DNA of 64,000 bases from Gallionella sp. Its GTDB lineage: Bacteria > Pseudomonadota > Gammaproteobacteria > Burkholderiales > Gallionellaceae. Positions within the stretch are counted from its first letter, which is position 1; the number at the start of each line of letters is the position of its first letter. The position numbers and the translations under genes are program-made. Below are positions 1 to 64,000 of the stretch, one piece after another. The stretch lies in contig JBGSKJ010000144.1 of assembly GCA_041741275.1 (NCBI GenBank), forward strand, positions 1,259 through 65,258, read 5' to 3'. Below the pieces are notes generated by a model. It was not told the DNA's origin. It did no database searches and saw only the letters and a list, made by a program, of their open reading frames with translations.

Positions 1-924
1 CGTGTGCTCGCCGCGCCGGCAGGCCGCCTCTGCGAATGCGGCGCTCAAGGTCGTCTTGGCCGTGCCGGAGGAACCGGTGACCAGTACGCTGGCGCCGCGA
101 TAGTAGCCGCCGCCCAGCATGGTATCGAGCCGCTGCACGCCGCTGGAAACGCGCTCATTGGTCACCTTGATGTCCGCACGACCCTGCGTGCGCGTGACAG
201 CGACCTCGAATCCGCTTTTGCCGATCACGAACGGCGCTTCATCCTCATCGAAGCCGGAGCCGCGATATTTCTGCACGCGCAGATTGCGTTGCGACACGCC
301 TTGCACCACCCTGTGGTTGAGGATCACGACGCAGTCCACCATGAATTGCATGAAGCCGAACGGCAGTTGGCTGATGGCGCCCGTCATCTCCCCGCCGGCC
401 TGCAAGGTGATGATGCCGGTCAGTTCGCGTGCCAGCAACCACTCGTGCAGCCGGTAGAGCTCCCGCCTCTTCGCCGCCGCGTCAGGCAGCAGCTCCAACA
501 TGACATTCAGGGCATCGAACACGATGCGCCGCGCACCCATTTCCCTGGTCTGGGCCTCCAGCGCCGCCAACATCCCGCCGAGATCGAAATCCCCAGCCTG
601 AACCAGGTCTGGCATCGGCTGGGCATCCATGAAAAACAGTTTTTTTCTCCGCAACTCCGCGAGTTTCCAGCCGAAGCTCTCGGCATTGGCCACGATGCGC
701 TTTGTGCTCTCCTCAAACGCGACAAAAATGCCCGGCTCCTTGCGATCCTGCGCGCCATGCACCAGGAATTTCAGCGCGAGTATGGTCTTGCCGGAGCCCG
801 GCCCGCCCACCAGCAGCGTGGTGAGGCCGCGCGGCAAACCGCCGCCGGTGATCTCATCGAAACCGGTGATCCCGGTCGGCGTTTTGCTTGAGACTTTCAC
901 GAGTGGAGGCCGGACTGATTTCAT
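1..924 (-). CDS. KaiC-like double RecA-domain ATPase, N-terminal 308 codons; the gene runs off the window start
   Basis: Minus frame is open from ATG 924-922 to position 1, with AGGGG 6 nt upstream and an in-frame TAA at 939-937. My translation: MKSVRPPLVKVSSKTPTGITGFDEITGGGLPRGLTTLLVGGPGSGKT...QKYRGSGFDE...GVQRLDTMLGGGYYRGASVLVTGSSGTAKTT (two Walker A motifs). Absent from the ORF track because there is no stop in the window. Confidence 0.75.
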   Translation of the reverse strand, partial: MKSVRPPLVKVSSKTPTGITGFDEITGGGLPRGLTTLLVGGPGSGKTILALKFLVHGAQDRKEPGIFVAFEESTKRIVANAESFGWKLAELRRKKLFFMDAQPMPDLVQAGDFDLGGMLAALEAQTREMGARRIVFDALNVMLELLPDAAAKRRELYRLHEWLLARELTGIITLQAGGEMTGAISQLPFGFMQFMVDCVVILNHRVVQGVSQRNLRVQKYRGSGFDEDEAPFVIGKSGFEVAVTRTQGRADIKVTNERVSSGVQRLDTMLGGGYYRGASVLVTGSSGTAKTTLSAAFAEAACRRGEHT

Positions 925-1440
925 TCTTTTCCCCTTTTATTTCGTTCTCTGCTTAAAGCATATCAACCCAGCCAATGCGAACGCGGCTTGCAACTCGGAT
1001 ATCGGCAAGAGTACAAATACTTTTGTCGGCGTGGCTGAAAATATCAGCGCTTGAATTGCACGCAGACAAGTACCTCCTTCTACCACGAGCTGGCAGTATC
1101 CGCTTGTTTACTGGGTTGGTATGTTCGGTATCGCACACAATCCGCCGTCACGTTCAAATGCCGAAGGAGGAGCGAGGGATCGGCCCGGTATATTTCGTCC
1201 CGGATCCATTGCTGAAACTCCAGAATAATCCCCGGCACGGTGTTTGAAGCACTGTGCTGGCGTCTGGCCAATCTGGAGTTCGTTCTTGAAGGTTCGCTTT
1301 CCGTTGCGGGTTCAACCGGTCGATGCAACATACCGTAATCTGCGCAAGCAGAAAGAGTGCTGCAGATGAAGCAAAGGCCACGGATCTATTACACGGAAAA
1401 CCAAAAGGCGAGGGTCAGACCCGCCCTTGCGAGATCACCA

Positions 1441-1998
1441 CTATTCGTCCTGCATTTCCCGGCCGGGAAACAGTTCTTCGGTATAGCCAAATTGCGTCAT
1501 GTCCCGGATGCGCATCGGGTACAGGATACCGTCGAGATGATCGCACTCGTGCTGTACCACGCGGGCATGAAAGCCGCTCACGCTGCGGTCGATCAGCGCG
1601 CCGTATTCGTCCCGGCCCTGATAACGGATATATGCATGGCGCGGCACCAGGCCGCGCAGGCCGGGCACGCTCAGGCAACCTTCCCAGTCTTCCTCCGCAG
1701 CTTCTTCCAGCGGGGTGATGAGCGGATTGATGAGCACTGTTTCCGGCACGGTTTTGGCATCGGGGTAACGCGAGGCTACTTTTTCCCTGCCAGGCAAGTC
1801 GGGCTGCACGCCGAAGATCACCACGCGCAGCCCCACGCCGATCTGCGGCGCGGCCAGACCCGCGCCGTTGAGGGCCTGCATGGTATCGCGCATATCGGCC
1901 AGCAGCGCGTGCAATTGCGGGGTGTCGAAACGGTTGACCGCTTCGGCACGCTGCAGCAGGCGCGCATCACCCATGCGCAATACGGTTCTAATCGCCAT
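1441..1998 (-). CDS. def: peptide deformylase
   Basis: 185 aa; motifs [24 protein letters not shown]. Confidence 0.93.
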
Positions 1999-2731
1999 TG
2001 TTCACCACGAATTCCAGGATGCTTCTCACCCGCTCCATCGCCTCACTGGCGGTGGCATTGACCCTTTCCATGTTGATGCCCGCCGCACTGTCGCCGCGTC
2101 CGGCAGCATAATTCGCCACCACGGCGATGGTCGCATATTCGAGCTCCAGCTCTTTGGCCAGCGCGGCTTCCGGCATGCCGGTCATGCCCACCATATCCGC
2201 GCCATCGCGTTCATAACGATTGACCTCGGCGATACTGTCCAGGCGCGGCCCCTGCGTGGCCGCATACACGCCGCCACCCACACACGGCTGCTGTGCGGTT
2301 TGCGCGCTGCGCAAGATGCGGCTGCGCACTTTGTCGCTGTAGGGCATGGTGAAATCGGCATTGCTGTAAGGTTTGTCGCGTGCCTCGAAAAAGGTGGCGT
2401 CGCGGCCATGGGTGTAATCGATGATCTGGTCCGGCACGACGATCACCCCCGGCTTGAGATCGGCGCGGATGCCGCCCACCGTGGCCACCGAGATGATATT
2501 TTTGACCCCCTGCTCGCGCAACACCCAAAGGTTGGCGCGGTAGTTCACCTGATGCGGCGGGATGGTGTGACCGTAGCCGTGGCGCGCCAGAAAGATCACT
2601 TCATGCTGATCCAGCGTTCCGAACATGAAGGCGCCGGACGGTTCGCCGTAGGGTGTGCGCATCACCTGTTGATGCGTGATCTTCAGATTCGCCAGTTGGG
2701 TCAGACCTCGCCCGCCGATGATTGCCAACAT
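1988..2731 (-). CDS. 5'-methylthioadenosine/methylthioinosine phosphorylase (PNP/MTAP family)
   Basis: Start moved to the ATG giving [10 protein letters not shown], 5 nt after the upstream stop. Motifs [15 protein letters not shown]. Confidence 0.85.
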
Positions 2732-2736
2732 ACTCT

Positions 2737-3285
2737 CTACTCCTTGACTGCGTAAATGGCGGGCAGATTGCGCCACGCCCCTTCGACATCCATACCGTAG
2801 CCGAACACAAAACGATCCGGCAACTCGATCCCGGTGAAATCCGCATGGATGGGTTTTTTGCGGCCGTGCTGCTTGTCGGCCAGCACCGCGCTGTAGAACT
2901 TGCTTGCGCCCAATTCCATCACCCGCTGGCGCAATGCTGCCAGGGTGTTGCCTTCATCGAGGATATCATCCAGCACCAGCACCACGCGACCGCGCACATT
3001 CTCGCGCGGTGCGACTTTCCAGTGCATCGCCCCGCCCTGCCGGGCATCCCCGTAACGCGACACATGCACGTAATCGAAATCCAGCGGAAAATCGAGCAGC
3101 GGCAGCAACTGCCCGCTGAACACCACCGCTCCGCCCATCACCGACAACACCAGCGGATGCGTATCCGCCAGCGCGGCGTTGATCCGCCTTGCAACCTCAT
3201 GCAGTGCCGCCTGCACCTGTTCATGCGTGTACAACAACTCTGCCTGTTGCAGGATGTCGCGGGCGTGCTGGATGGAAATCGTCAC
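2737..3285 (-). CDS. hpt: hypoxanthine-guanine phosphoribosyltransferase
   Basis: 182 aa, GTG start; PRPP-binding motif VVLVLDDILDEGNT. Confidence 0.85.
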   Translation of the reverse strand: MTISIQHARDILQQAELLYTHEQVQAALHEVARRINAALADTHPLVLSVMGGAVVFSGQLLPLLDFPLDFDYVHVSRYGDARQGGAMHWKVAPRENVRGRVVLVLDDILDEGNTLAALRQRVMELGASKFYSAVLADKQHGRKKPIHADFTGIELPDRFVFGYGMDVEGAWRNLPAIYAVKE

Positions 3286-3288
3286 GGC

Positions 3289-4155
3289 TTATTTCAAACC
3301 CTTCAGGTACACGGCGAACTCGTCGCGCACTTCGGGATGCTTGAGACCCAGCGCCACCATCGCCTTGAGATACCCCAGCTTGGAACCGCAATCGTAACGC
3401 ATGCCCTTGAAGCGATAGGCGAGCATCTTCTCCTCATGCATCAATGCGGCGATCCCGTCGGTCAACTGGATCTCGCCACCGGCACCCGCCTGCACTTTTT
3501 CCAGATGGTCGAAGATGCGCGGTGTGAAGATATAGCGCCCCACCACCGCCAGTGTCGAAGGCGCGTCCTCCGGATTGGGTTTTTCCACGATGCCGCTTAC
3601 CTGCTCCAGATCGGCCGCCAGCGCCACGCTGCTGACGATGCCGTACTGGCTGGTCTGGTCACGCGGCACATCCTGCACGCCCAGAATCGAACATTGATAT
3701 CGCCGGTACACCTCCGCCATCTGCTTGATGATAGGCGGCTCGCCATCGATCAAATCATCCGCCAACAGCACCGCAAACGGTTCGTCCTGCACCACCGGCC
3801 TGGCACACAACACCGCGTGCCCCAGTCCCAGCGGTTCGGTCTGGCGGATGAAGATGCAGTTGATGTGCGCGGGTATCACTTCTCGCACCAGGCGCAGCAA
3901 CTCATCCTTGCCGCGCATCGCCAGCTCTGCTTCCAGCTCGTAGGCCTTGTCGAAGTGATCCTCGATGGCGCGCTTGTTGCGTCCGGTGATGAACACCATG
4001 TCGGTGATGCCCGCCGCCACCGCCTCTTCCACCGCATACTGGATCAGCGGCTTGTCCACGACGGGCATCATCTCCTTCGGGCTGGCCTTGGTGGCCGGCA
4101 GGAAGCGGCTGCCCATGCCTGCAACGGGAAACACAGCTTTAGTGATTCTTTTCAT
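3289..4155 (-). CDS. galU: UTP--glucose-1-phosphate uridylyltransferase
   Basis: 288 aa; [35 protein letters not shown], typical GalU N-terminus. Confidence 0.95.
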
Positions 4156-4179
4156 GTTGTTTTGTTCTCTCTAAACTGT

Positions 4180-5073
4180 TTATTGATCTGAACGCAACGA
4201 TACACAACCCACTGCACTTTGGATAAGAGCTTTGAAGTCAGTTTCGCGAATAATCCTAATTGAATAACCTTCTGTAACCAGCAACTCAGCCTTCCTGTGC
4301 TTGGTACTTTTTTCGTGCCCTGCAAGTTTTGAGATGTCCTGGTCGCCAACAACAAGAATAGTTGTTTTCTTTGTCACGCCAGGTGCAACTTGACACCCTA
4401 CACTAGCCGCCAAGTCTGCCGCTTCATTTCTAGGCAATTCAAGTATTCCAGTAAATACGACAATCTCACCAAATAGGTCACCCTCTGGATTTCCATCGCG
4501 ATGGATTGCTGTTCCATAAGAAGATCGCTGTAGATCAATTGGTTGATTGACACGATGCATCCACGCTTCCAAATCTAACTGGGATTCATGTATTGCAGCG
4601 AGCAATACATGACCGGCAGCTTTCGCATCTTCCAATGCGTCATGATGCTTAAACTCATAACCAATTTTGCTACAGACATTCTTGAGTCCATAGCCTTGCC
4701 ATGCCAAGTCCTTCCATGTTCGGCGCACTACTCTGGCCGAATCTAACCACAAGGTTGAGATTTGACCAAGCTTATATTTTTCAAACGCACGTGTAAGGGA
4801 GACTCGATCAAAATGAGTGTGGCAAACAGTAATGCCGCCTCCCAAATATTCTCTCAAGGTTCCAGCTATATCTGGCAATTTTGGCTGGCCATTCACCATT
4901 CTTGGCTCTATACCGTGAATAGAAATATTCACCTCGTCAAAATAATCCTCTGGATCAATAAGCGTTGACCACTCTCCAACAAGATTCCCGTCAGCAAATT
5001 CTGCAATACCAATCTGGCAAATCGAACTCATATCTGGATTTGCGGTTTCAATGTCAATCGAAACAAAGCGCAT
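4180..5073 (-). CDS. DEDDh (DnaQ-like) 3'-5' exonuclease fused to a C-terminal BRCT-like domain
   Basis: 297 aa; exonuclease motifs DIETAN, HTHFD, HHDALEDAKAAG. The C-terminus (GEIVVFTGIL...TTILVVGDQD...) resembles the LigA BRCT in this window. AT-rich relative to neighbours. Confidence 0.8.
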   Translation of the reverse strand: MRFVSIDIETANPDMSSICQIGIAEFADGNLVGEWSTLIDPEDYFDEVNISIHGIEPRMVNGQPKLPDIAGTLREYLGGGITVCHTHFDRVSLTRAFEKYKLGQISTLWLDSARVVRRTWKDLAWQGYGLKNVCSKIGYEFKHHDALEDAKAAGHVLLAAIHESQLDLEAWMHRVNQPIDLQRSSYGTAIHRDGNPEGDLFGEIVVFTGILELPRNEAADLAASVGCQVAPGVTKKTTILVVGDQDISKLAGHEKSTKHRKAELLVTEGYSIRIIRETDFKALIQSAVGCVSLRSDQ

Positions 5074-5093
5074 AACTGATCACCGGTTCCGGT

Positions 5094-5459
5094 TTATGTT
5101 TCTAAAAGCTTAGCCATATCATTTGTAAACACCACAGTCATACCTGTAACTGAGCAGGTCAATGCAGGCTCGTTTTCAGTATCAATATCCAGATCATTGC
5201 CACGCAAACCCTGCCACATAGCCAAGTAATAGAAGGAACCATATTTCTGCTTCTTTTTTATAGCTTTCTCGACCCCACCTTTCCACGGCAAAATCATAAG
5301 TTGACCATTACGTGCTTGCTGTGCAAGTGTTGCATCTCCCAAGCTCTTCGCGCGACCACGCTCCCAACAGGCTATTAACCCTCGGTCAGCACTTTCCCAT
5401 CTCTCATCCCAAGTTAGATTCGGACGAATTGTCTCAGTAATCAAGCGATGAATTCTCAT
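5094..5459 (-). CDS. hypothetical protein (121 aa), no recognisable motif
   Basis: ATG ORF in the AT-rich cassette, 20 nt upstream of the exonuclease gene on the same strand. Only the ORF and its context support it. Confidence 0.55.
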   Translation of the reverse strand: MRIHRLITETIRPNLTWDERWESADRGLIACWERGRAKSLGDATLAQQARNGQLMILPWKGGVEKAIKKKQKYGSFYYLAMWQGLRGNDLDIDTENEPALTCSVTGMTVVFTNDMAKLLET

Positions 5460-5520
5460 GATTTAAGTTTCATTGCAATAAATCCAGCAGAGAGCGCAAG
5501 CGGTTTCAAGTTGGCTCACC

Positions 5521-7563
<2,043 letters not shown>

Positions 7564-7567
7564 CTAC

Positions 7568-7708
7568 AAGACCTCTGCACAACGTAGCGAGCGCAGGTCA
7601 GACGAGGAGAAAAGGGGCGAGAAACCGGAATGTATGCGTCTATACATGAGGATTTTGAGCCCCTTTTCGACAAAGTATCACCAAGCATAGTAGTTGTGCA
7701 GAGGTCTT
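7568..7708. repeat. 141-bp nested palindrome filling the zipA-ligA spacer
   Basis: Outer arms AAGACCTCTGCACAAC (7568-7583) and GTTGTGCAGAGGTCTT (7693-7708). Middle arms GAAAAGGGGC (7609-7618) and GCCCCTTTTC (7659-7668). Centre ATGTAT...ATACAT (7630-7647). Confidence 0.9.
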
Positions 7709-8790
7709 TAGGAGAACAAGCGGCGTGCCTGGGCGCTGCCCGGAGTTATGCCGTTTTCACGCATGCTGGCTTCCACGCCGGCGATCTGTGCGCGGATGTG
7801 CGCCAGCCCGCTGTCGTCCAATGCCACGCGATGATCATCCACGATGCCGAGCTGCAACCCCCCGGCCAGTTCGTGCGCAACGGCTATCATCCGGTCGAAG
7901 CCCATGGTTGGATCCTCCACGCGCGGCACATCGAGCAGCAGGGTGATGCCGGCTGTGCCAAAGGTTTCCAGCGTGTGATGCTGGAACGGCACGGTATCCT
8001 GGTTGATCAGACTGAACAGGCTGAGCCCCTGTTCATCCAGCAGATGGAAAGCCCCGTCCGCCTCAAGCGTCATGCCATGCAGACCGGCGGCCTGCGCAAT
8101 ATCCGTGGCGCGTATCAACCGTTCGCCGGGCGGGACCAGGTTGACCCCGACCATCTGGTCGACCGTGGCGCAGAGCGCGTCCAGTTCCACCGCATGCTGG
8201 TATGTTTCCTGGATATTCGGCAAGGCGGCTTCAGCCTTGATATGCCTGGCGGCACCCAGAACCAGATCGCGAAAATCCGCCAGTTTCGCCGCGCTGATCG
8301 CGCCGCCCCGGTCCACCAGTTGCAGGGCGACACGAAAGCGCTGATAAAGCGTGTGGCTCTCGGCGATGGCGCGCTCCCATTCCCGCGTGGCCAGCTTGAG
8401 TCCGCACACCTGCACCGGCTTGCCAAAGTCGAATTTGCGTTGCCACAAACCAACCAGCACGGCGGCCGGGCCCGGTTCGGCGAGATGCAATTCGATGATG
8501 AAATCACTGCGCGCATCCAGCAGCGCACAGGGATCGTCCGGCACAGCAAGACCGGATGACTCCGCGTCAGGCTCCGCAGTGCCTTCCCCGGCCATTTCCG
8601 CCAATGCCGGTTGGTAGCCCTGTTCGACCGGTTTTGCAGAGTTGTCGTGATATAGCGCATCCGCGTGACCCGATTTGAAAGTCGCGCCAAATTTGCGCCG
8701 GTAGCGCCTTTGCTGCCACCAGCCGAACACATACACCGCGACGATCACGCCGAATCCGATTGCCAGCAAGGCTGCTTGTAATTCGCTCAT
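7708..8790 (-). CDS. zipA: cell division protein ZipA
   Basis: 360 aa; N-terminal TM helix, charged linker and a C-terminal domain. Conserved position directly upstream of ligA. Confidence 0.82.
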   Translation of the reverse strand: MSELQAALLAIGFGVIVAVYVFGWWQQRRYRRKFGATFKSGHADALYHDNSAKPVEQGYQPALAEMAGEGTAEPDAESSGLAVPDDPCALLDARSDFIIELHLAEPGPAAVLVGLWQRKFDFGKPVQVCGLKLATREWERAIAESHTLYQRFRVALQLVDRGGAISAAKLADFRDLVLGAARHIKAEAALPNIQETYQHAVELDALCATVDQMVGVNLVPPGERLIRATDIAQAAGLHGMTLEADGAFHLLDEQGLSLFSLINQDTVPFQHHTLETFGTAGITLLLDVPRVEDPTMGFDRMIAVAHELAGGLQLGIVDDHRVALDDSGLAHIRAQIAGVEASMRENGITPGSAQARRLFS

Positions 8791-9045
8791 AGGAGAACCA
8801 TAACAAATATCCGGAAGATGGCGCGGATTATCTCACGTCAAAGACCGGCCCGACACTCTCCCCGGACTCCTTCCACGCCCAAACAGCGTAACGGAAGGTT
8901 CGCAAATCGGGCTCAAGTATGGTGGGATGCCATGGGTGACATCCGGTGGCGGGGATGGCACGGGCGGACAGGCGGTCATGGCGATTCCCGGCGCAATTTG
9001 GGCGGCATGGTGTTCGCCTGGCCATGCTGCGCAAAACATATCTTC

Positions 9046-9537
9046 CTAATCGTCAATGCGCAGCACCCTGAAGATCAGCTCCAGCGCGAACCCGCGTGAT
9101 TGCAAAAAGCGTACTTGCCTGGCCTTTTCTTTTTCATCCCGCGGTGCGACACCAAATTTCTTCCGCCATACTTCGCGTGCGGCTTCCAGTTCGCTTTCTT
9201 TCAATGCCGGCAACGCGGCACTGATCAATTCTTCGGCGATGCCCTTCTGGCGCAACTCATGGGTGATACGCTGCGTGCCGAAACGGCTGCGCTTGGCATG
9301 CACCAGTTGTGTGGCAGCGCGTGCATCGGAGAGCCAGCCGCGCGCGGTCAGGTCGTCCAGCAGCACATCCAGATCGACCGGCCCGGAGGAATCAAATGAC
9401 TGCTCGGAATCTGCGTCGGCCTGCACATGCGGCAACAGCTTGCCGCGCAACTCGGCGCGACTGTATTCACGCCGGGCCAGGTATTGCAAAGCCCGCGCAC
9501 GTAAACTTAAGGATGCACCTTTTGATCCGGATTTCAT
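9046..9537 (-). CDS. recX: recombination regulator RecX
   Basis: 163 aa; ALQYLARREYSRAEL motif; immediately downstream of recA. Confidence 0.88.
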   Translation of the reverse strand: MKSGSKGASLSLRARALQYLARREYSRAELRGKLLPHVQADADSEQSFDSSGPVDLDVLLDDLTARGWLSDARAATQLVHAKRSRFGTQRITHELRQKGIAEELISAALPALKESELEAAREVWRKKFGVAPRDEKEKARQVRFLQSRGFALELIFRVLRIDD

Positions 9538-9657
9538 TCCAACTGCTGCGTTGCTAATAATTTTTCTTGCTTACATATGAACAATATGCGGCGCGGCGAA
9601 AAATTTTCAGCGCCTTGCATTTGGACGAACTCTGAATCCCTCGATGCATCCTTACCC

Positions 9658-10737
<1,080 letters not shown>

Positions 10738-10794
10738 TATTTTCCCCTTTCAAAAAGTGATGCCGGATTGTGGCATAACAATTTGCGTTTGTAC

Positions 10795-10808
10795 AGAACG
10801 TTCGTTCT
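10795..10808. promoter_or_regulatory. palindrome AGAACGTTCGTTCT (GAAC-N4-GTTC) upstream of recA; candidate operator
   Basis: Lies 58-71 nt upstream of the recA ATG. No CTGT-N8-ACAG box is present in this spacer. Confidence 0.35.
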
Positions 10809-10818
10809 CTTGTTGTTT

Positions 10819-11310
10819 TCAGGCCGTTTCAGTCAATTTATTCAGCAAGTTAACCACGCCCTGCAAGGCGATACGCACCGCCTGGACGCGCACTTCGGCA
10901 CGGTTGCCGTCCAGTTGATAGCGTTGCGCGCGGGTCTCGCCTTGCTTGATCCCCCAGGCAAACCAGACCGTGCCGACCGGCTTGTCCGCAGTACCGCCGT
11001 CCGGTCCGGCGATACCGCTCACCGCCAATGCCACTTGCGCCGTGCTGTTGGCCAGCGCGCCCGCCACCATCTCGCGCACCGTCGCCTCGGACACCGCGCC
11101 ATGCTGTTTGAGCGTCGCCTCGCTCACACCCAGCATCTGCTGCTTGGACAGATTGGAATAAGTGACAAAGCCGCGCTCGAACCACGCTGAACTGCCAGCC
11201 ACATCGGTGATCGCCTGCGCGACTCCACCGCCGGTGCAGGACTCTGCCGTTGCCAGCATCAGCCCGTGCGATTTGAGCACCCCCCCGACTTGTGCGGCAA
11301 GTATGTCCAT
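10819..11310 (-). CDS. pncC: nicotinamide-nucleotide amidohydrolase (CinA C-terminal domain family)
   Basis: 163 aa; LATAESCTGG motif; upstream of recA, a common arrangement. Confidence 0.88.
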   Translation of the reverse strand: MDILAAQVGGVLKSHGLMLATAESCTGGGVAQAITDVAGSSAWFERGFVTYSNLSKQQMLGVSEATLKQHGAVSEATVREMVAGALANSTAQVALAVSGIAGPDGGTADKPVGTVWFAWGIKQGETRAQRYQLDGNRAEVRVQAVRIALQGVVNLLNKLTETA

Positions 11311-11342
11311 ATTTAAGCAACCCCGGAAAACCTTTTAACCAC

Positions 11343-11402
11343 GGAACACACGGATGACACGGACAAAACCAATGCTTCCTTCCGTGTTTTTCCGTGTGTT
11401 CC
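11343..11402. repeat. intergenic hairpin with ACACGGA / TCCGTGT repeat arms
   Basis: GGAACACACGGA (11343-11354) pairs with TCCGTGTGTTCC (11391-11402). Inner ACACGGA (11357-11363) pairs with TCCGTGT (11381-11387). Confidence 0.85.
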
Positions 11403-11419
11403 CTGGTTCATTGTTTTAT

Positions 11420-12610
11420 TCACACCAAACCGCGCGCCAGATCGTTCTGTATATCCACGACCGCCTCCAGCCCGACCGCGATGCGTATCAGGCCATCCGT
11501 GATGCCGGCCGCCGCGCGTGCCTCGGGTGTGATGCGTGCGTGGGTGGTGCTGGCCGGATGGGTGATGGTGGTCTTGGTATCGCCCAGATTGGCGGTGATG
11601 GAAAGCAACCGGGTGCTGTCGATCACGCGCCATGCGGCAGCCTTGCCGCCCCTGACCTCGAACGACACGATGCCGCCACCGGTCTTCTGCTGGCGCATCG
11701 CCAACTGATGTTGCGGATGCGACGCTAGCCCCGGATAGAACACCCGTGCCACGTTGGGCTGCGCTTCCAGCCAGCGCGCCAGTTCCAGCGCATTGGCGCT
11801 GTGCGCATCCATGCGGATCTTCAGCGTCTCCATGCCCTTCAGGAATATCCAGGCATTGAACGCGCTCATGGTCGGGCCGGCAGTGCGCAAAAAACCGTAC
11901 ACGCCTTCCAGATCCTTCCTGTTGCCCAGCACCGCACCGCCCAGCACCCGCCCCTGCCCGTCGATGTACTTGGTGGCCGAGTGGATGACGATGTCGGCGC
12001 CGAGTTGCAGCGGGCGCTGCAGGATGGGCGTGCAGAAGCAGTTGTCCACCGCCAGCAGCGCGCCGCATTCTTTGGAAACTGCGGCGATCGCCGCGATGTC
12101 GGAGATCTCGGTGAGCGGATTGGACGGCGTCTCGAGAAAGAACAGTCTGGTATTGGGACGCACCGCCGCCTGCCACTCGGCCACATCGGTGGCGGAAACG
12201 TAAGTCGTTTCGACACCGAACTTCCCGATGATGTTGTTGAACAGATTGACCGTCGCGCCGAACAGGCTGCGCGAGGCGACGATATGATCGCCCGCCTTGA
12301 GCACGCCCATCACGCACGCCAGTATCGCCGACATGCCGGAGGCGGTGGCGACACATTGCTCCGCGCCTTCCATCGCGGCGAGGCGTTCCTCGAACATCGT
12401 GACGGTCGGATTGGTGAAGCGCGCATAGATGTTGCCCGGCTGTTCGCCGATGAAACGCGCGGCGGCCTGAGCAGCATTCTCGAACACGAAGCTGGAGGTC
12501 AGGTACAGCGCCTCGCTGTGTTCGCCGAACTGGCTGCGCACCGTGCCGGCACGCACCGCAAGTGTTTCCGGCTGATAGGCAGTTGCTGCCTGGTCGACTT
12601 GGTTTGTCAT
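11420..12610 (-). CDS. metZ: O-succinylhomoserine sulfhydrylase (PLP-dependent, Cys/Met metabolism family)
   Basis: Start moved to the ATG giving MTNQVDQAAT. SATKYIDGQG contains the PLP lysine. Sits downstream of purF, an order I recall from other purF-metZ loci. Confidence 0.88.
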   Translation of the reverse strand: MTNQVDQAATAYQPETLAVRAGTVRSQFGEHSEALYLTSSFVFENAAQAAARFIGEQPGNIYARFTNPTVTMFEERLAAMEGAEQCVATASGMSAILACVMGVLKAGDHIVASRSLFGATVNLFNNIIGKFGVETTYVSATDVAEWQAAVRPNTRLFFLETPSNPLTEISDIAAIAAVSKECGALLAVDNCFCTPILQRPLQLGADIVIHSATKYIDGQGRVLGGAVLGNRKDLEGVYGFLRTAGPTMSAFNAWIFLKGMETLKIRMDAHSANALELARWLEAQPNVARVFYPGLASHPQHQLAMRQQKTGGGIVSFEVRGGKAAAWRVIDSTRLLSITANLGDTKTTITHPASTTHARITPEARAAAGITDGLIRIAVGLEAVVDIQNDLARGLV

Positions 12611-12627
12611 GACTGTATCCCTTAACC

Positions 12628-12670
12628 CAAAAGAAAAAACCCGGATAGCTTCAGCCAAACCGGGTTTCCC
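12628..12670 (-). terminator. rho-independent terminator/attenuator about 20 nt upstream of the metZ start
   Basis: Minus-strand RNA: AAACCCGG-15 nt-CCGGGUUU followed by UUUCUUUU. Perfect 8-bp stem. Confidence 0.6.
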
Positions 12671-12671
12671 A

Positions 12672-12722
12672 CGCTTTAGCTGTATTTGTTATGCGCCCGC
12701 AAGCTGATCCTCAAATCGGCGC
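12672..12722 (-). promoter_or_regulatory. candidate SAM-II-like pseudoknot aptamer in the metZ leader
   Basis: Minus strand: GCGCC GAUUUGAGGAUCA GCUU GC GGGCGC AUAACAAAUACAGCU AAAGC G. GCGCC/GGCGC stem, loop GCUU versus 3' AAGC. Recalled consensus only. Confidence 0.3.
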
Positions 12723-12775
12723 AGGTTGCAAGTTAGCACCCAGCTTCCCACGTTGTCAACTTAAGACCTTGCCGG

Positions 12776-14302
12776 TCACATCGAGGACTCGCTCAATGCC
12801 AGATTCAACACCAGCTGGTCTTCGTCTCCCGCCTTGTTGGCTTTGCCTTTGCTGCGCCGCGCTTCGACCTGATTCAGGTACGCGGCGGTGATGTCGCCGG
12901 TGATATAGCGGCCGTCGAAGCAGGAAGCATCGAAGCTGTTGATATGCGGATTGGCCTTGCTCACGGCGGCCTTCAGATCGACCAGGTCCTGGTAGATGAT
13001 GCGGTCCGCCCCGATCTCGCGGCAGATCTCGTCGTCGTTGCGCCCGGTGGCGATCAGTTCTTTCGGACTGGGCATGTCGATGCCATACACATTCGGGAAT
13101 CGCACCGGCGGCGCGGCAGAAGCGAAATACACCTTGCGCGCACCGGCATCGCGCGCCATCTGCACGATCTCGCGGCTGGTGGTGCCGCGCACGATGGAAT
13201 CGTCCACCAGCAACACGTTCTTGCCCTTGAATTCGACGCCGATGGCATTCAGCTTCTGGCGCACCGACTTCTTGCGCATCGCCTGTCCCGGCATGATGAA
13301 GGTGCGGCCGATGTAACGATTCTTCACGAATCCTTCGCGGAACGGGATCTTGAGCCGATTCGCCAGTTGCAGGGCGCTGGGGCGGCTCGAATCGGGGATC
13401 GGGATCACCACGTCGATATCGATCTCGCTCCAGGTGCGTTTGATCTTGTCGGCCAGATATTCGCCCATATACAAGCGCGTCTCATATACCGAGATACCGT
13501 CGATCACCGAATCCGGGCGTGCCAGATAGACATACTCGAAGATGCACGGGTTCAGGCTGGCCTTGTCGCTGCATTGCTGGCTGTGCAGCTTGCCGTTGAA
13601 ATCCACGAACACCGCTTCACCGGGGGCGATGTCGCGCAGGAACTTGAAGCCCAGCGTATCGAGTGCCACGCTTTCCGATGCGACCAGATATTCCTTGCCC
13701 TGTGGAGTCTCGTTCACGCCGATCACCAGCGGGCGGATGCCGAAGATGTCGCGGAACGCCAGCAGGCCGTAGCCCGCAATCATCGCCACCACCGCATATG
13801 CGCCGTGACAACGCTGGTGCACGCCGGTCACCGCAGCAAAGATCGTCTTCGCATCGAGGCGGTATTGCCTGGATTTGTTCTGCAACTCGTGCGCCAGCAC
13901 ATTGAGCAACACCTCCGAATCGGAATTGGTGTTGACATGGCGCAGGTCCTCGACGAACAGCTGCTCCTTCAATTCGTCGGCATTGGTCAGATTGCCGTTG
14001 TGTCCGAGCACGATGCCGAACGGCGAATTCACATAGAACGGTTGCGCCTCGTTGTGATCCACCGCAGAGCCCGCTGTCGGGTAGCGCACATGCGCGATCC
14101 CCGCATTGCCCGCCAACGCGCGCATGTTGCGGGTGCGGAACACGTCGCGCACCAGCCCGTTATCCTTGTGCAGATGGAAGGTATGGCCGTCCAGCGTGGC
14201 GATGCCCGCGGCATCCTGACCGCGATGCTGCAAGACTTGCAAGCCGTCATACAGCAGCTGATTGACCGGCGACTGCGAGATCACTCCGAGTATGCCGCAC
14301 AT
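12776..14302 (-). CDS. purF: amidophosphoribosyltransferase
   Basis: 508 aa; MCGILGV N-terminal nucleophile, PRTase motif [12 protein letters not shown]. Confidence 0.96.
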
Positions 14303-14334
14303 GATTTTTCATCCCAAAATAATTAACTGCCCGG

Positions 14335-14856
14335 CTACCGATTGCGCGCCCGGTAACGGATGCGCTGCGCGATGTTCTCCGGCAACCAGTCTTTGGTCAG
14401 CAACGCGACATCCTCGGCCGTCTTGCTCATCCGCGCATCGCGCCAGAATGGCCGTTCCGGAATATCCGACATTCCGGCCAGCCACACCGCGGCAAGCACC
14501 ACCAGCGCGCCGCGCAACACCCCGAACAGTCCGCCCAACATCCGGTCCAACCGGCCCAACCCGATCGCTTTCGGCAATTTGCAGAGCCCCCAGACCAGCA
14601 CGCCCCAGACGACCATCACCGCGATGAACACCAGCGCATAAGCCGCAGTGGCCCGCAACATCTCATTGTTCGCTTCGACATGGCCCAGAGCAGGGATCGG
14701 CAAGTGTCGCGCAAAACTATCCGCATACATATTGCTCAGCACGAACGCAAGCGGCCAACCCAGCAACGACAACACTTCATAAAGCAAACCGCGCCACAAA
14801 CCGAACACCAGTGAAACCAGCAATATTGCGATTACGGCAAAATCAAATACTGTCAT
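14335..14856 (-). CDS. cvpA: CvpA family membrane protein
   Basis: 173 aa, multi-TM; conserved position upstream of purF. Confidence 0.85.
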   Translation of the reverse strand: MTVFDFAVIAILLVSLVFGLWRGLLYEVLSLLGWPLAFVLSNMYADSFARHLPIPALGHVEANNEMLRATAAYALVFIAVMVVWGVLVWGLCKLPKAIGLGRLDRMLGGLFGVLRGALVVLAAVWLAGMSDIPERPFWRDARMSKTAEDVALLTKDWLPENIAQRIRYRARNR

Positions 14857-14890
14857 CTATGGCTCATAACGGAAGAATTCGTGCCTTCAT

Positions 14891-15484
14891 CTACGAACCC
14901 CTGGCATTCATGACTTTCGGGTGCAGCCCGTGCTTTTCCAGCAACTGCCGCACTTTCTCGGCCTTTTCACGATCGGCGTACGGTCCGACGCGCACACGTA
15001 TCATGCCGGCAGCCTTTTCGGTATAGGCTTTGAAACCCCATTTCTTCAGCTTGTCCAACTCCTGCTTTGCGGTATCGGCATTCGAGTATGCACCAACCTG
15101 CGCGACATAAGCTTCGGCAACAACAGCCGGCTTATCCTTGCCCCCTGATCCCGCCTTCTGACTGGCGGCAGGCTGCTCCTTGCCCGCCACTTCGGCTCCG
15201 GATTTTCCGGGTAAGGCAAGCGGCGCCCCGGCAGGCTCGGACGAAGCTTCGCTTGACGGTTGAACCGCCGCCACATCCGAGACCGCTATTTTCGGCACGA
15301 ACCCGCCGGCTTCGTCAGCGGCGGGGATACGCAGATCGATATCCTGTCCGGTCGGCCTGGGTTCGCTGTCCAGCACCATCGGCAGTATTACCACCACCGC
15401 CAGCGTAAGCGCGAACGCACCGATCAAACGGCGGCGTGCCTTGCGCCTGAGATTCTGTTCGTCGTCCGATAACTGTTTTGCCAT
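14891..15484 (-). CDS. SPOR domain protein (DedD-like)
   Basis: 197 aa; N-terminal TM, Pro/Ala-rich linker, C-terminal SPOR-like YVAQVGAYSNADTAKQ...RVRVGPYADREKAE. Confidence 0.82.
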   Translation of the reverse strand: MAKQLSDDEQNLRRKARRRLIGAFALTLAVVVILPMVLDSEPRPTGQDIDLRIPAADEAGGFVPKIAVSDVAAVQPSSEASSEPAGAPLALPGKSGAEVAGKEQPAASQKAGSGGKDKPAVVAEAYVAQVGAYSNADTAKQELDKLKKWGFKAYTEKAAGMIRVRVGPYADREKAEKVRQLLEKHGLHPKVMNARGS

Positions 15485-15525
15485 TCTTCAGTAAACCTCT
15501 AAACTTTTCCGCAGCATGAGTGGAG

Positions 15526-16800
15526 CTATCCTTGCAAAACCCGCAACCCTCTTGAGACCATCACTTCCGCCACCGTATGGAACGATCCGAAGGCGGCGAT
15601 TCTATCATTTTCGCCTGCCGCGTTATAGGCATAACGCAACGCTTCGGCGACGCTGCCGAAGGCCCTGATCTCGCCGCATACCCGGGCCTGTTCCAGCACC
15701 TGCTCCAACTCCGCGGCCGTCGCACCCCGCGTCGTGTCTATGCCCGCCACCAGCCAGGTATCGATGTGCGCATCAAGGGCTGCCACGACGCCCGCCATGT
15801 CCTTGTCCCCGAGCATCGCAAATACCGCATAAGTGTGCGGGCACGGCGGCAGGCTGGCGAGATTCCCGGCCAATGAGCGGGCCGCATGGGGGTTGTGCGC
15901 AACATCCAGGATCAAAGCCGGTTTGCCCGGCACCAACTGGAAGCGTCCCGCCAACTGCACCTCGTTCAAACCGCGCCGCACCGCATCCATGCTCACCGGC
16001 AATTCTTCCCTCAACGCATCCAGCGCCGCCAGTGCGGCGCTGGCATTGTGCAACTGGAACGCACCGCGCAAGGCCGGATACGGCAATGCACTGCGCGGTC
16101 CCACTGTACCGCGATAGTCCCATTGTCCCTGATGGGTTGCAAAACCGAATTCGCCGGGTATGCACCACAGTTCCGCGCCGACCTGCTGCGCCTGTGTGCG
16201 TATCGCCTGCGGCACATCGCTGTCCGCACAGATCGCCACACAGCCTTTACGGAAGATGCCGGCCTTCTCGAATGCGATCTGCTCGCGCGTGTCGCCAAGA
16301 TAATCGGTGTGATCGATATCCACGCTGGCAATCACCGCGCAGTCGCTGTCGAACACGTTCACCGCATCCAGTCGCCCTCCAAGACCAACTTCCAGAATGG
16401 CGACATCGGCCTTGTGCGCGATGAAACACTCCATCGCGGCCAGGGTGCCAAACTCGAAATAGGTTAATGGGATTTCGCCGCGCGCCTGCTCGATCCTTTC
16501 GAACGAAGCGCACAACTCGGCATCGCTTGCCTGCTGTTTGGCGATGCGCACCCGCTCGTTGTAGTGCAGCAGATGCGGAGAAGTGTAGCAGCCGACGCGG
16601 TAGCCGGCGGCGTGCAAAATGCTTTCCAGCATCGCGCACACCGAACCTTTGCCATTGGTGCCGCCGACCACGATGATCGGGAAATCGGGTTGGAGATTCA
16701 GCCGCTGTTTGACTCGTGCCACGCGCTCAAGGCCCAGAGCGATGGTTTTTGGATGCAGGGATTCAAGGTGGGTCAGCCAGTCGGCGAGGGTATTGGGCAT
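15526..16800 (-). CDS. folC: bifunctional folylpolyglutamate synthase / dihydrofolate synthase
   Basis: Start moved to the ATG giving MPNTLADWL. Motif VVGGTNGKGS. Confidence 0.9.
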   Translation of the reverse strand: MPNTLADWLTHLESLHPKTIALGLERVARVKQRLNLQPDFPIIVVGGTNGKGSVCAMLESILHAAGYRVGCYTSPHLLHYNERVRIAKQQASDAELCASFERIEQARGEIPLTYFEFGTLAAMECFIAHKADVAILEVGLGGRLDAVNVFDSDCAVIASVDIDHTDYLGDTREQIAFEKAGIFRKGCVAICADSDVPQAIRTQAQQVGAELWCIPGEFGFATHQGQWDYRGTVGPRSALPYPALRGAFQLHNASAALAALDALREELPVSMDAVRRGLNEVQLAGRFQLVPGKPALILDVAHNPHAARSLAGNLASLPPCPHTYAVFAMLGDKDMAGVVAALDAHIDTWLVAGIDTTRGATAAELEQVLEQARVCGEIRAFGSVAEALRYAYNAAGENDRIAAFGSFHTVAEVMVSRGLRVLQG

Positions 16801-16822
16801 GTTGTGCTCGTACGCAAGCGGC

Positions 16823-17359
16823 TCATCTCCGTCTTGAGCGGGATACGCGTGGATTTTCGGGCTGTACAGGTGGATCAACCAACTCTATCGTTTCACAAAA
16901 ACCCGAAGGCAATGGTGACTTGGAAATTCCCATCAGGGGAACGAACGGGCCGCACAAAAATCCGGAGCCTTTCACGTACTGTTCCCGCGCACTCACAGGC
17001 ACACCGTTCTCGAAAGTCAGCTCGGTGTATGTGCGGCAAGCCGGCAACCATAGGGGGATCGGGAAACCCGCCCAAATTGTGCGGCCGCACCACCTGGTTT
17101 TGTCGTTATAGATTTTGGTTCTTTTGTCATTCGGATCTGTGTTCTGCTCCTGATAGGACGATAACGCCCTTTCATCGTTATAGAATTCAATCTCTTTGGG
17201 TTTCCAAAGCTTCTGCTCATCCTTCGGCACAAGCAATAACGCCGCGGACAAATCTTTCTCCACCGGGCCTGAAGATTTTGAATAATAATAACCCGCACAT
17301 CCGGATAAATTGATAACCAGAAAAGCTGACAGCAGCAGGTTTTTCAAACCGCCCGGCAT
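16823..17359 (-). CDS. hypothetical lipoprotein
   Basis: Start at the ATG giving MPGGLKNLLLSAFLVINLSGC (signal peptide plus lipobox). Region is AT-richer than its flanks. Confidence 0.6.
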   Translation of the reverse strand: MPGGLKNLLLSAFLVINLSGCAGYYYSKSSGPVEKDLSAALLLVPKDEQKLWKPKEIEFYNDERALSSYQEQNTDPNDKRTKIYNDKTRWCGRTIWAGFPIPLWLPACRTYTELTFENGVPVSAREQYVKGSGFLCGPFVPLMGISKSPLPSGFCETIELVDPPVQPENPRVSRSRRR

Positions 17360-17443
17360 AGCGTGCACCGGCTCAATCCCGGCTGCCGCCGCCCGCATGG
17401 TCAGCCGCACCGTGTATCGTGGTCTCGCTCATCCCGCACCCGT

Positions 17444-18064
17444 TCACGAAGCAACCACACGACAATAGCAATAGACGAACTGCTGCACGCTACCCGACGG
17501 CGTGTGATGGGACTCCTTGACATGTTTGAGCAAAGTGAAAGCATCGCCAAACTGCGCATGCAGCTCGCCGGCTGCATAGCGCATCACCGGCAAGCCGCTG
17601 CATTGGGTCGGGCCATCCTCGGCAAAGGTGGCGACGATGACATGGCCGCCGGGTTTGACCGAACGAAACACCGTTTCAACATAAGCCTGGCGCTGCTGCG
17701 GTTCGGTCAGGAAATGGAACACCGCGCGGTCGTGCCACACGTCATACCGGTGGCTGGGCAAATCCACTTCAGTCACGTCCGCTTCCTGCCATTCAACCCC
17801 GGCTGCACGCGCACCCAGTCGCTGTTTGGCAGCAGACATGGCTGCAGCCGAGAGGTCCAATACCGTGACGTCGGAATAACCGTCGGCAAGCAGATCATCT
17901 GCCAGTGTTGATGCACCGCCGCCGACATCGATGATCGCGCCGGACTTCGCTATTCCGGTGCCACGCACCAGCGATAATGAGCGCTCCGCATGTTCCTGAT
18001 ACCAGCTTACCGAAGTGGCCCGCTTGGTTGTGTACACTTTTTCCCAGTGACTTTTGCTTTCCAT
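17444..18064 (-). CDS. class I SAM-dependent methyltransferase
   Basis: ATG start preceded by AAGGGG. SAM-binding motif IIDVGGGAS. Confidence 0.82.
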   Translation of the reverse strand: MESKSHWEKVYTTKRATSVSWYQEHAERSLSLVRGTGIAKSGAIIDVGGGASTLADDLLADGYSDVTVLDLSAAAMSAAKQRLGARAAGVEWQEADVTEVDLPSHRYDVWHDRAVFHFLTEPQQRQAYVETVFRSVKPGGHVIVATFAEDGPTQCSGLPVMRYAAGELHAQFGDAFTLLKHVKESHHTPSGSVQQFVYCYCRVVAS

Positions 18065-18089
18065 TTTCACACCCCTTGCGATGTTTACG

Positions 18090-18971
18090 TCAGGCCGCCT
18101 CGATCTCCGCCACGGCAGATTGCCTAGTCAATAGAGTGATCAGCGTCGTCAGTTGATTTTTCATCTCGCGCCGGTCGATGATCATGTCCACCGCGCCGTG
18201 CTCCAGCAAAAACTCCGCGCGCTGAAAACCTTCCGGCAAAGTTTCGCGCACCGTCTGCTGGATCACGCGCGCGCCGGCGAAGCCGATCAGCGCGCCGGGT
18301 TCGGCGATCACCACATCGCCCATGAAGGCGAAGCTGGCGGACACGCCGCCCATGGTCGGGTCGGTCAATACCGAGATGAACGGCAGTCTTTCCTGGCTGA
18401 GCTGGGTCAGCGCGGCGCAGGTCTTGGCCATCTGCATCAGCGACAAAAGTCCCTCCTGCATGCGCGCACCTCCGCTGGCGGAAAAACAGATGAACGGGCA
18501 CTTCTGCTCCAGCGCGACTTGCACGCCGCGCACGAAACGCTCGCCCACCACCGAACCCATCGAGCCGCCCATGAAGCTGAATTCGAATGCCGCCATCACC
18601 ACCGGCTGCGCATGGATGCTGCCCTGCATCACCACCAGCGCGTCGTCTTCATCGGTGGCAAGTTTGGAAGCGGTCAGGCGCTCCGAATACTTCCTGCTAT
18701 CCCTGAACTTGAGCGTGTCCACCGGCAACACTTCCGCACCGATCTCGAAGCGGCCCTCGCCGTCCAGCAACAGATCCAGACGGACGCGCGCCGTGATGCG
18801 GTGATGATGGTTGCATTTGGGGCAGACGCTCTGGTTCTTTTCCAGGTCGGAGTAATACAGCACCGCCTGACAGGACGGACACTTGTGCCACAAGCCTTCC
18901 GGCACGTTCTTCTTGGCATCGCCCAAACGGCGCTTGATCTTCGGCGGCAATAATTTTTGGAACCAGCTCAT
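18090..18971 (-). CDS. accD: acetyl-CoA carboxylase carboxyltransferase beta subunit
   Basis: 293 aa; N-terminal Zn ribbon CPSC...CPKC, CoA carboxyltransferase domain. Confidence 0.95.
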
Positions 18972-19023
18972 GGTAACTCTCCTCTAATCTATGCGATAAC
19001 AGCGCAGAGCGGGCATAGCCCAC

Positions 19024-19824
19024 CTAGGCCTTGTCTACAGCCTGTCTTAATTCCCTGACCAGCTTGCTCACGTTGACGATCACATTTTGTTCGGTCGATC
19101 CTTCGATCTCCTGCACGATGCGGCTGCCCACCACCACGCCGTCGCACAGCTTGGCCACGGCCAGCGCGGTAGCCGCATCGCGTATGCCGAAGCCCACCCC
19201 GATCGGCAGCCTGATGTGCTTGCGCAGTTGCGGGATCTTTTGCGCGATCGCGGACAGGTCCAGATTCCCCGCGCCGGTCACGCCCTTCAGCGAGACGTAA
19301 TACACATAACCGCGCGCCTGCCTGGCGACACGCTCCACGCGCGCATCGGTGCTGGTCGGCGCGAGCAAAAAGATCGGGTCGATGCCATGTTTGGTCAGAT
19401 GCGCAAACGCCTCGTGCCCCTCTTCCGGCGGAAAATCCACGGTCAGCACACCGTCCACGCCAACTTCTGCACAACGTTTGGCGAAGGTCTCCCAACCCAT
19501 CGCTTCGATCGGATTGCCATAGCCCATCAGCACGATGGGCGTACCGGCATCGCTGCGGCGGAATTCGGCGACCATGTCCAATACGTGATGCAACCCGACA
19601 TGATGCTTGAGCGCGCGTTCGGAAGCCCGCTGTATGGTCGGACCATCCGCCATCGGGTCGGAGAACGGCACACCCAGCTCGATCACGTCCGCACCGGCTT
19701 CCACCAAGGCGTGCAGCAGCGGCACGGTGAACTTCGGATGCGGATCACCGGCAGTAAAGAACGGGATCAACGCCTTGCGCTGGTGCTGCTTGAGCTTGTC
19801 GAAAGTGGTTTGTATGCGCGACAT
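19024..19824 (-). CDS. trpA: tryptophan synthase alpha chain
   Basis: 266 aa; [26 protein letters not shown]. Confidence 0.95.
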
Positions 19825-19848
19825 GATGTTCCCTAAAATTCGATACCC

Positions 19849-21063
19849 CTAAAACTCAATACCTGAGGCGCGCGCCACGGTCGCCATGTCCTTGTCGCCG
19901 CGACCGGAAAGATTCACCAGCAGCACCTTGTCCTTGCCCATGCCCGGCGCGATCTTCGCGGCGTGCGCCAGCGCGTGGCTGGACTCCAGCGCCGGGATGA
20001 TGCCTTCCAGGTGGCACAGGTCGTGAAACGCGCGCAGCGCTTCGTCGTCGTTGATCGCCACATATTCGGCGCGCCCGCTGTCCTTCAGCCAGCTGTGCTC
20101 GGGACCGACGCCGGGATAATCCAGCCCGGCCGAGATCGAATGGGTCTCGATGATCTGGCCGTCCGCATCCTGCATCAGATAGGTCTTGTTGCCGTGCAAC
20201 ACGCCGACCGGACTGTTGGTGGTCAGCGGGGCGGCATGTGATCCGCTGTTGATGCCGAGTCCGCCCGCCTCCACACCGATCAGCCTCACACCGCGCATGT
20301 CGATGTAGGAATGGAACACCCCCATCGCGTTGGAGCCGCCGCCGACGCAGGCGATCACCGCATCCGGCTGGCGGCCCGCCAGTTCCGGCATCTGCGCCAC
20401 ACATTCCTTGCCGACGATGGCATTGAAATCGCGCACCATCATCGGATACGGATGCGGCCCGGCCACCGTGCCGATGATGTAGAAGGTGTTCTCGATGTTG
20501 GTCACCCAGTCGCGCATCGCTTCGTTGAGCGCATCCTTGAGCGTTTTGGAACCGCTTTCCACCGGCACCACCGTCGCTCCGAGCAGCTTCATCCGGTACA
20601 CGTTCTGCGCCTGGCGCTTCACGTCTTCCGAGCCCATGTACACCACGCATTCCATCCCGTAGCGTGCCGCGACGGTCGCCGTCGCTACCCCATGCTGGCC
20701 CGCGCCGGTCTCGGCGATCACGCGCGGCTTGCCCATGCGCTTGGCCAGCAATGCCTGTCCCACGGTGTTGTTTATCTTGTGCGCGCCGGTGTGGTTGAGG
20801 TCTTCGCGCTTGAGATATATCTGCGCGCCGCCGAGTTGTTCAGACCAGCGTTTGGCGTGATAGATCGGACTGGGGCGGCCGACGTAATGTTTGAGGTCGT
20901 AATTGAGTTCGGCGACGAACTCGGGGTCGTGGCGATATTTTTCGTAAGCCTGATTCAGCTCTTCCAGCGCGCCCATCAGCGTCTCGGCAACGTAGATGCC
21001 ACCATAAGGGCCAAAGTGGCCGCTGCTATCGGGATAGTTGTAAGTCAATCTGCTTAACCTCAT
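19849..21063 (-). CDS. trpB: tryptophan synthase beta chain
   Basis: Start moved to the ATG giving [22 protein letters not shown]. Motif HTGAHKINN contains the PLP lysine. Confidence 0.93.
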
Positions 21064-21661
21064 TGATGAAAGCGGCGATCTTCGCCGCGTCCTTGATACC
21101 CTTTGCCGCCTCCACACCGCTCGACACATCCACCGCGCAGGGCCGCACTTGCCGGATAGCTGCCGCGACGTTCTCCGCAGCCAGACCGCCGGACAATACC
21201 ACCGGCAACGGCAACTGCCCCGGTATCAACGCCCAGTCGAAACTTGTTCCGGTACCGCCCGGCACACCTTCCACATGGGCATCCAGCAGCAGACCCCTGG
21301 CGGCATGAAAACGCGCCGCGCATTGTAGCAAATCCACTCCGGCCTTGACGCGGATCGCCTTGATATAGGGTTTGCCGAATTGCCCGCAATACTCCGGCGT
21401 TTCATCGCCGTGAAATTGCAGCAGATCCAGCGGCACACGCGCCAACACCTCGCGCACCAAAGCCGCTTCGGCATTCACGAACAGCCCGACCGCGGACACG
21501 AACGGCGGCAGCGCGGCTGCCAGTTGCGCGGCCAGCTCGATACCGACATGGCGCGGGCTTTTCTGATAGAACACCAGCCCGATGGCATCCGCACCGGTGT
21601 GTGCAGCCGCCAAGGCATCTTCCACGCGGGTGATACCGCAGATTTTTACACGTGTAACCAT
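21026..21661 (-). CDS. trpF: phosphoribosylanthranilate isomerase
   Basis: 211 aa; VKICGIT start typical of TrpF; position in the trpFBA string. Confidence 0.9.
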
Positions 21662-21689
21662 ATTTCTCCTCAGGGGTGTTTGGAGTGCG

Positions 21690-21752
21690 CATAACCAGCG
21701 ACTTGGCTGTCGTCTTTTGATAGCCTAGTCGAATGGCTAGTAGTTATATCAG
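21690..21752. repeat. 63-bp dispersed palindromic repeat, copy 1
   Basis: CATAACCAGCGACTTGGCTGTCGTCTTTTGATAGCCTAGTCGAATGGCTAGTAGTTATATCAG. Near-identical copy at 58935-58997. Confidence 0.9.
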
Positions 21753-21764
21753 ACACGTCTGCGC

Positions 21765-21789
21765 TTAGAAAGCGGCGACAAGTCGCCGC
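21765..21789 (-). terminator. rho-independent terminator after truA
   Basis: Minus strand: GCGGCGA CUUG UCGCCGC followed by UUUCU. Confidence 0.55.
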
Positions 21790-21804
21790 ACTCCATAGCA
21801 ATCC

Positions 21805-22572
21805 TCAGTCCTCTGTCTGTGGTAAGCCCCACTTCGCATCGTAAGTGATTCGACGCAAGTATAAGCCATCCGGCGCGAAGGTCGGTGCGGCGGAGCTGCG
21901 CTCGCGCCCGGCCAATACTTCGGCCAGCCAGGCCGGCGGATATTTTCCTTTGCCGACATAAACCAGACAGCCGACGATATTGCGTACCATGTGATGCAGG
22001 AACGCATCGGCACTCACATCAAAGATCAGCATCTCGCCCTCGCGGCGTATATCCAATTGGCGCAGGTGTTTCTCCGGTGAATTCGCCTGGCATTGCGCCG
22101 CGCGGAACGCGCTGAAATCGTGTTTGCCCAACAAATGCTGCGCCGCCTCGCGCATCCTGCCCTCATCCAGCGGCGCGTGAAACCAGCCGACTTTTCCGGC
22201 ATGGATGGCACTGCGCGTGGGGCGATTGAGCAACAGGTAGCGATAGCTCCGGCCATGAGCAGAAAAACGCGCATGAAACTCATCCGCCACCGGATGTGCC
22301 CACAGCACGGTGATGCTTTCCGGCAGCAGCGCATTCACGCCGCGCACCCAGGCCGTCAGCGGGCGTTCGACGCCGGTATCAAAATGCACCACCTGTTCCA
22401 ATGCATGCACGCCGGTATCGGTGCGTCCCGCCGCGATGACCGCGATCGGTTCACCGGAAATCCGGCTCAGGGCATGTTGCAGCGTGTCCTGCACGGTGCG
22501 CCCATCCGCCTGGCTCTGCCAGCCGCAATACGGGCGGCCGTCATATTCCACACCCAGCGCGATCCTCATCAC
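21805..22572 (-). CDS. truA: tRNA pseudouridine(38-40) synthase
   Basis: 255 aa; MRIALGVEYDG...GRTDTGVHA catalytic Asp motif. Confidence 0.94.
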   Translation of the reverse strand: MMRIALGVEYDGRPYCGWQSQADGRTVQDTLQHALSRISGEPIAVIAAGRTDTGVHALEQVVHFDTGVERPLTAWVRGVNALLPESITVLWAHPVADEFHARFSAHGRSYRYLLLNRPTRSAIHAGKVGWFHAPLDEGRMREAAQHLLGKHDFSAFRAAQCQANSPEKHLRQLDIRREGEMLIFDVSADAFLHHMVRNIVGCLVYVGKGKYPPAWLAEVLAGRERSSAAPTFAPDGLYLRRITYDAKWGLPQTED

Positions 22573-23180
22573 AGAGCGGCGATTAACAACAGCAGCGCAA
22601 AGCCGACCAGCAGCCCGTCGCCGATAGCAAAACGATACAGTGCCAGCTCCATTTGTCTGCCGGTCTCGCCATGCGGCTCAAACAAACTGCGCAAGTTGTC
22701 TTGCCAGGTATGCGTCTCGCGCAACATCGCGGCATCGGCATATTGCAGCGTCAGCGCCAGACGCACGGCGAGTCGCTCACGCGACAGTCCCAGCCATTGC
22801 AATGGTGCGAACAGGGTATAAAGTCCGGCGATCAGCTGCGGGCGATGCAGGCGATCCAGCAATATCGCCAATCCCGCCAAGGCAGCCAGCAAGCGCGTGA
22901 GTTGCAGCGCGCCATCGCCCAATCCTTCACGGCTCGGACTGAATATGCCGAGCGCTTCCGACAGCGGTTGTCCGGGCGTGCTGTAAGCGTAGATCAGCAA
23001 TAGCGACAACATGATCCAGCGCGTGCGGCGCAACAACTGGATGAATTTATGCCGTGAAATCACAACAGCACCGAGCAGGACCAAACCGGCAGCCGTCAGC
23101 AATTCCGCCAGCGCCAGCAACTGCATGGTCGCAACCAGCAGGCACCAGGTCAGAATTTGCGCGGCGGGATGAAAACTCAT
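22569..23180 (-). CDS. hypothetical integral membrane protein (possibly CbiQ/EcfT-like)
   Basis: 203 aa with several hydrophobic helices; 4-nt overlap with truA. Family assignment is weak. Confidence 0.6.
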   Translation of the reverse strand: MSFHPAAQILTWCLLVATMQLLALAELLTAAGLVLLGAVVISRHKFIQLLRRTRWIMLSLLLIYAYSTPGQPLSEALGIFSPSREGLGDGALQLTRLLAALAGLAILLDRLHRPQLIAGLYTLFAPLQWLGLSRERLAVRLALTLQYADAAMLRETHTWQDNLRSLFEPHGETGRQMELALYRFAIGDGLLVGFALLLLIAAL

Positions 23181-23189
23181 TGAAGCTCC

Positions 23190-23224
23190 AATAGAAAACG
23201 GCAGCCCGGTTTCCGGGCTGCCGT
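23190..23224 (-). terminator. rho-independent terminator after fimV
   Basis: Minus strand: ACGGCAGCCCGG AAA CCGGGCUGCCGU followed by UUUCUAUU. Perfect 12-bp stem. Confidence 0.8.
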
Positions 23225-23240
23225 AGCCAATAACTTCTGA

Positions 23241-25928
23241 TCAGCCGAGTTGGGCGAGCAGCGATTGTGCAGCTTCGCGTTGCCCGGCATCGCCCTCGCG
23301 CATGACTTCCTCGATGATCTCACGCGCTCCGCTGGCGTCACCCATTTCCTGGTAGGCCTTGGCCAGATCGAGTTTCGTGGCAACCTCCTGCCAGTGTTCA
23401 TCCTTGTTTTCGGATGCCGGGGCAGCATTTTCAGATGTCTTGGCAGCAGGTGTGGCGGCAGCATCGAAATTCAGGCTGATCCCCGCCAAACCCACTTCCG
23501 CGGGTTGTGCTGTCGCCACAGATTCCCCGGCTTTATTTTCAACCGGGAAATCCAGTGTGAATTCCATCATGCCATCGTCCGCTTGCGCGGGTTTGCCGGC
23601 GTCGGGTTGTGTTTCCGGCTGGGATGGATTGCTGCCTGTTATATCAAAGGTCATGCCATCCAATTTTGGCAACGGAACTTCTGCCTGCTCGGAGGCCACC
23701 GGCGCCCCGGGACGACTACCTGTCACGTCGAAAATCAAATCGCCCAAATCTGGCCGGGCTGATCTTGTTTGTCCGCCCGCCGCAGACACCGGAGGATGGG
23801 TGGAAGTGATGTCAAAGTCCAGCTCCCTGGCCGGCTTGTTTGCAATTTCGGGAGATAACAGTGTCACGGTCTGTTCCGCATCAGCCAAGAAGTCCTGCTC
23901 CGGAGATGGGGCTGATTCAGCGGACGGAGCACCCAAATCGAAATCGACAGAAACCGGTTTTGCTGGCGGCGCATCACCCGTGACCAACCTCGGCATGGCA
24001 TTGAAGACCGGTGCTTGCGTGTTCGTACTGCCCGAATCTTCTTTGTTTTTGGTTCCGCTACCGCCATACATGGGATTATTCGGATCCAGCTCGCGTCCCA
24101 TTGCAAGTGCCTGCTGAATGGCCTCCTCATCACCTGAATCCTGCAACTGGCGCGTGATGGTCGCGAAGGAACCCAGATCCCTGCGATTGGCATATATCTC
24201 CAGCAACTTGAGATGGATCCTGTGGTTATTCGGTGTGTCTTTCAGCGCGTCCTTGAGAATTTCTTCGGCCTGCACATCGCGTCCGAAATTGAGGAACAGA
24301 TCGGCCTCGCTGATCGGATCGGCTTCCTGCGATTGTTCGCTCGTTGCAGCCTTGGCTGCAACCATGCCGGTAAAATGGCCCGGCTCCGGGGCAGGCACGG
24401 ACGGAGCGGCGATATGCCCGGATCTCGAACCAGAATCCCCGTTAAACTGGCTTAGAACATCAATAGCCGGTTTTTTTTTTCGCCGACTTGCCAGCCAACC
24501 CAGGCCGATCAGGACAACCAAAGCTCCCGCAGCGCCGGCGAGATAAAGTGGCTCGGCCAGAATCTGATCGACCAGTGACGGCTCCTGCTTGACCGGTGCC
24601 TTGGACTTGGGCTTGGCAACCGGTGCCGGCTTGACCCCGCTCGCTGCGGTCGTCACCGCACTGGCAGCCACCGGGGGAGCAACGGCAACTGGAGGTTGCT
24701 GCGCCAGTGCCGCTGCAGCAGACTTCAACTGGGCCAACCGCTGCATGTCCTGAAGATTCTTTTCCAGCATGGCCGTGCGGGTCTGCTGTTCCTTGCCAGC
24801 CTTGGCTGTTGCAATCGCATCCTCCTGCGCGGCGTTGTCCTTGTCCTGCGCACTCATGGATTTGCCACCGGCACCGGCCGCCGCCCGGTCGCCGGGGGCT
24901 TCACCCTTGGACAGCTTGAGCACTTCCCTGGCAGATTCCTTGGCAACCGGAGCCTTGTCGGCAACCGAACTGGCAATCTTGCCGCTGGCAACCTGCTCGG
25001 CTGCTTGCGGCTGGCTGCTCATTGATGCGGCACCGGCCAGTTTTTGCCGGTATGAATTCCAATCGGCTGACTGGGCACGGATTTCCTTGACCGCCTCTGA
25101 CTGCCCTACCCGATCGACTTCGTCCGGATTGGGCAAGCGCAGAACCTTTCCGGCCCTGATACGGTTCATGTTTTTTCCGTCGAACTCGCTGGCATTGGCG
25201 CGATACAGCGCCACCAGCATACGTTCAAGACTCACATCAGCCGGCTTGTATTGCGCCGAGATCTTGCTCAAGGTGTCACCGCGTTGAACCGCGAGCCACT
25301 CTTCGTTCGGCACGGTGATGCCGCCGGCAGTGATATCCTCGGGCACGGCCGCCACTTCCGGAACAACCTGCTCTACGGGCGCAGCTGCGGGTGCGGATGC
25401 AGCCAGCGTTTCGCCCTGTTCCACAAAACCAGGCGCTTCCGGCGCAGCGACCGGCTCAACCGGCATGTCAGCAGCGGGAACTGCTGCGGATTCAACTGCC
25501 GGTGCGACCGGCTGCACTTCCGCCTGCACGGGGAGTTCGGCAATATAGCCCGGCGGATCCAGCAGGAAGGTGTATTCGCGCAATAACCTCCCCGACGACC
25601 ACGTCAATTCCACCAGCATGACCACGAAAGGATCGTTGACCGGCTGCGCGCTGCTCACCTTGAGGTATGGCTCTCCGTTCGCACGGCTCTCGATCTGAAA
25701 TTTGAATTTGTTGCCATGCGGATAGTCCAGGCCGGCACCCTTGTAGACTTCGGGTGAGGCCAGGCGCGCAACCAGGCTGACTTTCTCGGTCTTGCTGACC
25801 GATACCAAGTCAATATCAGCCTTGAGCTGCTGCCCGAGACCGGAAGTCACATTGATTCCACCCATACCCACGGCGGAAATAGTTGCGGACAGCGTCAATC
25901 CGGCAACGAACCCGAGCAGTTTTAACAT
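23241..25928 (-). CDS. fimV: FimV-like peptidoglycan-binding (LysM) pilus assembly protein
   Basis: Start moved to the ATG giving MLKLLGFVAGLTLSA (signal/TM). LysM segment VQRGDTLSKIS, acidic low-complexity middle, TM helix, C-terminal TPR-like motif. Conserved asd-fimV-truA order. Confidence 0.85.
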   Translation of the reverse strand: MLKLLGFVAGLTLSATISAVGMGGINVTSGLGQQLKADIDLVSVSKTEKVSLVARLASPEVYKGAGLDYPHGNKFKFQIESRANGEPYLKVSSAQPVNDPFVVMLVELTWSSGRLLREYTFLLDPPGYIAELPVQAEVQPVAPAVESAAVPAADMPVEPVAAPEAPGFVEQGETLAASAPAAAPVEQVVPEVAAVPEDITAGGITVPNEEWLAVQRGDTLSKISAQYKPADVSLERMLVALYRANASEFDGKNMNRIRAGKVLRLPNPDEVDRVGQSEAVKEIRAQSADWNSYRQKLAGAASMSSQPQAAEQVASGKIASSVADKAPVAKESAREVLKLSKGEAPGDRAAAGAGGKSMSAQDKDNAAQEDAIATAKAGKEQQTRTAMLEKNLQDMQRLAQLKSAAAALAQQPPVAVAPPVAASAVTTAASGVKPAPVAKPKSKAPVKQEPSLVDQILAEPLYLAGAAGALVVLIGLGWLASRRKKKPAIDVLSQFNGDSGSRSGHIAAPSVPAPEPGHFTGMVAAKAATSEQSQEADPISEADLFLNFGRDVQAEEILKDALKDTPNNHRIHLKLLEIYANRRDLGSFATITRQLQDSGDEEAIQQALAMGRELDPNNPMYGGSGTKNKEDSGSTNTQAPVFNAMPRLVTGDAPPAKPVSVDFDLGAPSAESAPSPEQDFLADAEQTVTLLSPEIANKPARELDFDITSTHPPVSAAGGQTRSARPDLGDLIFDVTGSRPGAPVASEQAEVPLPKLDGMTFDITGSNPSQPETQPDAGKPAQADDGMMEFTLDFPVENKAGESVATAQPAEVGLAGISLNFDAAATPAAKTSENAAPASENKDEHWQEVATKLDLAKAYQEMGDASGAREIIEEVMREGDAGQREAAQSLLAQLG

Positions 25929-26099
25929 AACCGGCCACTTGGTCGGCGTTAACCAGCGGCTTATGTCACTGTCTTTGGGTGACTTAGCCGAATGGCTATG
26001 CAAAGCTAACCAGCGACTTGCCAGCGTTTTTGCTGGTTTGGCCGATTGGCTATGCAAAGTTGTTTGCCGACCCAGTGGAATGGCTAGTTGTTTTTCCAG
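25926..26099. repeat. tandem array of about three diverged units of the 63-bp repeat family, starting at the fimV start codon
   Basis: Units share AACCAGCG(A/G)CTT ... GCCGA(A/T)TGGCTA flanks. The central stems differ but remain self-complementary (GTCAC/GTGAC, CCAGC/GCTGG). Confidence 0.8.
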
Positions 26100-26241
26100 T
26101 GATTTTCGCACGCCATCACCCTCACCTTATTTATTGGACAATAGAAAATAACATCATAGAGTTATCAGCACAAGCTAATAATTTCTTGCAACAATTCAAA
26201 CCCTGCCCGATCCACGGCCAAAAGCGGCCCGGCGCAACTCT

Positions 26242-27264
<1,023 letters not shown>

Positions 27265-27300
27265 AATTGCTTTCCTAAAAAACTTGCCGCCAAATGTTAA

Positions 27301-27399
27301 TCCGGGAAGGGATCGCACCTGCGGTGCTCAAGGGAAAAGAGGGAAGGGGAAAACCGCTGCACCGCCGTTACCCTTCTCTCTTCCCCCTTCTCCCTTCAC
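27301..27399. repeat. GGGAAGG/CCTTCCC-armed intergenic hairpin (asd-leuB spacer)
   Basis: TCCGGGAAGGG...AGGGAAAAGAGGGAAGGGGAAAACCGC...GTTACCCTTCTCTCTTCCCCCTTCTCCCTTCAC. Shares blocks with 32551-32665. Confidence 0.8.
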
Positions 27400-27404
27400 T
27401 GTTG

Positions 27405-28469
27405 TCAGAGCGCCGCGACCACCGCATCACCCATCGCCGCCGTGCCGACTTTCTGCATGCCCGGCTCGTGTATATCTGCGGTGCGCAATCCCTGCTGCAA
27501 CACCTTGCGCACCGCGGCTTCGATACGCTGCGCGATGTCTGCCCTTGCAAAAGTGTAGCGCATCATCATCGCCACCGATAAAACCGTCGCCAGCGGGTTG
27601 GCGATGTCCTTGCCCGCGATGTCCGGTGCGGAACCGTGGCACGGCTCATACAGGCCCTTGTTGTTGCCATCCAGCGAAGCCGACGGCAGCATGCCGATGG
27701 AGCCGGTCAGCATCGACGCCTCGTCCGACAAAATATCGCCAAAAATGTTTCCGGTCAAAATCACATCGAACTGCTTGGGCGCGCGCACCAGTTGCATAGC
27801 GGCATTGTCCACGTACATGTGCGACAACACCACCTCCGGATATTCTTTCGCCACGTCGGTGACGATCTCGCGCCAGAACATGCTGGTATCCAGCACGTTG
27901 GCCTTGTCCACCGAGCACATCCTTTTATCGCGTTTCATCGCGATCCGGAAACCGACATGCGCCACGCGGCGGATCTCCGACTCGCTGTAGTGCATGGTGT
28001 CGAAGCCCTGCCGCTCGCCGTTCTCCAGGGTGCGTATGCCGCGTGGTTGCCCGAAATAGATGTCGCCGGTCAGTTCGCGAAGGATCATGATGTCCAGCCC
28101 CGACACCAGTTCCGGCTTCAGGCTGGAAGCATTGACCAGCTCCGGATACACCATCGCGGGGCGCAGGTTGGCGAACAGGCCCAGGCCTTTGCGGATGCGC
28201 AACAGGCCCTGCTCCGGACGCATGGGCCGCGGCAACGTATCGTATTGGTAGCCGCCCACCGCGCCGAGCAGCACCGCATCTGCTGCGAGCGCCAGCTTTT
28301 CAGTCGCCGCCGGAAACGGATCGCCCGCCGCGTCGTAGCCCGCGCCGCCGATGTGCGCATATTCCATCTCGATCTTCAGGCCGTCGCGGCGCAACGCTTC
28401 CAGCACTTTGGCAGCCTGCGCAACGATCTCCGGTCCGATCCCGTCACCGGGCAATACTGCGATCTTCAT
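27405..28469 (-). CDS. leuB: 3-isopropylmalate dehydrogenase
   Basis: Start at the ATG giving [14 protein letters not shown]. Motif [12 protein letters not shown]. Confidence 0.96.
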
Positions 28470-28488
28470 TCTGAATCCCAAAAAATAC

Positions 28489-28600
28489 GTGAAACGTGAA
28501 GGTGAAACCGTGAAAAGTGATGCCTACCCGGCGCTTCGCGCCACCCTCCCTGCCGGGAGGGTAACGTTTCACATTTCACATTTCACATTTCACATTTCAC
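28489..28600. repeat. GTGAAA/TTTCAC-armed intergenic hairpin without an ORF (leuD-leuB spacer)
   Basis: Left arm GTGAAACGTGAAGGTGAAACCGTGAAAAGTGA (28489-28520). Right arm GTTTCAC(ATTTCAC)x4 (28566-28600), which contains the leuD stop codon. The loop has its own CCCTCCC/GGGAGGG hairpin. Confidence 0.88.
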
Positions 28601-29235
28601 ACAAAAAGCCACGGTTGCGCGGCGCGATGCTTGGCCTCATACGCCCTGATCTCATCAACATGCTGCAAGGTCAGGCCGACGTCATCCAGACCGTTCAGCA
28701 GACAATGCTTGCGGAATGTCTCGACTTCGAACTGGTATACCCCGCCGTCCGGCGCAGTGATGCTCTGCCGCTCCAGGTCGATCTTCAAACGAAAGCCCGG
28801 CGTGGCCTCCACGGCCCTGAACAGCGCATCCACCTGCTCCGCCGGCAAACGGATCGGCAGCAAACCGTTCTTGAAGCAGTTGTTGAAAAATATATCGGCG
28901 AAACCGGGCGCGATGATGGCGCGAAAGCCGAAATCCTCAAGCGCCCAGGGCGCATGCTCGCGCGAAGATCCGCAGCCGAAATTCTCTCTTGCCAGCAAGA
29001 TCTGCGCGCCCCGATAGCGCGGCTGGTTCAGCACGAAATCAGGATTGATCGGACGACGGGTGTTATCCCTGCCCGGCTCGCCGTGGTCCAGATAACGCCA
29101 TTCGTCAAACAGATTCGGGCCGAAGCCGGAACGCTTGATCGATTTCAGGAACTGCTTCGGGATGATCGCGTCGGTATCCACGTTGGCCCTGTCCAAAGGC
29201 GCTGCCAATCCGTCCAGCACAGTAAATTTCTGCAT
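28597..29235 (-). CDS. leuD: 3-isopropylmalate dehydratase small subunit
   Basis: 212 aa; [13 protein letters not shown] motif. Confidence 0.95.
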
Positions 29236-30642
29236 TTAATTGACCTTGCTCACATCGACAAAATGCCCGGCGATCGCCGCAGCCGCAGCCATCTCCGGAC
29301 TGACCAGATGGGTGCGCCCACCCTGACCCTGCCGGCCCTCGAAGTTACGGTTGGAAGTCGAGGCACAGCGCTCGCCCGGCGAGAGCTTGTCATCGTTCAT
29401 CGCCAGGCACATAGAGCAGCCCGGCTCGCGCCATTCAAAACCGGCCGCGATGAATATCTTGTCCAGGCCTTCCTGTTCGGCCTGCCGTTTCACCAGACCG
29501 GAACCGGGCACCACCATCGCCAACTTCACGTTCGACGCGACATACTTGCCGCGCGCGATCGCTGCCGCAGCGCGCATATCCTCGATGCGCGCATTGGTGC
29601 AGGAACCGATGAACACCTTGTCTATTTTGATCTCGCTGATAGGAGTATTCGCCGACAGACCCATATATTGCAGCGCCCGCTCGACAGCGCCGCGCTTGAC
29701 CGCATCGCCGATGGTCGCCGGATCCGGCACGCGCCCGTCCACTGCCACCACCATTTCCGGCGAGGTTCCCCAGGTCACCTGTGGTTTGATCTGCGCGGCA
29801 TCAAGCTTGACCACCGCGTCGAACTGCGCGCCCTCATCGCTGTGCAAAGTCCGCCAATAAGTCACCGCCTGTTCCCACATCTTGCCTTGCGGCGCGAACG
29901 GGCGGCCCTTGAGATAGTCGACGGTGGTATCGTCCGCCGCGATCATGCCGGCGCGCGCGCCCGCTTCGATCGCCATGTTGCACACCGTCATGCGCCCTTC
30001 CATGGTCAGGCCGCGTATCGCACTGCCGGCGAACTCGATCGCATAGCCGGTGCCGCCTGCCGTGCCGATCTTGCCGATCACCGCCAGCGCGATGTCCTTG
30101 GCGGTGACGCCCCTGCCCAGCACACCCTCCACCAACACCTGCATGGCCCTGGTTTTTTTCATCAGCAGGCATTGCGTCGCCATCACGTGCTCGACCTCGG
30201 AGGTGCCGATGCCGAACGCCAGCGCGGCGAAGGCGCCGTGCGTGCTGGTATGCGAATCGCCGCACACCACCGTCATGCCCGGCAGGGTCGCTCCCTGCTC
30301 CGGCCCGATCACATGCACGATGCCCTGTCGCACGTCATTCATTTTAAATTCATTCACGCCGTACTCGGCGCAATTGCTGTCCAGCGTCTCCACCTGCAAA
30401 CGCGAGATCGGATCGGCGATACCCTGCGCCCGCCCGGTGGTCGGCACGTTATGGTCGGCCACAGCCAGGATCGAAGCGCTGCGCCACAGCTTGCGCCCGA
30501 CCAGCTTCAGCCCCTCGAAGGCCTGCGGACTGGTCACTTCATGCACCAGATGACGGTCGATATAGACCAGCGCGGTGCCGTCGGCTTCCTGCCGCACCAC
30601 GTGAGCATTCCAGAGTTTGTCGTACAGGGTTTGCGCGCTCAT
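29236..30642 (-). CDS. leuC: 3-isopropylmalate dehydratase large subunit
   Basis: ATG giving [11 protein letters not shown] is preferred over the TTG at 30651. Aconitase-family Cys motifs are present. Confidence 0.95.
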
Positions 30643-30740
30643 CTTGTTCAACTTTTTCAGAGCGGGCGATTATGCCATAACAGCAGCGGCTTGGCAGCTT
30701 GCTGCATCATTCCTGCACGAGTCGAAATGATGATCTATTA

Positions 30741-31904
30741 TCATTCCGTTTGTTGTGCACCCGCCATCCCCTGCTTCCACACTATCAGCAGCAACCCCAG
30801 CAACGCCACGCCCGCGCTGCACGAGTACAGCACGGTGGCGCCGTAGTGTTGCCAGATCGGGCCGCTGGCCAGGCCGCCCAGCATGCCGCCTGCGCCGTAG
30901 GTCAGGCTGCCGAACAGGGCCTGCCCTTTGGATTGATGCCGACCCTGGAAGAACTCATGGATCAGTCCCACCGACGCGGCGTGATACGCCCCGAAGCTCA
31001 ACGCGTGCAGCATCTGCGCGACAAGCAGCAGCACCAGACTATCCACGGCCCAGCCGATCAGCAGGAAGCGCACCACCGCGGCACTGAAGCTGACCAGCAG
31101 GATGCGGGTGTAGCCGAAACGGCGCACCAGCATGGGCATCAGGAAGAACACGCCGATCTCGCAGATCACCCCGAGCGCCCACAGTCCGCCCACCGCGCTT
31201 TTCGCGTAGCCGTGCTCGACCAGATAGATCGAATAAAAAGTATAGTAAGGGCCGTGCGCGACCGACATCAGGAAACACGCACCGAGCAGGGCCAGCACGC
31301 GCGGCTGCATCACGATCTGCCTGATCGGCTGATGGTCGGTGTGATGCGCCAGCACTTCGACATGCGGGATCTGCCGCGAGAAGATCAGGATGCCGAGTTC
31401 GCAGACCACCCCCGCCCACAGCAGCCAGGAGATGGCGATGTAGTCGAAGGCATAACCCAGCCCCACCACCGAGACGATGAAACCGATCGAACCCCACGAA
31501 CGGATACGCCCGTAGCGTGCGCTGTGCTTGCCGAGATAGGACAGCGTGGTCGCCTCGACCAGCGGCATCGAGGCGCTCCAGAAAAAGCCCATCAGCGCCA
31601 GCACCAGGAACATCCCCCAGAAACTGGTGGTGGCGAACACGCCGAGATAACACACCGCGCTCAGGGTCGCGGCGATCTGCACCACCTGCAATCTTTTACC
31701 GGTACGGTCGGCCAGCCAGCCCCAGATGTTGGGCGCGATCATGCGCGTCACCGGCTGTATCGACATCAGGATGGCGATCTCGATGGCGCTGAACCGGATG
31801 GACTTCAGGTACAGGCTCCAGTAGGGCGAGAACATCCCGACGAAGGCGTAATAGGAGAAATAGAATCCGGCGATGCGCCAGTAGTAGTTCTTGGGGGTGG
31901 ACAT
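30741..31904 (-). CDS. MFS transporter (phenylpropionate permease-like subfamily)
   Basis: 387 aa, about 12 TM segments; [10 protein letters not shown] loop motif. Confidence 0.8.
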
Positions 31905-31940
31905 GGAATTACAGCTTCTGAATGGCGCGCATTATCTCAT

Positions 31941-31962
31941 GCGGCAAAAATATTTTTGCCGC
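31941..31962. other. perfect 22-bp palindrome GCGGCAAAAATATTTTTGCCGC in the MFS/grpE divergent promoter region
   Basis: Read directly from the sequence. Ends 4 nt before the -35 element of the grpE promoter. Confidence 0.8.
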
Positions 31963-31966
31963 TGTA

Positions 31967-31994
31967 CTTGAAATTAATGACCCAGCCCCCATTA
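31967..31994 (+). promoter_or_regulatory. sigma32 (RpoH) heat-shock promoter of grpE
   Basis: CTTGAAA (31967-31973), 13 nt, CCCCATTA (31987-31994). Matches the E. coli sigma32 consensus CTTGAA-N13-15-CCCCATnT. Confidence 0.7.
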
Positions 31995-32021
31995 GCCACC
32001 AGTCGAAACCAGGAGAGCAGC

Positions 32022-32549
32022 ATGGAGCAAAACGATACCAACCCGCCGATCGAACCCCAGCCGGCCGCCGCAGGCACTGCGGATGTGATGCCCAGCCCTG
32101 AAGAGCTGCTCAAGGAAGCCGAGCGCAAGGCGCAGGAACACTATGACGCGTGGATGTATGCCAAGGCCGAGGGCGAGAACATCCGCCGCCGCGCGTCCGA
32201 GGACGTGGGCAAGGCGCAGAAATTCGCCGTGGAGCGCTTCTCCAGCGAGATGCTGGCGGTGAAGGACAGCCTGGAAGCCGGCTTGGCGGTGGAAACCGCA
32301 ACGGTGGAGAGCTTCAAGAGCGGTATGGAACTGACGCTCAAGCAACTGTCCGGGGTTTTCGAGAGATTCAACATCAGCGAGATCAATCCGCTCGGCGAGA
32401 AGCTCGATCCGCACAAGCACCAGGCGATCAGCATGCTGGACAGCGACCAGCCCGCCAACACCGTGGTCAGCGTGATGCAGAAGGGTTATGCGCTGAATGA
32501 CCGGGTGTTGCGCCCGGCGATGGTGATGGTGGCGAAGGGGAAGGAATAA
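32022..32549 (+). CDS. grpE: nucleotide exchange factor GrpE
   Basis: 175 aa, starting MEQNDTNPP. It is only the last part of the spurious 616-aa track ORF 30699-32549. GrpE signature [10 protein letters not shown]...[15 protein letters not shown] sigma32-type promoter lies upstream. Confidence 0.92.
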
Positions 32550-32550
32550 A

Positions 32551-32665
32551 TTCCGGGAAGGGTTAAAGGGAGAAAGGTTAAGGGGGAAGGGTTAAGGGTA
32601 AAACCGCACTCACTTAATTCGGAGAGGAGTTTTTACCCTTCCCTCTTCCCTCTTCTCCCTTCTCC
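32551..32665. repeat. GGGAAGG/CCTTCCC-armed intergenic hairpin (grpE-dnaK spacer)
   Basis: TTCCGGGAAGGGTTAAAGGGAGAAAGGTTAAGGGGGAAGGGTTAAGGGTAAAACCGC...TTTTACCCTTCCCTCTTCCCTCTTCTCCCTTCTCC. Begins 2 nt after the grpE stop. Confidence 0.85.
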
Positions 32666-32675
32666 ATATCAAGCA

Positions 32676-32703
32676 CTTGAAATATCCAGCGCCGCCCTGA
32701 TGT
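32676..32703 (+). promoter_or_regulatory. possible sigma32 promoter of dnaK (weaker -10)
   Basis: CTTGAAA (32676-32682), 12 nt, CCCTGATGT. The -35 element is perfect; the -10 element is only a partial match. Confidence 0.4.
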
Positions 32704-32777
32704 TAGGCGGCAAGACAACAAAAGTATTCAATCTTTAAGCATTCAACTGAAAGCCAATTTAATTGAAAGGATTCATC

Positions 32778-34706
32778 ATGGGAAAAATCATCGGTATCGA
32801 CCTGGGCACGACGAACTCTTGCGTGGCCATCATGGAAAACGGCAAGACCAAGGTGATCGAGAACGCCGAGGGCACGCGCACCACACCGTCCATCGTCGCC
32901 TACATGGAAGACGGAGAAGTGCTGGTCGGCGCGCCGGCCAAACGCCAGGCGGTGACCAACCCGAAGAACACGCTATACGGCGTGAAGCGCCTGATCGGCC
33001 GCCGCTTCGAGGAAAAGATGGTACAAAAGGACATCGATATGGTGCCGTACAACATCGTCAAGGCCAAGAATGGCGACGCATGGATCAAGGTGCGCGACAG
33101 GGAGATCTCCGCACCCGAGATTTCCGCGCAAGTGCTGGCCAAGATGAAGAAGACCGCCGAGGACTACCTTGGCGAACTGGTGACCGAAGCGGTCATCACC
33201 GTGCCTGCCTACTTCAACGATGCACAGCGCCAGGCCACCAAGGATGCCGGTCGCATCGCCGGACTGGAAGTGAAGCGCATCATCAACGAACCGACCGCGG
33301 CCGCGCTGGCGTTCGGACTGGACAAGCAGGAAGGCGACCGCAAGATCGCGGTGTATGACCTGGGCGGCGGCACCTTCGACATCTCCATCATCGACATCGC
33401 CGAGATCGAAGGCGAACACCAGTTCGAGGTGATGTCCACCAACGGCGACACCTTCCTCGGTGGCGAAGACTTCGACATGCGCGTGATCGAACATCTGGTT
33501 GAAGAGTTCAAGAAGGAAAGCGGCATCGACCTGAAAAAAGACATGCTGGCACTGCAACGCCTAAAGGACGCTGCGGAAAAAGCCAAGATCGAATTGTCTT
33601 CCGCGCAACAGACCGAAGTGAACCTGCCCTATATCACCGCGGATGCCAGCGGCCCGAAACACCTGGCGGTGAAGATCACCCGTGCCAAGCTGGAAAGCCT
33701 GGTCGAAGACCTGATCGCCCGCACCATCGAGCCGTGCAAGATCGCGATGAAGGATGCGGGTGTTTCCGCGTCCGACATCTCCGACGTGATCCTGGTCGGC
33801 GGCCAGACGCGCATGCCGATGGTGCAGGAAAAGGTCAGGGAATTCTTCGGCAAGGAAGCGCGCAAGGACGTGAACCCGGACGAAGCCGTGGCTGTCGGTG
33901 CGGCGATCCAGGGCGGCGTGCTGCAAGGTGAAGTCAAGGACGTGCTGCTGCTGGACGTGACCCCGTTGTCGCTGGGTATCGAAACCATGGGCGGCGTGAT
34001 GACCAAGCTGATCAAGAAGAACACCACGATCCCGACCAAGGCCTCGCAGGTGTTCTCCACGGCCGACGACAACCAGAACGCGGTGACCATACACGTGCTG
34101 CAGGGCGAGCGTGAGATCGTTTCCGGCAACAAGAGCCTGGGGCAGTTCAATCTATCCGACATTCCGCCCGCGCCGCGCGGCATGCCGCAGATCGAAGTGA
34201 CTTTCGACATCGATGCGAACGGCATCCTGCATGTGTCGGCGAAGGACAAGGCGACCGGCAAGGAGAACAAGATCAAGATCCAGGCCAGCTCCGGCTTGAG
34301 CGAAGCGGAGATCCAGCGCATGGTGCAGGACGCGGAAGCCAACGCCGAAGACGATCGCAAGGCGGTAGAGCTGGTGACCGCTCGCAACCAGCTCGACGCG
34401 TTGATCCACTCCACGCACAAATCGCTGAAGGAATATGGCGAGCACCTGAGTGCGGACGAAAAATCTGCCATCGAAGCCGCTTTGAAAGATGCCGAAGAAG
34501 CAGTGAAGGCCGACGACAAGGATGCCATCACGGCCAAGTCTGAAGCACTGGCGACCGCCGCACAAAAGCTGGGTGAAAAGATGTATGCAGCCGAGCAGGC
34601 CAAGGCGCAAGCCTCGGATGCGGGTGCAGCATCCGGCGCGGAAGCCAAGAAGGATGAAGGCGATGTGGTGGATGCCGAGTTCACCGAAGTAAAAGACAAG
34701 CCGTGA
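32778..34706 (+). CDS. dnaK: molecular chaperone DnaK (Hsp70)
   Basis: Start at the ATG giving [14 protein letters not shown]; full Hsp70 signature. Confidence 0.98.
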
Positions 34707-34726
34707 AAAGTGAAAGGTGAAACGTG
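34703..34726. repeat. left (purine-rich) arm of the dnaK-dnaJ cassette
   Basis: GTGAAAAGTGAAAGGTGAAACGTG. Contains the dnaK stop TGA (34704-34706) and the GTG start of the enclosed ORF. Confidence 0.88.
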
Positions 34727-35080
34727 CGGCGCAATCACAAAGATTTGCGTGTATTGCAAAGTGCCATGCTACTGGTAGAGGACATCTACCGCCTCACATC
34801 CGCCTTTCCAAGGGAAGAACAATTTGGATTAACTTCGCAAATGCGCCGAGCGGCCGTTTCTGTTCCGTCAAATATAGCGGAAGGGTCGGCTCGAAGCGGC
34901 ACCAAGGAATTGCTTTACTTCCTTGGCGTAGCGACTGGTTCACTTGCTGAGCTCGACACCCAACTTGATCTTTCCATCCGTCTAAAATACTGCACTGACA
35001 TCACCTCTACCCAATCCAGGCTCGATGAGGTTTCAGCGCTCACACTAGCCCTTATGAAATCGCTCAAGGACAAGACATGA
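34724..35080 (+). CDS. four-helix-bundle protein (23S rRNA intervening-sequence protein family)
   Basis: 118 aa, GTG start. [16 protein letters not shown]...[24 protein letters not shown]...[17 protein letters not shown] matches my memory of this family. Lies in the loop of a long hairpin. Confidence 0.82.
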
Positions 35081-35134
35081 AGCCGCAACTCGTTTGGTTT
35101 CGGCATAACGCGCTAAGCGCATTAGCCTCCACCG

Positions 35135-35159
35135 CAACAAGCCGCAACGCGGCTTGTTG
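35135..35159. other. perfect 11-bp hairpin CAACAAGCCGC-AAC-GCGGCTTGTTG inside the cassette
   Basis: Read directly from the sequence. No U-tract follows; the right arm of the cassette starts immediately after it. Confidence 0.8.
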
Positions 35160-35160
35160 T

Positions 35161-35200
35161 CACGTTTCACATTTCACATTTCACTTTTCACAGCTTTCAC
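35161..35200. repeat. right (pyrimidine-rich) arm of the dnaK-dnaJ cassette
   Basis: CACGTTTCACATTTCACATTTCACTTTTCACAGCTTTCAC, complementary to 34703-34726. Ends 4 nt before the dnaJ ATG. Confidence 0.88.
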
Positions 35201-35204
35201 AGCA

Positions 35205-36329
35205 ATGAACAAAAAAGACTACTACGAAGTCCTCGGCGTCAACCGCGACGCTTCTGACGAAGAGATCAAAAAAGCTTATCGCAAACTGGCGATGAAGCAT
35301 CATCCCGACCGCAATCCGGACAACCCCAAGTCCGAGGGACATTTCAAGGAAGCCAAGGAAGCCTACGAGATACTGAGCGACACACAGAAGCGTGCCGCTT
35401 ACGATCAGCATGGCCATGCCGCATTCGAGGGCGGAAGCAATCCGTTCGGTGCGGGAGGGGCAGGCGCGGCCGGATTCGATTTTTCCGACATCTTCGGCGA
35501 CATATTTGGCGGCGGGCGCGGAAATGCCGGACGCAGCAATGTGCAGCGCGGTGCCGACCTGCGCTACAACATGGAGATCACGCTGGAACAGGCCGCGCGC
35601 GGTACCGAGACACAGATCCGCGTGCCAACCATGGCGGAATGCGAAACCTGCAAGGGCACGGGCGCCAAACCCGGCACCAGCCCGACCACCTGCACCACCT
35701 GCACCGGGCATGGCCAGGTACGCATGCAGCAGGGGTTCTTTTCCATCCAGCAAACCTGTCCGCGCTGTCACGGCACCGGCAAGATGATCGCTTCGCCCTG
35801 CAAGGATTGCAATGGCATCGGTCGCATCAAGCAGCACAAAACGCTGTCGGTGAAAATTCCCGCTGGCGTGGACACCGACGACCGGATCCGCCTCTCCGGC
35901 GAGGGCGAACATGGCGCGAATGGCGGCCCCCCCGGCGATCTGTATGTGGTGATCCACACAAAACCGCATGCGGTGTTCCAGCGCGACCACAACGACCTGC
36001 ATTGCGAGATGCCGATCAGCTTCAGCACCGCCGCGCTCGGCGGTTCGATCGAGATCCCCACGCTGGACGGAGTGGCAACGATCAAGATCCCGGCCGAGAC
36101 CCAAAGCGGCAAGATATTCCGCCTGCGCGGCAAGGGCATCAAGGGCGTGCGCAGTTCCAGTCATGGCGACTTGCACTGCCACGTGGCGGTGGAGACACCG
36201 GTGAATCTGACCGAGCGCCAGAAGGAAATGCTACGCGAGTTTGAGGCTATCAACGACAAAGACAGCGAACGCCACAACCCGCGCGCAAAATCCTGGATGG
36301 ACAAGGTCAAAGACTTTTTTGCTTCGTAA
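35205..36329 (+). CDS. dnaJ: molecular chaperone DnaJ
   Basis: Start at the ATG giving [13 protein letters not shown]-domain HPD, G/F region, four CxxCxGxG repeats. Confidence 0.97.
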
Positions 36330-36350
36330 GCCTAAAGTCCTTGCGCAAAC

Positions 36351-36379
36351 AAAAACGCCTCGAACGGGGCGTTTTTTTT
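36351..36379. terminator. bidirectional rho-independent terminator between dnaJ and the convergent hydrolase gene
   Basis: AAAAACGCCTC GAAC GGGGCGTTTTTTTT. A-run and T-run flank a GC stem. Confidence 0.8.
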
Positions 36380-36393
36380 AATTCAACATGCGG

Positions 36394-37191
36394 CTACTTC
36401 TTAGCAAAAATTTCTTTCAAAAACACTGTCGCCTGCTGCCATGAATCCTTGTCGGCTTTTTCATTGTAGGCCAGCGGCAGCTTGAACTTCTTGCCTAGTT
36501 CATCCGCATCCTGATTGGAGAAAGAATGCTGCGCACCCGGATAGGTGACTACCCGATAGTTCGCTCCCGCAGCATCCATTTCCTTCTTGAAAGCTGCGAC
36601 GCTGTCCGCGTTTATCATCGGATCGGCTTCGCCGGAGAACGATACGATGCGCGCCTTGATCTTGCCGGGCTGGGCGGGACTGTCGGTGCCCAGTGAACCG
36701 TGGAAACTCGCCACACCCTTCAGGTCTTCACCCTGCCGCGCCATGTTCAGCACCACCCCGCCGCCGAAGCAATAGCCGATCGCGGCCAATTTTCCAGCAT
36801 CCACGGTCTTTTCCTTGCGCAACAAGTTCATGCCGGCCTCGAAGCGCGCCTTGGCCATCGGCATGTTCTTGCTCACCTCGGTGGCGAACTTGCCGGCATC
36901 ATCGGGATGATGAGCCTGCTTGCCGTCGCCATACATGTCCACGGCCAGGGCGGTATAGCCAAGTTTCGCCAGCATGCGTGCCCGCTTGCGCGCATACTCG
37001 TTGTGCCCCCACCACTCATGCACCACCAGCACGGCAGGGCGCTTGCCCTTGAAGGCATCGTCATAGGCGATATAACCCTTGAGGGTGACTCCTTCCGCCT
37101 GATAATTGACTTCCTTGCCATGGACAGCTGCCTGCGCCGCCGTACCCATCAGGCACCATAACGACATCACCACCAAGAATTTTTTCATCAT
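36394..37191 (-). CDS. dienelactone hydrolase family protein (secreted)
   Basis: Start at MMKKFLVVMSLWCLMGTAAQA (signal peptide, GGAGG upstream). GYCFGG nucleophile elbow. Confidence 0.85.
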   Translation of the reverse strand: MMKKFLVVMSLWCLMGTAAQAAVHGKEVNYQAEGVTLKGYIAYDDAFKGKRPAVLVVHEWWGHNEYARKRARMLAKLGYTALAVDMYGDGKQAHHPDDAGKFATEVSKNMPMAKARFEAGMNLLRKEKTVDAGKLAAIGYCFGGGVVLNMARQGEDLKGVASFHGSLGTDSPAQPGKIKARIVSFSGEADPMINADSVAAFKKEMDAAGANYRVVTYPGAQHSFSNQDADELGKKFKLPLAYNEKADKDSWQQATVFLKEIFAKK

Positions 37192-37260
37192 CACTCCTCC
37201 TTGCGTAGAAAAAGACCTCAACCCGTCCGGCCCTGCGCGGACACCGTGATCACACGGCAT

Positions 37261-37566
37261 TCAGACCACTCCGGCTTGCACCGTCTGCTTCACATAAAAC
37301 ACCTTCAATTTTTGCATGCGCAATTCATTCAGCAACTGCTCGGCAAGCGCATCATCCAGGATGAACTCGACCTTGACCGCCAGTTCCCCGGCCAGCTCGA
37401 AGAAAGTATCCTCGTGCATCTTCCCATGCCGGCCGAACCCGGCAATGGCGCGAAACGCCGACCCGCCCTGCACACCCAGCCCCTTCGCTTTTTCCAGCAA
37501 CCATTCATACAGCGGCTTGCCGTCATGATGTTGCTTTTCACTGATGTAGAACGAAAGCAGGTTCAT
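37261..37566 (-). CDS. DUF190 family protein (PII-like fold, commonly found next to crcB)
   Basis: 101 aa; GGSAFRAIAGFGRHGKMH motif; directly downstream of crcB. Confidence 0.78.
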   Translation of the reverse strand: MNLLSFYISEKQHHDGKPLYEWLLEKAKGLGVQGGSAFRAIAGFGRHGKMHEDTFFELAGELAVKVEFILDDALAEQLLNELRMQKLKVFYVKQTVQAGVV

Positions 37567-37576
37567 GATCGCGCCC

Positions 37577-37960
37577 CTAAGTATTAAACCATTTGAAAGT
37601 CTGTATCCCGAGTACCGTCATCAGCAGCGAACCACCCAGATGGGTGACGATGATCGCCGAGCCCCAGGCGTACTGGCCGCGCAGCAACAGCGTGACGGTC
37701 TCTGCCGAAAAGGTCGAGAAGGTCGTCAGCCCGCCGAGGAAACCGGTGATGATCAACAGCCGCCATTCCGTGGACATGCCGGGGTACTGCGTAAAAAATG
37801 CGACCGCGAGGCCGACCAGATAGCCGCCGACCAGATTGGCGGTCAGCGTGCCCAGCGGCAACTCGGGCAGCGCCGGATTGAGCCACAGCCCCATGCCCCA
37901 GCGCAGCCATGCACCGAAAGCCGCACCGGTACCGACGGCAAGAAATGAATAGATCAGCAT
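37577..37960 (-). CDS. crcB: fluoride ion channel CrcB/FluC
   Basis: 127 aa, 4 TM; motifs GTLTANLVG and [12 protein letters not shown]. Confidence 0.92.
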
Positions 37961-37969
37961 GCGTTCATT

Positions 37970-39184
37970 CTAACCGACCACCCGCACAACCGCGAAGCCG
38001 CCGCCCGGCGTGCGGAAGTTGGTGGTCTGGCCCTGGTACAGCCTTGCCGCAACCAGTTGTATCTGCCCGTCGTAGACATAACAACGCACGTCGTACTTGA
38101 GCGGCACAGCTTCGGCATCATTCACGCATACGCTGCGCTCCCCCGGCACGGCCATTTTTTGCGCGACATAGTCGGACTGCAATATCTCGGAGAACACCCG
38201 TTTGGTCAGTTTCTCGCCGCGATACGCGCCCTTGCTGCCATAACCGCTGTTCGGCTTGAAGAACCATTGTTTCCGCTCCGCCCACAGCACCTGTTCCATC
38301 TCTGGTCGCACGACTATGGTATGCGGCACACCCGTTTGCAGAATCGCGATGTCGGCTTCATTAACACCCAGCAAACGCAAGCCTTCCGCATTGCTCAGCC
38401 GCGCCAGATTGCGCTTGTCGGCGTAGCAGGCATAGTGCGCGGGATCCGGCGTCAGCACCACGCGCCCGTCCAGATACGCCTTCAGCAATACGGGATGCTG
38501 TTGCAGGGAAAAATCCGTCAGCCGGTTGTATAACAGATCGATCTTCATTTCCTCGAAATACAAGCCGTCATCGCGCTCCTGCAGTGCAGAGGGATCGACG
38601 ATGCGCACAGCGATGCCCGCAGACTCGAACATTTTTTTTGCCCGCAGGAATTCGGGATAGAGATATTGCCCTTCCGGTTGTTCGTCCACGATGGCGATGG
38701 TTTTGAGCGGTGCATCGCCGCGCACCAAACGCCACTCGTTCCGGAACATCGCAAGAAAAGTTTGATCGAGATCGTCCGCACCTACTGCTGAACCCGGCAA
38801 TCCTGCATCGCGCTGGCTGTCGATCAGCATCGCGTTGAGAAAAGCACCGCCCGCATTGGAGTTGATCTCGATCAGGTGCGCGCCCTGTTCGTTGAGGTGG
38901 AAGTCGTAGCCATAAAAAACGCCCAGGGCAGAATGATGGTCGTTATTAGTGGCATCCTCCCATCCGGGCAATTTCACCACCCGCTCCACTGCCTCTATCA
39001 CCGCGCGCATCTGCTGCAACTGTGCAGTGCCGATGAAAACCGGGACATCAGCGAAAAGATGCGGGCAGCGTTCCTGCACCAGGCTATGCCACGACTCACC
39101 CTGCGCCAGCATCGCTTGCTTCAGTGCGGCATGATTCAATCCGGCCGCATGACAATCTGCGTTCAGACTATCCGCTTTGTTCAC
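37970..39184 (-). CDS. ATP-grasp superfamily protein with apparently permuted motif order (function unknown)
   Basis: 404 aa, GTG start overlapping the upstream stop by 1 nt. A Mg/ATP-type LIEINSNAGG motif lies near residue 105, KPNSGYGSKGAY near residue 315, and the C-terminus is QGQTTNFRTPGGGFAVV. Confidence 0.65.
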   Translation of the reverse strand: MNKADSLNADCHAAGLNHAALKQAMLAQGESWHSLVQERCPHLFADVPVFIGTAQLQQMRAVIEAVERVVKLPGWEDATNNDHHSALGVFYGYDFHLNEQGAHLIEINSNAGGAFLNAMLIDSQRDAGLPGSAVGADDLDQTFLAMFRNEWRLVRGDAPLKTIAIVDEQPEGQYLYPEFLRAKKMFESAGIAVRIVDPSALQERDDGLYFEEMKIDLLYNRLTDFSLQQHPVLLKAYLDGRVVLTPDPAHYACYADKRNLARLSNAEGLRLLGVNEADIAILQTGVPHTIVVRPEMEQVLWAERKQWFFKPNSGYGSKGAYRGEKLTKRVFSEILQSDYVAQKMAVPGERSVCVNDAEAVPLKYDVRCYVYDGQIQLVAARLYQGQTTNFRTPGGGFAVVRVVG

Positions 39185-39750
39185 TACCGGCCCAGCAACT
39201 TCAGTTTGAGGTCGTCCTGGGCCGGCTTGTCGCCCAGCCAGATCTTCAGCAGCGCGGTATTGAATGCCCCGCCTGCGATCGTGCCCTTGAGCACGCTGTT
39301 CACGCTGATCTGCGTGCCGCGGCTAGCCTGATAATCCAGCGTGATGATATCGCCCTTTTTTACCTCTTTCATCGCGATGAAGATCGCGCTGAATTGCTTG
39401 ATCGACGCATCAAGGCTGGCCAGTTCGGCCGGCGTGTGATTGGCCAACAAGGCCTTGTTGAATGCGCTGAACAAACTGTCTGCACTGATATCGCGTAACA
39501 AATGCAGGGCTATACGCTTTTCGCCGCTATCGGCCAGCACCGCCTCCGCGCTGGATTTCTTGTCAACCAGATACAGCGCCGCGATATACAGATCCAGGAA
39601 GAACTTGCTGCGCACCCCCGCGCCGTTCAGCACCAGGTCACGGCTGCCAAGATAGACCGTGTCCGGCAGCTTGACCCATGAGACGTCGGCAGCTTGCGCC
39701 AGAGTGGACAGAAACAGCAATACGGCCAATAAGATCTTTTTCATCATCAT
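39184..39750 (-). CDS. chalcone isomerase-like (CHI-fold) periplasmic protein
   Basis: Start at MMMKKILLAVLLFLSTLAQA (signal peptide). LVLNGAGVRSKFFLDLYIAALYL...KGDIITLDY...LLKIWLGDKPAQDDLKLKLLG matches bacterial CHI-like proteins. Confidence 0.8.
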   Translation of the reverse strand: MMMKKILLAVLLFLSTLAQAADVSWVKLPDTVYLGSRDLVLNGAGVRSKFFLDLYIAALYLVDKKSSAEAVLADSGEKRIALHLLRDISADSLFSAFNKALLANHTPAELASLDASIKQFSAIFIAMKEVKKGDIITLDYQASRGTQISVNSVLKGTIAGGAFNTALLKIWLGDKPAQDDLKLKLLGR

Positions 39751-39754
39751 TTTC

Positions 39755-40951
39755 CTATAGCGATTCAAATATTCCTGCCGCACCCATCCCGGTTCCTATG
39801 CACATCGTCACCATGCCGTACTTAAGTTTGCGGCGGCGCAGTCCGTGCAGCAGCGTAGCGGTGCGAATCGCACCGGTCGCGCCGAGCGGATGGCCCAATG
39901 CGATCGCGCCGCCGAGCGGGTTGACGATAGTCGGGTCAAGACCGACATCCCCGATCACCGCCAGCGATTGCGCGGCAAAGGCCTCATTGAGCTCGATCCA
40001 GCCCATGTCTTTCAGGCTCAAGCCCACTTGCTTCAATGCGCGCGGGATGGCTTCCTTCGGGCCGATGCCCATGATCTCCGGCGGCACGCCCGCCACGCTG
40101 AAGCCCATGAATCTTCCGATGGGCGTGAGGTTGTAGCGCTTCAACGCGGACTCGCTGCACAACAACACCGCGCCTGCGCCGTCCGACATCTGCGAACTGT
40201 TGCCCGCCGTCACCGAGCCTTTCAGCGCGAACACCGTCTTGAGTTTGCCCAGCGCTTCGAGAGAGGTATCCCCACGCGGGCCTTCGTCTTGCGCCGCCTC
40301 GCGCGTTTTCACCTTGACCTCGCGGCTGCCCATGTCCGGCAGATGCTCAGTGATCCGGTACGGCGTGATCTCGTCTTCGAATTCGCCATTATTGATCGCG
40401 GAGAGCGCGCGCAGATGGCTCTGCAACGCGAACGCATCCTGCGCATCGCGCGACACATGCCATTGCTCGGCCACTTTCTCCGCCGTCAGTCCCATGCCGT
40501 AGGCGATGCCGACATGCTCGTTCTCGAAGATGGCCGGATTGAACGCGATCTTGTTGCCCATCATCGGCACCATGCTCATGCTTTCCACGCCCGCCGCCAG
40601 CATCACTTCGGCCTCGCCGAGCCGGATGCGATCCGCCGCCAGTGCCACCGCCTGCAAACCGGAGGAGCAGAAACGATTCACCGTCAGCCCCGGCACCGTG
40701 TTCGGCAACCCGGCCAGCAGCAACGCGATGCGCGCCACATTCATGCCCTGCTCCGCCTCCGGCATCGCACAGCCGACGATCACATCGCCGATGCTGGCCG
40801 GATCGAGGGACGGCGCTTGTGCCAGCACGCTCTTCAACACATGCGCCAGCAGATCATCGGGACGGGTGTTGCGGAACATGCCGCGCGGCGCCTTGCCGAC
40901 CGGCGTGCGTGTCGCGGCGACGATGTAGGCTTCCTGGACTTGTTTGGTCAT
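39755..40951 (-). CDS. fadA: acetyl-CoA C-acyltransferase (3-ketoacyl-CoA thiolase)
   Basis: 398 aa; thiolase motifs NRFCSSGLQA, NEAFAAQ, GGAIALGHPLGATG. Confidence 0.95.
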   Translation of the reverse strand: MTKQVQEAYIVAATRTPVGKAPRGMFRNTRPDDLLAHVLKSVLAQAPSLDPASIGDVIVGCAMPEAEQGMNVARIALLLAGLPNTVPGLTVNRFCSSGLQAVALAADRIRLGEAEVMLAAGVESMSMVPMMGNKIAFNPAIFENEHVGIAYGMGLTAEKVAEQWHVSRDAQDAFALQSHLRALSAINNGEFEDEITPYRITEHLPDMGSREVKVKTREAAQDEGPRGDTSLEALGKLKTVFALKGSVTAGNSSQMSDGAGAVLLCSESALKRYNLTPIGRFMGFSVAGVPPEIMGIGPKEAIPRALKQVGLSLKDMGWIELNEAFAAQSLAVIGDVGLDPTIVNPLGGAIALGHPLGATGAIRTATLLHGLRRRKLKYGMVTMCIGTGMGAAGIFESL

Positions 40952-40953
40952 GG

Positions 40954-41598
40954 CTACCTCTCAATATTGTGTGAATGGGATTCTTGGGGCGTGTTGCCAT
41001 ACGCCCCTACGGATAATGGATGCAACGAATCTTCCATCCATTGCTGCGGATTGTTGGCAACATATTCGACAATACGATTGTAATCCGCATCGTCACGGAT
41101 GATGTGTTCATAATAATTGCGCTGCCATACCGGAGCGCCGGGCGTATTACGAATTTGATTGATGCGCCTGCTTGCTGCACCCTTAAAACCACGCACCATT
41201 GCCCCAACATTGCGCGATGGCGACGTAGGGGCGTATGGCAATACGCCCTTTTCGCATGGCAATACGCTCCTGTTGTGGGAATACGCCTTATTCTGTTCAT
41301 CGCGGGAAATTGGCGTATTGCCATACGCCCCTACGATGTGGATGATGCCGTGAAAATGATTCGGCATCACCACAAATTCACCGCATTCGATTTCCAATCG
41401 AACCTCCGCCGACCTCAACCATTCAGACACCACGATTTCCCCGTACTCGTTCAATCGCATAACACCGCTTTCGATTTCACCAAACAAACATGCCTTGCCA
41501 TAAGCGCAAATAGTCACAAAATACGCCCCCGCTTGCAAATAATCGCACCCCTTCAAACGAAGGCTGCGACGGTGATGCTCGTTTGGTTGATCGGGCAT
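40954..41598 (-). CDS. REP-associated tyrosine transposase (RAYT, IS200/IS605-like Y1 HUH family)
   Basis: 214 aa; HUH motif MPNHFHGIIHI and catalytic-Tyr region QRNYYEHIIRD. Flanked by, and containing, GTAG-headed REP hairpins. Confidence 0.85.
   Translation of the reverse strand: MPDQPNEHHRRSLRLKGCDYLQAGAYFVTICAYGKACLFGEIESGVMRLNEYGEIVVSEWLRSAEVRLEIECGEFVVMPNHFHGIIHIVGAYGNTPISRDEQNKAYSHNRSVLPCEKGVLPYAPTSPSRNVGAMVRGFKGAASRRINQIRNTPGAPVWQRNYYEHIIRDDADYNRIVEYVANNPQQWMEDSLHPLSVGAYGNTPQESHSHNIER
41225..41334. repeat. inverted REP doublet (REPIN-like) lying inside the RAYT reading frame
   Basis: GTAGGGGCGTATGGCAATACGCCC ... GGCGTATTGCCATACGCCCCTAC. Translated as VGAYGNTP...GVLPYAPT. Confidence 0.85.
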
Positions 41599-41609
41599 GT
41601 TTGTCTCCC

Positions 41610-41687
41610 GTAGGGGCGTATGGCAATACGCCCTTTATGGCGCACCCTGTTACCGTTTATCATGGGCGTTTTGCCATACGCCCCTAC
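41610..41687. repeat. inverted REP doublet between the RAYT start and the MNT stop
   Basis: GTAGGGGCGTATGGCAATACGCCC (41610-41633) and GGGCGTTTTGCCATACGCCCCTAC (41664-41687). The MNT TAG stop lies within the terminal CTAC. Confidence 0.85.
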
Positions 41688-41974
41688 ACATGCACCGCCT
41701 CCTTCTCGATGAAAGGCCGCAACTCTGGACGCAAGGATTTCTCCGTCACCAGATCAACAGGCACCCCGAGTAAATCTTTCAGGTAAAACTGCACCCCAAA
41801 ATAGCGCACAGAGGTCGCCGGGCCATCGAACGCAACCAGTACGTCCACATCACTACCCTCTTTCACCGCGTCGCGCACGACCGAGCCGAACAAGGCCAAG
41901 CGCGCGACGCCAAAGCGCTGCGCCAACACCGGCTTATGTTCAGCCAGCAACTTTAATGTCTGCGACCTGTTCAC
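41684..41974 (-). CDS. nucleotidyltransferase (MNT-type antitoxin-like) protein
   Basis: GTG start with GAGGAG 7 nt upstream (the track uses a TTG at 41989). Motif LFGSVVRDAVKEGSDVDVLV. No HEPN partner ORF is adjacent. Confidence 0.78.
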   Translation of the reverse strand: MNRSQTLKLLAEHKPVLAQRFGVARLALFGSVVRDAVKEGSDVDVLVAFDGPATSVRYFGVQFYLKDLLGVPVDLVTEKSLRPELRPFIEKEAVHV

Positions 41975-42159
41975 TTGCTCACTCCTCAATAAAACGTGGT
42001 ACGTCCCCTATTACTTACTGATTTCGAATTCGATGCTGACCCCGTTTGGTCTGGATAACCAGTTCGAGACCTTTAATTTTATAGTGTGCCTTTAAGAAAT
42101 GATAAACACGCATCAATAAACTCACTATCAGAAATACAGCAACGGCCTATGTGGCAATC

Positions 42160-44745
42160 CTAATTCCGCAACGGCTTCCCATTCTTCAACATATGCTCGA
42201 TGCGCGCCTGCGTCTTCTCGGTCGCCAGCAGCTCCATGAAGTTCTTCCGCTCCAGATCGAGCAGCCATTGTTCATCCACCAGGCTGCCCGCCTCCACATC
42301 ACCGCCGCACATCGTCTCGGCGACGCGGCAGCCGATGTCGTAGTCGTGTTCGGAGATGAATCCGCCTTCCAGCATGTTGACCATCGCAGCCTTGAGGGTG
42401 GCGATGCCGGTGCGTCCGGCCACGGCGATCTGGCGCTGGTGCAGCGGCGGACGGTAGGCGGTGGCGTTAAGTGCTTTCGCCTCTTCCTTGGCGATGTGCA
42501 GCAGCTCGAAGCGGTTCAGCACGATGCGATCCGATGCTCTGAGGTAGCCCATCTCACGCGCCAGTTCGGCGCTCTTGGAGACCTCGCCCATCGCGATGTT
42601 CTGGAAATAGCGCCTGAGGTAGGGAAACACGTCGATGCGGTTGTCGCTGGCAAAACGTTGCGCTTCCTGTGCCGCGCGTTGCGCCATCTCCTTGCAACCG
42701 CCGCCTGCGGGCAATACACCGACGCCCACTTCGACCAGGCCGATGTAACTTTCCAGCGTGGCGACGATCCTTGAACAATGGATCGAGAATTCGCAGCCGC
42801 CACCGAGCGCCAGGCCATCCACAGCGGCGATGGTGGGCACCTGCGCGTATTTCAGGCGTTGCGAGACTTGCTGGAATTTGGCGACTACATCCGCAACTCG
42901 CGCCACATTTCCTGTTGCTGCATTGAACACTTCGCCCAATCCACCACCGCCTGCGACAGTATATTTGACGCGGCTTGCAGCCTGTTTAAGTTTGCCAAGC
43001 ATGCCCGCGTCTTGCGCCAATTCCTGCACGCCCTGCATCAGTTGCAGCAGGTTCGCGCCTGCCGAGAACGGCGGCTCCACTTGCCACAGGATCAGCGCGG
43101 TGAAATGCGCCTCGGCCTCATCCACCGCGCGCAGGATGCCGTCCAGCACTTCGTTGCTGACGATGTGCATCTTGGTCTTGAAACTGAGTATGGCGATGCC
43201 GTCACCCATGTGCCACATCCGCACTTCGTCGGTCTCGAACACGGTCTCGCCATAGTGGCGTTCCTCGCCGACAAGTTTGTCCGGGAAGAGTTGGCGGCGG
43301 TAGACTGGGAGTGTGGAGCGGGGTTGGTAAGTTCCTGGTGGAGTAGGGTGGATAAGCGACAGCGCATCCACCGGAACTCCGGCCCCGGCGGATAAAGGTG
43401 GATGCGCTACGCTTATCCACCCTACATTCGGAGCGAAGGAGCCTTGCGGAGTGTGAACACCGGTACGCGTTGGTTCGGTGACCCATGCCGGCAGCGGCGT
43501 GTTCGCCATCGCCTTGCCTGCCGCGATGTCGGCGGCGATCCAGCCCGCCACTTGCTGCCAGCCTGTCGCCTGCCAGATCTCGAACGGGCCGTTGTCCCAG
43601 CCGAAACCCCAGCGCACCGCGAAATCGAAATCGCGCGCGTTGTCGGCGATCACTTCCAGATACAGCGCGCAGTAGTGGAACACATCGCGGAACACCGCCC
43701 ACAGGAACTGCGCCTGCGGATGCGTGTGGTTGCGCAGCCCAGCGAGCTTCTTTGCCCAGTCGCGTTCGCGCAGGATGTCCTTTACGCCCTCGTCCACCTG
43801 GGCATCGGACAAACGATATTGTCTGGTATGCAGATCCAGCACGTGGATCTCCTTGCCGACCTTCTGGTAGATGCCGCGCTTGGACTTCTGCCCCAGCGCG
43901 CCCTGATCTACCAGATAACCGAACCAGTCCGGCAATTCGAAATGCTTGTGCCATGGGTCGTCGGTGAGGTTCTCGCGCATGGTGTTGACCACGTGCGCGA
44001 ACACGTCGAGACCGACCACATCCAGCGTGCGGAAGGTCGCGCTCTTGGGACGGCCGAGATAGCGCCCGGTCAGCGCATCCACGGTGTCGAAGCCAAGGTT
44101 GAATGCTGCCGCATGATGTTCGGTAGCGAGCATGGAAAACACGCCGATGCGGTTGGCGACGAAGTTGGGCGTGTCCTTGGCGCGCACCACGCCCTTGCCC
44201 AGCGTGGAAACGAGGAAGGTCTCCAGTTGGTCGAGCAGCGGCGCTTCGGTTGCCGCACAAGGGATCAGCTCGACCAGGTGCATGTAACGCGGCGGATTGA
44301 AAAAGTGGATGCCGCAGAAGCGGTGGCGCAGATTCTCGGGGAACGCCTGCGCCAATTGGTTGATCGACAGGCCGGAGGTGTTGCTGGCGAAGATGGCGTT
44401 ATTGTTCACGAACGGCGCAACCTTGCGGTACAGGTCGGACTTCCAGTCCATGCGCTCGGCGATCGCTTCGATGATCAGATCGCATTCGCGCAACTTCTCC
44501 AGATGCTGGTCGTAGTTGGCCGGCTGAATGAAAGTGATCCTGGCCGGGCTGGCAATGGGTGAAGGGTCGAGTTTCTTCAGCCCATCCAGCGCCTTGTTCA
44601 CGTTGCCGTTCGGATCACCCTCTTTTACGGGCAGCTCGAACAGCAGCGTCTCTACATTAGCGTTGACCAGATGTGCGGCGATCTGCGCACCCATCACACC
44701 CGCCCCCAACACGGCGACCTTGCGTATCTGAGAATTGCTTTTCAT
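42160..44745 (-). CDS. fadB: multifunctional 3-hydroxyacyl-CoA dehydrogenase / enoyl-CoA hydratase (beta-oxidation alpha subunit)
   Basis: About 861 aa from ATG 44745. N-terminal NAD motif VAVLGAGVMGAQIA, C-terminal crotonase fold. A 28-codon palindromic insert lies in the inter-domain linker. Confidence 0.9.
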   Translation of the reverse strand: MKSNSQIRKVAVLGAGVMGAQIAAHLVNANVETLLFELPVKEGDPNGNVNKALDGLKKLDPSPIASPARITFIQPANYDQHLEKLRECDLIIEAIAERMDWKSDLYRKVAPFVNNNAIFASNTSGLSINQLAQAFPENLRHRFCGIHFFNPPRYMHLVELIPCAATEAPLLDQLETFLVSTLGKGVVRAKDTPNFVANRIGVFSMLATEHHAAAFNLGFDTVDALTGRYLGRPKSATFRTLDVVGLDVFAHVVNTMRENLTDDPWHKHFELPDWFGYLVDQGALGQKSKRGIYQKVGKEIHVLDLHTRQYRLSDAQVDEGVKDILRERDWAKKLAGLRNHTHPQAQFLWAVFRDVFHYCALYLEVIADNARDFDFAVRWGFGWDNGPFEIWQATGWQQVAGWIAADIAAGKAMANTPLPAWVTEPTRTGVHTPQGSFAPNVGWISVAHPPLSAGAGVPVDALSLIHPTPPGTYQPRSTLPVYRRQLFPDKLVGEERHYGETVFETDEVRMWHMGDGIAILSFKTKMHIVSNEVLDGILRAVDEAEAHFTALILWQVEPPFSAGANLLQLMQGVQELAQDAGMLGKLKQAASRVKYTVAGGGGLGEVFNAATGNVARVADVVAKFQQVSQRLKYAQVPTIAAVDGLALGGGCEFSIHCSRIVATLESYIGLVEVGVGVLPAGGGCKEMAQRAAQEAQRFASDNRIDVFPYLRRYFQNIAMGEVSKSAELAREMGYLRASDRIVLNRFELLHIAKEEAKALNATAYRPPLHQRQIAVAGRTGIATLKAAMVNMLEGGFISEHDYDIGCRVAETMCGGDVEAGSLVDEQWLLDLERKNFMELLATEKTQARIEHMLKNGKPLRN
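43343..43425. repeat. inverted REP doublet (class 2: GTAGGGTGGATAAGCG.AGCGCATCCACC) in frame inside fadB
   Basis: GTAGGGTGGATAAGCGACAGCGCATCCACC-24 nt-GGTGGATGCGCTACGCTTATCCACCCTAC. Encodes VGWISVAHPPLSAGAGVPVDALSLIHPT. Confidence 0.88.
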
Positions 44746-44818
44746 CACACTGCTCCAAAACGGGTTCGTGAAGCAAAAACGGGAAGGCGAACCTTCCCGT
44801 CGTCAACATCATGCTGGC

Positions 44819-46138
44819 TTAGAAATTGTAAGCGTATTGCACGCTGAAGATATCAACGCTGTTCTGGTAGGTTCCGACCAGATTTCCTTTGTCGGGGTTT
44901 TGCATATCGGCGATCGACGAGTCCTTGACGAACAGATGCGCATAACCGAAATCCACTGCACTATCCTTGGATGGTTTGTATTGGCCACCCACCGAGAGCC
45001 AGGTGCGATCATTGTCGGGTATCCGTGCGGTACGGTACGCATCGGTTACCGGCGCCTGATCGACAGCCAAGCCGGCACGCGCTGTCCATTGCTCGTTATA
45101 GTGATAACTCGTCCCAGCCGAAAAACGCCAGGTGTTCTTCCAGTGCTCCTGCACGGTCAGCACGTTTGCACCCGAGGTGCGGTCGATCTTGAGTTGTTGC
45201 AACACACCCCAACCGGTCCAGGTCGCATCCGCCATCACATCCCACTTGTCATCCAACTGATGCAGGCCGCTCACCGAGAAAGAATCCGGCATGGTGATCG
45301 GCAGTGTCACGCCGCCGTTTGCAAGTGTCGGGCTCGCTGCCAAGGCACCCGGCACATTGGAAAATGCGACCGTACCACTCAATGTGTATTTGATCTGGGA
45401 ACGGTATGCCACGCCTATCCGAGTCTGCGGGCTGACGTTGAACAATGCACCCAGGTTATAACCCCATGCCGAATCGCTGCCGCTGATCGTGCTCACACCT
45501 TCTACACCTGCTCCACCAATCGCAGTCAGCAAGCCACCGCCGCCAGCGGCAAAAGCAGCTGCGCTGTAATTCACGGCACTGGTCAGATCCCCAGTAATGT
45601 GCTGATAGTTCAGCCCGGCACCGAGCGAAATCGTGTCGGTCACATCATAGGAAACAGATGGATTCAGATTGATGGTTTGCAGTTTGGATTTGATCGCCTG
45701 AAAGCGACCCATCCAGGTCGTGTCATATTCAGTCTGCAGGCCAAAAGGCGCATTGATGCCCAAGCCGATGCGTGTTTGCGGATTCATTTCCATCGCAAAG
45801 TAGGCATTGGGCACCAGCGCCAAACCACCCGCATCACCGCCATTTCCGCCCAATGTCTGCAATGCGGCAGCGGTAGAGCCGGTATCAGAGAATTTCGCCG
45901 ACGGCTTGATGAAGTGAGCCGCCACCACGACCTGTTTGCCGTTCAGGCGCGACATGCCTGCCGGATTGAAGAAAATCGTGCTGGCATCTTCCGCGATGGC
46001 CGCACCACCCGCATAGGCATTGCCCAGGCCGCTGCCGCTCTGCTCGATCAACGCAAACCCGGAAGCGGCCGCTGTTCCGGACATCGCCAATATCGCACCT
46101 GCCACCAACCCACCCACCACTGTTCTATTGATCATCAT
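44819..46138 (-). CDS. fadL: outer-membrane long-chain fatty acid transporter (FadL/OMPP1/TodX family)
   Basis: 439 aa; signal peptide, then FALIEQSGSGLGNAYAGGAA...FFNPAGM, with a C-terminal F. Confidence 0.9.
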   Translation of the reverse strand: MMINRTVVGGLVAGAILAMSGTAAASGFALIEQSGSGLGNAYAGGAAIAEDASTIFFNPAGMSRLNGKQVVVAAHFIKPSAKFSDTGSTAAALQTLGGNGGDAGGLALVPNAYFAMEMNPQTRIGLGINAPFGLQTEYDTTWMGRFQAIKSKLQTINLNPSVSYDVTDTISLGAGLNYQHITGDLTSAVNYSAAAFAAGGGGLLTAIGGAGVEGVSTISGSDSAWGYNLGALFNVSPQTRIGVAYRSQIKYTLSGTVAFSNVPGALAASPTLANGGVTLPITMPDSFSVSGLHQLDDKWDVMADATWTGWGVLQQLKIDRTSGANVLTVQEHWKNTWRFSAGTSYHYNEQWTARAGLAVDQAPVTDAYRTARIPDNDRTWLSVGGQYKPSKDSAVDFGYAHLFVKDSSIADMQNPDKGNLVGTYQNSVDIFSVQYAYNF

Positions 46139-46207
46139 GATTATCTCTCCCTATAAGTGTTATGAAAAAATACCCAACTGAAAAATTATGCTCCGCCAAT
46201 GATGCGC

Positions 46208-46615
46208 TTATTCTTCCGGCGGAACAACCCTGGGCTTGCGGTTGTCATCCACTGCCACATAGGTCAGCGTGGCCTCGGTCACTTTGACACATACCGGCTT
46301 GGCCGGATCGCGCTGCGCATAGACCTCGACCTCTACGGTGATCGAGGTATTCCCCACCTTCACGATCCTGGTGTAGAAACTCACGATGTCGCCGACGAAG
46401 ATCGGTTGCTTGAACACAAAAGAATTCACCGCCACCGTTGCGACCCTGCCCTTGGCGCGATGCAGCGCCGGGATGCTGCCCGCGATGTCCACCTGCCCCA
46501 TCAGCCACCCGCCGAAAATGTCGCCCGTGTAATTGGCATCGGAAGGCATCGCCGCCATCCGGATCGTTGGCTCGCGCTGCGGCAGGGTGGTGTTCGCATG
46601 CTGATGTTCAGCCAT
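46208..46615 (-). CDS. acyl-CoA thioesterase (hotdog fold, YciA-like)
   Basis: ATG giving MAEHQHAN. Motif NYTGDIFGGWLMGQVD. Confidence 0.85.
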   Translation of the reverse strand: MAEHQHANTTLPQREPTIRMAAMPSDANYTGDIFGGWLMGQVDIAGSIPALHRAKGRVATVAVNSFVFKQPIFVGDIVSFYTRIVKVGNTSITVEVEVYAQRDPAKPVCVKVTEATLTYVAVDDNRKPRVVPPEE

Positions 46616-46617
46616 GA

Positions 46618-48438
46618 TCAATGCCCGTCATAAAGTTCATTTATTTGATCCGCAAATTTTTCGACCACTTTGGCGCGCTTGATCTTCAAGGTGGGCGTGA
46701 GCAGTCCGTTTTCTATGCCCCAGGGTTCTTGCAGCAGCAACACCCGATGCACCCTGGCATAGCCGGGGAAAGCACTCAGATTATCCGAGATCCGTTTCAA
46801 CACCTCGGCCTGAATGCGACTGTCCGTGAGGGCTTCCGCCATATCGGCACGCACGCCGACCTGTTTGGCGAATTTCAACCAAGCCTCGGGATTGAGTACC
46901 GCAAGTGCGACCAGATAGGGTTTGCCCTCACCGTAGACCATCACCTGATCGAACAGGCGTTCGCGCAGGATCGCCTGTTCCATGTCGGCCGGCGGGACTT
47001 TCTCACCGTTCGACATGACGATGATCTCCTTGATGCGGCCGGTGATGTAGATGTGTCCGGTATCACTGATGCCGACAGTATCGCCGGTACTCAGCCAACC
47101 ATCCTCAGTTATCATCGCCCTGGTCGCCTCCGGATTGTTCCAGTAACCCAACATCACGTTCGGCCCCTTCACCAACAGCACGTTCTGCTCGCCGATGCGC
47201 ACCTGCACACCGCGTATCGGCTGGCCGACGCTGTCAGGGTAGTTGTTCTCCAGATGATTCCCCGAAATGATGGGGCTGGTCTCGGTCAGTCCGTAGCCCT
47301 GCACTACCGGCAGGCCAAGACCGACAAACATGCGCGAGATCTCCGGCGCGAGCGCCGCACCGCCACTGACGGCAGTACGCAAACGCCCGCCCAGGCGATC
47401 CAGTATCTTCTGCGCCACCAGTTTCTTCAGCAGCGGCCACAACAGGAACGACAGTTTCCAGCCACCGCGCCCCTGTTCTTGCAGGAAGCGCGCCCAACCC
47501 GTGTCCACCGCCAGCTTGAACAGCTTGCGCTTGAGCGGTGAACCTTCTTCCAGCTTGGCACTGATCGCGGCGTACACCCGCTCGTAGATGCGCGGAACGG
47601 AGATCATGATGGTCGGATGGATGCTCTGCAGGTCCTCCGACAGCAGTGGGATGGAACGCGCATAAGCGACCGTCGCACCGGTCATGATGGCGAGATAGTA
47701 ACCGCAGGTGCGCTCGAAGGTGTGCGACAGCGGCAGGAAGGACAACAACAAATCGTCGTCGCGCATCGTAAAGGTGCCCAGTGCAGCATGCGCGTTGCTC
47801 AACATGTTGTCATGACTGAGCATCACGCCTTTCGGCCTGCCAGTGGTCCCGGAGGTATAGATGATGCTGGCCAGTTCGCTGCTCTTGCAGGGCGGCGCGG
47901 GGTGCAAAGATGCGCTGGCCGGCAAATATTCCGCCATGGATTTCAGGCGTGGTTCCTCGTCATCGCGCACCGGGTCAATACTCACAAAACGCCGCACACC
48001 GCCGATCTGGTCGCGCACCGTGCGCAAGGCCTGCCATTGCTCCGCATTTTCCAGCAACAATACCTTCACGTCAGCATCGTTGATGATATAGGCGATGTTG
48101 TCCGGCCGGTCCACGGTGTACAGCGGAACGACCACCAGCCCCAGCGACATCGCCGCCTGGTCGAACATCACCCACTGCGGGCAGTTGCGCAACATGATCG
48201 CGACGCGGTCACCCTTGGCCAATCCTTCACCGGACAGCGCCATCTGCCAGCGCGCCACCTCGGCCAGCATCTCGCGCCAGGTGATGTCGTGCCATGCCGG
48301 TGCCGGGCCAGAAGTTGTTTGGACGTTCTGCTTGAAATAGCGATAAGCGGGTTTATCCGGTGTACGGCGGGCGCGCTCGACGAACAATCCGTGCAAGGTG
48401 CCCGCCTGTTCCGGCGAAATCACATCGTTCTTTTGCAT
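46618..48438 (-). CDS. fadD: long-chain-fatty-acid--CoA ligase (AMP-forming)
   Basis: Start at the ATG giving MQKNDV, with GGGAGGG 6 nt upstream. AMP-binding motif IIYTSGTTGRPKGV. Confidence 0.9.
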   Translation of the reverse strand: MQKNDVISPEQAGTLHGLFVERARRTPDKPAYRYFKQNVQTTSGPAPAWHDITWREMLAEVARWQMALSGEGLAKGDRVAIMLRNCPQWVMFDQAAMSLGLVVVPLYTVDRPDNIAYIINDADVKVLLLENAEQWQALRTVRDQIGGVRRFVSIDPVRDDEEPRLKSMAEYLPASASLHPAPPCKSSELASIIYTSGTTGRPKGVMLSHDNMLSNAHAALGTFTMRDDDLLLSFLPLSHTFERTCGYYLAIMTGATVAYARSIPLLSEDLQSIHPTIMISVPRIYERVYAAISAKLEEGSPLKRKLFKLAVDTGWARFLQEQGRGGWKLSFLLWPLLKKLVAQKILDRLGGRLRTAVSGGAALAPEISRMFVGLGLPVVQGYGLTETSPIISGNHLENNYPDSVGQPIRGVQVRIGEQNVLLVKGPNVMLGYWNNPEATRAMITEDGWLSTGDTVGISDTGHIYITGRIKEIIVMSNGEKVPPADMEQAILRERLFDQVMVYGEGKPYLVALAVLNPEAWLKFAKQVGVRADMAEALTDSRIQAEVLKRISDNLSAFPGYARVHRVLLLQEPWGIENGLLTPTLKIKRAKVVEKFADQINELYDGH

Positions 48439-48487
48439 CTGCATCCCTCCCTTTATGAACTGCATATTCGATCAAATAAAGTTAAAG

Positions 48488-48556
48488 TCCGTTCGGGCTG
48501 AGGTATCGAAGACCCTAGCGCTGTTGCTGACCCTTCGATACCTCAGGGCGAACGGA
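48488..48556. repeat. 23-bp-arm hairpin in the SDR-fadD spacer
   Basis: TCCGTTCGGGCTGAGGTATCGAA ... TTCGATACCTCAGGGCGAACGGA. Two central mismatches, 22-nt loop. Confidence 0.8.
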
Positions 48557-48577
48557 GTTAATATTCTCAAGCGCCAA

Positions 48578-49417
48578 TCAATCGTCCAAAAACAAGTCGT
48601 TATTAAGCGGCGTACCCGACGACACCGCATAATGCTCGAATTCCTGCACTCCCGCTTCGCGCAACACTTCTTCGTCGATGAAAAAATTTCCGCTGCAAGT
48701 GCGGCAGTCGCGCGTCAATATCGCATAGGCCGCATCCGCCACGATAGCGGGCTTGCGCGAGGCGCGCAGAACGGGCTCGGGAAAGTTGAACTCGATCGCG
48801 GCCGTGGCGATGGTGGTGCGCGGCCAAAGGCAATTCACCGCTATAGCTTTATTCCCGTGGCCATCGGCCGCGAATTCTCGCGCCATGCCCAGCGTGCACA
48901 AGCTCATGCCGTATTTCGACATCGTGTAAGCCAAATGCGGCGCGAACCATTTTGCATCCAGATTCAGCGGCGGCGACATCGTCAGGATGTGCGGATTGTC
49001 CGCCTGCTTGAGATAGGGAATGCAGGCCTGCGACACCAGAAAGGTCGCGCGCATGTTCACGTCCCACATCAGGTCCAATTTTTTGGTGGGCGTCCCCAGT
49101 GTGCCGCTGATGCTGATCGCACTGGCGTTGTTCACCAGCACATCTATTCCGCCAAACTTCTCGACGGTCTGCAACACCGCCGCCTCGATAGCCTGATCGT
49201 CGCGCACGTCCAACCGGATAGCCAAAGACTGCCCGCCTGCCCGCACTGCCTCCTCTGCGACACTGTGTATCGTTCCGGGCAACCGGGCATGCGGCTCCGC
49301 GGTCTTGCCGGTGATCACCACTTTCGCGCCTTCGCGCGCGCAACGCAGTGCTATCTCACGCCCGATTCCGCGACTGGAGCCGGTGATGAAGACGACTTTG
49401 TCGCGCAATGAGGTCAT
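48578..49417 (-). CDS. SDR family oxidoreductase
   Basis: 279 aa; ITGSSRGIG cofactor motif, YTMSK catalytic motif. 4-nt overlap with fadE. Confidence 0.88.
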   Translation of the reverse strand: MTSLRDKVVFITGSSRGIGREIALRCAREGAKVVITGKTAEPHARLPGTIHSVAEEAVRAGGQSLAIRLDVRDDQAIEAAVLQTVEKFGGIDVLVNNASAISISGTLGTPTKKLDLMWDVNMRATFLVSQACIPYLKQADNPHILTMSPPLNLDAKWFAPHLAYTMSKYGMSLCTLGMAREFAADGHGNKAIAVNCLWPRTTIATAAIEFNFPEPVLRASRKPAIVADAAYAILTRDCRTCSGNFFIDEEVLREAGVQEFEHYAVSSGTPLNNDLFLDD

Positions 49418-51849
49418 CCCCGATTCGACTGCAACTCTTCCGGGCTAAAGTCATCCACCATGATGACCTTGCGGCGCAGCGCGTAATCGCGCTCCAGTTG
49501 CAAGGCCTGCTCCGCGTCGATGATGCCCTTGTCGCGCGCCTCGGAGATGCGCAGCAACTCTTCCAGCGCCTTCAGCTTGCGGCTCTTGCGTGCCTCGTCC
49601 AGCTTGACCTGCAATGGTTCGCACGCCAGCGTACTGGCGAGAGCCGACTCCAGCGCGCCCACCGCTTCCTGCTCGTCAGCGGGAATATACATCCCCGCAG
49701 TCAATCGGTCCCGCGCCGCGCCGGGCTGCATCAGCAGCGTGGCGATCTGATGCCCGAGATGATCCGATGGCGGCGACAATCGCTGCCCCAACGGGAAGAT
49801 CAATACGCTCAACATCCCGCGCACCATCGCGTTCGGGAAGTTCTGGATCACACCGTCGAAAGCCTGCTGGATCTTGTGCAGCGCGTCCTGCATCGCCCAA
49901 TCCAGCAACGGCAGGTCTTCGTCAGGGCGGCCGTCATCCTCAAAGCGCTTCAGCGTCGCCGAACACAGATACATCAGGCTCAACACATCGCCCAGGCGCG
50001 CGGAGATCTTCTCGCGCCGCTTCAGCGAGCCGCCCAACACCGCCATCGCCACATCCGCGCTCAGCGCAAAGGCTGCCGAATAACGGGTCAGCTGCTGGTA
50101 GTAACGATGGGTGGCCGCACCCTCCGGAACCGGAAAACCGCGACCGCCGCTCAGGCCCAGCACAAAGCTGCGCGCCGCATTGCTCAGCGCAAAACTGATA
50201 TGTCCGAACAGCGCCTCGTCGAATTGACGGAGGGCACGCTTGCGGTCATGGTCTTGCGTAGCCGCAACTTCCTTCAGCACGTAGGGATGGGAACGGATCG
50301 CCCCCTGCCCGAAGATCATCAGTGTGCGCGTCAGGATGTTCGCACCTTCGACGGTGATACCGATCGGTGTTTGCTGGTAGAACCGTCCCAGGTAATTGTC
50401 GGGACCGAGACAGATACCCTTGCCGCCGTGCACATCCATCGCGTCGTTGATCACGCTGCGCCCGCGCTCGGTGGCGTGATATTTGATGACGGCGGAGATC
50501 ACCGAAGGTTTTTCGCCCAGATCCACTGCCAGCGCAGTGAACTGGCGCGCCGCATCCACCATATAGGTATTCGCGCCGATGCGTGCCAATGGTTCCTCGA
50601 CACCTTCGAACTTGCCGATCGGCAGCTTGAACTGTTTGCGCACCCGGCTGTATGCGCCGCTGGTGCGGGCTGCCAGTTTCATCGCGCCGATGCTGCTGGC
50701 CGGCAGCGAGATAGAGCGCCCCGCAGCCAGACATTCCATCAGCATGCGCCACCCGTGGCCCACACGCGTCGTCCCGCCGATGATGTAATTCATCGGGATG
50801 AACACCTCCTTGCCCTGCGTCGGACCGTTCAGGAACGCGGAATTCAGCGGAAAGTGGCGGCGACCGATCTGCACGCCGGGTGTATCGGTGGGGATCAGGG
50901 CGAGCGTGATGCCACGTATGGTTTCGCCACCGAGCAGGCGTTCCGGGTCATGCAGTTTGAATGCCATGCCCAGCAGCGTGGCCACCGGAGCCAGCGTGAT
51001 ATAGCGTTTTTCCCAGGTCAGCCGGATGCCCAACACGTTCTTCTGCCCGGCGAATTCGCCATAGCACACCACGCCATAATCGGGGATCGCGCCGGCATCG
51101 GAACCGGCGAACGGGCCGGTCAGCGCAAAGCACGGAACATCCAGTCCCTTTGCCAGGCGTTGCAGGTATTGATCCTTTTGCGCCTCCGTGCCGTAGTGCA
51201 ACAACAACTCGGCTGGCCCCAGAGAATTCGGCACCATCACCGTCACCGCGGCCGTGCCGCTGCGCGAGGCCACTTTGCTCACCACTGCCGAATGCGCCTG
51301 CGCGGAAAACTCCAGCCCGCCATATCGCTTCGGAATGATCATGCCAAAGAAACCCTTGTCCTTGATGAATTGCCAGACTTCGGGCGGCAGGTCGGCGCGC
51401 CGGTGCGTGATGTCCCAATCGTCGATCATGGCGCACAACTGCTCGACCTCGTTGTCAAGGAAGGCTTGCTCAACACTGCTCAGGGAAGGTTTGGGGAAAG
51501 CCCTCAGTTTATTCCAGTTCGGGTTACCGCTGAACAGTTCGCCATCCCACCATACCGTGCCGGCATCGATCGCCTCTTGCTCGGTGGCCGATATCTGCGG
51601 CAAGATATTGCGGAACAACTTGAGTACCGTGCCGCTCACCAGGTTGCGGCGCAGAAATGGAATCCCGAACAGCATGATGTACAACAGCAGTGCGACAGCG
51701 ATCCCCTGCAAAACGGCATCCGAGAAGCTCGCCTGGATCGCAATCACCGGAATGATCACAACCATCGCCAGTGTCCAGCCAATAATGGAAGAGCGGAAAA
51801 ATGCGAGCAGAATGAAGATCGCCAGTGCCGCCAGTAAGGTTAACGCCAT
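49414..51849 (-). CDS. fadE: large membrane-anchored acyl-CoA dehydrogenase
   Basis: 811 aa; two N-terminal TM helices followed by an acyl-CoA dehydrogenase fold. Confidence 0.9.
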   Translation of the reverse strand: MALTLLAALAIFILLAFFRSSIIGWTLAMVVIIPVIAIQASFSDAVLQGIAVALLLYIMLFGIPFLRRNLVSGTVLKLFRNILPQISATEQEAIDAGTVWWDGELFSGNPNWNKLRAFPKPSLSSVEQAFLDNEVEQLCAMIDDWDITHRRADLPPEVWQFIKDKGFFGMIIPKRYGGLEFSAQAHSAVVSKVASRSGTAAVTVMVPNSLGPAELLLHYGTEAQKDQYLQRLAKGLDVPCFALTGPFAGSDAGAIPDYGVVCYGEFAGQKNVLGIRLTWEKRYITLAPVATLLGMAFKLHDPERLLGGETIRGITLALIPTDTPGVQIGRRHFPLNSAFLNGPTQGKEVFIPMNYIIGGTTRVGHGWRMLMECLAAGRSISLPASSIGAMKLAARTSGAYSRVRKQFKLPIGKFEGVEEPLARIGANTYMVDAARQFTALAVDLGEKPSVISAVIKYHATERGRSVINDAMDVHGGKGICLGPDNYLGRFYQQTPIGITVEGANILTRTLMIFGQGAIRSHPYVLKEVAATQDHDRKRALRQFDEALFGHISFALSNAARSFVLGLSGGRGFPVPEGAATHRYYQQLTRYSAAFALSADVAMAVLGGSLKRREKISARLGDVLSLMYLCSATLKRFEDDGRPDEDLPLLDWAMQDALHKIQQAFDGVIQNFPNAMVRGMLSVLIFPLGQRLSPPSDHLGHQIATLLMQPGAARDRLTAGMYIPADEQEAVGALESALASTLACEPLQVKLDEARKSRKLKALEELLRISEARDKGIIDAEQALQLERDYALRRKVIMVDDFSPEELQSNRG

Positions 51850-51943
51850 AATCGATGATCTCCCGATTCATTTTATTGAATTACTGCCACACTTTAGCGC
51901 GATGTATGCAACTGTACAACAAAACCGCTTCACCGCTTCCAGT

Positions 51944-52459
51944 CTAACGCTTCAACTTGATGTGAAATGTCTCCCCTATCGCATCGATGGTTTCCGGGCT
52001 ATCCCACTCGTAGGCGCCGCGCACTTTTTCGAGTACACGGCCATGAGCGTCCACCAATACGGTCAGCGGGATCGTATCGGCACCCAGCATATTTTCAAGG
52101 AACAACTTGCTATCAAGAAAGTTCTCGAAGGTGACTTTTGACTGTTTGATGAAAGCCGCAGCCGCGTTGCCATCATCATCGGTAGATATCCCGATCACAT
52201 TGAACTGCTTTCCGCCATACCGTTGCGCAAGCCGACTCAATGAACCCATCTCTGCCCGGCATGGGCCGCACCAACTGGCCCACACATTGATGATCAGCGG
52301 CTTCCCCTTAAAGTCGGAAAACTTCCTCGTCTTCCCGTCAAACCCGCGCAAGTTTGCCTCGCGCAGATAACCGCCTATTTCGACCTCGCCGGGTGTGCCC
52401 GCAAAAGCAGTTGCCGGGATTGCCGATGCCATGAAAAAAACCAGAAGAATTGCCCGCAT
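51944..52459 (-). CDS. TlpA-family thiol:disulfide oxidoreductase (thioredoxin fold)
   Basis: Start at MRAILLVFFMASAIPATAFA (signal peptide). Active site WASWCGPC. Confidence 0.85.
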   Translation of the reverse strand: MRAILLVFFMASAIPATAFAGTPGEVEIGGYLREANLRGFDGKTRKFSDFKGKPLIINVWASWCGPCRAEMGSLSRLAQRYGGKQFNVIGISTDDDGNAAAAFIKQSKVTFENFLDSKLFLENMLGADTIPLTVLVDAHGRVLEKVRGAYEWDSPETIDAIGETFHIKLKR

Positions 52460-52533
52460 GCTAATTCCGCCTGTTCGTTGATTCATTTTCCAATACCGAT
52501 CGCCGGTTGCCTGCTCATTTCGGATAGACATTC

Positions 52534-53895
52534 CTAGCGCACCCGGTTGACTGCTTCTTCCACACGCTCCACCGCGATGATCTCCATGCCCGGAATCTTT
52601 TGCTTCGGGGCGTTGGCCTTGGGGATGATCGCCTGCGTGAAACCCAGCTTGGCGGCCTCTTTCAGACGTTCCTGTCCGCGCTGCACCGGGCGCACTTCAC
52701 CGGCCAGCCCCACTTCGCCGAACACCACCAGCTTTTCCGGCAACGGCTTGTTGCGCAGGCTGGACACCATCGCGAGGATCACCGCAAGGTCGGCGCCCGG
52801 CTCGGTGATCTTCACGCCGCCCACTGCATTGATGAACACATCCTGGTCGAAACAGGCGATACCCGCATGGCGATGCAGCACCGCGAGCAGCATCGCCAGC
52901 CGATTCTGTTCCAGACCCAGCGACAAGCGTCTCACATTGGGCGAATGCGCCTCGTCGAGCAGCGCCTGTATCTCCACCAGCAGCGGGCGGGTGCCTTCCT
53001 GCGTCACCATCACGCACGAACCGGCGACCTGTTCGCCGTGCTGCGACAGGAACAGCGCGGATGGGTTGCTCACCTCGCGCAAGCCCTTCTCGGTCATCGC
53101 GAACACGCCGAGTTCGTTCACCGCGCCGAATCGGTTCTTGAACGCGCGGATCAAACGGAAACTGGAATGCGTGTCGCCCTCGAAATACAGCACCGTGTCC
53201 ACGATGTGTTCCAGCACGCGCGGCCCGGCCAGCGCGCCCTCCTTGGTGACGTGCCCGACCAGGATCATGGTGATGTTGTTGGCCTTGGCGATGCGCGTGA
53301 GCTGCGCGGCGCATTCGCGCACCTGCGCCACAGAGCCGGGCGCGGAAGTGAGCTGCTCTGAATACACGGTCTGGATCGAATCGATCACCACGACGTCCGG
53401 CTTGTCGTGTGCGATGGCGGCCTGGATCCTTTCCAGCTGTATCTCCGGCAGCAGGCGCAGGCTGCGCGCATCCAGGGACAAGCGTTTGGCGCGCAGCGCG
53501 ATCTGCTGCGCCGACTCTTCGCCGCTGACGTACAGGGTATTTTGCTGTTTGGACAGATGCGCCAGCACTTGCAGCAACAGCGTGGATTTGCCGATGCCCG
53601 GATCGCCGCCGATCAGCACCACCGCACCCTGCACCAGCCCGCCACCCAGCACGCGATCGAATTCTTCGATGCCGGTCGGCGTGCGCGGCACTTCGGCGGC
53701 TTCCACTTTGGAGAGCATCTGCACCCTGCCGCTCGCCGCCAGCGCGCTGAAACGGTTCTTGCCGCCTGGAGTGACTGCCTCGGCCACCGATTCGATCAGC
53801 GTGTTCCATTCCATGCAATGCGGGCATTGTCCCTGCCACTTGGGTGTTTGTCCGCCGCACTCGGAGCATACATAGATCGTTTTGGGTTTTGCCAT
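52534..53895 (-). CDS. radA: DNA repair protein RadA/Sms
   Basis: 453 aa; Zn ribbon CSECG...CPHC, Walker A GDPGIGKST, KNRFG motif, Lon-like C-terminus. Confidence 0.96.
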   Translation of the reverse strand: MAKPKTIYVCSECGGQTPKWQGQCPHCMEWNTLIESVAEAVTPGGKNRFSALAASGRVQMLSKVEAAEVPRTPTGIEEFDRVLGGGLVQGAVVLIGGDPGIGKSTLLLQVLAHLSKQQNTLYVSGEESAQQIALRAKRLSLDARSLRLLPEIQLERIQAAIAHDKPDVVVIDSIQTVYSEQLTSAPGSVAQVRECAAQLTRIAKANNITMILVGHVTKEGALAGPRVLEHIVDTVLYFEGDTHSSFRLIRAFKNRFGAVNELGVFAMTEKGLREVSNPSALFLSQHGEQVAGSCVMVTQEGTRPLLVEIQALLDEAHSPNVRRLSLGLEQNRLAMLLAVLHRHAGIACFDQDVFINAVGGVKITEPGADLAVILAMVSSLRNKPLPEKLVVFGEVGLAGEVRPVQRGQERLKEAAKLGFTQAIIPKANAPKQKIPGMEIIAVERVEEAVNRVR

Positions 53896-53963
53896 GCCTA
53901 CCTTTTATTTGAGACGATCACAGAGATCAATAGGCACTGCTTATAGCACCAACGGGTTACAGA

Positions 53964-54584
53964 TCACTTGCCCAGCAATCCATTCCCGGCCATCGCTTTC
54001 ACCATGATGCCGATATAGGACTTGATCATGTTCTGGTATGAGTCTCCCATCACGGTTTCGGACGAAGCCGCCCAAACCAGTTTGTCATGCCGGGTTTCAT
54101 ACAGGTTGGTCTCGATCACCGCGTATTCGTCCTCGGCGATATAGCCCGGCGAGTACATGTAGCGGTAGCCATAGCCGTAATAGTCCGGCCAGGTGCCGTA
54201 ATTGGACGGGGGATAATAGACCGTCCCCGGCACATAGGTTTGCACGGTCTTTTTGCTGACCAGCCTGGTGATGAGTATCGTATCGGCTCCCAGCTCTTTC
54301 ACCTTGGCCGCGATCGCCTCCTGGTCATCCCGCTGCTTGTCGGGAAGAACGGTATAACTCGAGATCGCTTCGGTGCCGCGGGCCTTGAGCTGCAATACGA
54401 ACTCATCCTCGAACAACCTGCGGTTAAGCGGATTCTTGGACATCCCGATGACCATGATCGTGGCGGGACGGGCCTGGTATGACGGGTCTTTCCAGACCGA
54501 ATTGAGCTGGGTTGAGGCGCATGCAGTGGCCAGGATCGCTCCAAGCGCCAGAACAACGAAAGGGTTGCGCAGATAACGTGACAT
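53964..54584 (-). CDS. hypothetical lipoprotein
   Basis: Start at MSRYLRNPFVVLALGAILATAC (lipobox) with AAGGAGGAG upstream. Tyr/Gly/Pro-rich middle. Confidence 0.7.
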   Translation of the reverse strand: MSRYLRNPFVVLALGAILATACASTQLNSVWKDPSYQARPATIMVIGMSKNPLNRRLFEDEFVLQLKARGTEAISSYTVLPDKQRDDQEAIAAKVKELGADTILITRLVSKKTVQTYVPGTVYYPPSNYGTWPDYYGYGYRYMYSPGYIAEDEYAVIETNLYETRHDKLVWAASSETVMGDSYQNMIKSYIGIMVKAMAGNGLLGK

Positions 54585-54771
54585 TTTTACTCCTCCTTTA
54601 GCGGAACAGATGGATGAAGCATACGTCATATCGCCCTGTCAGGCCATATCCGCGGTTTGCATCAAAATCACGGCGTAGACCATGCGGAATGATCTTGGCA
54701 GCGATAAAAGACATACGGGGCGATGGCGGTCCAGGCCGGCAACAGGCGCACCATCGTGCACATCATCCGGG

Positions 54772-55308
54772 TCACTTCATCCGGGAAGGCAGTTTGATCG
54801 TATCGCCCGCCACCATGAACACACCCTTGCCCTGATGATGCAGGGTGCGCGGGTCCTTTATTGCGGGATCGATCCACGCCTTGACCACCTCCAGCACGAA
54901 GAAGTTGTACTTGTTCACCATACCGGTATCGGCCACCGCGCATTCGAGATTGGCATAGCACTCGGCGATCAGCGGCGGCGCAACTTGTGAGGCGGGCAGC
55001 GGCGTCAGCTTGAATTTTTTGAACTTGTCCACCTTGTTACCCGAGCAGTTTCCGATGCCCGCCACCTGCTTCGCCAGTTCCACCGTCGGGATGCTGATCA
55101 CGCATTCCCTGGTTGCCACCAGCGCATCAAAGCTGTGATTCCGCCCGCTGATCACACAGCCCACCAGTGGCGGCTCGAACTCCATCATCGTGTGCCACGA
55201 CTGGGTCATGATGTTCGTCTTGCCCTTGTGCGCAGTCGTCACCAGCACCACCGGCCCCGGTTCAAGCAGGCGATAGACACTGGCTAAGGGGAAGTTTCTT
55301 TTCGCCAT
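54772..55308 (-). CDS. flavin reductase-like (FMN-binding split-barrel) protein
   Basis: 178 aa; PVVLVTT...NIMTQSW motif. Confidence 0.82.
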   Translation of the reverse strand: MAKRNFPLASVYRLLEPGPVVLVTTAHKGKTNIMTQSWHTMMEFEPPLVGCVISGRNHSFDALVATRECVISIPTVELAKQVAGIGNCSGNKVDKFKKFKLTPLPASQVAPPLIAECYANLECAVADTGMVNKYNFFVLEVVKAWIDPAIKDPRTLHHQGKGVFMVAGDTIKLPSRMK

Positions 55309-55350
55309 ACCGGCACATCCTTTGAGGAGACCTCTAAAAATCCAATTACA

Positions 55351-56337
55351 TCATGCCAACCCGGGTTGCCGGTTATTAGAGCCTGACATCAATATTTTTA
55401 TAACGGACTGCTGGTTGTTTTTCACGGCCAACGTGAGCGGCGTATCCCCGTCGCGATTCATTATTTTCATATCGGCACCGTGGAACAAAAGTGTCCGGAC
55501 AATTTCGGTATAACCGGCAGCAGCAGCCTTGTGTAGAGCTGTCGATCCGTCGCGTATGGATGAATTCAGATTTGCGCCACTGTCGATCAGCAACAGCACG
55601 ACCCCCAGGTGCCTGGCTTTGGATGCCTGAAACAAGGGGGTAAAGCCTGAATTGCTGATCGCGTCAACTTCCGCACGATTCTCGATGAGCAATTTTGCAC
55701 CGGACGTTTGTCCGGCATCGGCAGCCCAATGCAGGGCGGTGTTGCCGAGTAAATCTCTGGCATGCACGTTCGCCTGATGTTTGATCAGAACCCTTATAAC
55801 TTCATCGTGCCCATTGAAAGCCGCCAGCATCAGCGGGGTCCAGCCACGTTCATTGGAGATTTCAGTGTTGACACGGGCCTCAAGAAACAAGGCCACTCCC
55901 CTGCGGTCACCGCTTACTGCCGCCTGATGAAAGCCCCTGGCGGAGCATGGAATACCAAGTTTTTCTACTGCCTTTGCAGTGTCAACCGGAAGCGGCTTCC
56001 AGGTGTTCTCGTTCAGGATGTTTACCGGCGGCTTAAAGGTGGCAAATTTATCCGTGGATACATCCCAGATATCCTGGTTCTTTGCAGGCGCGTGAGAGCT
56101 GAAATGCACCAGACTCAATCGCACAATTTCCGCGGCGACATCGGGAGGAAAGCCGGCGCGGTCTTGCCGCTCGGGAACCATCAATTCCGTAAAATAGGCA
56201 CTCATACCGGGTTTATCCCAGAGCATCATGATTTTCTCGAATATCCTCGGGAATTGATCCTCCAGGCCGCGGGGGTAATATTTCTCTTCCCCGCCCAATA
56301 TTCTGAGTAGTCTTTCATTCATATCGTTTCGTTGCAT
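55351..56337 (-). CDS. ankyrin-repeat protein with an unassigned N-terminal domain
   Basis: Four to five ANK repeats (GWTPLMLAAFNGH, GNTALHWAA, GFTPLFQA, GSTALHKAA, GDTPLTLA). Start is uncertain (ATG 56337 or 56322; no clear SD). AT-richer than the flanks. Confidence 0.75.
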   Translation of the reverse strand: MQRNDMNERLLRILGGEEKYYPRGLEDQFPRIFEKIMMLWDKPGMSAYFTELMVPERQDRAGFPPDVAAEIVRLSLVHFSSHAPAKNQDIWDVSTDKFATFKPPVNILNENTWKPLPVDTAKAVEKLGIPCSARGFHQAAVSGDRRGVALFLEARVNTEISNERGWTPLMLAAFNGHDEVIRVLIKHQANVHARDLLGNTALHWAADAGQTSGAKLLIENRAEVDAISNSGFTPLFQASKARHLGVVLLLIDSGANLNSSIRDGSTALHKAAAAGYTEIVRTLLFHGADMKIMNRDGDTPLTLAVKNNQQSVIKILMSGSNNRQPGLA

Positions 56338-56441
56338 CAATTGAATTGCGCGATTTTTTGTTTGGTCAAGGCAGGATTCTGTGCAAAAACAGCTTTTAAC
56401 GCAATGGCCGGGTAAGAAACGCTTGTCACCCGTTGCAGCAG

Positions 56442-56780
56442 CTACTGTCTGGATGCCGACCAATTGTAGCCCCGCACCTTGCCATGCTTGTCAAACCTGA
56501 CTTGCAGGATTTTCACTTTGGCTGTGCTCATATCAGCTATCTCGCCTTCGGCGAAGTAATAGGCCCACTCGTCGAAGCGCTCGCCATCGACGGCCACGCT
56601 GACCCCCACGCTGGAGGGCTCGCCCAGCCAGGAACGAACCTGGCTTTGTGTGGTGATACCCTGCTCGATCCTGGCTGTGAATACCCCCGCATCAAAATCC
56701 CTACCCAGCCTGACAGAACCGCATGCGCCGAGCAAAAAGACAGCAAGTAAAAATACCGCAATACGTGAAAAAACGAGCAT
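56442..56780 (-). CDS. small lipoprotein, SmpA/OmlA (BamE-like) fold
   Basis: Start at MLVFSRIAVFLLAVFLLGAC with AGGAGA upstream. ITTQSQVRSWLGEPS motif typical of OmlA/BamE. Confidence 0.72.
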   Translation of the reverse strand: MLVFSRIAVFLLAVFLLGACGSVRLGRDFDAGVFTARIEQGITTQSQVRSWLGEPSSVGVSVAVDGERFDEWAYYFAEGEIADMSTAKVKILQVRFDKHGKVRGYNWSASRQ

Positions 56781-56910
56781 GATGTCTCCTGTTAAATATT
56801 CTTGTCCGTGTCGATGCTGGGGCCTGTTTTTGAATATCACGAGGCCAATCAAATACTCGAAATCCCCAACCTTCCCGCACGCCATCGCGTAAAATCGCCG
56901 CCGCACTATA

Positions 56911-58896
56911 ATGCCGGCCCCGGCAAATAACCATATCCCTTTCAACCCGGAATATTTCCGCCCCCCGATTGTGACCGCCGAAGTCGAACGCTTCTTCTCC
57001 GAACAAAGCCCGCTTGCCACAGAGGTGGACTCATTCCGTCCGCGCGAACAGCAGCGCGAGATGGCGTTGGCGGTGGCCGAGGCGATACGCGACAACGCGA
57101 TACTGGTGGTCGAGGCAGGCACCGGCACCGGCAAGACCTTCGCCTATCTGGTACCCGCGCTGTTGGCGGGCGGCAAGGTGATCATCTCGACCGGCACCAA
57201 GAATCTGCAGGATCAGTTGTTTCAAAAGGACCTGCCTATGGTGCGCGACGCATTGAAAGCGCCGGTGTCGGTGGCGCTGCTCAAGGGGCGCTCGAACTAT
57301 GTGTGCCATTATCATCTATCACGAACAGAATCGGATGGCATGTTCAAGACGCGCGAGGACATCAAGCATCTCGGCAAGATCAAGAGCTACGCCAAGGTCA
57401 GCGATTCCGGCGACAAGAGCGGACTGGCCGATGTGCCGGAGAACGCGCCGATCTGGATGCAGGTAACGTCGACGCGCGACAACTGTCTCGGCCAGGAATG
57501 TCCCAACCACAAGGAATGCTTCGTGCTCAAGGCGCGCACCGAGGCGATGAAAGCGGATATCGTGGTGGTGAACCATCACCTGTTCTTTGCGGATGTGATG
57601 CTGCGCGACGAGGGCGTGGCGGAACTGCTGCCTGCCTGCAACACGGTGATCTTCGACGAGGCTCACCAGCTGCCGGAAACCGCCAGCCTGTTCTTCGGCG
57701 AAACTCTGTCCACCACGCTGTTGCTCGATCTGGCGCGCGACACACGCATCGAGGCAGCTGCTGGAGCCAAGGATTTTGCGCCGCTGCCAAAAGCCTGCGA
57801 CGAACTGGACAAGGCCGCGCGCGACTTGCGGCTGGTGTTCAAGAAGGAAGGCCGGATGCCGGCAGCAGCCACGGAGAATTTCAAGGAGTTTTCGCCCGCA
57901 CTGAAGACATTGAGCGAGAAGCTCGCGCAATTGAACGGCATGCTGGAGAAGCAGGCGGAGCGCAGTGAAGGGCTGGAGAACTGCTGGCAAAGGGCACAGG
58001 CTTTGGCGCAACAACTGGCCAAATGGCAGAAGGGTGACGAGCCGGATCAAGTCAGGTGGCTGGAGGTATTCCACCACTCGCTGCAACTCAACACCACGCC
58101 GCTGTCCATCGCCGAGATCTTTGAAAAGCAGATAGTCGGCAGTGCGCGCGCCTGGATATTCACTTCCGCGACACTCGCGGTGAAGCAGGACTTCTCGCAC
58201 TATCAGGGCGAGATGGGTTTGCTCAATGCCAAGACCGCGTGCTGGGACAGTCCGTTCAACTACGCCGAACAGGCCTTGCTGTATGTACCGGCCAATCTGC
58301 CGGAGCCGAACAGCGAAGGCTATACCGAGGCAGTGGTGCAGGCCGCGCTGCCATTGATCGAAGCCAGCCAGGGCCGCGCCTTCCTGCTGTTCACCAGCCT
58401 GCGCGCGATGCAGCGCGCGCACGAAATCCTGCAGGCCGAATTCGACCGGCGCGGCTGGAACTACCCGCTGTTGCTGCAGGGCGAAGGCTCGCGCAACGAG
58501 CTGCTGACGCGCTTCCGTTCTCTCGGCAACGCGGTGCTGCTCGGCAGCCAGTCGTTCTGGGAAGGCGTGGACGTGCGCGGCGAGGCGCTGTCGCTGGTGA
58601 TCATAGACAAGCTGCCGTTCGCCCCGCCGGACGATCCGGTGCTTGCGGCGCGCATCGCACAAATCAACAAACAGGGACGCAACGCGTTCATGGAATACCA
58701 GTTGCCGCGTGCCATCATCACGCTCAAGCAAGGTGCGGGACGCCTGATCCGCGACGAGACCGACCACGGCGAGCTGATGATCTGCGACCCGCGCCTGATC
58801 AGCAAACCTTATGGCAAGCGTATCTGGCAAAGTTTGCCGCCGATGAAACGCACCCGGGTGGAAGCTGAAGCAGTGGAATTCTTCAAAACTGCTTAA
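56911..58896 (+). CDS. ATP-dependent DNA helicase, DinG/YoaA (Rad3-like, Fe-S) family
   Basis: 661 aa; EAGTGTGKTF Walker A, DEAH box (FDEAHQL), Cys cluster C..C..C..C in the Fe-S domain. The exact start is uncertain because a TATAAT overlaps the annotated ATG. Confidence 0.88.
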   Translation: MPAPANNHIPFNPEYFRPPIVTAEVERFFSEQSPLATEVDSFRPREQQREMALAVAEAIRDNAILVVEAGTGTGKTFAYLVPALLAGGKVIISTGTKNLQDQLFQKDLPMVRDALKAPVSVALLKGRSNYVCHYHLSRTESDGMFKTREDIKHLGKIKSYAKVSDSGDKSGLADVPENAPIWMQVTSTRDNCLGQECPNHKECFVLKARTEAMKADIVVVNHHLFFADVMLRDEGVAELLPACNTVIFDEAHQLPETASLFFGETLSTTLLLDLARDTRIEAAAGAKDFAPLPKACDELDKAARDLRLVFKKEGRMPAAATENFKEFSPALKTLSEKLAQLNGMLEKQAERSEGLENCWQRAQALAQQLAKWQKGDEPDQVRWLEVFHHSLQLNTTPLSIAEIFEKQIVGSARAWIFTSATLAVKQDFSHYQGEMGLLNAKTACWDSPFNYAEQALLYVPANLPEPNSEGYTEAVVQAALPLIEASQGRAFLLFTSLRAMQRAHEILQAEFDRRGWNYPLLLQGEGSRNELLTRFRSLGNAVLLGSQSFWEGVDVRGEALSLVIIDKLPFAPPDDPVLAARIAQINKQGRNAFMEYQLPRAIITLKQGAGRLIRDETDHGELMICDPRLISKPYGKRIWQSLPPMKRTRVEAEAVEFFKTA

Positions 58897-58934
58897 CCCC
58901 TCACGGCATCAAACCCCTCCCAACCTCCCCTTGC

Positions 58935-58997
58935 CATAACCAACGACTTGGCTATCGTCTTTTGATAGCTTAGTCGAATGGCTAGTTGTTTTATCAG
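58935..58997. repeat. 63-bp dispersed palindromic repeat, copy 2
   Basis: CATAACCAACGACTTGGCTATCGTCTTTTGATAGCTTAGTCGAATGGCTAGTTGTTTTATCAG. Nested between ACCTCCCC (58923-58930) and GGGGAGGT (58997-59004). Confidence 0.9.
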
Positions 58998-59150
58998 GGG
59001 AGGTGATTAGAATCACCGTCAGCAGGCCAAGCTCCTCCCTGCGCCCTCCCTGACAAGGGAGGGCTGGGGTGGGTTGAATCCGGGAGGCCGGAAGGTATTT
59101 GTCGGAAGCAGAAAATCACTTTTGAATATTACCGTTGTTGCACCAAGCCA

Positions 59151-59690
59151 CTACATTGGTTTCCCGCCACTTACCAAACGAACGTTGAGTGTCTCTCCCC
59201 TGCTCTTATACATGGCACCTTCCACACCGAAGCTCAGCACATAGGCATTGCCTGGATCAGCCGGCTCGGTGGCGGTCCAGAAGAAGCTCGCAGGTGTCTC
59301 CGGGAACAGCGCAAGATTGGTCCGGGGGTTTGCGCACTGGCGCTCAACGATCATGGCCAGCTCGGGTATCTGCGGCACTCGCCAATCATTGCGGCCGGCA
59401 TAACCACCCTGCTCATTAAGTATGCACGACTCGGCTTTCGCGGACTGCCAGGTATGGGCACTCGGTTTGCCGACGCAAGTTGTGCCGGACCAGACCTGCC
59501 CCAGCGAGCAACGCATCCACGTCAGTTTCGATCGAGTGTCGGTCACTGTGCCATCGCCATTGTCCTTGAATTGATCAGCATGGATAGACATAGGATAGGC
59601 GTGGGTATCGCAAATTTGTTCAGCCCAGGCAGGTGACCAGACCGATGAACTGCCCAGCAATAGAATTAAGATAAGATGTCTTGCCTTCAT
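59151..59690 (-). CDS. secreted DUF1566 (Lcl C-terminal domain-like) protein
   Basis: 179 aa; signal peptide; LTWMRC...WRVPQIPEL...FWTAT pattern. Confidence 0.72.
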   Translation of the reverse strand: MKARHLILILLLGSSSVWSPAWAEQICDTHAYPMSIHADQFKDNGDGTVTDTRSKLTWMRCSLGQVWSGTTCVGKPSAHTWQSAKAESCILNEQGGYAGRNDWRVPQIPELAMIVERQCANPRTNLALFPETPASFFWTATEPADPGNAYVLSFGVEGAMYKSRGETLNVRLVSGGKPM

Positions 59691-59716
59691 TGTTCAACTC
59701 CTTTTTGCTGGCCTTT

Positions 59717-59759
59717 AAAAAATCAGCAGATGACCGTTAGCGCGACCACCCGCTGATTT
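59717..59759 (-). terminator. possible terminator after the cytochrome c gene
   Basis: Minus strand: AAAUCAGC-24 nt-GCUGAUUU followed by UUUAAAGG. The loop is long. Confidence 0.35.
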
Positions 59760-59761
59760 AT

Positions 59762-60280
59762 TTATTTGTCGTAGCCGATACCGGATCCCTTCCATGGATA
59801 ACCGGGGCCCGATTTCACCACGACAGGTCCAGTCTGCCTGGTTGCCAGGCCCGGTTCGATCTTGATCCCGCGGTGCATATAAAAAGCATATGCCTCCATC
59901 GCAGTCATGTCATCACCGTTGACATCCAGTGCTGCCCCCATCTGCGGAACCATGATGCACCAGTTGATCATTTCGCGTAGCGGAATGACCTTGCCCAGAT
60001 TCGCCTGATACTTGGGGAATGTCTGAGGATTAGCCGCTGCCGCGTCCGGGTGACAGTTGCCGCATGCCAGCCCGTTGGTTTGCATCGACGGAAGAGTGCC
60101 GTGCCATAGATCACGGCCATGATTCACCGCAGCGAGCAGCGCCTTTTCCTGTGCAGCCAGTTCAGCTTTGGTAAATGGCTCTCTGGCTGCTGCCGGGTTG
60201 GACGCAAGCAATCCAAGCAATGCAGCAGGGACGATCAAACCCATGGCAACGTTAAAACGATTTTTGGTAGTCAGTTTCAT
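59762..60280 (-). CDS. periplasmic monoheme c-type cytochrome, candidate His/Cys-ligated SoxA/TsdA-like type
   Basis: 172 aa; signal peptide, CGNCH at residues 73-77, conserved-looking IPLREMINWC with Cys108. AAGGAGG upstream. Confidence 0.8.
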   Translation of the reverse strand: MKLTTKNRFNVAMGLIVPAALLGLLASNPAAAREPFTKAELAAQEKALLAAVNHGRDLWHGTLPSMQTNGLACGNCHPDAAAANPQTFPKYQANLGKVIPLREMINWCIMVPQMGAALDVNGDDMTAMEAYAFYMHRGIKIEPGLATRQTGPVVVKSGPGYPWKGSGIGYDK

Positions 60281-60293
60281 CTCTATGTCCTCC

Positions 60294-61313
60294 TTAGACT
60301 TTGAAGCCGTTTTTCATGGCCGGAGTCAGCATGTCACCGAACGGCTGGTAATGATGCATAGCCGTAAAGTTGCTCTCCAGATCGATATACTGACTACCTT
60401 CTCCATCTTCAAAGTTTCCCGGATCAGAACGATTCATCTGATGCTGAGGATAGGCCAGTTTCACATCAGGGTAGGGCCACGGCCAGGAGGTGGACAACGT
60501 CCCCACCGATCCCATGTTGCCGATCTTGTTGTATACCGTTTGATGCACGTGCCCGTGGAATGACATGACACGCTCGAACTTCGACAGGATCTCGCGGATC
60601 TCCGGCGCATCCGAAGTCTGGAAATTCCAGCGCGGGTAGTAGTCCCACAATGGTGAATGAGTAAAGGTAACGACTGGGGTATCCGATGCGAGGTTCTTCA
60701 CATCTTTCTTCAGCCAATCAAGCTGCTCCGCGTGCACACCCCACGGACCGGCAATAGGGCTCTCCAGCATTTCCATCACATCCATTCTTTCCTTGGCGGA
60801 CAACCCGGCCGGAGTCCAGAAATCTTTAACCAGGATAGAGTTCATCCCGATGAAGTGCACGCCTTTGTGATCGAATGACCAGGTTGGACTGCCGAAATGA
60901 CCGCGCCATGCAGCTCCCATATCCAGATACCAATCATGCTCGCCGGGAATGACCTTGAGTGGCATTTTAAGCTTGGAAAGAATCCGCTTGCCCTTCTGCA
61001 ACTGGTCATCGAGACCATTCTGTGCAATGTCGCCGCAATACAGAACAAAATCAGGCATCGGCCTCATGTTGTTGCAGTCATTGACCGCCTTTTCCAGCAT
61101 CGCATCAAATTTGTGATAAGCCTGGCTAAAAAGATGTGCGTCAGTCAGTATCGCGAAACGAAACGGTGTTACTTTTCCCTTGCCGATTGCCGCTTCGGCC
61201 ACTTGCACCATGCCGAAATTAACACCAACAGCACTCGCCGCCATTGTTGCCAACCCGGCCTTGCCCGTAATCGTAAAAAAGTCTCTCCTGCTCATCTTGT
61301 CAAAGTCAGCCAT
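60294..61313 (-). CDS. Tat-exported calcineurin-like metallophosphoesterase
   Basis: Start at MADFDKMSRRDFFTITG (twin-arginine signal) with GAGGAG upstream. Metal motifs ILTDAHL, GDIAQNG, GEHD, FTHSP, HGHVH. Confidence 0.85.
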   Translation of the reverse strand: MADFDKMSRRDFFTITGKAGLATMAASAVGVNFGMVQVAEAAIGKGKVTPFRFAILTDAHLFSQAYHKFDAMLEKAVNDCNNMRPMPDFVLYCGDIAQNGLDDQLQKGKRILSKLKMPLKVIPGEHDWYLDMGAAWRGHFGSPTWSFDHKGVHFIGMNSILVKDFWTPAGLSAKERMDVMEMLESPIAGPWGVHAEQLDWLKKDVKNLASDTPVVTFTHSPLWDYYPRWNFQTSDAPEIREILSKFERVMSFHGHVHQTVYNKIGNMGSVGTLSTSWPWPYPDVKLAYPQHQMNRSDPGNFEDGEGSQYIDLESNFTAMHHYQPFGDMLTPAMKNGFKV

Positions 61314-61508
61314 TTCTTTTCTCCTCTTTGCATGAAAGAAACCCGACAACTCATCGGGCATCAAAAACAACTCGCTGTACTCCAGAGTTCTGCAATATTT
61401 TTGCTTTGTTTGTTGAAGGCTCTGATTTCAAGTACCGTCGGCCACACAACGGCGCTGATTTAAGTCCGAATGCGTGAACTAATCTAACGAATTGTATGAA
61501 TCGCAATC

Positions 61509-61523
61509 ATTGACGCAGTCAAT
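61509..61523. promoter_or_regulatory. palindrome ATTGACGCAGTCAAT (TTGA-N5-TCAA), candidate operator
   Basis: In the 0.57-kb AT-rich spacer between the metallophosphoesterase gene and oxyR. The sister site lies 101 bp away. Confidence 0.35.
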
Positions 61524-61609
61524 CGTGTGCCGATAATCAAGCAACACCACGGACTTCAAGTGCTGAAGTGGCCGCAGCAACATTGCAATGAATTTTGTAA
61601 ATCGAGGTC

Positions 61610-61624
61610 ATTGACAGAATCAAT
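61610..61624. promoter_or_regulatory. palindrome ATTGACAGAATCAAT (TTGA-N5-TCAA), candidate operator
   Basis: Shares the extended TCATTGAC...TCAATC context with 61509-61523. Confidence 0.35.
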
Positions 61625-61878
61625 CATGGGAATTTTCCCCAGCATTGATAATGTGAATTGCTTTACTGGAATCGTTTGTTGATATGGATAGCGGCACATG
61701 TACAGTTTGATAGTGGATTCAAGTGAATTTTTTTCTCAACCATGTGGACACTCACCGAGAACTTGGGCACTGATGCGTCGCTACAAAGCACCTCAACAAT
61801 GTCATTAGAGCTATGCCAGTCTCAATGTAACAAGTGAATTTTATGGAAACTTCTAATCCATTTTATATAAGGCAAACC

Positions 61879-62790
61879 ATGACGCTGCAGGAGTTGCGCT
61901 ATGTGGTGGCACTGGCGGATGCCGGACATTTCGGCCATGCCGCCGAGGTCTGCTGCGTCAGCCAATCAACGCTTTCCACCCAGATCAAAAAGCTGGAGGA
62001 TTATCTCGGCATCACTTTGTTCGATCGCAGCCTGAAATACGTGACCCTCACGCCGGCAGGCAGCGAAATCGTGGATTCCGCCCGGCGCATCATCGAAGAG
62101 GCCAACCGTATTTGCGAGTTATCCCGGCAAATCAAGGACCCTATGGTTCGCTCCATTCATCTCGGCGTCATCCCCACACTTGGGCCGTATTACCTGCCCC
62201 ATGTCCTGCCCCTGGTTCATGAGCACTTCCCAAGATTGCGACTGTTGCTGCGCGAAGAAATGACACCGCACGTGCTTGCCCATTTGACCGAGGGAAAGCT
62301 GGATGCGGGTCTGCTGGCTCTGCCCTTGCCGGTCGACGATCCCGCCATGGAAATCGTGCCGCTATTCTGCGAGCCGTTTCTGGCCGCCGTGCCTGCCGAC
62401 CATCCATTGGCCGCAGCAGGGGAGGTACATATCGATGAACTGGTTCATGCCGGTCTGTTTTTGCTGGAGGAAGGGCACTGCCTGCGCAATCAGGCCCTGG
62501 AAGCTTGCCATCTGACGGAACTCGACAATGAGGAAATTCGTGCGACCAGCCTGGAAACACTCCGCCAGATGGTCGCCATGGGACTTGGAGTCACCTTGAT
62601 CCCGGCACTGGCTGGAATGCAATCTCACGACCTCGGTACCCGTGTCGCACTGCGTCCGCTCGCCGCCCCGGGCGCATCACGCATCATCGGGCTGGTTTGG
62701 CGGCGGCGCTCTCCAATCGCGCCCACCATGGAAAGTTTGGCGAAGTTCCTGAAGGGCTTGTTACCGCCGCAGACTATGGCGGTGAAATGA
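61879..62790 (+). CDS. oxyR: LysR-family peroxide-sensing regulator OxyR
   Basis: Start at MTLQELRYVVALAD. Redox-Cys region LLEEGHCLRNQALEAC matches the OxyR Cys199/Cys208 segment. Confidence 0.85.
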   Translation: MTLQELRYVVALADAGHFGHAAEVCCVSQSTLSTQIKKLEDYLGITLFDRSLKYVTLTPAGSEIVDSARRIIEEANRICELSRQIKDPMVRSIHLGVIPTLGPYYLPHVLPLVHEHFPRLRLLLREEMTPHVLAHLTEGKLDAGLLALPLPVDDPAMEIVPLFCEPFLAAVPADHPLAAAGEVHIDELVHAGLFLLEEGHCLRNQALEACHLTELDNEEIRATSLETLRQMVAMGLGVTLIPALAGMQSHDLGTRVALRPLAAPGASRIIGLVWRRRSPIAPTMESLAKFLKGLLPPQTMAVK

Positions 62791-62829
62791 ATAAAGGTGA
62801 TCCGACTATTTCCCCGAAATGTTGTCTGG

Positions 62830-62859
62830 TTAACAATGCTTTTTTCAAAGGGGTACAAT
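62830..62859 (+). promoter_or_regulatory. possible sigma70 promoter of the charged-repeat protein gene
   Basis: TTAACA, 18 nt, TACAAT, about 47 nt upstream of the ATG. Confidence 0.3.
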
Positions 62860-62905
62860 CCACCCGCACCGAACAACAGTCGTTAACACTTACAGGAGAA
62901 AAGTC

Positions 62906-63337
62906 ATGAAAGTCTTGCCAAGATCCATTGTCGCCGCCGCTATCGTCGCGTCGTTCAGCTTGAGCGCCATCGCCGACGATACCGCGACCAGAGATCGCGA
63001 AACCATGCAAAATGAGATGCAAAATCTGACCCCGGAGCAGCGCGCCGAAAAACGCAAGGAAAGGCGCGAGGAATTCCAGAAGAAATCACCGGAAGAACGC
63101 GAGGCGATACGCAAGCAAATGCGCAAACACCTGGAGAACATGCCCCCTGAGAAGCGCGCGAGGCTACGCGAGGAAATTCGCAAGGATCGTGACCGCATGA
63201 CTTCAGAACAGCGCGCGGAACGCCGCAAGGAGATGCGCGAGCACGTTAAGGAAATGACACCGGAGGAACGAGATGCGATGCGCAACAAGATGCAGGAGCG
63301 CAGGGACAACAGGCGCGACGCCAAACCTGCAAACTGA
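62906..63337 (+). CDS. secreted, highly charged helical-repeat protein (LTxxQ / DUF3106-like repeats)
   Basis: 143 aa; signal peptide, then five repeats of the type (T/S/P)PE(Q/E/K)R(A/D).(K/L/R)R.E. AGGAGA SD. Confidence 0.75.
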   Translation: MKVLPRSIVAAAIVASFSLSAIADDTATRDRETMQNEMQNLTPEQRAEKRKERREEFQKKSPEEREAIRKQMRKHLENMPPEKRARLREEIRKDRDRMTSEQRAERRKEMREHVKEMTPEERDAMRNKMQERRDNRRDAKPAN

Positions 63338-63379
63338 AAGATACCCCCGGCTATCGGGACCGCAGAGCTGCAGCCTCAG

Positions 63380-63574
63380 TTATTTTCCGGCTTTGCCACG
63401 CTGCTGCCCCGAGCGTTCACTCTTCTTCTTCCACTGCGCGTAACACTCCAGACCGCAAAAATGCGCCACATAGTCAGCCGCCTCAGGAACCACCGCCTCG
63501 GATAGCGGAACCTCTTTGCGGCAGATAGTGCAGGACACCTTTTCAACTTCTGACGAACCGGATTTTTTGACCAT
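63380..63574 (-). CDS. small Cys-rich protein (DUF3330-like)
   Basis: 64 aa; CTIC...FCGLEC pattern; GGAGG upstream. Confidence 0.6.
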
Positions 63575-63671
63575 GATGCACCTCCGCTATGCGGGTTGAT
63601 ACTTGGTCAGAATATCGGTGTTTGGTCGACCAAGCAAGCAACAGTATGAGTGACTTATGTCCCGGCACCGG

Positions 63672-64000
63672 TCAGGCTATCGTCGCCCACAGATCATGCT
63701 CGTCCGAATCGGTGATCTTCACTTCAACGAACTGCCCCGCGTTTAACCGCTGACCGTCCTGGATATAAACCAGGCCGTCGATCTCGGGAGCATCGGCGGA
63801 ACTGCGCGCGATCGCGCCGTCCTCATCCACCTCGTCCACCAGTACGGTGATGGTCTTGCCGATCTTGCGCCTGAGGCGCTCCGCGCTGATCTCTTCCTGC
63901 AGCAGCATCAGGCGTGCGAGGCGTTCCTGTTGCACTTCAGGCGGGATGTGATTGGGCAAAGCATTGGCCACTGCGCCATCCACCGGCGAGTAGGCGAATG
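63672..64000 (-). CDS. rimO: ribosomal protein S12 methylthiotransferase RimO, C-terminal (TRAM) part; the gene runs off the window end
   Basis: The frame stays open to the window end. [20 protein letters not shown]...[15 protein letters not shown]...DGLVYI...[15 protein letters not shown] is a RimO TRAM-domain tail. Confidence 0.85.

Follow-up and report, generated by a model that had tools for sequence, protein, structure and literature searches.

An rRNA-IVS-type hairpin cassette carrying a four-helix-bundle gene between dnaK and dnaJ of Gallionella sp.

What is an open reading frame (ORF) of 118 codons, enclosed by complementary tandem-repeat arms, doing between dnaK and dnaJ, and how did it come to be there? 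We addressed this question in a 64,000-nt stretch of DNA from Gallionella sp. (hereafter the window, meaning the whole stretch that was analysed), in which the locus is laid out as follows.

32676..32703, + strand: putative sigma-32-like heat-shock promoter of dnaK, CTTGAAA-N13-CCTGATGT, read by eye from the sequence
32778..34706, + strand: dnaK (HSP70), from the ORF list and from its orthologues in two relatives (L001/L002), which Pfam assigns to HSP70
34698..34726, + strand: 5' arm, GTGAAAA GTGAAAG GTGAAAC GTG (units at 34703-34726)
34724..35080, + strand: gene for the 118-aa four-helix-bundle protein (PF05635 / TIGR02436, S23p/Avd-like), GTG start
35090..35159, + strand: extra segment 3' of the ORF, delimited by two direct copies of AAGCCGCAAC (35080-35089, 35139-35148)
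35161..35200, + strand: 3' arm, CAC GTTTCAC ATTTCAC ATTTCAC TTTTCAC (35161-35191), then AGC and an extra TTTCAC (35195-35200)
35205..36329, + strand: dnaJ, from the ORF list and the DnaJ Pfam domains of orthologues
36351..36385, + strand: intrinsic terminator past dnaJ

The first unit of the 5' arm contains the TGA stop of dnaK (34704-34706), and the same arm includes, further along, an AGGTGA that resembles an SD (34715-34720) and the GTG at which the cassette ORF begins (34724); this arm is kept in all same-type relatives. According to the ORF list, 34724-35080 is the sole long sense ORF in the cassette loop. A repeat search located a perfect 11-bp hairpin (35135-35145 / 35149-35159) within the extra segment, which is specific to the window: it is missing in all relatives, whose 3' arm begins ~10 nt past the stop codon. 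The 3' arm ends 4 nt before the dnaJ ATG (35205), and no SD is visible before dnaJ in the window. The original prediction had placed the dnaK stop inside the arm and described the 3' arm, the ORF and the 11-bp hairpin, and all four were recovered at the same coordinates.

The repeat search paired 34698-34726 with 35168-35196 (29 nt, 90% complementarity) and, as a second pairing, 34703-34726 with 35161-35184 (24 nt, 92%); the cassette is 498 nt long with a loop of ~430 nt. GTGAAANGTGAAA occurs 9 times in the window as compared to 0 in 100 shuffles, the arms are paired in the MFE structure of the 526-nt region (z = -5.3), and when folded alone they reach -38.3 kcal/mol (z = -8.0). On the strength of the shuffle count and these fold z-scores, the repeat and the pairing of the arms are more than chance. 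No promoter-like or terminator-like site was found within the cassette. The consensus for sigma-32 is CTTGAAA-N13-14-CCCCATNT, and the putative sigma-32-like motif of dnaK is kept in two relatives (L002 and L020). A search with Rfam revealed no known RNA family, rRNA included, in the 64-kb window.

The protein had been assigned by its appearance to the four-helix-bundle (23S-IVS) family, and profile searches bear this out: it matches PF05635 with E = 1e-33 (116 bits, cut-off 33.8) and TIGR02436 with E = 8e-32 (109.7 bits, cut-off 24). It also matches PDB 2GSC (E = 6e-28), and its AlphaFold model displays four helices at pLDDT 96.8, with a TM of 0.92 to 2GSC (XCC0516) at 50% identity and of 0.81 to 2RLD, the reference for the four-helix-bundle fold being XCC0516 / BT_0352. 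The 2GSC and 2RLD entries hold five chains each; the cassette protein was modelled as a monomer. Across the family the N-terminus upstream of Met15 is kept, and the GTG start at 34724 is thereby supported. A custom HMM search found no further four-helix-bundle ORF in the window beyond that of the cassette, PADLOC gave no defence-system match for the protein, and profile searches detected no nuclease, recombinase or polymerase domain in the cassette.

The ORF could alternatively be the Avd accessory protein left behind in the remnant of a DGR. It does show some resemblance, with weak matches to PF22296 (bAvd; E = 0.006, 17.4 bits), the Avd equivalog NF033474 (23.2 bits) and the PHROG 'Avd protein of DGR', and a TM of 0.77 between the model and an Avd structure. 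However, the two bit scores fall far under their cut-offs (40 and 80, respectively), the neighbours are dnaK and dnaJ, no reverse transcriptase, template or variable repeat lies nearby, and the structure most similar to the model belongs to XCC0516, a protein that is not part of a DGR and is 50% identical. A DGR remnant is therefore effectively refuted.

If not a DGR remnant, is the gene a decaying relic of some other element? It lies directly between dnaK and dnaJ, both here and at each of the 20 orthologous loci. Homologues of 66-92% identity are all found at this site and all have GTGAAAN arms, the first unit containing the upstream stop and the last one the GTG start; we looked for the same ORF without complementary arms, and relatives with the ORF always retain them. 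From four comparisons with unsaturated dS (84-92% identity), the dN/dS of the cassette gene is ~0.06, as low as that of DnaJ, so that the gene is, judged by its substitution pattern, functional and not decaying. Because same-site homologues extend to 66% identity and dN/dS is this low, the window copy is neither recent nor decaying, and 'selfish' is consequently unproven. Of the IVS-like selfish cassette in an mRNA operon that had been proposed, what stands is that the element is IVS-like and lies outside rRNA. Purifying selection says that the protein matters, without indicating for what; since cassettes follow many unrelated genes, nothing ties it to the chaperone function of the operon.

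At the scale of related species, the junction itself has a varied history. DnaJ is 73-92% identical in 80 species genomes, and dnaK-dnaJ spacers were compared in 77 related species: 8 have a cassette, at least 18 have an ORF-less hairpin of 7/8-nt units, and ~47 are short and arm-free, so that empty spacers do occur in close relatives. Three arm types occur at the site overall, and species with ~90% identical DnaJ have units of unrelated sequence. In L026, DnaJ is 91% identical to that of the window, but the cassette protein is 55% identical and the arms are AAGGG, which indicates that one cassette has been replaced by another at this site. Elsewhere, L088 has an ORF-less GTGAAA hairpin between dnaK and dnaJ, L064 a frameshifted cassette copy and L029 a copy with the ORF replaced. 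The suggestion of a mobile or decaying family is thus supported on the evolutionary scale, where we see empty spacers, two unrelated lineages and ORF-less, frameshifted or ORF-replaced copies, though not as to decay of the window copy.

Counting both ORF-bearing and ORF-less forms, at least 26 of the 77 related species have a hairpin that reaches from the stop of dnaK to the start of dnaJ, and dnaJ is without an SD wherever the dnaK-dnaJ hairpin is present. Both observations would be expected of a host-selected intercistronic hairpin that sets the DnaK:DnaJ ratio through stabilisation of the upstream mRNA, attenuation of read-through or translational coupling, with arms that grow and change by replication slippage and the four-helix-bundle gene as a tolerated passenger. 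The conservation of a second hairpin, between grpE and dnaK, down to its loop would also fit, as would a slippage origin of bacterial heptamer repeats, whose over-representation has been ascribed to that process (Mrazek 2007, as cited in PMC4679880). We nonetheless consider this explanation improbable. Unrelated units at ~90% identical DnaJ amount to turnover and not to conservation of an element, ~47 of the 77 relatives do without the hairpin, the same architecture stands behind many unrelated genes, and a passenger would show neither a dN/dS of 0.06 nor a family-wide association with arms.

Hairpins of similar build, all ORF-less, occur at other junctions in the window.

28487..28603, - strand: ORF-less GTGAAAN hairpin between leuD and leuB (fold -61.9 kcal/mol, z = -6.7)
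27305..27400, - strand: ORF-less GGGAAGN-unit hairpin between leuB and asd
32555..32665, + strand: ORF-less GGGAAGG/GTTAAGG-unit hairpin between grpE and the dnaK promoter

The first of these had been noticed at 28489-28600 as an ORF-less relative with the same arms; it is real and slightly longer, with the leuD TGA in its first GTGAAA unit. Other arm pairs exist as well, the differently armed hairpins among them, giving two GTGAAAN and two GGGAAGG copies within 64 kb. The grpE-dnaK hairpin is orthologous in relatives and its loop is conserved, though inverted in the window; in L026 and L049, AAGGG units occur at grpE-dnaK as well as at dnaK-dnaJ. We considered that the ORF-less hairpins might be biased in strand (G-rich arm 5' in the sense of transcription) and dismissed the idea: being G-first is a property of the class (45/52), and it is not an orientation because the G-rich arm of an inverted repeat comes first whichever strand is read.

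That ORF-less hairpins share the unit of the resident cassette in one genome (GTGAAAN in the window, AAGGG in L026/L049, GGGAATC/GGGAATN in Xanthomonas), and that the flipped grpE-dnaK loop shows DNA recombination between arms, would suit a mobile element acting at the level of DNA. Its arrays would serve as terminal inverted repeats in which a binding site recurs, its protein a trans-acting factor, the ORF-less hairpins non-autonomous, MITE-like derivatives, and any RNA effects by-products. Turnover among close relatives, unrelated cassette lineages at one site and the ORF-less, frameshifted and ORF-replaced copies point in the same direction, and among MITE-like features we find terminal inverted repeats, presence/absence polymorphism and several copies per genome. 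Nor do the sense-strand mismatches carry a clear RNA signature, G.U outnumbering A.C by 68 to 47 (p = 0.06) in one set and standing at 16 to 24 in a second; the arms could therefore owe the origin or the upkeep of their complementarity to processes acting on DNA. Against such an element, the cassette is devoid of the nuclease, recombinase and polymerase domains sought, and no target-site duplication could be recognised at either GTGAAAN copy; between relatives no filled/empty pair is alignable at dnaK-dnaJ, because the element takes the place of the whole spacer. The tie to a co-directional stop codon and the buried SD and start point to constraints from transcription and translation, and the orthologous cassette is stable to 66% protein identity. 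On balance, we hold a DNA-level element to be unlikely.

The architecture extends well beyond dnaK-dnaJ. Inverted arrays of 7- or 8-nt units flank 54 of 68 diverse metagenomic members of the protein family as compared to 2 of 114 controls, with a period of 7 in 38/52 arms and of 8 in 12/52. Arm units have a common nnAG(T/G)RR core, for which the rotation-alignment statistic is in narrow excess (169, against a shuffle mean of 155 and maximum of 166); the column counts of the core are more convincing than this summary score. In 36 of 42 cases the gene upstream runs in the same direction, the array beginning at its stop codon, and the ORF fills the loop of cassettes whose median length is 491 nt. 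No rRNA was found at any of the 40 family loci checked. XCC0516, the crystallised family member, is itself bracketed by convergent GGGAATN arrays just past bccP. Mismatches in cassette stems are periodic, at 20-24% in unit positions 1-2 versus 2-5% in positions 4-5. The generation of stop triplets in all three frames by period-7 units was set aside as a general property, being a tendency only (18/52, 7.3 expected).

The PF05635-type family comprises 19,707 cluster representatives at E <= 0.001, and heptamer-array arms are, going by the loci sampled, a hallmark of this whole protein family and not a local oddity. We propose to call the class the heptamer-array hairpin cassette, defined by a PF05635 gene, inverted 7/8-nt arrays with an AG(T/G) core, and a 5' array placed at a co-directional stop; the window cassette has all of these features. 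In the open-access literature searched, we found no publication that connects heptamer arms with the protein family. Our verdict is that the dnaK-dnaJ cassette is of the rRNA-IVS type, set in an mRNA operon, and belongs to a widespread class of which we found no description.

How closely does it resemble the rRNA-borne elements? The ORF-bearing 23S rRNA IVS of Coxiella burnetii/Leptospira encodes a member of the same PF05635 family, S23p in the case of Coxiella. At 428-444 nt, the Coxiella IVS falls in one size class (~430-500 nt) with the 498-nt cassette, and each has complementary termini that give a stem of ~28-31 bp with mismatch and bulge. Both also have tandem heptamers just 5' of the ORF, those in the 5' arm of the Coxiella IVS being two to three copies of GACAGAT, variable in number between strains (PMC4990558). 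Neither has a promoter of its own, such that host transcription is needed, and RNase III cuts the 28-bp Coxiella stem, which is homologous to that of the cassette (PMC4990558). They differ in host site, helix 45 of 23S rRNA as opposed to the spacer of a protein-coding operon, and in the state of the ORF, which in Coxiella has no usable SD and is decaying, whereas that of the cassette comes with an SD and evolves under strong purifying selection. Excision by RNase III, without religation, has been demonstrated for the rRNA-borne IVS and is predicted for the cassette.

Taken together, we favour, at somewhat better than even odds (about 0.55), a promoter-less IVS-type hairpin cassette with a functional four-helix-bundle gene, translation of which is gated by the helix and whose RNA is processed by RNase III. 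The cassette would be transcribed within the heat-shock dnaK-dnaJ mRNA, where the arrays would pair into a ~31-bp helix, interrupted at regular intervals and closing the ~430-nt loop. At its base the helix would set the dnaK stop opposite the SD-less start codon of dnaJ, and at its top it would bury the SD and GTG start of the cassette gene. We infer that the cassette gene is translated mainly before the 3' arm has been synthesised, or while ribosomes keep the helix open, and that dnaJ is translated only once ribosomes ending dnaK melt the helix base. The closed helix would be a substrate for RNase III, like the stems of rRNA IVSs, and cleavage would divide the transcript into dnaK, cassette and dnaJ RNAs; position 7 of the paired units is mismatched in several orthologues, and the helix is weaker than a perfect RNase III substrate. 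The protein, as a pentamer, probably binds the helix, by analogy with Avd. Over evolution, cassettes of this class are acquired and replaced, and lose their ORF, at one gene junction.

The analogy with Avd can be taken further. Avd of the Bordetella phage BPP-1 DGR has the same fold as the cassette protein and is pentameric, as the five chains per entry of the latter's solved relatives recall; it differs in that the cassette protein scores below the Avd family cut-offs and has no DGR components beside it. The Avd pentamer grips an RNA stem-loop via bases flipped out between protomers, and this stem-loop adjoins its own gene and is contacted by the same residues of each protomer (bioRxiv 10.1101/2023.10.23.563531). 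By extension, a PF05635 pentamer might read its own hairpin with each protomer contacting a single 7-8-nt unit via the periodic mismatches, forming an RNP that protects, processes or copies the cassette RNA, an idea that we regard as speculative and rather doubtful. Were it true, the cassettes and the far commoner ORF-less hairpins would make up an unrecognised autonomous/non-autonomous family of mobile RNA hairpins. One mechanism would then cover both the ORF-bearing rRNA IVSs and the excess of heptamers, as in Xanthomonas GGGAATC and the cyanobacterial STRR, which are heptamer tandem repeats in intergenic DNA, and it would explain what the proteins of a very large and so far uncharacterised family do.

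In Xanthomonas, 186 GGGAATC arrays have been reported, among them 70 pairs that converge and could fold into stem-loops (Rehm et al. 2015, PMC4692102). Like the cassette arms, these are intergenic tandem heptamers, mostly of four units and on average 28 nt from the end of the upstream gene, and one convergent pair brackets XCC0516. They were described as G-quadruplex-forming simple repeats, with no link made to a four-helix-bundle gene or to IVSs (PMC4692102), and the GGGAATC unit is without the AG(T/G) core of most cassette arms.

ORF-bearing IVSs have so far been regarded as a curiosity confined to rRNA genes, and the protein that they encode has counted as a domain of unknown function. Our sample suggests that the rRNA copies are the exception: the cassettes sampled are placed where ordinary protein-coding genes end, at the stop codon, in many cases within a tight operon (dnaK-dnaJ and accB-accC are examples), and share a grammar of paired 7/8-nt-unit arrays with a common core. 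This connects three questions, namely where IVSs come from, why heptamer repeats are in excess in bacteria, for which there is no explanation, and what Avd-like pentamers do outside DGRs, and the dnaK-dnaJ cassette offers a simple model locus at which these connections can be tested. Cassettes may also set the expression ratios of essential neighbours, and they mark places where genome annotation splits conserved operons.

REP/BIME sequences and the Correia elements of Neisseria are likewise intergenic inverted repeats, co-transcribed within operons and mostly ORF-less, which can stabilise or cleave mRNA; Correia elements are cut by RNase III, and REPs depend on the RAYT transposase. In contrast to the cassette, their arms are unique sequences and not tandem 7/8-nt units, and their loops hold no protein gene. 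A RAYT/REP system, separate from the hairpins described above, lies in the window at 40987-41687.

The dnaK-dnaJ region of the window is laid out as follows, and the original prediction had correctly placed the arms, the ORF, the 11-bp hairpin, the dnaK stop and the dnaJ start.

Features of the dnaK-dnaJ region
32778-34706, + strand: dnaK, TGA stop inside the first unit of the 5' array
34703-34726, + strand: 5' arm, GTGAAAA GTGAAAG GTGAAAC GTG
34724-35080, + strand: 118-aa ORF, whose GTG start is the GTG closing the 5' array
35135-35159, + strand: perfect 11-bp hairpin, 3' of the ORF
35161-35191, + strand: 3' arm, CAC GTTTCAC ATTTCAC ATTTCAC TTTTCAC
35195-35200, + strand: one further TTTCAC, beyond the 3' arm
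35205, + strand: dnaJ ATG, 4 nt beyond the last TTTCAC
36351-36385, + strand: canonical terminator after dnaJ

The arms are 90% complementary over 29 nt and pair with each other in the minimum-energy fold of the entire 526-nt region (z = -5.3); folded alone, they reach -38.3 kcal/mol (z = -8.0). The window contains 9 copies of the sequence GTGAAANGTGAAA, and 100 shuffles contained none. An SD-like AGGTGA is created by the last two 5' units, 3 nt upstream of the GTG start, and no promoter-like or terminator-like site was found inside the cassette. Upstream of dnaK, positions 32676-32703 hold a sigma-32-like motif, as judged by reading the sequence against the consensus. The window cassette alone carries ~70 extra bases 3' of the ORF (35090-35159), with the direct repeat AAGCCGCAAC at the edges (35080-35159 as a whole) and the 11-bp hairpin within, and this stretch resembles a small insertion or duplication acquired secondarily.

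The 118-aa product matches the four-helix-bundle (4HB) family first known from 23S rRNA intervening sequences (IVS), far over the cut-offs of both PF05635 (E = 1e-33) and TIGR02436 (E = 8e-32), as well as the crystal structure 2GSC of the Xanthomonas family member XCC0516 (E = 6e-28). Its predicted model is a four-helix bundle (pLDDT 96.8), with TM scores of 0.92 to 2GSC, 0.81 to 2RLD and 0.77 to Avd, the accessory protein of diversity-generating retroelements; a remnant of such a retroelement was ruled out by sub-cut-off scores and by the gene neighbourhood. The domain is still termed uncharacterised in recent papers.

The DnaJ of the window is up to 92% identical to that of Gallionella-labelled MAGs, and the host is a Gallionellaceae-like betaproteobacterium. 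The dnaK-dnaJ spacer is also the site of each homologue examined; these range from 92% to 66% identity to the window protein, and one belongs to a Thiobacillus MAG. Their arms are in all cases of the GTGAAAN / NTTTCAC type, 3 to 5 units long, and hold the dnaK TGA in unit 1 and the GTG start in the last unit; the cassette is old and conserved at dnaK-dnaJ within one lineage. Compared with four orthologues, the cassette ORF has a dN/dS of 0.06, where the DnaJ values for these pairs are 0.05-0.14, and by this measure it is under strong purifying selection. The window copy is therefore old and functional rather than recent or decaying, and the suggestion of decay does not hold for it. The cassette is promoterless, fills the interval from the stop of dnaK to the start of dnaJ and encodes a functional protein.

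A search of a library of 1.84 billion representatives supplied 100 diverse matches, which we aligned with the window protein (identities of 44-56% by the search and 42-56% by the alignment). From this alignment, 80 metagenomic loci were fetched, of which 68 genes had enough flank for arm detection by aligning the upstream flank to the reverse complement of the downstream flank (score >= 26). Complementary arms were present at 54 of the 68 family genes, as against 2 of 114 control pseudo-genes set at other positions of those loci. Among the 52 clearest arm pairs, the best repeat period is 7 in 38 and 8 in 12, with 6 or 9 almost absent; that multiples of three are avoided may have significance, and in 18 of the 52 (7.3 expected) the 5' arm has stop codons in each of the three frames. 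Arms have a median of 4.2 units and 30 nt, the median cassette is 491 nt long, and the ORF stop lies a median of 7.5 nt from the 3' arm. One extreme cassette, at metagenomic locus L164 (112-855), has paired arms of ~150 nt made of ~21 units of AGTTCAC/AGTTCTT. Although the unit sequence differs at nearly every locus, the 38 heptamer units, once rotated, have nnAG(T/G)RR in common (A in 36/38, G in 35/38, T in 28/38), to which the window units AAAGTGA and AAGGTGA conform. Stem mismatches are periodic, at 20-24% in unit positions 1-2 versus 2-5% in positions 4-5 (p = 1e-11). The 5' arm starts in most cases <= ~20 nt from the upstream stop codon, and co-directional neighbours are commoner upstream (36 of 42 cases) than downstream (only 23 of 46). 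Upstream genes are ordinary (among them HSP70, HldE, CysC, IspD, RuvA, HemE, an IscS-like gene, GDP-mannose dehydratase, ABC and FtsX permeases), and rRNA was found in 0 of the 40 family loci checked.

Two published systems resemble this arrangement. The Coxiella IVS (428-444 nt) has a 28-bp terminal stem cut mid-stem by RNase III, with two or three GACAGAT heptamers directly upstream of the S23p ORF (PMC4990558). In Xanthomonas campestris, 186 GGGAATC arrays have been described, 70 of them in convergent pairs near the end of the upstream gene (Rehm et al., PMC4692102). From the tables of that study, a GGGAATN array lies 6 nt after bccP and overlaps the start of XCC0516 (ATCC 33913, ~622544-622983), with a convergent array ~370 nt further and ~440 nt overall, paralleling the dnaK-dnaJ case; the arrays were not connected to the protein family of XCC0516 by these authors. 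Our literature searches found no paper connecting the 4HB family with heptamer-array arms. Taken together, the element is an rRNA-IVS-type cassette within an mRNA operon, as originally proposed, and is one of a widespread class that shares a repeat grammar and of which we found no description in the literature searched.

For its working we propose the following. In the dnaK-dnaJ mRNA, the arms would pair as a ~31-bp helix with one bulged unit, at whose base the dnaK stop would face the SD-less start of dnaJ, so that ribosomes terminating on dnaK would melt the base and expose the dnaJ start, as in classical translational coupling. At its upper end the helix would hide the SD and GTG of the cassette gene, whose translation would then take place chiefly ahead of 3'-arm synthesis, or while ribosomes hold the helix open. 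By analogy with the homologous rRNA elements, the closed helix, exceeding two turns, may be a substrate of RNase III. The Avd pentamer holds an RNA stem-loop via flipped-out bases inserted between protomers (bioRxiv 10.1101/2023.10.23.563531), and the periodic stem mismatches might offer the cassette protein comparable contacts. Counts of G.U versus A.C mismatches in stems gave no clear tilt toward RNA-level selection.

A DnaJ scan with one genome per species gave 80 loci, in 77 of which the dnaK-dnaJ spacer could be assessed.

State of the dnaK-dnaJ spacer in 77 species
8/77: 4HB cassette
at least 18/77: hairpin without ORF, arms built of tandem 7/8-nt units
4/77: other inverted repeat
~47/77: short (64-160 nt), armless

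The armless spacers include three (L023-L025) whose DnaJ is 88-89% identical to that of the window. ORF-less hairpins here reach from the stop codon of dnaK to the start of dnaJ, and their unit changes in nearly each lineage (TAGTCGN, AGCCTGT, CACAGAG, GGGGCTA, GGAAGTG, GATGGGT, GAGGACT); cassette arms at this site are of three types, GTGAAAN, GTGAAGG and AAGGGNN. That a hairpin recurs at this junction would suit a regulatory hairpin selected by the host, with the 4HB gene as a passenger, but units are unrelated between close relatives, many relatives have no hairpin and the ORF is strongly selected, which makes this distinctly unlikely.

The rRNA-IVS-type cassette itself has turned over at this site. 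In the relative L026, DnaJ shares 91% identity with that of the window (dS 0.71), yet its AAGGG-armed cassette encodes a protein of only 55% identity, indicating that one cassette lineage replaced another. L088, another relative, has GTGAAA arms around a 90-nt loop with no ORF, and in L064 (3088-3433) the 4HB gene of a GTGAAGG-armed cassette is split across two reading frames, probably as a frameshifted pseudogene. The AAGGG-armed cassette of L029 (120-740) retains the first and last 4HB codons around an unrelated ORF of ~95 codons and a REP-like hairpin, pointing to a cargo swap inside intact arms.

Further tandem-unit hairpins without ORFs lie in the window, the first three at operon junctions.

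Other tandem-unit hairpins in the window
28487-28603: leuD-leuB, GTGAAAN type, leuD TGA in the first unit
27305-27400: leuB-asd, GGGAAGN type
32555-32665: grpE-dnaK, GGGAAGG/GTTAAGG type
11328-11417: intergenic, tandem ACACGGA units (period 8-9), -40.6 kcal/mol, z = -7.6

The grpE-dnaK hairpin is orthologous, loop included, in four relatives (L001, L002, L026, L049); its loop in the window (32603-32630) is the reverse complement of theirs with the arms unchanged, and was flipped by recombination between the arms. This flip, the units shared within a genome and the turnover at dnaK-dnaJ are what a DNA-level mobile element with ORF-less derivatives might leave behind, yet the cassette lacks an enzyme domain and shows no recognisable target duplication, and we regard this explanation as doubtful.

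Two perfect or near-perfect intergenic inverted repeats, at 43343-43425 and 48485-48559 (GTAGGGTGGATAAGCG, 16/16 bp, and a 27-nt pair at 89%), are without tandem-unit arms. At 40987-41687, five copies of the REP family GTAGGGGCGTATGGCAATACGCCCC lie on both sides of a minus-strand ORF, which is interrupted by a REP pair at 41224-41335 and presumably encodes a REP-associated tyrosine transposase (…MPNHFHGII…). This set, which is unrelated to the heptamer hairpins, makes up a second system of hairpin repeats.
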